From contig NC_085845.1 of the NCBI RefSeq assembly GCF_035594765.1, forward strand, positions 174,608,897 through 174,672,896: DNA of 64,000 nt. Direction: 5' to 3'. The DNA comes from Anolis carolinensis (lineage: Eukaryota). Below, in pieces: positions 1 through 64,000 of this stretch. The translations under genes were made by a program, and so were the position numbers. Under the pieces are notes generated by a model. That model worked only from the letters and a program-made list of their open reading frames with translations, was not told the DNA's origin and did not search any database. How positions within the stretch are numbered: position 1 is the first letter of the stretch; each line of letters begins with the position of its first letter.

Positions 1-821
1 ATCATGACACCTTCCCAAGAAGACAGTTCCAACTTTTAATTTAATGCAGTGGCTGTGTCATTTTGCCTTTCCAGCTACACTACTTCAGAGTTGAAATGAT
101 TTTTCAATGTGATGACAGCTTGAAATGAAGCAACCCTCCTTGTTGACTCCACCCTTTCCTCCTGGTTCTGCCTTGTGCATTCAGATTGACAGAGGAAACT
201 TTTTGCTCTCTGGACAAAAATGTCAGTTCTGCAAATGATCAGAGGTTGTTTCCTGAAAAACCCACAGTGTTGCTGCTGCTAGTGCTTAGACTTTTGTTTA
301 CATGGCAGCACAGTTTTCATCAAAGGAGGTCTGATGAATTGCACACTACTCAGCCCAACAAGGTTCATCCTAAGCAGATACTTATAGTGATCTGATTCCA
401 TAAAATGAAATGGTCATGTTTTCATCCCATGGAATTCAAGGATTTGCAAGTTAGAGAGGAGTATTTAGAATTCTCTGCCAGGCAGTCCTAGTGCCTCATC
501 AAACTACCAACACCAGGATTTCATAGGACACAATCATGTCAATTGAAATGGAACCAGAATACTGTATTTGTCTAGTGTGAAAGGGCCCACACTGTCACAG
601 TAGGACTACAGTACCCTTAGTCATTCTTTAGTTTTGCCCAACATGGGAGAGAAGGTGTCCCTATGCATTATTTTTAAACTGTTTTTAGCATCACCATATT
701 CCAAAATATGTCTGAGTCCTCAGGCTCTTTCTCCACAGCAAGCCTGTAGAGATCCAAATGATGGCCACGACAAGAGTAAACACACTGGATTATCCTAGGT
801 GCTGATTTACTCAATGCTTTT

Positions 822-1084
822 GCGGTGGCACAATGGCTTAAACCCTTGTGCTGACTGAACTGTTGACCTGAAGGTTGGGTTGCTGAACTGAAGGTTGACG
901 GTTTGAATCTGCGAGACAGGGTGAGCTCTCATCTGTCAGCTCTAACTTGCAGGGACATGAGAGAAACCTCCCAACTAACACATCTGGGTGTCCCTTAGGC
1001 AGCATCCCTGTAGACTGCCAATTCTCTCATACCAGAAGCAATTTGCAGTATGTTCTCAAGTTGCTTCTGATACAGTAAAAAAAA
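822..1084 (+). mobile_element. tRNA-derived SINE (same family as 42968 and 44531)
   Basis: gtggcacaatggcttaaacccttgtg head, duplicated gacctgaaggtt unit, A-tail. Confidence 0.8.
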
Positions 1085-1149
1085 CCTTAAATGCCAATTT
1101 CTTCAGTGGGTCTACTTTAAATAGAGTGTAGCATCTGCATTTAGTGAGC

Positions 1150-1340
1150 TAGCAATGTGCAATGGTTTGAGCACTGGACTATGATTCTGAAGACTAGGGT
1201 TCAATTCCCTGCTTGGCCATATAAACTCATTAGATGACTGTGGACGAGTCACACACTCTTAATCCAGAAACCTCCATGTTACATTCATTTTAGGATCACC
1301 ATAAGTCAGAAATGACTTGAAGATACAGAATACCAACAAC
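1150..1340 (+). mobile_element. Older tRNA/CORE-like SINE with (CAA)n tail
   Basis: Box A/B-like head (gcaatggtttgagc; gggttcaattccc), tail aaatgacttgaag...caacaac; related copies at about 29545-29765, 32050-32160 and 44390-44520 (minus). Confidence 0.65.
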
Positions 1341-4135
1341 CCACCTGGGTTTAGGCCACGACTCATGCTACAAATTAAAGAGATTTGGAGCTTCTAAGCA
1401 TAACTCACTCCTGTTTTGGCTGTGCAGCAGGAAATAAAAAGAGGGCCCATGGAGAACAGATAGTATGGAACAGGAAGACACCAAAATGATATTGCTTTGA
1501 CCTCTGCAGAAATACCTGCAATGCAGTTGAGCCAGAATTTATTGTGGGTTGTGGGCTGTCTCTCCCATAGAGGACTCAGAGAAGAAACACAATGATACAT
1601 CACACTCTTGTAGCACTTCTCTATGACTTCGTCTTTATTCAATACAGGATTTGTGGATACACCCAATGGAAAAATTCTTGATTTGATTAGTATACAAGCA
1701 AAGCTATAGCCAGTTAACAATCTTTCAGACATAACAATTAGAGGGAAATTGCAAGTTGCACCTGGATGGATGAGAATTTGATTTTTTTAATAAGACCTTT
1801 ATAATATTTGTACAGTTCTTCATAAACATGGCCAAGAGAACTTGAGCTTTCTAAAAATAGAGAAAAGAATCATCATTATAGTCAGTTAATCTTTGAATAT
1901 TTGGTCCTTAAAATCTGGCTTTCAGTATCTGTGCATTCAGCCTTGTTTGCAGGCCTGAATTAGAACTGACACTTCTTTTCTCTAACAGTCTTCTCAACCT
2001 TAATAGCTACATGGCAGGTGGGTAGACAACATGGCCCTCTCAGGTGTCTAGAAGATTTGGAGAGTAAAGATTATTCAGGATTTATTTGGTTTCTTTTTTA
2101 ATAAGAGTTTACATTAATTTTAGAAGTTCCTCTTCAGAAGAATTGAAAGAATTTTTTTTTAAAACAATTGGATAATGAGAGAAATGAAACGGGAACACTG
2201 CCATCCTTCCTATACCCATGGTAAAGTTTGAGAAGTGAACATGTACAATATTTTAGAGCTATTCTCTCTCAATCTCATTCTCTATCAGGGTGTATTCACA
2301 CTTTAGAATTACTGCAGTTTCAGCCCACTTTAACTGTTATGGTTCAATGCTATGGACTCCTGCGATTTTTAGTTTGGTGAGACATCAGTACTTTTAGCAG
2401 AAAAGGCTAGAGCCTGTGTAAAACTGCAACTCCTATGACTCCATAGCATTGGACCGAGGCAGTTAATGTGGTATCCAACAATGCACCCTCAGTCCTTGAT
2501 TCATGAAAAAGGCAGATACCAGAGCTGTCTAGACATAATGCCTTCTGATCTACAGGCCTTTTTTGTTATTCCTACTGCTGTGGTCATAGTGGATGGGATA
2601 GCTAGTTGTCTATTATTGTTGTTTCATTTTTAAATGAAAAGGAGCACTAGAAGCTGGTTTCAGAATCAGAAAATTGGAGTGGCAAAGGTTGTTTAATCCT
2701 TTCCCAGGTTTATGATGTCGTAAATCCATAATTTTGGCTGGTAAAAACCATTTCCCCAACTACTCCAGCCATGAAGGAAAACATGCATGTAATCCTAAAT
2801 TTTTCTGCAGTGAAATAGAATATCCATCTATATGTGGAATTTTAATTTTAGTTGGTTTTTTAAAAATCTGACAAAGTGAACCAGGTTTCTTATATGCCCA
2901 TTTCCAGCCTGCTACAGCTACTTGTTTTTCTTTTTCTTCCAAAGTAAGAGGTATACATTTGCATGTCACTTTTTGCTTGGCCTTCAATAGTGAAAGAAAT
3001 GCATTATGAAGCTGTACAGGAGTGTTTACATACATTCTTATGTCTACTGTTCCAGGTTTATGCCATCACATTAAAAACAGAGTCTGAGAGACCATTTACT
3101 GCATGAACCATGGCACAAATAAAACATCGCCAGCCTAAGAAGAATGTGCTCTTTTCCATTAGCACATGCCATTGCATTTTTTTTTTAGAATTTTGAAAAA
3201 ACCCTTTATTTGCATTATCAAAATGTAAAGCAAAAAAGTTTAGTGTTGACAATGTCGTGCTCCATACGTCAAGCTTTCATTGCATAGAATGAAATAAAAT
3301 GCCATTGCATTTTGAAGTGCTCCTCAAACAAGGCTGGAACTTGTCGAATGAGAAGGATATACTGTAATCTTATGCCACCATTATATATCTGCATGCACCA
3401 AATGGGTGAAGAAGCTATACAGAATGCATGGGTTAGTGATGGCCTTCAATACTCCAACTGGGCACTAGCCTTATCTCATTGTTGACATATGATTGTCAAT
3501 AGTATGGGCTGTATAATATATGCAGAATTTGGAAAAAATACTTTTTGGTCTAGAACTGACAAAATCCCCAATCAGACTGAATGCTGCAAATTGTAGTCCA
3601 AATGGAAACATCCCCATGCTTTTTCATTGAGAATCCTCCTCATATGTCTCTATCAGGCATCCTTCACAGGGGCAGGATGGTGAACTGCCCAGATTTTTCA
3701 TCCCTAAGATGAAAAATCCTTTAGAACACACATTGCCCTGCATGCATGCTGGTATCATATAGAGCATGTTCTGTAATAAATATACATTTAGTACTCTCAG
3801 GGATGGCATAGGGATGAAAAATTCTCTTTCATGCTGCACAATTATAGTATTTTTATGGTACTTTAATTGCCATTGGGGTCCAAAGAGGTCCTGGGTTTTT
3901 CAGTTTAGTGAAGCATTAGACCTCTCTGGAAGAAAACTTGAACTGACTCATGAAACAACAAATCACAAGATTCCATATGACTGAGCCATGGCAGTTATAG
4001 CGGCATCAAAGTGTTATCATTTCAGAATGTGAAAGAGACCTCACCAATCCATTTTTGACTTTAGGTTCTTTCTATCCCTAATGTGAAATCATTTTCAAAT
4101 TTTGACAAATTCTTCAAAAACAAACAGAAACGAAA

Positions 4136-4442
4136 CCCCAAGGACAGCTAATGACTGCCCCCCAGGCAAGAGACAAACCTTTCCAATGCTAACTAGGGTG
4201 ATTAACTGAAACATTAATGCTGGCTTCCAACTCACAAAGGACTCTTGTCACACCCTGGACTCTCCACAGATATATATTTTTTTCCTTTCCTTGCCTAGTT
4301 TATCCATTCCTCACAACCTCTGAGGATGCCTGCCATAGATGTGGACGAAACGTCAGGAGAGAATACTTCTGGAACATGGCCACATAGCCCGAAAGACATA
4401 CAACAACCCTGTGATCCCGGCCATGAAAGCCTTCGACAACAC
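4136..4442 (+). mobile_element. Penelope-like retroelement terminal fragment
   Basis: Resembles the lizard Penelope end (...ccggccatgaaagccttcgacaacac); contains a hammerhead motif; flanked by a 12-bp direct repeat ACAGAAA(C/T)GAAA at 4124-4135 and 4443-4454. Confidence 0.8.
4317..4357 (+). ncRNA. Minimal type I hammerhead ribozyme motif
   Basis: CCU - CUGAGGA(U) - GCCUGC/GUGGAC stem II - GAAAC - GUC - AGG; complete catalytic core with palindromic ACGU in place of stem III. Confidence 0.8.
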
Positions 4443-5202
4443 ACAGAAATGAAATTCTCCCTCATTTGCTCTGGCCAAATTAAATAGGTGCAGATATTTC
4501 TAACATGGAGAGGATGATGTCATAACTGCTTGTAACAGAGTTGTTAATTAGAAGAAACTTGCAACAAATACTGATGATTTCCATGTCAGTGGGACACTGA
4601 ATGCACTTCAAATTTTTATCCACATTTAAAGGTGCATTCCAAGATACTGACACTTATCCCTAAGGAGATTCAGCTTTTTTAAATAGCTCATCTAAAGCTG
4701 AAGAGACAAGTACTACACTTCCATAGATGAAGCTATCAATTTTAGTTTCTCTACATGTTTGAATTTTTTAATTTTATATTCTTTGATTCCCAAATATGAA
4801 GACATTTCTGTGGAATGTGAAAGCAATAAGGGCGACTCCCCCCCATCCCCCTGAAATGGTTTTCTGCATTTTCAGCTAAAATTGACCAAAATGCAACGTG
4901 AAAGTAACCATGCGTAACTTCCCTTTTCTATTTCCAGTGGGTTTGGTTTTTGCCTGTTTTTCAGGCCATTGCTGGGAAAATAAATAGCCTGGGGGATTAG
5001 GAGATGTTTGACAGAACATCATACATTTGTGCATCTTCTGTAAATTGTGGGTGATCTATAAAGTTTATGGGGACTTGAGAGATAGGGGTTACATGGAGCC
5101 CATAAGCTGCACTTTCTCCACCCCTAATTATATTGGAATTTCAAAAGGCTGTCCCAAGTATTAGCCTAACTCTAAACATTTTGCTGCCTGAGATAACATG
5201 GA

Positions 5203-5688
5203 ATGAGAGCGGGGGGCCTTTTCAGTGGCTGCTCCACAACTCTGGAACTCCCTGCCCAAGGAAGCCAAAGTGGCCCCTTCCTGCTGTCCCTCCAGCAGCA
5301 GGCTTTTAAAGATAGAGGATTTTAAGATTAATTCAGGGGATGCTCTGGTTTTTAACTTTTAATATGCTTTAATAGTTTTTAACTGTAAGTTTTTAATACA
5401 GAATTATATTTAATTCTTTTTTAATGTTTGCATTTGTATAGTTGTCTATTTTAAATTGTATGTTAATACTTTTATGTTAAGCCACTTTGAGTCTCCTTTG
5501 GGAGAAATGAAGTGGTGTATGAGTATTATAACAACAACAACATATTCTACGAAATTATATTTAATTCTGTTTTATTGTTTGCATTTGTATAGTTGTCTAT
5601 TTTAAATTGTATGTTAATACTTTTATATTAAGCCACTTTGAGTCTCCTTTGGGAGAAATGAAGTGGTGTATGAGTATTATAACAACAA
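5203..5688 (+). mobile_element. L2 LINE 3' end with duplicated tail
   Basis: gccttttcagtggctgctcc...ctctggaactccctgccc L2 C-terminal motif; T-rich UTR; terminal stem-loop ccactttgagtctc...aagtgg; (ACA)n; the last ~136 bp occur twice. Confidence 0.7.
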
Positions 5689-6365
5689 TGAAAACTAAAG
5701 GCAGCAGGATGGCTTATGGGATGCTGGGTAAGCTATGTGACAGTCACAACTATGTCCTTTAAAAAAGGAAAAAAGATTAAGGTATTTAGAAGAAGAGCTG
5801 GAGGTTGCTGGTGCAATTACCTTCAGCATCCACCGCCTAAGACAATTGCCTCCTTAGGCCTCATGCTAGCCCAGCTAATTGGAGCTTGCTTTTTAGATCC
5901 ATGGCTGCAGAAAACGTGGCATTGATTTTACACCACTTTGTCTCTGTTTGTTTGTTCATATTTCATACCACTCCCTCATCACACACACTATAACAATCTT
6001 CTTTCCTATGAATCATGAGCCATTGTCCAACAAAGTAAAGTTATCAAGAATTTCTCTTATTTCGTCAATGTTCTTCTTCAAATGGCAAGGATGAGAAACA
6101 GGAAATGCTCAAAACTGACACCTCCCTTTTGACCTCTTTTTCCACACAGGATGGATAAACCTGAGCAATAGCACCTCCAGCTGGAAAGAGAATAAAAGTT
6201 CAAAACATTGAAATTCTCAGAAATTTTTTGTTTCTAAATCCAACTGTCAGTCCTAACTAACTAATGTAGATCTGACAAGTCAATAGGAACCTGATTAGTC
6301 AATATTTAGTCCTCTCCTGTTGAAATGAACTGGATTAAGTCTTAAACAAACCTATGTTATGCCAG

Positions 6366-6443
6366 GGAGGAGGAGGAGGAGGAGGAGGAGGAGGAGGAGG
6401 AGGAGGAGGAGGAGGAGGAGGAGGAGGAGGAGGAGGAGGAGGA
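6366..6443 (+). repeat. (GGA)26 microsatellite
   Basis: Perfect trinucleotide run. Confidence 0.97.
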
Positions 6444-7209
6444 GAATACACACGCTAGAATATAACAATGCAACAATTGCTATAGAACAGCCCTGTGCAT
6501 CTTACATACTGTTACAATAGATATATCTGTATGCCACATCAGTGTATCTTAAACTATTTGATGTCGTGAAACAGTATTTTCTTCCTCAATGTGCTAGGAA
6601 CTGGTGTTATATTTGTGCCCAGTTGCTACAATTCATTCTTGCTTGTTTGCCTGCCTGCAAACCCACAAGGGACCAGCAATTGATGATTCATATACTGGCA
6701 CTAATCTATTTTGAGATGCATTGCTGTAAATGATATTATTTATTCAAAGGAAGGAACAAGCAACAGGCTTGGAGGAACCCCAACCAGGCACTCTCCAACA
6801 GCTGCTGAGAGGCCCTCCTGCCATCTTTAACTGCCATTGTTTTCTGTTGCCTCACTGGCTGTCCTTGCCATTATGGAGCCACGGCCCAGCTCCATGACTG
6901 CAATGTGGAGAGCTGTTGCCTGTTGCTGCAGCTGCCACTGATTTCGAGATCACGGTTGCACGATCTTGGAGGCCTGACATCACCCAGAAGCCACAGCGGC
7001 TTACCATCGCCTCCATTTTCCATTGGTTTACCGTCAGCAATGCGAGGTCTTGGACTCTCCTTTTCCTTTCCATTTAACACAGAGAAGCTCATCCAGGGTT
7101 GAATCCAACAAACAGGACTTTTTAAGAAGCAGAGACATCTATAGGGTGATTTGAAGAACTTGGCAATCTTCTAAAGTGATAAACTGACTTGGGGGGAGGG
7201 GGCAGCAGA

Positions 7210-7889
7210 ACTTGCCAGTGTGATGTCTCTGCTCTTCACTATTTTGTCAAGGTTGGCCATTGCTCTCCTCCCAAGAAGTAAACTTCTTCTGATTTCCTGG
7301 CTGCAGTCTGCATCTGCAGTGATCTTCGCACCTAGAAATATAAAGTCTGTCACTGCCCCTCCACGTTTTCTCCCTCTATTTGCCAGTTATCAGTAGGTGT
7401 AGTTGCCATGATCTTGGTTTTCTTGACGTTTAACTGCAACCCAGCTTTTGCACTTTCTTCTTTCACCTTGGTAATAAGGCTCCTCAGCTCCTCCTCACTT
7501 TCAGCCATCAGAGTGGTATCATCTGCATACCTAAGGTTGTTAGTGTTTCTTCCAGCGATTTTAACTCTGGCCTTAGATTCCTCAAGCCCCGCATGTCGCA
7601 TGATGTGTTCTGCATACAAGTTGAATAGGGAGGGTGAAGGTATGCAGCCCTGCCGCACTCCTTTCCCAATCTTGAACCAGTCTGTTGTTCCGTGATCTGT
7701 TCTTACTGTGGCTACTTGGTCTTTATACAGATTTCTCAGGAGACAGACAAGGTGACTTGGTATCCCCATACCACCAAGAACATGCCATAGTTTATTATGA
7801 TCCACACAGTTGAAGGCTTTAGAATAGTCAATAAAGCAGAAGTAGATGTTTTTCTGAAACTCCCTGGCTTCCTCCATTATCCAGCGGAA
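7210..7889 (-). mobile_element. RTE-BovB LINE, internal reverse-transcriptase fragment
   Basis: Translates as WIMEEAREFQKNIYFCFIDYSKAF...GVRQGC...NNLRYADDTTLMAESEEEL...; one frameshift near 7355, then TDFIFLGAKIT...KSRDITL; matches the BovB ORF. Confidence 0.93.
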
Positions 7890-8534
7890 TAAATAATAAA
7901 TAAACCCCAAGATTTGCAAACCTTTGGGGTGGGGTGTTCTAGGCAAAAAGAAGTCTAGTGAGGAGTTAATGGAGGACTAAGCTCATTCAATGGCCATAAA
8001 TTACCAAAAGACTGAAAACTATGGTTGCCATAGAGGAAAAAGAATGAATATTATTAGCTTTGAAAAAAGCATTGCTGGCTGGCTTGTATCATGAACATCA
8101 GGAGGTTTTTTTTGTACACATATCTTTTTGTATACTGTCTTCAGTATGAATGAAACTCAAGTGCACTAGAAACTCGATGTGCAACAGTTTACAGTTTCTT
8201 TCACACTCAAGCTAGTGTACAAAATGATCAATCAACTGAAGATCTATTGAAAATAATAGATAATACAAATGAAAGGAAGTTCCCATTTATGTCCAAGAGC
8301 ACAAACTAGTAAAATACCCAAAAGGTTGGAAAAAGTGTTTCATGGGTTACCCAACATCACCCAGTCACAGTATCTTAAGAGAATCCAGAGATGTTGTCTT
8401 ATAATCATAATGCAGCTTTAAAAATGTTCTAAATGCTAAAGTTGCTCTAAATAAAAAATTACAAAATTGCTACCTGGAAATAAAAAACCTGGTTGATTTG
8501 ACCAACAGACATTGGGGCCCATGCAGGTTTCTCC

Positions 8535-8650
8535 AGAGCTAGGAAATGTTACTTTTATAAAAAGGCAACTCCCAGAAACACCCATCAGCATGGCCTCTGC
8601 CTGAGTAATTCTGGTTGTTGTAGTCTTAGATGGTAATTTTCCAAAGCTTT
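8535..8650. mobile_element. About 115-bp old palindromic MITE (CAGAGCTTGGAAAAGTTAC-type ends)
   Basis: Inverted ends; many decayed copies (about 3525, 28215, 28580, 41515, 47845, 57500, 63345). Confidence 0.55.
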
Positions 8651-9229
8651 GGGTTTATATCAGGGCTGGAAACACCATCTTGTCAGGTGAAATAATGGTT
8701 GTCTACATGAGGGGATTTCAGCAGGTGTTGATCACCACTAACAGAGCCTTCTGAAATTTCCTCTTCTAGACAAACATGAAAGACACAGGAACTCTGTCCC
8801 TTATTTTTTTTCCTGCCAATCCTACACTGGATACTAATCCCTATCAAACCCATCTAACTGGCCATTGGTGGAAGACTATGGAAGAGGCAACATATTAACA
8901 TCTGGAGGGTCACATATTCTGTAGCCATTGTTGGTTGTGGATCAAAGGGGCAGAAAAACATAATGCACCACATTCCCATTAACTATGTAACCCCCAAGGG
9001 GTTCTTCTCACAGTCTCCTTCTCCCTTCCCAGGATCTGTAGGATGGAAAGAGACACTGGAGACCTGTTGACTGCAGGGGCATCTCATCAGCACAGCATTC
9101 CTAGCAACAAGGAAAGCAAACAGCCGAGTTGATGAGGGAAAAGAGATGTACTTCCTTACACGTCCACCAAACTCTAACCTAGGAGATCATTATTGTTTTT
9201 CTTCAATATCTTCTAAGTTATACTCTAGA

Positions 9230-9840
9230 CAGAGCCGTCCTTAGGTAATTTTCTTGAGTAGGCAATAAGATTCCCCCCCCCTGAATTTTGGCACCCCCAC
9301 CCCAAACTGGGGCAGTGCTGAGCAGCAGGGAGGGGAGGGGAGGATCAGGGCCTTCCGGGGCTTCCGCTCCTGGGACCCGCAACCCCCACAAACTTACAAC
9401 GAGGCACAGTGCTTGGCGCTGGGGGACCTGATCGCTTTCCAGGCTTTCCTGCAGCAGGAGAAGCGGGCGCCCGCGTCTCTTCTCTTCCTTCCTTTTTGGC
9501 GGAAAGACGCCTTCCTTCTAGGCGGGAAGACATTCCTGGGTGCTTTGCAGAGGACAGAAGCGGTGCCTGCCTTTCTTCTCTGCAAAGCGCCCAGGAACGC
9601 CTTCCTTCTCAGTGGGAAGACATTCCTGGGCACTTTGCAGGAAAGCCTGGAAAGCCGCCTGCCAAGCGCTGCGCCTCGCTGTAAGTCTGCAGGGGTAGCA
9701 GGTCCCAGGAGCGGAAGCCCCAGAAAGATGCGTCCTCCAGGCACTGGGACAGATTCGCCATGGGGTGGGCCCTCAATGGCGCCCCTACAAGGTGGTGCCA
9801 CAGCAAGTGCCTAGTTGGCCTGGCGGTTGAACTGCCTCTA
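9230..9840. mobile_element. GC-rich non-autonomous hAT-type element inserted in L1
   Basis: 8-bp TSD ACTCTAGA at 9222-29 and 9841-48; imperfect CAGAGCCG/TAGAGGCA termini; internal inverted and direct repeats. Confidence 0.75.
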
Positions 9841-9848
9841 ACTCTAGA

Positions 9849-11115
9849 ATATATTTGTATAACCTGGAGATCAATCCTTTATTTTCTTTCTCCAAAATTC
9901 TCAAACTCTGATTTCCTTTTGGAAATGCAACTTTAAAATCTTTCCTAAATATATCCTGTAGTTGATGATACCTAAACCAGTTATTTATCTTTAGCTCTTC
10001 TCTACCTTTTAATTTCATTGTCCTTTTTCATCTGTTAGATATTCCCTATATGTTCTTCATTCCTTATTATATGTTGGTTATAGTACTGCTTCCAGAGGAT
10101 ACTATCATAAAGGGGTCTTTGGCTCCATCCCTTCATTATATTTTTTCCATAATGCTAGAAAGCTAACTCTTATCGGGTGCCTATTAAAGTCTTTGTTAGC
10201 CTTATCTTTCCCGTACTATAAATAGACATGCCAGCCGAATCTTAGATTATGCCCGTCTAGGTTGAGTAAAGCATGATTTCATAACTTTATCCTGTCCTTT
10301 AACCAACTAAAGCCTATGGCTTCATAATAATATTTAATATCTGGAAGTGCTACTCCTCCTCTATCTTTGGCATCTATTAAATTTCTATACACAATTCTAG
10401 CATTTTTCCATTCCAAATAAATTTGACGATATCCTTTCTCCATTCATCAAAGACCGTCACTCCCTTGATTATTTGTAAATTTTGAAATAAGAGCAGCATT
10501 TTTGATAAAATCACAATTTATAGTGCTGCTATTCGCCTCAACCAGGATAATTGAATCCTTTGTCATCTTTCCAGATCTTTTTTAACCTCCTTCCATGCCT
10601 TCCCATAGTTGTCTTGAAATAGATTATTATTATTAGTTATTCATATTCCTAAGTACTTAACTTTCCTTGTGACCTTACATGCTGATAAGCTCTCCAGTTT
10701 ATCAATATTGTTTTTCAGAGTTTTTTTAGTTAAAAAACATCCATTTTTCTTTGTTTATTTTAAAGTCAGCCACATTTCTATAGTTACTATTTACATCAAT
10801 TTTGGTATACTCTTTATAGGATCTTCTGTAATGAACATCAAGTCATCTACATATAGCTTTGAATGCTTGCCCTTTTATTTTCACTCCTTTGATATGTCTG
10901 TCCTCCATAATCTTAATATTTAGCCCTTCTAATATCCATATAAATAAGAGGGAAGACAAGTGGTGCCCTTGTCTTGTTCCTTTTTGTATTTTTACCCAAT
11001 TTGACATTGACTGTTTATCCTTAGTTTTGCTTTTTGGTTACAATAAGTTGTGCTCACTGAATTTCTAAATTGTTGGCCTACCCCATATTGAATCAGTACT
11101 TTAAAAATATCTTAA
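9849..11115 (-). mobile_element. Degraded L1-clade LINE ORF2 fragment (continues left of the hAT insertion to about 9150)
   Basis: Minus-strand translation gives GTRQGHHLSSLLF (GTRQGCPLSPLLF-like), YVDD and RGGVALPDIKYYYEA, with many stops and frameshifts; A-rich on the minus strand. Confidence 0.8.
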
Positions 11116-14100
11116 AAGACAAGCAATAATGCAGCCACCAAGAAAGCCAAAAAATATGCAACATCGTTTAGCCCCCTTTGGGTCTGCCAGTTCCTGTGAA
11201 TTCATCTTGTACCCACATCCAACTCATTGGCTTTATATAGTAGGATCCAAACAGTGGTAAGGATGATAAAGAAATAAATAATGAGGGACCAATAAGATAG
11301 ACCTCTCAAATCAACTGCGAAAAAGATTGCAGGAGAAGGATCTTCAGAGGTCACTAAAGAATGATCTGCGGGGAGAAGAGCTAGATATTGATTGAACAGG
11401 AAGACAGATGGATTGTAATTTAACAATTACCTTTTGTGCTGTACCATAATTGTTGCTACACTGTCTTATCCTGAGAAGGCAGGAATATTGTGAAAAGCTA
11501 TGTCAACCTCATAGTATTTAAAGCCATAATCTATTTCCATAGTGGTAATATTGCCTTCCCATGACTCAACAACTGATTCATAATGGACAGAGAACCTGGA
11601 GTTTGTTTGGCAATTATGTCCTATAATAAGATGAAACTACAATTATTAATTATGTGATAATTTAATGTTAAGTAGAGCATGGTAGTGATTAATGAAAGCC
11701 ATTATTGAAATAACCAAACAATTTCTGCAGTAATGTTACTGATGATAAAATGTACCAAATCACTTTTTAAAGAAATAAAGTTCCAACATGCCGCTTCTCT
11801 GCATGATAGTCTTTACTGTTTTGTCTTCTGGGTCTGATAGGTGTGTGAACATCTTGGTCAAGGTTGGCAACTGTTGTCCTCCAGATGTTTTTGGACTGCA
11901 GTCTCCATAACCCCTTATTGTTGTTAGCTAGGGTTGAAGAGAATGGTAGTCCAAAAGAATCTAGAGGACCACAGTTGCTCACATGAGTCTAGGTACTCCA
12001 GAAAATGAACTAAAGAGGTATAGTGGTGTGGTGCTCAGTGGGAGCAAAAAGTAAGGCATTACCAAAAAAAAGGGAAAATGCTTAACTTAAAATGGATAAC
12101 AGGTTTGCATAAAATGTACATAGCTTAGTTCATTCTAGGAGGACCTAAAAGAAGAACTGACCTGTTCTAAGCTCTCTGCCTTGGAACTGCTTCTGGAATT
12201 TGTGAATGGCTGTATGCCCACAACTATTTGTATGGGAGGTCAAGTTATACATGAGTATTTACAGTATGTTAATTTATGGGGAGGGGGGGTACAATTTAAA
12301 CAGAAATACATCTCAACTACAGTGAAGTTGACACGTTTTAACTGCCATGGCCCCATCCTATGGATTCATGGGATATGGAAGAGAAGATTAAATATCTCAC
12401 AAAACCACAAATTTCAATCTGCTATCCAGAAACTTCAAGTCTCCTTCTGGTAGAGTTTTGTGTGGAAGCTAGATTTGGACTGAGAGGGTCTTCAAATAGT
12501 GGAAAACACATTCAAACACATGACTTTTCTTTCTAAGGAAGGTCAGGTGGCCATCCAAGGCACAAATGGTGCATGGTGACAGCAAAGTGAATGTGTTGAT
12601 CCAACTACAGAAATCCTGTTGCTTTGTTTTGTATCATTATTTACTAATTAATTATCTAGTGTGTCAGACAAGGACATTATAAAGGGTGCCTCTGTGAAGA
12701 TGTGACAAGATGACAAAGAAAATGGTTGTGATTGTTGTAATGGTGATTACAGGGTTAATTTTTATGGAATGTATTAATTGATGGATGCATTTATTTATTT
12801 ATTTATTACAACATTTCTATCCCACCCTTCTCACCCCCAAAGGGGGACTAAGGGCAGCTTACAACTAATATAAACAGAGTATATAAAAACAATTACAATA
12901 CAACAATAATAATTATTAAAATTAAATTAAATTTAAAACATTCATATAAAAATACATTCAGAGGCTCAATCCGAGTCACAATCCAAGTCTGTCAGTTCTT
13001 TGTCATGAACTGGGTATGACAGTAGGATATGTAGATGTTTCCATGACTCATTTGTAACATCTTTCTTTTGCTTCCTTGCACGTTGGTTTTTCTGACTTCC
13101 TTATGATAATTGTATCTCATTTGCTATGTTTGCTATTTGAAATGTTACAGAGCAGAGTTAAGGTCATTAGAGGCTATTGAACAGCTGATCTGATCAGGGC
13201 TGGCCTTAACATTGGGCTGAGGAAACCACCATAGGCAGCAGCTGCTGGGGCAAAGAGCAGAAGCAAGGTGTTAAATAACAGAATTGTGCATGCCGAACAA
13301 TCTGGCCTGTACACCCTACGCTAAGTTGCTGTATTCAACTGGAATGAAGCAGATTTTCCCTTCACCAAAGAAGAAATAAGATTTAGCTGCCAGTCCATTT
13401 ACCTTTTGTACATGGAACTGGAGGACATCACCAGGTTTTCCTTTGCAGGCACCAACATACCTTGAGCTGGTATTACTGCAAGTAAGAGCTTTCCTCAATT
13501 AAAGCAGGGATGGACAGCATGTAGCCTGCAGTTATAATGCAAATCATTTCTCTTTTCCCTCCCTTGAATGTCCACCACCAAAACATCTGTTGCCAGTGCT
13601 GCCCAAATTCCAGAAATTCTACTGGGAAATGTGGGACATGAACAGCACAAGGCTAGTTTCCTAAGTTTGCTTTATTTGTTTCTAAGTAAACCTATTTATA
13701 TATTACTCATACAAAGATTGCAATAGGAATTCCCCCTTGTGATAACTTGTAGTTCTGGTCATGGCAACTACATGGTGTAAAGCACACTTCTGAAGGAAAA
13801 AAACAGGTGTAATGCTGTGAATGTCTCCTGTTTCTAAGAAGAATGATTGTGTTTTGGACAGTGGCAGCAGTGGCAAATCTGTTGGCAACAATGGAAGGAC
13901 GAAATCACTCAATGTGTTCCATGTACATCCATCAGTGTATCCCACCTATTCACAGGAAGATAGGCACACCTGGGTTTCTTGGAAACAATTGTCTTTTTTA
14001 AAAGTGTAATTTTTTGCATCTTAAAAAGAAATCATTTGATTTGACAAGAGAAAGGATCTGTTTCTTCACCAAGGCTCCAGAAACAGCTATCATGGCAAAC

Positions 14101-14269
14101 CACTCTCACCCAGCCATCATTTCCTCAACTGAAGGGGCAAGAGGGAAAATATCTCTTTCTGGGGTTTGTTATTTCTCCCACTTTCCTTCTGTTCCTCTGG
14201 ATGGTTCTCCTTCCTGTGTAGAAATGGCACTGCAACCCCTTTTAATGTCCAAAGACTGAAGCCACACAG

Positions 14270-14551
14270 TGTGATGAAAAAGGAAGTGCTTAGCTATCTG
14301 CAGCATGCAAAGAGAGAAATATATCTGAAGCTGCAGGCCCTTCCCCCAGCACAGAGTCAGGGCTGCCTTGGGGACTAGTGGGCGGGTTGAGAAACATTCT
14401 CTCTTCCCTTTCCTCCCTAACCCACAACCTGCTGTTCAATTCAGCTTTGGTTTTGATATAACTGTAGAAGACTTCCTGCCGGCAACGTTGGTGAGCTATT
14501 ACCTTTATTCGAGAGACCTGCTGAACTCCACGGCACCGCCAGGCCACAGAT
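14270..14551 (+). promoter_or_regulatory. RAC2 proximal promoter / 5'UTR with ETS (PU.1-like) motifs
   Basis: GAAAAAGGAAGTG at 14276-14288, ACTTCCTG at 14471-14478, GGGCGGG GC box near 14380, local CpG enrichment, no clear TATA box. Confidence 0.55.
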
Positions 14552-14586
14552 ATGCAAGCCATCAAGTGTGTGGTGGTCGGAGATGG
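14552..14586 (+). CDS. RAC2: RAC2 coding exon 1 (MQAIKCVVVGDG)
   Basis: ATG at 14552, 35 nt, GTACGT donor at 14587; canonical Rac N-terminus. The six exons (35+72+118+63+160+131 = 579 nt) join into a 192-aa Rac GTPase. Confidence 0.97.
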
Positions 14587-16674
14587 GTACGTATGATGCC
14601 TTTGAGGCACAGGGGAGAGTGGGGGGAAGGAGTGAGCCTTGCATGAACATCTTGCTTCCTCTGATGCCCTATTAGCTGGGTTGCATGCTCTTTCTTGCTC
14701 TATGTCTCTTTTAGAGTGGACATGCAAGCATGATGGGAAAGAGTGATCCAAGGCAACAAGGGCAGAAAAATAACATTTAACAAAATGCAGGACAAAAAGA
14801 TAGTTTCAGTTAAATGCAAGTCTGGAATGTGTGTTATTTCTGTGGCATTTTTCAGCAGAACTATCATTGATGGCAGAATCAAGGCCAGAATGATTATCCC
14901 TTGCTGAGTGGTTCATGACCACTTTATGCAGTTTGGTTCAGATGAATGTTTCATACACCGCTTTGTTAATGCCGGTGACCTTCAAAAGTACAATACAAAA
15001 GCGTCTCATATGTTGGATTAAAAGCTAGCAAAACTAGCAGAGTGCAGCAAGCTCTCAAATGAAACAAGAACAAAAATATGGTGTTTGTGACCTTGCGTCA
15101 GGGCTGGGATTTCTCTGCATGATGATGGTGAAGAACATATATGACTATTCATTTTGCATGGGATGCTGCGAAAGCATTTGTCTGTCTGAAAGCATTTGCC
15201 ATAAGCAATAAATACACCAGGCTGCTGTGACCTGTGCAGATGTATTCCTGATGTTAGTGTACATAAGCTAGAGGCCAGGAGTTGACACTCAAGAGATAAG
15301 TGTAGCCCTAAGAGGAATATCCTGTTCCTGACCAACAGTTTCCAGTCCAGAAGCAAAACCGGGTTGTGGCATGGAAGCTGTTGGTCTGGGATTTGTCATC
15401 AGACTGCTTTTTATGTACAGTAAGACCTTGGGCTCTCCTTTTCCCAGAGTTCCCCTCCACTCACCCATTACATTTTGACTGGTGGGAGCCTTAGCACAAT
15501 GCCAACATGTTTTGTTGAAAGAAATAAGCAGAACTGGAGAATGTTCGCTTTTCTTTACCTATAAATTACAAAATCCCCAAACTTCCTCTTGGCAAAAAGT
15601 AGTGGAGAGGGATATTTCAAGTGGAGGCCAACACTTTGAGGAAGTGACCAGTTTGCAACAGGCCAAAGGCTTAGCCCTACTCCACCCCCAAAGTCACTTC
15701 ATTGTAGTCATTGGCTGTCCTGGTCATAGCCATTGACCAAAGCAGCTGATGACTGTGCCAAGGGGTGGATTTGGGAAGTCATTGCCATATGGAACATAAC
15801 ATCCTTTTACTGGGATAGCTTGTTGTGGGTGGAGGACATTTGTAAGACAATTCATCTCCTTCCTGACAATATTATTTGGCTGTGACTCAAAACCATGTTC
15901 TTTTCCATACGATGAAGTCAGCTCAATAAGAGCTTGCAGCTTGCCTATGGAGATCACTTGCTTGCAATTCAGGGGCCCCGTTGCACAGTTAAAGCAATAT
16001 GATTCCAGTAACTGCCATGGTTCCATCTCATGGAATCTGCGTATTTGCAATTTAGCCAGAGAACTCTAGTGCTTCACCAAACTACAAACCCCAAAACTCT
16101 ATGGGATGCCGTTGTCATACTTAAAGTGGAATCGTAGTGCTATAAAGGTGTGGTGTGGAAGGCCCTTGGACTATAGTACACCTAAACCAGTAGAAGACCT
16201 TCTTCTTCAGCAATATGAAAGGAACACAGTCTCAACTTCCTGCCCTTTGGGTAGACCGTGGATCATGTGTTTGAAACTTCTTAGAGCACAATGCCTTATG
16301 CTTAGAAGGAAGAGTGAGGCATGGGAAGGATGGGAGAAATTCAAAGCATTCAAGCATTGAGAAGTTAAAGCCTATTTCTATATCTGGAGTTTTTATTATG
16401 TCACCCAATTAGGCCAGAACCAAAGCATGCAACATTTGCCCCTTCCACACCTAAACAGTTGCTTCCTCTTAAAAGTCCCCAAAGAGGAAGTCTACATGAA
16501 CACAGATGCCTTAAAGAGAAAAAGAGAGAACAAGAAAAGCAGGTGAAACTGAAGGTTACAGTTTCAGCCAATTACAGTATTATAAGAACCAGATAAAGAG
16601 AAGGATTTCAGCCTCAGACTCCAAAAAACAATGGCTAATAAAATAATTTTGGATTGGACAGACTAATGTCTGAC

Positions 16675-16742
16675 ACTCTGGCGTGGACTGGTCCATGAGG
16701 TCACGAAGAGTCGAAAACGACTGAACGACTGAGACGATGATG
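16675..16742 (+). mobile_element. Extremely 5'-truncated BovB/RTE 3' end with TSD (RAC2 intron 1)
   Basis: ctggcgtggactggtccatgaggtcacgaagagtcgaaaacgactgaacgac is a BovB-type tail; AATGTCTGAC is duplicated at 16665-74 and 16743-52. Confidence 0.75.
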
Positions 16743-17292
16743 AATGTCTGACTCTGTATGCTGCAACCGTGTAGGTCATACAAAGCCACCAATATTTGGA
16801 TAGCACAGAAAATATTATTTTTGAGGGATGCAACTCTGCACGCCCCCCTATCCAAGCTGACTGGGGATTCTGAGAGCCACTGTGAAAACAAAACAAAGCA
16901 AAACAAAACAAAAACCTAACTTTTAAAAACTCTAGGTTGGAATGTAGGATAAGAGGAACACAGGCTTTCTATTTTTTATTTTTTTAAAAACCCTTTCAGT
17001 CATTTTCCAAATGCCCATGAATAAATGGTTGCATTTCAGCCCAATTCTGAACCTGTGCCCTTCAATTAGTTTTGCAATGCATAACATGGATTTCTCAGAA
17101 GAACTTTCTTCAACTTGGTAGCCCCCAGTTAATTGTTGCCCTACAGATCCCATAATTCCTGACCTTTGCCCCCGCTAGTGTCTTCAAAACATTTTTTTTC
17201 TAAACTAGAATTGCTAATGCACAGGTGAAACTTTTCACAGTATGAAGATCAATATGTTTACTTCAGTGGCAGCTGGTGGCTTCAACATCCAT

Positions 17293-17498
17293 GGGTACAT
17301 CTACGCTGTAGAATTAATGTGATTTGGTAGCCTTTAGCTGTTATGGCTCAATTCCATGAAATCATGGGAGTTGTCGTTTGGTTAGTCACAAGCACTCTTT
17401 GGCAGAGAAGACTAAAAACCTTGTAAAACTACAGCTCCCATGATTCCATAGCACTGAGTAGTGTCAAATTGTATTCAATCTACAGTGGTAATGCACCC
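17293..17498. mobile_element. About 200-bp palindromic MITE (GGTGCATCTACAC-type ends)
   Basis: Inverted termini and internal inverted catgggagttgt/actacagctcccatg; related copies at about 2288-2488, 49834-50048, 42800-43290 and 61920-62112. Confidence 0.65.
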
Positions 17499-17900
17499 TA
17501 TGTCACTGTAACCCCCCCCCCCCCACCAGTGCAATATCATGCTTGTTTTACTTTTAACATAAAAAATGTGTGCATGTTGCCAAGCTCCTTCGTTTTTCAG
17601 TTGAATGTCTCTCTAATTCTGAAACGCACAACTGATTGGGTCCATACTCAGTTTTAGGACATTCAGATCTGAGAACTTTTTTTAAGAAAAAAAATCCTCA
17701 CTGGAGTCAATGTTGCATGCATCCCTAATAAATAGAAGAAGTGCAATATTTTTAGCATTAGCACCCACACTATAAAGCAAATCACAGCCCAAAGGTTCTC
17801 TTAACTGCTTCAGTTTTTCTAGCAGACTGCCAATGTTTTTATTTGCCAGCACCTTTTGGATTTATAATACTTTATAATGCTATAATGCTCGCTCCTCAAT

Positions 17901-18203
17901 AGGGAGAAGGGAGCAAACTTGTTTTCTGCTGCCCTGGAGACTAGGATGCGGAACGACAACTTCAAACTACAGGAAAGGAGATTCCACTTGAACATTAGGA
18001 AGAACTTCCTCACTGGGAGAGCTGTTCAGCAGTGGAACTCTCTGCCCTGACTGTGGTGGAGGCTCCTTCTTTGGAGGCTTTTAAGCAGAGGCTGGATGGC
18101 CATCTGTTGGGGTTGCTTTGAATGCGATTTTCCTGCATCTTGACAGGGGGTTGGACTGGATGGCCCATGAGGTCTCTTCCAACTCTAGGATTGTATGATT
18201 CTA
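17901..18203 (+). mobile_element. CR1 LINE 3' end (RAC2 intron 1)
   Basis: aacattaggaagaacttcct...gggttggactggatggccc...ccaactctaggattgtatgattcta; CR1 3'UTR with ATTCTRTG-type tail. Confidence 0.88.
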
Positions 18204-18557
18204 TATTTTGAATCTGTCCTGCTCTCTTGGCTTTTAGATTTCCTTTTACTTAGCCTTTCAAAATAATTGAAATAATTTATAATCTTTTCATGGTTGTAAA
18301 TTTTATCTGGTTCAAAAGTGAGTGATTATTTGTAATAGAAAGGCGTTCAGTCATACTGTGAACAGCTAAATCCATAATATAAATGATGGAGTGAATCAAT
18401 AAATGAACATGACATTCTTCCATGTTTGGTTTCCTACCTTTGGTTGCATGGGAATAAGAGCAGTGTGGAGGAGGTTACCCATTTTATTCTCTCCATGACT
18501 CTGTTTTGTTTTTTCTATGTCCAACGTGCAACCTCTCCTTAGCAAGAACTTCAATAA

Positions 18558-18662
<105 letters not shown>

Positions 18663-19139
18663 TAAGTATATTGGGGTGGAGAAACCTTGAAGAATCTGTT
18701 CTTTAGAACAATATGCTAATCTGGAAGACAGATTCCTCCCTCCTGATCATGTATATCTTTATTGTCTCTTTGACAGGCAGTTTGGTGTGCAATTTGGAGT
18801 AATAACTAGGTATTTTTAGATACCTAGCTGAGCATGATACTTCTCATAGAATAGAAAGGAAATGTTTAGAACTTGAAAACTGTATTTTTCCAAACTTGGG
18901 TTCTGGTCCATCAATTAGTCCAAGATGTTCCAATTAGGTCCTCTGTCTTAAAAAATACAGTGCAAACAACATTTTCACTCCTCACTAATTCCATCTGCTG
19001 TTGTTAGGATTACAGTGCTTCACATTACATACCTGGTTGCTGTGAGAAGTAAAATCAATGAAGTTAATCTATTTTATTCAAACCTCACCCTTTCCCCAAA
19101 ACTGGGACTCAAGGAGACTCAGAGTGAGCTCATATCTAA

Positions 19140-19745
19140 GGGCCCTTCCACACAAGCCCCAAAATGTGTGGTCTGTTGTGCTTTTATCTGAGGCATCCAA
19201 ATGATGCCCCAGGTAAAAGCGAATTAATTCAGAACAAATTTATTAGGCCTGAAAAGCCTGGGTCTAATGGGGTATTGGGCCTATGGGGACTCACCCCCAG
19301 GGTAATCCTGGGCTTACCGGGGGGTGAATCCCCATTTGCCATCTTGCACCTTTTGGACTCCTGGAGCGCAAAGGAGAGAGATGGCACCCACCCCCTACCC
19401 CCCTGACCTCAAAACAAGCTTTTAATTTTAAAAACATTATCAGACCACCATTACGGTGACCCTTCTGTCCTCCTGGCGCAAAATTGCTTTCCTCCCCCCA
19501 TCTCCTTCTGCGTCATTTGTACATGCCAGGAGGATGTACAAAGGACCACCATAATGGCAGCCCCATACATTTTTAAATTTAAGCCTTGTTTTGAGGAGCT
19601 TCAGGGTAGCTAGGTTATTGGGATCTAGACCCCCCCCCCCAATCCGGCAAAGCCTAGGTGTTGGGTGTGTGTGTGTGTGTGTGAACTGAAACCCGTACTG
19701 AAGTGGGTTTTTTAAAACTTGTTTCAGTGCAGGTTTAAGCCCTTA
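19140..19745. mobile_element. PIF/Harbinger-like element in RAC2 intron 2 (right end eroded)
   Basis: taaGGGCCCTTCCACAC start; shares aattaattcagaacaaa and gggttttaaaaacttg blocks with 35950-36645. Confidence 0.65.
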
Positions 19746-20050
19746 GGATCTAGCCCACAATGCAGACAAAAATTCCTGTTTCAAACACTTAATGTTTAAG
19801 GTATATTACTAAATTCATAGTTGACATATTTCTGTATCCCATTACATGTTGATCCAACTCCCATGATTCTTAAATATCTATGGCTTGATGCTGTACTTCA
19901 TAAATGCATAAAGATTTGGATTGTGGACTGAAAACCCCAAAAGCTCAGGATAAAGTAAACCAGTTAGTCTCAAAGGTGCTGCTAGATTCTCTCCCCTTTT
20001 CCTCATTATGCTGAAATAGACCAACATGGCTATCCCTCTGAGTACATTAA

Positions 20051-20350
<300 letters not shown>

Positions 20351-20762
20351 TAATTGCCTATTTGCAGCACTTTAAAAGCCTATTGAAATCGACTGTCTGA
20401 AGTGGACACTTCAGCCTAACGGCAGGACTGGCCCTGCCTCTGAAAATCAATATTGTAATGTCAAAGTCTTCAGAATGATTTTAATCAAGCACATTTACAT
20501 GATTTTTAGTCTACAAAGATGAGCTGTTTTAAAGAGCTATCCAACCCAGGGTTGTGATGAGGGCTCATCCACTAAACCACTACTGCATCTGAAGCCCTAG
20601 ACAAGTACAGAGAGAGGGCAGTTTTACCCACATATAGTTTGCATCCACTTTATAGGATTGTTGCAAGAAGTATAGAGAGATGGTATGTGACATTTTTTGA
20701 GCCCTAGGGCAAGCACCATATAACTTTATCACTTGTGTTTCACAAAATATCTGACTGTTTAA

Positions 20763-20879
<117 letters not shown>

Positions 20880-21380
20880 TAGTCTACAAGACATGTAAGA
20901 ATGAGGTTGATCATGATCCAGCTAGATACCAGTTGCACCATGGAAGATCTCTGGTGACTCTGAGTGCATTAAGCCCAGCTATAAGTTACACAAAAAAACT
21001 TTTCCCGGTAAAAGTTACAAATTTAGCACCCAATTGAATGGTCACATATCAGAGTTGAAAAGTGACAGGCTTTTTGCCATCAGGACTTGAAATCAATCCA
21101 GAGAGAGAAGGAGTATAGGTCGGTCTGGCTAGATAATTGAAGTCTAAGAAATTTTTTGAATTAGATACAACTTAGCTTGATGATTTAGGTAAAAAATGCT
21201 GCTCTTTGGCAAGGTTTGTCAGATGTAAGACCAGTTTTTATTTAATTTTATTTCTGCCTGTTCTTAAAAATTGGTTTTAAAAATCATGATTACTATTAAA
21301 GTGAAAAAATTAAAAGAGGAGAAAAGGGAAGCGAGTAAAGTACATAGGAAATAAACATTGGCTGTACATGTATGTTAATA

Positions 21381-21703
21381 CAGTAGAGTCTCACTTATCC
21401 AACATAAACAGGCCGGCAGAACATTGGATAAGCGAATATGTTGGATAATAAGGAGGGATTAAGGAAAAGCCTATTAAACATCAAATTAGGTTATGGTTTT
21501 ACAAATTAAGCACCAAAACATCATGTTATACCACAAATTTGACAGAAAAAGTAGTTCAATACACAGTAATGCTATGTAGAAATTACTGTATTTACGAACT
21601 TGGCACCAAAATATCACGATGTATTGAAAACATTGACTACAAAAATGCGTTGGATAATCCAGAACATTGGATAAGCGAGTGTTGGATAAGTTAGACTCTA
21701 CTG
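21381..21703 (+). mobile_element. Tc1/mariner MITE copy 1 (323 bp), RAC2 intron 4
   Basis: TIR CAGTAGAGTCTCACTTATCCAAC, TA target duplication. Confidence 0.9.
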
Positions 21704-22140
21704 TATAAGGTAAGGGTGACACATACTCCATGAAACCCCAAGATCAACAATCTCTATTTAATTTAGTTTTCTCACCCCAAAATGTCCACTGAGGGTCCAA
21801 ATGTTCTCACCCCAAAATGTTCACTAAGATCAGAAGAGGCAGTTTTTAAAAAGATGGGAACTTAACAAGAGTAAAACAGTCTGATGAAATTGTCACTGGA
21901 CTCTTTAGAGATCATTCAGGGGCATTTGGAGGCATTTTGGTTTGGTTTTTTAGAATGCTGCAGTGTGTTTGTGGGTGTTGCAACCCTCGTTTCCTGGGGG
22001 CCAGTGCAACCTAACTAACCCCCAGTTGAATAGGTTCACCCTTGATATAAAGTGATTATATTTAAAAAACACATTTTCTTGATGTTAACATCCATACAAT
22101 ACAGATTTATGCTCATTAACAATCTCAAATTTTCCTATAG

Positions 22141-22305
<165 letters not shown>

Positions 22306-22783
22306 TGACAGTGTGGGAGGGAAAGGGTCTAGATTCAACCTGTGTCAGTTCAGACACTAGAAATTCATCTCAGTAAAAACTCAAAAATTGTTTTGTGTAC
22401 TACAGCCTCTAAAATTAACATTATGTGAACAAGGGTAGATCAGCAATTCCTTTAGATGGAAAGCATGAGCACAAGGATACGTATATAGTCCCATAAAAAG
22501 CCTTTTGAAATTCTTAGTTATCACTACACATTTTGGCATTATATAACTATTTGTATTTTGGGGGAAACATTAAGAAATACATATTTTCAAAAGTTAATTT
22601 GGAAGCAATTTCTTCAAAATTGTAGCTCTTAGAACCTATGAGTTTCACGTGTACTGCTCTTGTGAGTACCAGTTTATATCAGTTTCATTTTTTCTCTGTC
22701 TTACATAGATAAAGAAATGAAACTCAGTCTGGCAATGATAGTAAACAAGCATATATGACACATGATCAAACAATATATATATA

Positions 22784-23106
22784 CAGTAGAGTCTCACTTA
22801 TCCAACATAAATGGGCCGGCAGAACGTTGGATAAGTGAATATGTTGGATAATAAGGAGAGATTAAGGAAAAGCCTATTAAACATCAAATTAGGTTATGAT
22901 TTTACAAATTAAGCAGCAAAACATCATGTTATACAACAAATTTGACAGAAAACGTAGTTCAATACACAGTAATGCTAGGTAGTAATTACTGTATTTACGA
23001 ATTTAGCACCAAAATATCACAATATATTGAAAACATTGACTACAAAAATGCGTTGGATAATCCAGAACATTGGATAAGTGAGTGTTGGAGAAGTGAGACT
23101 CTACTG
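22784..23106 (+). mobile_element. Tc1/mariner MITE copy 2 (323 bp), RAC2 intron 5
   Basis: Same TIRs; sits in a (TA)n run. Confidence 0.9.
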
Positions 23107-23116
23107 TATATATATA

Positions 23117-23439
23117 CAGTAGAGTCTCACTTATCCAACATAAACGGGCCGGCAGAATGTTGGATAAGCGAATATGTTGGATAATAAGGAGAGATTAAGA
23201 AAATGCCTATTAAACATCAAAATAGGTTATGATTTTACAAATTAACCACCAAAACATCATGTTAGACAACAAATTTGGCAGAAAAAGTAGTTCAATACGC
23301 AGTAATGCTATGTACTAATTACTGTATTTATGAATTTAGCACCAAAATATCACAATATATTGAAAACATTGACTATAAAAATGAGTTGGATAATCCAGAA
23401 CGTTGGATAAGCGAGTGTTGGATAAGTGAGACTCTACTG
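23117..23439 (+). mobile_element. Tc1/mariner MITE copy 3 (323 bp)
   Basis: Same TIRs; separated from copy 2 by (TA)5. Confidence 0.9.
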
Positions 23440-23916
23440 TATATATATCCTGAAAGAATGCTATCTCAAATAGTGAAATACATCGCATATGACTGTCCTT
23501 AACTGTGCCATCAACGGTGCAGGAACCCCACCAGAAGTTGACTATACAGCTGTGCTGGAGAATCTAGAGATTCCTAGAGGCATGTTCTCTTTAGGTATCT
23601 CTAAGCCCTCTCTGTGATCAACTTCTAGCAGATGTTGACCATAGTGTTGCACTGGACGACCTAGAAATTCTTAGAGAGGCCATATTAAACAAATCTGTGA
23701 ATAATCAAACCTACACAAATCAACCATGCAAATGTGGAAAGGTGACTGTATATCTTGCACATAGTATGTTTTGTTGTTCAATGATTTGCCACTGAAAATA
23801 AACACTAAATATATAGGTCTGTTTGTATAAACACTGCAAAAATTCCATTACGAGAGTGCACATATCTGAATCACAATACTAATTCTGCTTAATATAAATT
23901 TTGACTCCATCTAGAC

Positions 23917-24051
23917 CAGTGGTTTTCAACCTGTGGGTCCCCAGGTGTTTTGGCCTACAACTCCCAGAAATCCCAGCCAGTTTATCAGATGTTAGGATTT
24001 TTGGGAGTTGAAAGCCAAGACATCTGGGGACCCACAGATTGAGAACCACTG
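23917..24051. mobile_element. 135-bp palindromic hAT-Charlie MITE (SPIN-like TIRs)
   Basis: TIR CAGTGGTT(T/C)TCAA, 8-bp TSD ATCTAGAC. Confidence 0.88.
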
Positions 24052-24125
24052 ATCTAGACTTAAAATAGACTAATCTATGAGTCCTGCTCTAACCTATAGT
24101 GACTACTTAGGAAAGTCTGCATATA

Positions 24126-24433
24126 CAGTAGAGTCTCACTTATCCAACGTTCTGGATTATCCAACGCATTTTTGTAGTCAATGTTTTCAATTCATCATGA
24201 TAGTTTGGTGCTAAATTCGTAAATACAGTAATTACTACATAGCATTACTGCGTATTGAACTACTTTTTCTGCCAAATTTGTTGTCTAACATGATGTTTTG
24301 GTGGTTAATTTGTAAAATCATAACCTAATTTGATGTTTAATAGGCTTTTCCTTAATCCCTCCTTATTATCCAACATGTTCGCTTATCCAACGTTCTGCCG
24401 GCCTGTTTATGTTGGATAAGTGAGACTCTACTG
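24126..24433 (-). mobile_element. Tc1/mariner MITE copy 4 (308 bp, inverted)
   Basis: Reverse complement of copies 1-3, lacking one 15-bp subterminal repeat; TA flanks. Confidence 0.9.
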
Positions 24434-24573
24434 TACATACCATCTTAGAACATAGTTTTTGTTCTTGTTAACCAAGGAATGAATGCAGGGGACAGTATGC
24501 CAGAGGAGAAGGCAACAAACAGTCCTGGAAAACTATCAAAGCCATAATGGAAAGACCAAAGTTCTATCTAGAC

Positions 24574-24708
24574 CAGTATTTCTCAAACTATTCTCCTCCA
24601 GGTGTTTTGGACTTCAGCTCCAAAAAATCCCAGCCAACTTTCCAACTGTTAGGAATTATGGGAGCTGAAGTCCAAAACATCTGGAGGAGCACAGTCGGAT
24701 AAACTCTG
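24574..24708. mobile_element. 135-bp hAT MITE (older related family)
   Basis: Degenerate TIRs, TSD ATCTAGAC at 24566-73 and 24709-16. Confidence 0.8.
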
Positions 24709-27488
24709 ATCTAGACCAAAGTTTTTGTCCAATAAGAAGCCCACAAGCAAGATGGGAATGTGATATCACCCTCTCATTCATATTTTCAAGGTATTACTAT
24801 TTCCAGTATTGGAGATTAGATATTACTATATTGGCAAGTACCCTTTGGTGGCCTTGTCTTCCATAAATGTGCCCAAACTCACACATGTCATAGCTATATT
24901 TTGCAATAGCAGATTACATAGTTTCATTTTTGCTGAGTAAATAGGATATCTTGTAACTGCTTGGAATCTCACACCATTTAGATTTAGTGACTGACACTAC
25001 TCCTGCATGTGAATATTCTGAGCAATGAATAAAAACACTACTAGTTTATCCACATCTTGCATAACTTTGGTCATTTATATCACTTCTCCCCTTGTCTATT
25101 TTCTTCCCAGCACCATCCTATGATGATCTCACAATTCGTCAGTTTTCTAACTGCTCTCCGTTGGGCCTTTCTGTTTCAGCTGTGAGCACTGGCACTGCTG
25201 CTATTAATATGTTCCTTCTTTTCCTATATTCTCTCCTTCACTTGTGATGTGTAGAACTGGCTTATGAGAGCTATCAGCTGAAGTGCTGTTTAACCACAAC
25301 TTCCTTTTCCTGCCTTGCCCTGCAATCTGGGGATAACCAACAAAGTTCTGCTAGTGTTGCTTTAGTTCTTTCTTCAGGTCTTTCCTCCACTTTAAGTATG
25401 CACAAACACCAATCTTTCCTAGATGAATGTGCTATTTTCATTCCATTTCCATTGTAGTTCCAAGGAGATTTTCAGATAGAGAGGCAGCAAGAGGATAGAT
25501 GGTTTGCTTAGATTCACAAGTACCTTTTCTTGTCCATAAGACATTTTCTGAATGGTCAGGTCAGGCTCATTTGAGCTGCTAGTTCCAACTAGAGTCGTAG
25601 AATTCACATGAACAGCAGCTAAAGATGAACCAGTAACAATGGAGGAGGGAGGAGAAAGAAGAAACATATTGAAAACATATTCAATTGTTTTAAAGACTGA
25701 TACATTGGATTTTTAAAAAATCCAACATTTTAAAAATGTTTGCCTGGCTTCTACACCTTCATATTGCCCAGATGAAAGAATCCCTTACATGTTACATAAT
25801 TATAGCAGTTTGATACTGGTTTAAATTTCATAGCTTCCTAGGGAATCTTGAGATTTGTAAGTTCGTGATAATCTTCTGCCAGAGTTCAAGTGCCTCACCA
25901 AAATACAAATCACAGGATACCATAGCCAGAAAGAAAGGGGAGAAAAGAAAGGGGGGGGGGGTATTGCTCTGCCAGTGTGGCTACTTCAAAGAGTTGCACA
26001 GAGTATGTATTTGGACTGAATGGATTAACTTGAGAGTAAAGCTGAGGCAGCTAATAGACTTAAACAATTATTTGGGAAACAGTGAGATGGAAACCAAAAA
26101 TGAACCAAGTGAACATCTGTTTTTTCCACATCTATCTACAGCACATGACATTCATGCGTATGGATAACAATCAGTTTCTTTTCAAAAGCAACATGCTGTG
26201 CCCTGAAATTAGTGTGAAAATTGCATGTATCATAGATATGGAAAACAGTTTCAAGCTTTTAAAACAATGGTTCCCAAACATTGGTCCTTCAAATGGTTTG
26301 GACTTCAACTTCCAGAATTCCTGACTGTTGGCCAAGTCCAAAACACCCGGAGGACCATAGTTTGGTAACCATTATTTTAAATTATTTAAACATGGTGGTG
26401 TTAGGGAATCCGCATACCAGTTCTCAGCGATCTTTCCCCCCTGATATTTTAACTGTCAAAAAACCATTCACAGAAGAGCAATTTTGCTATGGGGGCAAGC
26501 TTTTTAAGGCTCAAAAGAGGTTATTATTTAGCAGTGGAAAATACTTGAGTTTACTTCTTGATTGAATGGTGCTTCTTCAGGTCCTAAAGCATCCTGTGGT
26601 AGGTAGAAAGTAGTAGTATGGTCTGCACATAGGTGTTTTGGGTGAAAAAAAACCCTAAAGATTCTGAGGCTGCTGAGCATAGCATACAACAAGATCATTC
26701 AAGGGGCTTCCCATCTCTGACAGTTGTCTATCTCTGGGTTAGAAGGTAAACATGTCCATCTTTCAGCCCCCATACCACCTCTATTTTCTCTTCTACTCTA
26801 CATGTTTTTCACAGAGGAGGGGAACCCTTTTATTTTAACAAGTATCCACTTTCAGTTGTCTTAGCTTGAGAGAGCATCTGCCTTGCTTTGAAGAGAACAC
26901 AGAGTTGCCCCGAGCATCCTATTTATCCTTAGACTTCAGCCAAGTAGTTATTCATGATGCTAGGTTTAAAAAAGTATCTACAAAACTAGTAATACTTTGC
27001 AATTGTACAGTACTTTTAGAGTTTTCAAAAATACACTGTGGTTAAATTTAGGCATCATGCATAGCCACCATGATGAAAACAAGAGTGTTAGTAGTCTTCT
27101 CATAATTGGCCACTGACAGTGGAAGGGATTCTGGATTACATTGCTCTTTTATTTGTTTCAGCAGGGCTCTTATATGTCTGTATATTACTAGGTGTTAGAC
27201 ACTGCTAGAGCTTGAATAATCTTGGAAGATCCAGGTTCTACTCCTCAATGGAACCTATATATTACACTGAGTGACCATTGTGCACACTTTCTGTCACAAA
27301 GGTTATATGAACAAAAGTGGCAAAGAGGAGAGCCACATATACCTCCTTGAGTATATTTTAAGAGGGGCAGGATATAAATGCACAATAATACTAAAACAAC
27401 AACAGATCTTATGCATAAGGTGGTAATATGGCTGGCAAGGGAATCTCCAGGAAATTTGTGCTGCCTCACAGTCTTCTTATATTTGCAG

Positions 27489-27619
27489 ATGCAGTGAAAT
27501 ATCTTGAATGCTCAGCATTGACCCAACGTGGCCTGAAAACAGTGTTTGATGAGGCCATCCGGGCAGTTCTCTGTCCTCAGCCCACAAAGACGAAGAAAAG
27601 GGGATGCAGTATCCTTTAA
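27489..27619 (+). CDS. RAC2: RAC2 coding exon 6 ([43 protein letters not shown])
   Basis: atttgcAG acceptor; SAL motif, CPQPT RAC2-type tail, CAAX box CSIL, TAA at 27617-27619. Confidence 0.97.
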
Positions 27620-28419
27620 AGGGTAAGATGCAAAGCAGTCCCTGTTTACTCTACACCTAGAATTGATTGATACCTATTTTCACACCCCCTTGAGAGTGAA
27701 AATTGTGTGGCCTTGGTGATGGAATTGAACTGCATTTCCCAGCATCTCTCACTATTTACTATATAATCAGTTATCCACATTTTCAGGTCTGATTTTTGTA
27801 GATTTGATTAAGATGTTATTTTTAGGAATCTCTATGCACTCCAGTGTGAATCCATGATCAACATCTAGTGGAGAGTGACTATGGAGTCATGCTGGACTGA
27901 ATGGCCTATCTAAAGCAGGGGTGAAGCATCCTTGATCCATGACTTGCTACAACTTCCACAAGCCCTTAGCCTCCTGGGTAGGGTGACTACAGAGTTTTAG
28001 GCCAAAGTATCAGAAGGGCCATCTGCCTGATTTAAAGCTTTGACATGTGGTGCTCCATTTTCAAGATCTCAGCCCACTCCACCTCACTTCCTCCTTTTTA
28101 TTCCTAGTCAGCATTCTGGGGTAACTGAACATGCCTAATCCCCATTGAGATGTTTTGTCCCAATTCTTCTTCTGTTGGCAGAGGATGTATTTCTGCAAAC
28201 CATAGACTTTCTCTGGGGATTGAAAAAGTTACTTTTAAGACCATGCTAGCTGGGGGATTCTGTCAGTTGTAGGTTCAGAAATTACTTTTCCAAGCTGTGC
28301 TTTTTTCATAAGCCAATTCCTTCTTTAAAGGAAGATAGTGTCATGTTGATTATATAACTAACAACACTCATAATCAAAACATTAGAAATACAAGGAATTC
28401 TATAGGAGAAGGGAGCCTA

Positions 28420-28500
28420 GAATAATAGAATCACAGAATCATAAAATCATAGAGTTGGAAGAGACCTCATGGGCCATCCAGTCCAACCCCCTGCCAAGAA
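28420..28500 (-). mobile_element. CR1 LINE extreme 3' end
   Basis: (TAGAATCA)n followed by gagttggaagagacctcatgggccatccagtccaacccc. Confidence 0.8.
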
Positions 28501-28785
28501 TCAGCCTCATCTTTTCCAAATTGTCCTTCCTTTGTACTTGCCAATTCTCAATCCACTTGAAAGCTTTGGCATCTAACCAGAGCTTGAAAGGATCAGGGTT
28601 TTGGATAGAGCTGCCAGAATCTCCCAGTTAGCTTGGAAGTTCTATCCATACCTAATTTTTCTAAGCATCTAACATAGGAAGAAAATATTCTCTAACCAAC
28701 AGCTGTGGAACTGGGTGCCTACTTTCCCCCTTCTGTCCTCTAGCTGATATGTTTGTAGTGCTACATAGCTCTCTTTTTTCTCAAA

Positions 28786-28840
28786 AATATAATATAATAT
28801 AATATAATATAATATAATATAATATAATATAATATAATAT
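28786..28840 (+). repeat. (AATAT)11 microsatellite
   Basis: Perfect pentanucleotide run. Confidence 0.97.
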
Positions 28841-29237
28841 AAAAACCAAGGATAGGAACCATGCCACCACCCATATGTTGCTTAACCCATCACCATTGGC
28901 TATGCTGGCTAGAGGATATGGGACTTGCAGTTTAACCGCATCCAGAGGGCTACACAGTGGCTTTCATTGACATAAACAGACAACCCTCTTCTTGTAACCC
29001 AGCTCAGACTTGGTTGCTGGACAAGCATGTGCAGCATCTAGCAAACATTCAGCAGATGTTTAAAACGAGGAAGTAACATGGTTCCACAACACATAACTAA
29101 TTTTGAATTGTGAAAGGCACCTGTACATCTCATAAATTTACATTTTTCTTGTTCTCTTGAGTAAGCTCCATTTTATAAAGTCTGACTGCTTAAAAAGTGG
29201 CAAAAGCTTGAAAGTCTTTCTTTTGTTTGGTATGTAG

Positions 29238-31540
29238 ATTTCAGGCTTTGGCGCTGCACCACATGGAGTGTTCCTTACCCTTCACTGTTGCTGACGGGAC
29301 AGAGAGATGGCTTTGGCACCAGCTGAATTCTTCACCTGCAACTGTCTGAGTGACACCAGTGTTTGTTTTCCCCTCATTCTTGAGGGGGCCTCCACACTAG
29401 CTGGTTACTTTGCAATTGTTATCCTTTGCTTAGTTATTACAGAGCACCCAGAACAGCTTCATTGTTAGTCCGTTGCATTTTCATATTTTCTGACTTACTC
29501 CCTTGTGCTTTTTTTTTTAAAACCCAATTATAACTCTGCCATGAGATCAAGTTTGGTGTAGTGGTTTGGCCATTGCAGTGGGACTTGGAGAAACCATTGT
29601 CCAAATCCCCCTTCAGCCATGCAAACCCACTGGGTGACCTTGGGCAAGTCATGTTCTCTAAACCACTGAGAAAGGTGCTTGGTAAACCTCTTCAGAATAA
29701 TCTGGTCAAGAAAACCCTGTGATCACCACTCCATAAATTGGCGGTGACTGGAAGGCACCTGGCAAAAATGGATCTACCCATGACAACCACCTGTATGCTG
29801 AAATGTAATTTCAGAATTGTCCCTTCAAGATTTTTTTTGACAGACTCCTGTACCTTTGGTTCATTCTTTGTAAGCTTAGTTTATTTATTGCACCCTCCTT
29901 TATTTGGGCTAGGAGATATTTAAACAAAAGAACAGTATCCTCTGATTTGTCTCAGAACAGCTTTCTCCAAATTGATCCAGTGCCGGGATTTTGGTGTGCG
30001 TGTTTATATGTGGCTTTTAATTATCAATTTAATCTCATAAGTGCTACTGCCTGGTGAGGGTAGAGAGAATGAGCATTCCACTTGGTACAGGAGAAAAACT
30101 AGGGGCATGCAAAATGGCAGAAATCCGTTATGTTTTCGTTTCAGTCCCCACCCCCACTCTATTCTGTTTTTGGGAAGATTCCGGGAGATTCATAATTCAG
30201 AAGCCTGAGTTCCATTTTCGGAGGATTCGGTCCATCAACGCCAATGGGGAAATTTTAGATGCTCTATTCTCCATCATTTTTAATGCTATCAGGATGAAAC
30301 GTGGACATGTAGGACGCATTTATGGCTGTAAGTCTGCCAAGTTTCATGATGTTTTGTCCATCCACAGATGTTTTGGACTTTTAAAAAGTTTTTACCAATA
30401 AATTCTTTTTAAAAAATGAAACAGAGATTTCTGGGATTTGAAGTCCAAAAGAAGACGCACCACAAGAAGGGAGGAGAATGGACAGAACCAGCCCTCTGAT
30501 TAGCTGAGAAACGTGATGCAGCAAGTGTGGCTGTGCTCAGTGTTCCCCTTCGCCTCCACAATGGAGAGATTGCTGCTTGTAAAACAAACAAATGGTTAGA
30601 ATACTAATTATGAAAAATAAGTCCAAAACAACTAATCTTTCCCAAATTTTTAGCTGGAAGATTAGGCGGCCTGTTTTTTGTTCCAAGAAGGCTCTGAAGA
30701 GTACTTCCTGGAGCCACCGGATTGCCAAAGTTATCCAACCAATGGAATTTCACACACCCCTAGAAAAAAGAGAGATGATATGAGAAGAAAAACTCATTAG
30801 GGTGAAAACAAGAAAAGTTTCAATGTGAACGGAATAGAAAGAGGAGAGAGAGAAGGAAGGAAGGAACACAATGCTGATTGAGAATAGAAACGCCACAGAA
30901 GGGCAAGTTGCCAAGTATTTTGTAATGGCCATTGTACCACAGACAAATAGAATTATTTGTTTGATTCATAGATAGATTAGGAACCAAGTCCAGGAGAACC
31001 ATCTAGGTGTATCTGCATTTTCCCAAATGAGATCTTGCTATGTGTCCCTCAATCCTAGTAGCACCATGGGAAATGCAACATGAGCAAGGATAAAAGCAGG
31101 GGGAGGAAGGAACAGTTTAAACAAATAAGTCATGAATTCTTCCCCTAGTAGGAAGAGAAGAAGACATTTGGAGAATTTTATTCTTACTGGGGTAACACAA
31201 AATGGTAAAACAGGCCAGTTGGGGGGGGGGGGGGCTACCAAAGAGTATGAGAAAGGATCTCTGGTGAATGGACCTTATTTCTGATTGTACAAGAATTATG
31301 TTCATGAGGAAAGACATTGGTGGATTATATAGTGGTGTATAATGTACTGTTTGCAATACCTTGTTTTTAGGATTCACTTCCAGCTGATTGTGAAAAGGCA
31401 CTGCCTCTGCTGTACTAATGAACCTCAGTGTGGAAGCACCCTTTTTCTTCGAAATGTCTCTGCCCAGCTTGTCTGCCCCATAACGCTTATTGAATAGCTA
31501 CTGATCTTCAATAAACTCTTTGTTCCTGCCAGCTGTGTTT
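29238..31540 (+). other. RAC2: Probable non-coding terminal (3'UTR) exon of RAC2
   Basis: GTAAGA donor at 27623, 3 nt after the stop; T-rich tract with candidate AG acceptors at 29236-37 and 29243-44; AATAAA at 31510-31515 followed by a GT/T-rich tract (alternative AATAAA at 30397). Boundaries are inferred. Confidence 0.45.
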
Positions 31541-32165
31541 TTACTATTCCCAAAGAATTTTGAAATTGTGATGGACTGGTTTACCAACTCTTATCTAATG
31601 TACTCTTTCCCATCCTGGTCTCCTCAGTAGCCACTAGCCAGCATGATTAATTATGAGAAATGCTGGAAGATGTACTTCAGAGGCTCTAGGAAGCAGAGTT
31701 CAGTAAGAGAATAGTGCAAGAAAGCTTTCTAGATCTTCAGCAGCCACTTCAACATTCCATAAGCTGAGATGAGAAGGTCAGGGTCAGGGCTAATTTCTAT
31801 GGTTTAACAAATTGGTAGTACTTTCCAATGCTCCTGTCAGTAGCAGCTGAATGTTTGCATGCCATTAGAGTGGTAAAATGTCCTCTGGGCTATGTTCTAT
31901 GCTTTAAGGAAGCTTCTTAGAGAACAGAGCTCAGTATTTGCATTGCAATCTGGAGGAGATACATAGCCGCACTAACATGGAAATATCAGCACCTGCTGAT
32001 TCTTGTCTTCAATTTGCTTGTGTGACTCTGTACTTATACCCCGAATCATATAGCAGCTTGGGTGTTGAATCTGTGAGACCAGGGTTCAAATCTCTGTTCA
32101 GTCAAGAAAATCCATTAAGTGAGCTCGAATAAGCTATAGAGAAAGGCAATGGCAAACATTAAAGT

Positions 32166-32601
32166 CAGTGGTTCTCAACCTGTGGGCTACGGCCCAACAG
32201 TGGCCACAAGAACAATAATCCAGTTTGCAAACCTCCTTCCTCTTTATTTATTTAACTTATTTTATTTCTGCTCCTTTCCACAGAGCTGACCATTGCATTG
32301 GACCACATCAGCTCTAGATTATTAAATATGGTTTTCTATGGGCGAGCTGGTGACAACTACTGGATGGCATATGTTCTGTATCAGAAACTAGAGTTGATGT
32401 GGTCTATCCATTGCAATTTTCTGTATCAGCACCCCAAACAACCAAACCAAATCTAAAGTTGACCAAAAACTGATTTGTAACCCTTTTGGTACTAATGTTG
32501 GAGAATGGTCCCTGGTCAAAGAAGTCCCTGGTCAAAGTGGTTCCTGGTCAAAGTGGTTCCTCGTCAAGTAGGCCCTGGTTAAAAAAGGTTGGGAAACACT
32601 G
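32166..32601. mobile_element. Non-autonomous hAT-Charlie element
   Basis: CAGTGGTTCTCAACCT...AGGTTGGGAAACACTG termini; near-TSD ATTAAAGT/ATCTAAGT; subterminal ~16-bp tandem repeats (ggtccctggtcaaagt). Confidence 0.75.
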
Positions 32602-33975
32602 ATCTAAGTAAATCGTGCCACAAAGGTGTTACAGAAGGGTCAACATAAACCTGAGTCGATTTGGAGGCTTTGATCCCATTAACTTTGGGACATCTACTTG
32701 ACACACAGCTGATTCGCTCTACATGCCTGTCAAGGATGTTTAATGCAGTCTTTCCCCATGAAAGTTGGAGCTTTACCACACTTAGCCCATGTGTAAACAG
32801 TTGTCAGGTTCTGATATTGAACCTGTTACTATTGGTTACTCAGGTGGCCCTGGGACAAATGATGGCACTTACCATTGTCCCTATCATAGTGATGACCATG
32901 GGGCATGAAATTGCGCATCCTTTCTGCCATTGGCTTGCTGGTACTTTGACCAGCATCAGCACTAGTGACAAGTAATGACCACAAGCAATTCCGTGCCCTA
33001 TGATTGTTGCTTTGAACGAGACAAGACAGTGATGGTAAAATGGGCTATCACTTTAGTGGTGTGGACTTCCAGGGAAGCACGCTACCTGTGTCTGTGGACA
33101 TCCTTCCATAGCCACAATGGCTGGCTAATTCAGTGGCCCATATAGATGTGTCCTACATCAAGCATGCACTTAATGGCCAGAGTTTCGGAAGTTCCATTCT
33201 GCACCGCAATACCCAGAATTCTTCAGCCATTCCAGATTTGAGAAATAGAACTTTCCCCAGGCCTGCCTATGACTTTGGCTCTGTCAGAGTCACATTCTTC
33301 TCTCTAACAGCAGACTCTGGCACACAGTGGGATAGATCTTATTATCTGTCCCACCTGCAGTATCCTTTTTAAAGTCCTGCAAAGCTTCTCCTGCTGGGTC
33401 CAACAGCCAGTTTTCATCAGACTACCAGGCCTGCTGAGATTTGGGGTTTTCAGAATCTAAATGAATATGTCAATTTTTTTTCTCCCAAAAAATGTTGCCA
33501 TGGCTTCACAGCACAAGGTTGCTGGACAGGTGAGAGCCAGAGGAAGACAGACTAAAGACCAAAACCTTTGATTTACCTTACTTCAGAACCTTTCCGAGTT
33601 CTCCTTTTCCATCATGGAGTGTATATTTATGATAATGTTATCTCGAAGCATGTCTGAGAGCAGAATTCATAATGCTCACTAGTCAGTAAATCTGTGGCCT
33701 CAAGCTCCAGAATATGTTGTGCAATGATTCCGTTTGTACACATTTATGCTATGGTGGTATAAGTCAGGAAAGTATGGGGAAATGGATATGAAATATCTTA
33801 ATACAGGCTTCCTGGAAGTGTAAGGTGAAATATTCTCTTGTTCTCAGAAAGGGGTTGTGAATGGAAAAAGTTGAAGAAGCCCTGCTAGGGTACCGGAAGA
33901 ACCGACCTATTCATGAGAAGCCTCCTCCTAAAAAAAATCCCTCTTCTGATATGCATGTCTACATCTGATGTCTTA

Positions 33976-34122
33976 GGCTGGATCTACACTGCCATATAAT
34001 CCAGATTATCAAAACAGATAATCCACATTATCTGCTTTGAACTGAATTATGTGAGTTTACATTGCCATATAATCCAGTTCAAAGCAGATAATCTGGATTT
34101 TATATGGCTGTGTAGATGGGGT
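33976..34122. mobile_element. Palindromic Harbinger-like MITE
   Basis: ATCTACACTGCCATATAA...TTATATGGCTGTGTAGAT inverted ends; related copy at about 51040-51183. Confidence 0.7.
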
Positions 34123-35814
34123 CTTACTAAAATGGTACCTATGCTGATGTTCAACATTTCCTTTGATTTAGAGGAAGAGGAAGACTTGGCTGCCACCTCC
34201 CTAGGAGAAATAATTCCTGATTCAGGTGCTTTTGATATTGTCGAATCCCCATGCCTTGGGGAATTCCAAATTATTCTGCATGATGGAGGCATGCAATACA
34301 GATAAGAATAGGTAAATCTAATGATATCTGTTTCATTGAAACCTCAGAGCAGACCAGGCAGAATTTAGTCTTAGAACTTAGAAAGGAATCTTAAACTTCA
34401 ACCCACATACAGTATTTAACATTATATATAGCTTAGACCTGAGGAAAAAATATTGTGAACCATAGGCAATTCTGCTACTTAGGTTATGGCAAGAGTATGG
34501 ACATGTTTTCAGCAGCCAAGATGGGTGGTGGATTATGTGAGCTGTAGTCTAAGAAAGTAACTTTCCCAGCCTTTGGTCTTTCTTCCCATAATCTTGGAAA
34601 AGCCACTTAGTGTACTGATAGATTACCATTAAAGATGCATCAGTCAAGTTTTCTAGCTATGGATCTTCTCCCATCATCAGAAAGTAAACCAAAGTCAAAT
34701 GGCAAAGCAATAATTCTCTATGAGCTATTCTGCTGTGCAAAAGAAAAAATCATTTTTTCCAAGCAGTTTGCCTGAATTACCTCTCAAACTCTTCTGTGAC
34801 AATCCATGTGTGGTATACACATCTCTGGGTGTAGGATAACTAGGAAAGTAATCCTTGGCATGATTATTATTATTATCATACTTATTTATATGCTAGATTG
34901 TTTGATATCAGTACAGCCACAGATCTCTCATACCTGAAGAATTATGCCAGCGAGCATAGGTCAATGGATGTTGCACAAGCCCATCGTGAATCAAGTCAGT
35001 AATTTATCTGGCAATTAGCATGCTTGTTAAAAAAATTGGAGTCAGTCTGTGCTCAGGGGGAAAATTTATTGTGTTGCTACTTCTTGCTATAATCCTCCAG
35101 ATACTCACCAGGAGCTATCACTCCTGGCATTCCAATCTCAATTCACATAAGGAGCAGGAGGCAAAAATGAATGCTGGAAAGAGCAAAGGGGAGAGGCGAT
35201 GGAATGAGTCACCCATCAAGACTAATAGCCTGGGGTTGTTAAAATAAAACTGATGAGAGCCATCTCTATGATGCAGTAGAATTGACAGCTGCTGGAACCT
35301 TTATCACTGACTCATTACAGGTGCTCCGCTAACACTGGATATTGCTAAGAGCTAGAAGAGGGAAGGCAGTGCTGCAATGCAGCCAGAGCCACAGGTTAAT
35401 GCACTGGCTATCTTTGATTAGCAAGAATGGTGGTATCACTTGCAACATGCACTTCTGCCTAGGTTTCTCTGTTCTTTATGAATTTAGCAGTAATCCTTCT
35501 ACTTATTGAGAAGGAGGAAAGGAAGGGTAGTCAAAAGGGGTTTCCTAGTGATTTCCCTTGTTCTAATGTATAGTGCTTTGGGATGGCATGGTCTGGAATG
35601 AGCAATTCAGACTTCATACTATTACAAAATGATGGGAATGGAAAACCTTGTTTATGTAGATTAACACAGTCACTTGCAGAATGTCCTGGGTAGGTGTCTA
35701 TCAGGGTTGTCATGAGAACTATATTTCAAAATATAGCCTTTCATTGGGGGGCGGGGGGCGGGTGACATTGCATAATGGCTGAAGAAATGCAGGCTTGTAG
35801 ATCTCCCCAACCAA

Positions 35815-35868
<54 letters not shown>
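35815..35868 (+). repeat. (AAT)18 microsatellite
   Basis: Perfect trinucleotide run. Confidence 0.97.
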
Positions 35869-35869
<1 letters not shown>

Positions 35870-35949
35870 TTTAATACTGGGTATCTCCAGCTATCGCGTT
35901 GGAAAGATTTTTGGCTCCTGGAGAGCCATGATCTGTCAGTGTAGACTTA

Positions 35950-36645
35950 GGGCGCTTCCACACTTGAAGTTAAACACATGCTGAAAAGGGTTTTAAAAAC
36001 TTGCTTCAGCATGGGTTTAAGTCCCCACCCCCATGTCAAAAAACCCAGGCTTTCCCTGTGGGGTGTCTAGGTGCTATCCCAGTAACTACTGGGATGGTAC
36101 CCAGGCACTCAGAAGAACTGCAAAACTACTCTTAAAATAAAAAAAACCCAGCCATCATTAAGGAACTGCCTGAATCCTCCTGGCACATAGAAATGATACA
36201 CCAGGAGATGGGGGGCAGGGGGGGGGGCAAGGAGTAATTCTCCCTCCCCCCGGTGTCCTGGTATGTCATTTCTATGCACCAGGAGAACTCAAGCAGTTCT
36301 TTCAGGTTTTTTTTTTTTAAGGTTAGTTTTGGGGTTTTTAGGGAGGAATGGGTGCCATCTTGGTTTTCCGGGCTTCTGGAGCCCGAAAACCTGAGATGGG
36401 TGTTGATTGGACCCAGGGATCACGTGATGTGGTCCCCAGGCCCAATCCACACAGGGCCCACACTTGGTAAGGCCTGGATCTTACCTAAGATCCAGGTCTT
36501 ACCAGGTGTCTAATTAATTCAGAACAAAGCAGGGAACAAGTTGTGCTTTGTTCTGAATTAATTTGTTTTTACCGGAGGCATCGTTTGGACACTTCTGATG
36601 AAAGCGCAACAGGTCCTGCATTGTTGTGCCTGTCTGGAAGGGCCC
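35950..36645. mobile_element. PIF/Harbinger-like non-autonomous element
   Basis: TIR GGGC(G/C)CTTCCA, TTA/TAA flanks; homologous, in opposite orientation, to 19140-19745. Confidence 0.7.
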
Positions 36646-37079
36646 TAAGAATGAGAAATTTCTTTTATTTTGAAAGTCAGTATCGCTGGCAAGTTGTGTG
36701 ATTGCCTATGTGCGCTCTTTCCCTAACGCAGCCCTCACTGTGAGAGATGGGAAGGTTTAAATATCTATTCTCAACCTCCTGAGATTAGAGAATATTTTAA
36801 CTGCAGGAGAAAAATATTAAGCTTTTTCACATCCCCACAAAAACCATTCCTGGTGTCAATAAAGTTTTCTGCTACTAACAGTGGCAGGAAGACAGCAACC
36901 TAGTTTACAAAGAGGTTTTTGTCATTATTTTCCAGTAGATGGATTTTAACTTATGATGACCCTTCAAGACCTTGAAGACCCTCAGTCATCAAATAGCCTG
37001 TTTAAGTCTAGCAATGCTGTAGCTTCCTGAATTGAACCAATTCATTTTCAGTGCAGTTTTCTCTCCCCCCCCCCCATTT

Positions 37080-37172
37080 CCTTCAACTGTACTAGGCATT
37101 ACAATATTTTCCAATGAGTCACATCATCTTGTCATATGTCCAAAGTACAACAGCCTCAGTCTACCCATCTTC
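37080..37172 (-). mobile_element. Old RTE LINE fragment
   Basis: Minus strand reads LRLLYFGHMTR..DSLENIVM, the YFGH motif of the RTE/BovB C-terminal region. Confidence 0.5.
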
Positions 37173-37502
37173 ACTTGGATGTTGTATAGCTCCATATGAG
37201 CCAGAGCCCCAGTGATCAGAAGGAATGAATCCTGTTCACCCAGCTCATAGTCAGAATCACTTTTCCAACTCTGTGGACAGCACTGCTAGAGCAGCAGCAT
37301 CTTGCTTATCCAACAAGTGTGGATGGAGGTTTCCATATCTCACATTCGCTCTGATTTCATTGTAGAATTTACAGGAGCTATCCAACGTTCTGAATCCATT
37401 TGGAGGAGGATTGGGTTCAGCAGCTTTGTTACCTCCTTGGTTAGTCTTCAGCAATATTTAAGATCCAGATTACACTACCAAACCTAAAATGCATTTTTCG
37501 TA

Positions 37503-37600
37503 GAACTCAACACAACACCCTGAATACATTTTATTTTGGTAACTAAGCAGAGTCAGACCTGGTTAACTTCTGGATAGAAATCTCCAAGTAAAGCCAGAAA
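37503..37600 (+). pseudogene. Degenerate 5S rRNA-derived sequence (5S pseudogene or SINE3 head)
   Basis: caacaccctgaatac...aactaagcagagtcagacctggtta...tggata aligns by eye to 5S CCACCCTGAAC...AGCTAAGCAGGGTCGGGCCTGGTTAGTACTTGGATG. Confidence 0.55.
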
Positions 37601-51893: not shown

Positions 51894-52605
51894 CTCTAAG
51901 CAAAAGCTGCTCCCCCTTTTGACTTTTTTGATATTTAAAAGGAGAGGCTAATGAAAGCTGAGATGACAGGATGAGTTGCAATAAGAAGATAGTCAAAAGG
52001 GAGGACTTTTCATACCCTCCACTTGTCCCCTTTTGCAGGGCCAGCACCAGCTAATCTTCTGCTGCCCTCCTTTCCCAGCTACCTTCAAAATGTTCCAGTT
52101 TCTCCCCTTCTCTTCCCACTTTCTCCCTTTGTCCTCAGCTGTTTGCAAACTAAGGTCATATTGCAGAAGTACTTTGCACTCAATCAACTCAGCAGGAAGG
52201 AATGGAGAAGAGGGAAAGAACCTTGCCCTTCCTAAACCCAGTTCTTAAATTGCAGGGTTTCTCTGTTTAAACTAGTAATTTTGGGTATTCTTTGTCATTA
52301 ATAATTTTTGCATTTTGCTGCCTGCCCAAAGTCTCTAATGTGGCTTGGATAGATATATCCCAGTTATTGTTTGTGAAATGTTGGAGGCTATGCATTCTGT
52401 ATGTGGAGAATACGAGAGTAAGCCAGGGATAGATGGTTCAGTCAAGTTTAGTTTCTCTCCATTGATCATTTTGGAAATCCTACTCTATTTTTGTCTCACT
52501 ATAATTATGGACCTAATGCTGGATCTACACTGCCTTTACCACAGTTTGATGCCATTAAACATCTGGTTTCTCAACCCATTACCATCAACTGCTATTCTTG
52601 TAGCC

Positions 52606-52763
52606 CAAGGGACCCCAAACTAAGGCCCGGGGGCCAGATGCGGCCCTCCCAGGTCATTTACCTGGCCCCCGCCCTCATTTATAATATAATATTTTTATAT
52701 CCGTTCTAATAATATAATATATTGTATATACATATGATATTAATAATATTATCATTTTATACA

Positions 52764-52799
<36 letters not shown>

Positions 52800-53328
52800 C
52801 ACATATTAATTATATGTTATATATTACATATAATATTAAAGTATAGTGGTATAGTTCAATATAGTAATATATGATGCTAATATTGTGCTATGCTACTAAT
52901 ATAATATATTGTATGTACATACAGCTGCTCTGAGTTCCCTTCGGGGTGAGAAGGGTGGGATATAAATTTAGTAAATAAATGTAGTAAATAAATAATAAAT
53001 AATTTTGGACTTAAGCTCGCCCAAAGTCTGAAATGACTTGAAGACTCACAACAACAACAATCCTAATTAACCTGACTATCTTATTGGCCAGAAGCAGGCC
53101 CACACTTCCTATTGAAATCCTGATAGGTTTATGTTGGTTAAAATTATTTTCATTTTTAAGTATTGTATTGTTCTTTCATTGTTGTTGTTGTTGTTTTGCA
53201 CTACAAATAAGATATGTGCAGTGTGCATAGGAATTTGTTCATTTTTTTCCCCAAAATGATAATTCGGCCCCTCAACAGTCTGAAGGATTGTGGACCGGCC
53301 CTGTCCTTTAAAAGTTTGAGGACCCCTG
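52606..53328. mobile_element. Composite non-autonomous hAT-Charlie element (723 bp)
   Basis: TIR CAAGGGACCCCAAACT / AGTTTGAGGACCCCTG, perfect TSD TTGTAGCC; AT-rich core with embedded retroposon tails. Confidence 0.88.
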
Positions 53329-54803
53329 TTGTAGCCTATAGGAAAGTGAGATGTGATGAAAAGCAGGGAATATTATGCACTATCAAGAAATGTTAAATAA
53401 GCTGTGAAGGCATGTAGAATAGTTATTTTCTTTCTATAAATACAGATAGATTTCAGACCATTGCAGTTTAACAAATCCTTAGCTTAATGTGGGCCTTTAT
53501 TCTAGGGCACAAGTGAGCATAATAATTAATCCAGTCCTGAGCTAGGGTGTCATAGTAACTGGCTCAAAGCTACAGGCTAAATGACCCAGCAATAGTTTGT
53601 TCAGTGAGAAATATAGGAACAGCAAATGCTTGTTCACCTGCTGCAGAGAGGTATCCCCTTTAGCTCTGTCACAAAAGATGTAGTGTTTTCTGAATATCAC
53701 AGAGTTAGAAAAATGGCGGAAAACACAAGCTAGAACAACTCCTGAATTAGGAAAAGTTACCAACATTAATGCTCAAGAGGAAAAAGTAAGCAGACAATAT
53801 GTATACATAATAATTCACTGGAGCTGCATTGTAGGAGATTCAGGACAGATAAGGTAAGTATGTATTTATACCGAAGTACTATGAATTGTGGAGCTCTCAA
53901 TATTTCTAGCAACCTCATCAGTGTCCTGGTGGATTGAGGCTGACAGCGGACATCACATGACGTTTTGTGAATTCTGGCAGTTTCACCCGGACATGGGAGG
54001 CTTCTCGTGTCATGCTGGCTCCAAGGGCGATGCTTTCCCTGCAAGGGAAACTCTTTCCCCTGTGATGGGGAAAGCATCTTGAGAGGGAGCTGTGCGCAGG
54101 GCAGGAAATTCATCTTGCTACTCCCTCTTTCCTCAACAGACTCCAGGCAAAGCGGGACACTTTGCCTGGCCTTTCTTATAAGGTCATTTATACAGAAGTG
54201 CTATGAGCTGTGGAGCTCACTGCAACGAGATGTAGCAATGGTTGTCAATGTAGATGGATTCCAAAGAAGACTGGGAAAATTCTTGGATTTTGTTACTATC
54301 AAAGCCTACTATTCAAGATAGCTGCAAGTTACATATTAAGATGGAGCACACAAGTAAGAATTGCACTTATTTCCTGATGGTTAGCATCTCATGAATATGT
54401 GGCTAAAAAGATACTGGATCAAATATACCTTTAATGTGATCCAATATGGTTCTTCTTATTTTTGGAATGTATACCTGGTTTGAAAAGGTCTCTGATGGGC
54501 TGTGTTCCTACATGTGATAAATGACTGCCCCAATTTCATTTTATAGACAATATGGAGGTTGGTGACTGAATCTTATACTGACCACTATATTAGGTTTCAT
54601 ACTGCTCCCAGTCCACTCCAGTGATCCAGTAACATTGCTCAATAATTACCTAAGTAATTGAAACAAGTTGACTGTTGATGTTGCATACTTCTACTACCAT
54701 GGTTTTCACCTTCTCTGGAATGTATATTTCTGCTTCCAGATATTGGTCAACTGAGGAACAGGCATCACAAATTAGTCAGCCTTGGAGTAACTCTGCTATC
54801 ACT

Positions 54804-55000
54804 ACAGGCAGTCCCTGAGTTACAAACATCCAATTTACAAATGACTCACAGTTAAGAACAGGGGTGAGACAAAAGGAAGTGAAAATAACCTTCCCCTCAA
54901 AAGGGAAATTCACTCCTGAAAGTGTAATAATGGGGAAAAGGTGTTTCCACTTAAGCTTTACCACCAATCCATGTTTCCACAACAAGCCATTTTTCTAAAA
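54804..55000. mobile_element. Tigger/pogo-like transposon end
   Basis: ta-CAGGCAGTCCCTGAGTTACAAACATCCAATTTACAAA start, typical of TcMar-Tigger ends; other Tigger-like remnants at about 23500-23750, 39450-39645 and 48710-48942. Confidence 0.55.
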
Positions 55001-55408
55001 CAGTTAATTGAGTATGAGAAGCAATCATGAAAAATGTTTGATCTTCTGGAATTCTTTGTCTCAAGTTTTAGAAGACCTGTCCAATGTGGTAAGCGATTAT
55101 GGTAGTGGTCATGAAGGATTATGAGAACGGGATTACTGGCCATGTGTGTGCCAACTACATTAGATAACAGCCCAATGGCATATAACAGCCTGTCCCTATT
55201 TGTTGTAACGGATCTCCAGAAAAATAAGGTGGGGATCAAATAAAGCTCTGAAAACCCAAAACCCTACTCTAATATTTTTTCCTCCTTTGGTTGTATAGTT
55301 GCTTACTATACTTTACTGTGGGTTATACAGTGAATTAGACATTAACTCTTGTGCTCTTCTTAAATGCAGACCCCTTTCAACTGATCCAGTGGGCTGAACA
55401 TTTCTGCC

Positions 55409-56638
55409 ATGGACAATTTCAACTTCACCACTACACTGAGTTCTTGGGAAGAGAACACAACAACCTCTGTTTCTGAGAACATTTCTCGAGCTACTGCCCT
55501 TGGTGTGGATGTCAGTGGTGTCCTTATTCCTATAGTATATCTCATTGTCTGTGTAGTGGGACTAGCCGGGAATTCCTTAGTCATCTATGTGGTTTTGTGC
55601 CACTCAGTCAGTGAATCTGTAACCAATGTCTACATCTTCAACTTGGCACTGGCAGATGAACTCTTTATGCTTGGCCTTCCCTTCTTGGCTGCTCAAAATG
55701 CATTGTCTTATTGGCCCTTTGGTTCATTTATGTGCCGGCTGGTCATGGCTGTAGATGCCACCAACCAATTCACTAGTATTTTTTGCCTGACTGTGATGAG
55801 TGTTGACCGCTACTTGGCTGTGGTGCACCCTGTGAAATCCTCAAAATGGAGGACAGCACGAGTGGCCAAGGCAGTCAGTGCCACTGTCTGGGTCCTCTCT
55901 TCAATAGTGGTGCTGCCAGTATTGGTGTTTTCAGAAGTCCCTCAGGGTATGAACACATGTCACATTAAGTGGCCTGAGCCTGCAGCTGTATGGCAAACTG
56001 GGTTCATTATCTACACAGCTACGCTTGGCTTCTTTGGACCACTACTGGTCATCTGCCTTTGCTACCTCCTTATTGTTGTCAAGGTTCGATCTTCAGGCAG
56101 GAAGGTACGAGCAGTGACAGCCAAGCGCAAGCTATCTGAGCAGCGGGTCACACACATGGTGGTAGCTGTAGTGGCAGTCTTTGTGCTCTGCTGGCTGCCT
56201 TTCTATGTGCTCAATATCATCAATGTTATCTGGACTTTGCCAGAGGAACCATCTCTTTTTGGTATCTACTTCCTTGTTGTAGTGTTGCCCTATGCCAACA
56301 GCTGTGCTAATCCCATCATCTATGGCTTCCTCTCCTATCGCTTCAAGCAGGGTTTCCGTAGGGCCCTCTTGAGACCATCCCGTCGAGTGCAGAGCCAAGA
56401 TGCAACAGCAACTGCGGCAGACAAGATGGAAAAAGAAGAGGAGGAAGAAGAGGAGGAGGGGGAGGAGGAAGAGATGGAGGCAGAAGCAAGTGAGATCTGC
56501 AAGATTGCCCAGAATGGCAATGGCAGACAAGAATGTCGTTCCATCAGTGGGTCTGGAAGAGGAAGTGAACAGAAGCAACTTCCTGAGGAACCTGTTAGCT
56601 GTGAGAAGCCCAGCATCATGAGCATTAGCTACTTATAA
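55409..56638 (+). CDS. SSTR3: Somatostatin receptor type 3 (class A GPCR, 409 aa)
   Basis: Intronless 7-TM ORF with gccATGG Kozak; GN, LALAD, DRY, CWLP and NPIIY motifs; D3.32 and NQFTS of somatostatin receptors; poly-Glu C-tail, no helix-8 Cys and C-terminal ISYL are SSTR3-specific; lies next to RAC2 as in mammals. Confidence 0.96.
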
Positions 56639-56764
56639 TGACTAGGAACTTTATTCTCTTTGAAATTCTCTGGCTAAGAATCACACAGAGTAACAATTAA
56701 AAGGATTGTCTATAATTTAAGCTGTGTCTAAAGGGTTTAAGGAAGCCTGGAAGCAATGTGGATT

Positions 56765-56770
56765 AATAAA
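56765..56770 (+). terminator. Candidate SSTR3 polyadenylation signal
   Basis: First AATAAA downstream of the stop codon; motif only. Confidence 0.3.
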
Positions 56771-57766
56771 TGCCCAGTTCTGTTCTCCAAAGAAAGGTTC
56801 AGTAACCATTTCCACTGGCAACACCAGAATCATGACCACTGCTGGGTAGGGGCAAATGCTTTTGGATTTGATTGAAAATATCCTTCCCCAGCTGAACTGA
56901 GGGATACCGTACTTATCTGCATTTGACAGACATTACTTTTCAACATATATTTGTCAGCATTTTATAGTAATAGAGGGGAATCATTTATTTATTATGGCTT
57001 TGTCATTGTACAAAGAATTTGTACCCTTGGCTGCTTCTGAAGTTTGATTTTTGGCCACATTTAAACAAACAAACAAAGCAACATATTTTAATACAGCCTT
57101 CCCCATGACTGCTTTTGAGCATGACTACAATTTTGAATTCCCCAGGCAATGAAATCAGAAATTATGAAATTTGGGGTGTAACACAGGGAAATACAGAAGG
57201 GATGGAGGGTGCTTTTATGTTCCTTTGGCAGACTATCCACCAAAATATGGTAGGCCACTGTGTGCCAAAATGCTGAACTAGATAGGCTTCAGCCTGAAAC
57301 AGCTGGTGTGGTTCTTATTGCTGGAAAGGATCAGGTTGAGGAAGGCTGCCTTAAGAGAATTTTTATTACACCATGATTTTGATTTTATTTCTTAAACAGG
57401 ATAGATGTGGGGTTTTCTCTCCCCTATAAAACTCTAAAATTCATTAAACTGAATCCAAGTGCAAAATATTGGTAGTTGTCTGAGAGGGCAGACAGAGAGC
57501 AGAAGTAAAGTTCTTGGGTCTTTTTAGACCACAGTTCCCCGAACTCTGATTCTAAGAGTAACCATTCACAAAAGTAACTTTGCCAAACTCTGGAAGACAT
57601 CTACTATGCACCGAGGAAAGAGGATCTTTCTGACTGCATGCTTACTGCAGGAATATGTCATAGATGGAAGAACTGATGTTAGTGCAGAAATCTTTTCACA
57701 CAATGGCAGCTGGTGGCTCCCCTGTAACTGAGGTGATGCATCCAAATTTAAATCCAGGTTTTAAAG

Positions 57767-57901
57767 CAATGGTTCTCAGCCTGGGGTCCCCAGATGTTTT
57801 TGGCCTTCAACTCCCAGAAATTCTAAGAGCTGGTAAACTGGCTGGGATTTCTGGGAGTCGTAGGCCAAAAACATCTGGGGACCCCAGGTTGAGAACCACT
57901 G
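57767..57901. mobile_element. 135-bp hAT-Charlie MITE
   Basis: Same family; TSD TTTTAAAG. A further internally deleted copy lies at about 48595-48705. Confidence 0.88.
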
Positions 57902-58027
57902 TTTTAAAGTATCTGTCCAAGGCCCAACTACACTGCCATATAACACAATTTGAAACTGCAGTGTAGATGGTGCCTAAATTACTAAACCTTAATCTGAAAT
58001 AAATTCAGTACCTTGGATAGCTCTTTT

Positions 58028-58260
58028 AAGGTAAAGGTAAAGGTTTCCCCTGACGTTAAGTCGTGACCAACTCTGGGGGTTGGTGCTCATCTCCATTTCT
58101 AAGCCGAAGAGCCGGCGTTGTCCATAGACACCTCCAAAATCATGTGGCCGGCATGACTGCATGGAGTGCCGTTACCTTCCCAATGGAGTGGTACCTATTG
58201 ATCTACTCACATTTGCATGTTTTCGAACTGCTAGGTTGGCACGAGCTGGGGCTAACAGAA
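58028..58260 (-). mobile_element. Sauria SINE (5'-truncated)
   Basis: (AAGGTA)n at the left end; reverse complement of 38390-38620. Confidence 0.85.
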
Positions 58261-59522
58261 GGTGCTCTTTTAAACCTTGCTAAAATCTTGATGAATTCAC
58301 CACTGTGCTGACACGAAAGCCATCAACCACTATTGTTTTCATGTACAAATCTACCCCTTTCTGTTCTTGATTTTAACTTCCTGATTTAGGAGGAGAAAGA
58401 AGGTTTTTCATGCTTATTGTTAAAGCATTTGGAGTCAGAAATCCTTGTTGATTTACCACAAATCACCCAGAGATCTATCAAAAGATCTTGATCTACCATC
58501 TTCCTAATATCTTGGAGCCCACATGAAGGGAAGGAATGATGGTTGGGTTTTTGCATGTCCTAAGGGCATCATTCCATCTTCACTCAGCACTCCCCCACCC
58601 TTCTGTGGGGATATAATAATGCAAACTTTCCTTATCAGCCACCCTGAGTCCCCTCGGGTGAGAAGGGTGGTGTAGAAATAATAGAAATAAATAAATAAAT
58701 TGTAAGGATGGCTGACTACAGAGGTTTGTTAGTACTTTAGAACATTTTGCCACATTCCAGTTGCCTTCAGATATGTTGGTCTGGAACTCCCATCACCCTT
58801 AGCACACATAACCATGTTATTTGAGGATGACTGAAATTTTTGTCCAATATATCTAAAAGCCACCTTGCAGTGATCTAAAACAGTGCAGATCAAGGTTTTT
58901 TTTCCTTCCAGGGTCCATTTGTTTCTTTCCTTGAAGCTCATCAGGAACTGGCTATCAATGTCTGGACAGCTGGGACCAGACCATCAACCACCAATTTAAG
59001 TAGCACTGCTCTATAGTGCTATCTCATGCTAAATACTGTGATGATCCTCGTTGCAGCTTTACAACATATGGAATATGTTTAAGAGGCGTTCTTTAAATAT
59101 AACTTTCCTTTCCACAGCTTATGGTTGCTGTACCTATGTGGTAAGCAGTGAACAAGGCAGTAAGAGACACTTTACCATATGTACCTAGCATTTCAGAATA
59201 GAGACCAGTTCTTTGGGGAATAAAAAGAAGATATATTCACAAGAGCCATGAATCCATTTTTGTCCTTGCTGCCTTTACAGTTCAGGGTCAGATCCAAAAT
59301 ATCATAGTATTGCTCTTCAAGCATCTTTCCCCCTGAAACATCTCATGGTCCATTTCAGAAGTGTGATGTTTGGGGGTGATAAAGTACCAGAGAGTACAAA
59401 GTAGAAGGAGGTGGTATAACAAGTGTGCCAAGAACATACATGTAACACTGAGCTTTTTAACCCAGAAATGAAATTAAATCCTTAATTAAAACTTCACCTT
59501 GCCTTTATATTTATATTTGACA

Positions 59523-61065
59523 CTAGCTGTGCCTGGCCATGTGATGCTGTGGCTTAAGTGGAATAGGAGTGAATAGCCTTGCAGCCTCAAAGCCTGGCTG
59601 TTTTCTTCCTAAGGGAATCCTAGTTTGGTGAGCTGGAATACAATGAATAGTCTTGTTGTGGCAGGTATGCATGCTGCTATTAGTCACATTGATTAGCATG
59701 TAATGGCCTTGCAGGTTCTAAGCCTGGCTGCCTCCTTCCTTGGGGAGTCCTTTGTTTGGAGGTCTTAGCTGGCCCTGATTGAAGCCCCTCCCTTCTTGTT
59801 CAGGAAGTTGAAGAAGGACTAGCAGAAGACAGGGCTCAGTAGAAGGCCCATCTGCCAGGCTGCTGTTATCAGTAACAATTATATTCAGTAATAATATGAA
59901 GGAGGTGGGTGGACTACAATTCCTCAGAAATGTTGGGTCTGTGTTCCAAGTTGTAGGTGAACTGTAACTCCCAGTGTTAAAGGTCAATGACCTCCTAAGA
60001 CTTCCATTATTTCCAGTTGGCCATGTTAAATTTGTGTGGTATGTTTTGTCCAAATGGGCTCTGTGTTCTCTGAATAGAGGTGAACTATAACTCCTGGTTG
60101 TCAAGGTCATTCACCCCCAAACCCCAGCAGTATGTTAATTTGGGTCTTTGTTGCAAGTGAGTTCCAGGTTCACTATTGGTGCGGTTCAGAGTGGTCTTTG
60201 ATTGCTGGTGAACAATAAATCCCAGTCCCTTAATCTTCTATAAATCATGGTGAATTCTCCCCAGACCTCTCTCTGTTAGTTAGGAGAAGGTAGGAGCGAG
60301 GAAGGATGGAAGGGAGGGGTGTGTCAAAGCCATGCTGCCATGACTCCTGAAATAGGCCTGCTTGTCAAAAGCCATGCCGGCATTCCTGGGAGTTGGAGAG
60401 GAGGTAGGAGGATGGAGGAAGGTGTGAGGGCAAAGAGTGGGGTTTGAAAAAGCAGTGGCGCCATTATTGCCTAAATCCCACAGCTTTCTCCCCAGACGGC
60501 CACGGAAGGGCTGCATGGTGGTTTGCTGAAGTATTTGAAGTAGGACTGCCACAATCAGAATCCATTCCCATTGTCCCCAATAGGTGGTTAGGGATTGTGG
60601 GAGTTGTAGTTCAGCCTCCCTCCCTCTTCCAGGGCACGTTCGCATTAATGTCCAAATGTCCCTCTCCGATTTCTAAGTCCCAAAGTTTGTGAAAGCTTGA
60701 GAAGGGGAAAGCTTTCACCCTTTTTTCCCTCTGCCTCGTTCTTGTTGTTTAGGGCTTTTGTGGCCCTCCCTAGTGTGAGGCAAACCATCTGCCATGGCAG
60801 TTGGGCTGCTCACGCGCAGCTGGCTGTAATGCCCGTATGTCTCCTAAGGGTGGGGACTGGGAGCTGCTCCGCGCATGCGCACATGACAATTTTCCTTTTT
60901 GGGGGTTTTTTTAGGGACATCCACTTTGATTTGTGTTTTGGTTTTGTTGTCTAAACACAGTGGGAAGGGCCATGTGTTTTGTTGCCAAGTTTCGTGGGTT
61001 TGGGTTGTGTAGTTTCGCTGTTTGCTTTAAAGTAGAAATGGTCAGAACAGATTTTTATGTTTAGA
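59523..61065 (-). mobile_element. Non-autonomous Helitron (about 1.54 kb)
   Basis: On the minus strand: host A, 5' TCTAAACATAAAAAT, 3' hairpin GCCAC-N8-ATGGC about 10 nt before the terminal CTAG, host T; no TSD; internal degenerate repeats. Confidence 0.72.
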
Positions 61066-62428
61066 TAAATTGAGAGGAAGAACTGCCAAATGTCAAAAGC
61101 TCACATAGAAATGAGGATGACAGGTTTGCTGGAGGCTGCTATCATCCCTCTTACCATTTGGAGCACTTCAACCTTCTTAAATACTTTGAATATGAGGAAA
61201 GATCTGACCACATGGGAATAAGAAACTCTGTGGATTATTATTTGGGATAGGCTTAAATTATCTGATGTGGACTGGAAAGTTTATTTCCCAGTATGTCAGG
61301 AATGGCATTGCATTGGTTCTCATTAAGTAAAACTACTTCTTTCTTTCTCCAAAAGCCACAGAATACAAGAAACCAGTAGCTTGGGCCATGGATCACCACT
61401 TCAAGTTACACCGCTTCAAGTGGTGCCCATGGTCTTCGGACCATCTGGTGTAGATTGTGGATGGAAAATGGTGGGAGGTCAAAGAAATGTATACTTCCCA
61501 TGTTCCACCATATTCCAGACTCCCCTCCTTTTCACCACAAAACCAGAAGGCTCTAAATTTTAATCTGAGCTATTGATGGAATAGGATTCAACATCATAGC
61601 TCCTTCAAAATCTAAACTAAAACCCAGATCAGATTCTCCACTTCACTGGCATGATAATAAGGTTGCCAAGTGAAGAATGGAATAAGTCTCCTTTATACTT
61701 AGCAGAAGTGTAGACAGGAGATTTTTAACTGATAGGATTTGCATAGCAAGTAACACCTGCTGAAATTCCATCTTCTACACAACCATTTAAGTATAGGGGT
61801 CCTATTCCTGTTTTTCAACTAGCAACCTTAAATGGAAGTAACTAGCTGCTCCTGGAAGCATTAAGAAGATCATTTAAATCAGAGTTGTATAACAATGTGC
61901 TATACTATACTAGTACCGTGTTCTCATTCCATTTTAATTGCCACAGTAACATCATCTGGAATTCTAGGATTGGCATTTTAAGGAAGGACATATAGAATCT
62001 CAGCCAGGGAACTCTTGGGCTTCACTAAACTAGAAAACTGAGAATCTCACATAATGTTTCCATGGCATTCAAAATGGGATGATAACACTATAACAGTTTA
62101 GTGTGGCAGGGCCTCAGAGAATGTCTGAATCTTGCAAAAGAATGACATTCTTTGGGGCAAGCCTTGACAATTAAACTCGTATAATATCTATATACACCCT
62201 GAACTCCATTTCATAGAGTTGTTTTTTTTTTTTTTAAAAACCCACAAGGGCCATCCATTCCAACCCTCTGCAATGCAATACAAGATTAAATGACTCTTGA
62301 CATCCAGCTTCTGTTTTAAAACTTCCAGGAAGAATTTACAACCACGCTATTTATCCTTTCAAGGCATCTGTGCCTTTAGAAGCTTCTCAATAGGAAATTA
62401 TTGAGCAGATAAGGGAGAAGCATGGGTG

Positions 62429-62699
62429 CAGGCCTGTAGCGAGGGGGGGGGGGTTCACCCCCCCCCCCGAAATTTTTCAGGTTATAGAAAAAACCTGGTT
62501 TACTCATGAATTTTAACTGGTTAACCAAATCCCCATGTTAAATCTATGGGGCACAAAACATTAAGGGTCCCTCCAGGCACTATCTCAAGCAGATATTGAC
62601 AGGTTTGTAGCGGGGGGGGGGGGGGTGCTAGGGGTTCAACCCCCCCCCCCCCGAAATTTTCAAAACCCCTCCCGAAATTTTTTTCTGGCTACGGCCCTG
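62429..62699. mobile_element. Non-autonomous hAT element with G/C homopolymer palindromes
   Basis: TIR CAGG(C/G)C(T/C)GTAGC; TSD CATGG(G/A)TG at 62421-28 and 62700-07. Confidence 0.8.
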
Positions 62700-64000
62700 C
62701 ATGGATGCTATATGTGGGCACCTAAGAACTTTGATTTCTGCTCTTAACATTCCATTAAATCTCATCAACATTTCAAGAGTTCTTTTGACCAGGGTTGAGC
62801 CAGATCACTTCAAATGATTTCTGAGTTTGGTAGAAATTTCTTCAATTCCTACTTTTCCCAGGAAAAGCTCCATGTATTGAATGTCTGCCTGCCAATCAGC
62901 TATTTATGGCAGGACCTTCACCTATGAGGCATATTTTCTTTCATGGAACATAAAGAAGATTATGTGACAAAGGATAAGAGAGTGTGGGCGGATGGACCAG
63001 TGTGAGAATGCGTATATGTTTTCTTCTGCCTTACTATGCTTGCCTAAGTGCAGGCATATGCCTTTCCTTCACCCCCACACCTTGAACTTTTCTATACATG
63101 CCGTTGCTAAGATACACAGCCCAGCGTCAATTCAGTGTCCTGCGTGTGATGCCGGGCACCATTCTCCAGAGGGGGCTTTAGCAAATAGGAAGAAAGGGGG
63201 AAGAAAAGGTTCATGCAGCGCAGGAGAAAGAGAGTTGGTGTGATGAAACAAGATTGGAAGGGAACACGCAAGCAGGGAGACACTGCTGTTTCAAAGCCAC
63301 CTGTAAACCTAATTGATTTCCATTTGTTAAAGACTATAGTAACAGAAGTTGGGAAAATAACCTGGTCTAGTAAAAATAAGGTTCAGGCTAGAAATTTACA
63401 GATATAGTTTCAATCCCTACTTCAAAATAGTTATCATAACAGGTTTCAAAAGCAACTTCCTTATTTTTCAAAGTAACTCAAATAATACTTTAAACTCTTT
63501 TTAAGAAATCTTCATTTTGCAACATAAGTCACAACATATGGCAATATCTGAACTATGTGATATTTGTGAGTCATGCCTGCTTTTGTTAAAACTGCAATGT
63601 AACCTATTTATTCTTTTGTTATTTTTAAAAGAAACTAACATCATGTAACTTGTAAATTGACACTAATGGTGGCTTAGTGGGATGTTTCCTCACCCTGAAA
63701 TCATTGTGAAAATATGTATTTTCACACAGTTCAGTCACTCCATGAGCCATCCATGTTTGTAGCTAGTTCCCTCCAAGATCTGAAAATATGATGCCCAAAT
63801 TAGCTGATTGCCATCTTTTTATTGTTCTCATTAAAAGTAACCATGGGAGTAAGCTTTATTTGGGAGGTGATTTGACAGCCATCTCTAAATAAGGGCAATT
63901 ATATAAAAACATGAAGCAAACTTGTTTTCTGCTGCTCCAGAAACCACGACATGAACCAAATAACAAGGAATGGTATTTTACCTAAACATTAGGAAGAATC

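Follow-up and report, generated by a model that had tools for sequence, protein, structure and literature searches.

This locus raises the question of whether a hammerhead-like motif at 4317–4357, upstream of a RAC2-like gene in a 64-kb stretch of the green anole genome (the window), is a genuine ribozyme and, if so, whether it acts where it now lies. An earlier note had read it as a minimal, dimer-dependent Penelope-like hammerhead and had proposed that dispersed copies might form a trans-activated network of RNA cleavage. We conclude with high confidence that it represents the minimal hammerhead already known from Poseidon_Ac (PAc), carried in a solo fragment of ∼305 bp that likely arose by reverse transcription from position +118 of the element and is likely inert here. 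The hammerhead, the fragment, its flanking repeats, the RAC2-like exon, and the SSTR3-like gene described below lie on the forward (+) strand.

The coordinates proposed for the hammerhead were all re-read in the sequence, and all of them hold. Stem I is formed by CCU (4317–4319, 5′ strand) and AGG (4355–4357, 3′ strand), giving 3 bp that are not extendable, as 4316 and 4358 would oppose A to A. The core CUGAGGA (4320–4326) is followed by an extra base, U4327, so that this segment spans 4320–4327. Stem II and its 7-nt loop occupy 4328–4346; five of the six positions between the strands 4328–4333 and 4341–4346 are standard pairs, two of these being G-U, and C4329-A4345 is mismatched. The next segment (4347–4354) contains GAAA (4347–4350), the palindrome ACGU (4350–4353), and the cleavage nucleotide C4354. 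The palindrome is the sole stem III of the motif, a minimal helix available in a dimer only, and the view that a monomer has no stem III is thus upheld. In the standard hammerhead numbering, the core residues of the minimal type I hammerhead of Penelope-like elements (PLEs) are all present (C3-U4-G5-A6-N7-G8-A9, G12-A13-A14, A15.1-U16.1, and H17). The extra base after A9 is U4327, G10.1-C11.1 corresponds to G4328-C4346, and the palindromic 15.2-16.2 to C4351-G4352.

Cervera and De la Pena (2014; PMC4209133) describe minimal hammerheads of metazoan PLEs that likewise have an additional base between positions 9 and 10.1, a G10.1-C11.1 pair, and a palindromic 15.2-16.2, together with a long helix II, a short helix I, and mostly single, dispersed motifs. 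All of these traits recur here, with helix I (3 bp) at the short end. According to the same text, such motifs were not cleaved as monomers and were weakly cleaved as dimers, and most of them occur singly within truncated PLEs. A search of one supplement file of that study gave no mention of Anolis.

A loose core pattern matches the window 19 times, where shuffled sequence gives 11.6 on average; since 14 of 100 shuffles reach 19, this count is not significant alone. The full minimal-hammerhead descriptor is far more selective: on both strands of the 64-kb window its sole match is the motif at 4317, and any match was obtained in only one of 200 resampled windows. The Rfam covariance models returned no hammerhead among five weak matches at E-values up to 10, and none at the gathering score.

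Frangieh et al. (2024; PMC11167929) print a 361-nt RNA of Poseidon_Ac, a Penelope-like element of the green anole. Compared by eye, 132 of the 135 bases at 4309–4443 are identical to this template; the three differences, at 4345, 4365, and 4385, all occur as family letters in sequencing contigs as well. The PAc start codon, capitalised as AUG in the printed template, falls on 4326–4328 and thus reaches from the core into the beginning of stem II. Counting the published distance of 26 nt from that codon to the cut site leads to C4354, in agreement with the predicted cleavage after this base. The reverse-transcription start reported in the same paper, +111 to +118, corresponds to 4436–4443, and the template match ends at 4443, which is +118. 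Because the sequence and all three of these landmarks agree with PMC11167929, we assign the copy to PAc. The core features and the PAc identity together support a minimal Penelope-like type I hammerhead. The assignment to Penelope in the earlier note was correct as to the type of element, but it missed the named family and the extent of the element, which goes beyond the motif by ∼180 bp on the upstream side and by 86 bp on the downstream side.

As delimited by contig depth and the template match, the element is a solo, ORF-less PAc fragment at 4136–4443, consisting of the pLTR and the first 118 nt of the ORF (the first 39 codons only). Its length is ∼305 bp, with an approximate 5′ end at 4136–4140. 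An autonomous PLE has an ORF encoding a reverse transcriptase and a GIY-YIG domain between tandem pLTRs; what is found here is a fragment, not a full element. Upstream of ∼4250, a comparison by eye shows the copy diverging from the published RNA, and a sister subfamily may therefore be its source. The stretch at 4409–4443 corresponds to the PLE ‘tail’ between two reverse-transcription start sites, with the AC-rich +111 to +118 (4436–4443) as the 3′ end of the element and 4409 as the putative other start site; PMC8557442 gives PLE tails of 30–40 bp and insertions that are tandem or inverted.

The motif is, in short, the already known minimal hammerhead of Poseidon_Ac, real but ordinary. Compared with the PAc ribozyme of PMC11167929, the sequence is the same except for one base, and the start-codon overlap, the cut site, and the 3′ end are shared. 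The copy differs in having A rather than G at 4345, in ending at +118 without an ORF or a tandem partner, and in its more divergent 5′ pLTR part.

The abundance of the family was assessed in four of 24 sequencing runs (X1, X16, X20, and X22), whose contigs were aligned to 3800–4800 (1001 bases) at 85% likeness. X1 and X16 are DNA runs of different studies, and X22 is a small run guessed to be RNA. The matching contigs numbered 47,584 of 9.6 million in X1, 69,387 of 19.2 million in X16, 15,839 of 3.1 million in X20, and 1,761 of 133,367 in X22. In X1, the summed depth, which is not equivalent to copy number, rises from 65 (bin 4106–4139) to 56,772 (4140–4173) at the left edge and falls from 2.7 million (4412–4445) to 21 (4480–4513) at the right edge. 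Loose ends, where contigs continue into unrelated DNA, lie behind 4443 in 555, 349, 161, and 46 contigs of the four runs, and behind 4409 in six contigs of X22. The depth jump at ∼4140 and the drop after 4443 therefore define a fragment of ∼305 bp from a very abundant repeat with a common 3′ end, as expected of a high-copy interspersed repeat. An anole insertion table in PMC7561263 lists 16,208 Penelope insertions. In the 64-kb window the copy is nevertheless solitary, as had been proposed, with no second copy anywhere. An unrelated second high-copy repeat fragment lies just upstream, at 3936–4037 (X1 depth peak of 13,645).

The family depth is far higher over 4310–4443 than upstream, and head-to-tail joints, leading from 4379 back to 4306 and from 4443 back to 4311, are present in the DNA runs. 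Both features would suit a copy that, instead of being a single truncation event of the full element, is one unit of a retrozyme-like, non-autonomous repeat with its own mobility, and animal retrozymes have been derived from PLE pLTRs, according to bioRxiv 10.64898/2026.07.22.740005. As described in that preprint and in PMC7229834, non-LTR retrozymes resemble this locus in being short, non-coding repeats with a type I hammerhead for which a dimer is needed in vertebrates. They differ from it in being tandem, expressed as circles, and endowed mostly with canonical hammerheads, whereas this copy is single and its motif minimal and damaged. By the definition in the preprint, a retrozyme has at least two tandem units, each with a hammerhead; there is no tandem array at this locus, and the 3′ end of the copy is the PAc reverse-transcription start site. 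We therefore regard a retrozyme-like origin as extremely unlikely, and it would assign the copy to another parent, while the locus would still be judged a known repeat that is inert.

The joint from 4379 to 4306, with six letters between, describes a head-to-tail unit of ∼80 nt elsewhere in the genome that holds the whole hammerhead. It is seen in 9, 5, 1, and 2 contigs of the four runs, with a depth of 634 in X22. Such a unit could be a retrozyme-like tandem able to dimerise in cis.

Under the preferred reading, reverse transcription would have begun at the internal +118 site of the element and stopped ∼305 bases later, leaving a solo pLTR piece. The ends of the fragment are flanked by a candidate target-site duplication of 12 nt, whose left copy (4124–4135) is identical at 11 of 12 positions to the right copy (4443–4454), the first base of the latter being shared with the end of the element. 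A repeat as long, with one mismatch, was found in 12 of 1500 random placements, the search zone having been chosen after the fact. No empty site, i.e. a joint that skips the element, appears among the contig joints listed, a list that leaves 46 others aside. The description of the copy as flanked by a target-site duplication is thus plausible from the sequence of the repeat, but it gains no empty site from the joints listed. Both junctions are spanned by contigs without differences in X1, as is the right one in X16.

The likeness between the left flank (4119–4135) and the right end (4438–4454) runs five bases into the AC-rich end (15 of 17 identical), and this extension could represent microhomology at the priming junction. 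A second pair of short repeats, CAGATAT at 4267 and 4491, was rejected as a target-site duplication, as its left copy sits inside the element. We also rejected as a parent the reverse transcriptase ORF at 7353–7976 (− strand; Pfam RVT_1, E-value of 1.6e-27), since this fragment has no hammerhead beside it and looks RTE/BovB-like.

The one base that sets this ribozyme apart is a minority variant. At 4345, G makes up 94.6–99.0% of the summed depth in all four runs, and the copy carries the minority A; A4345 is therefore the derived state, which the copy would have acquired after insertion. The earlier note had suspected that the C4329-A4345 mismatch weakened stem II, and the folding models go further, in that the derived base removes it. 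With ViennaRNA, the energy of the stem II hairpin is −5.8 kcal/mol with G4345 and +1.4 kcal/mol with A4345, so that a stable helix II is seen with the family base in the isolated hairpin and is not seen in the native copy. The pair probability of stem II with the native A4345 is 0.00 (rounded) in all five sequence contexts. With the family G, it is 0.91–0.97 in the shortest context (56 nt) and at most 0.3 in the four longer ones, from which the models suggest that even an intact motif would be easily misfolded. Unconstrained folding gives no hammerhead and is no better than that of shuffles (z-scores of −0.2 to −1.2). About five near-private changes are found in 305 bases (4193, 4233, 4308, 4345, and 4385), and all of the core nucleotides are intact; the copy is young, and its youth and intact core weigh against the preferred reading of an inert relic.

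The neighbourhood raises the alternative that the fragment was co-opted. A RAC-type ATG lies at 14552, on the strand of the motif and 10,195 bases further downstream, as expected from the proposed position ∼10 kb upstream of RAC2. It opens the first coding exon (14552–14588) of a RAC2-like gene, a neighbour without a demonstrated link to the ribozyme; another exon of this gene matches RAC2 best (103 bits, compared with 98 for RAC1 and 94 for RAC3). A fragment 10.2 kb upstream and on the same strand might act on RAC2 as DNA, as a pLTR promoter or enhancer, or might end an upstream transcript. PLE pLTRs typically contain promoters, according to a review (PMC6765202), and the junctions of this copy are seen in two DNA runs of different studies (the right one in both X1 and X16, the left one in X1). 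Weighed against this, the family is so abundant that a copy lying within 10 kb of some gene is unremarkable, and the copy is young. We consider such co-option exceedingly improbable.

Several other features lie in the window. Four copies of a ∼330-bp repeat (92–95% identity), two tandem and one inverted, lie at 21369–24439 in and around the RAC2 introns, and an intact, single-exon SSTR3-like receptor gene is found beyond the RAC2-like gene at 55385–56638. A 151-bp tandem duplication (97% identical) is located at 5397–5688.

What the parent ribozyme does is partly known from PMC11167929. The PAc RNA was cleaved only in the presence of the PAc protein; mutations of the core abolished this cleavage, and mutations of the endonuclease did not. 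The minimal RNA for activity of the protein in vitro ran to +172. Insertion in vitro did not require cleavage, and the cut site coincided with neither the start nor the end of any RNA-seq read. Thus, the parent ribozyme cuts after GUC only with the PAc protein, as published for the consensus RNA, and this cleavage likely involves two ribozyme copies pairing through ACGU. The copy ends at +118 and lacks +119 to +172 of the minimal protein-active RNA, and it may therefore fail to engage the PAc protein. Without a coding region, a partner within 64 kb, or the full RNA required by the protein, it would probably neither cut nor move.

These results bear directly on the proposed network of dispersed, trans-activated copies, for which we found no precedent among the open-access papers searched. 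Requirement for the protein, absence of RNA-seq reads at the cut site, and dispensability of cleavage for insertion (all from PMC11167929) argue against it, as does an end at +118 that falls short of the +172 required by the protein in vitro. In addition, dispersed copies have lost CpGs in the core at least as often as outside it: in X1, decayed forms amount to 12–30% at four core positions (19% at the catalytic G12) and to 8–25% at three positions outside, a rough comparison of depth-weighted contigs from mixed subfamilies, and X16, X20, and X22 show a similar pattern. The core thus bears no mark of selection in these data, which argues against a maintained network. Decayed forms at 4346–4352 are rarer in X22 (3–11%) than in X1 (12–30%), and this difference is also seen outside the core, which fits expression of younger copies. 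On the unique flanks of this copy, X22 has zero cover and is uninformative either way on its expression.

A more specific version is that intact PAc RNA, together with the PAc protein (a predicted dimer), pairs through stem I and ACGU with a transcript of the solo copy and cuts it after C4354, as part of such a network. The assay RNA of PMC11167929 contained a single ribozyme and, at 500 nM, was cut once the protein was added; the published cleavage may therefore take place between two molecules. A nested double hammerhead can be drawn for two copies, the PAc family is abundant and expressed, and schistosome repeat hammerheads cleave in cis or in trans in vitro, as summarised in PMC6765202. 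The pairing, on the other hand, would be limited to 10 intermolecular pairs spread over three short helices. In the model, even when both copies are intact, the active dimer is 13–19 kcal/mol less favourable than the ensembles of free monomers (47-nt strands), an energy that ignores tertiary contacts and gives the direction only. Further points against trans cleavage are a core that decays like its flanks, the missing +119 to +172, and the lack of cut-site reads in PMC11167929, though ordinary libraries may miss such ends. We judge this version very unlikely. Were a double hammerhead to form, the model suggests that the broken stem II would disable only the cutting half contributed by the copy, and its GUC could still be cleaved by an intact partner.

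It is similarly doubtful, at a very low probability, that a dimeric PAc protein joins intact Penelope RNA with host transcripts containing solo copies and lets the intact ribozyme half cut these at GUC, so that reactivation of the element would trim host RNAs at thousands of sites. Under this reading, a copy such as this one, whose stem II is dead and whose cut site is intact, would serve as a target only. If host transcripts were indeed cleaved in trans in cells, solo PLE hammerheads would gain a role in RNA turnover, a question that has been open since 2014; nothing at this locus points to it. As found, the locus is of little importance, since it holds a single decayed copy of an element that already has a name and a tested ribozyme. 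The copy could nevertheless be used as a natural stem II mutant, to distinguish PAc cleavage by one protein-folded molecule from cleavage by two paired ones.
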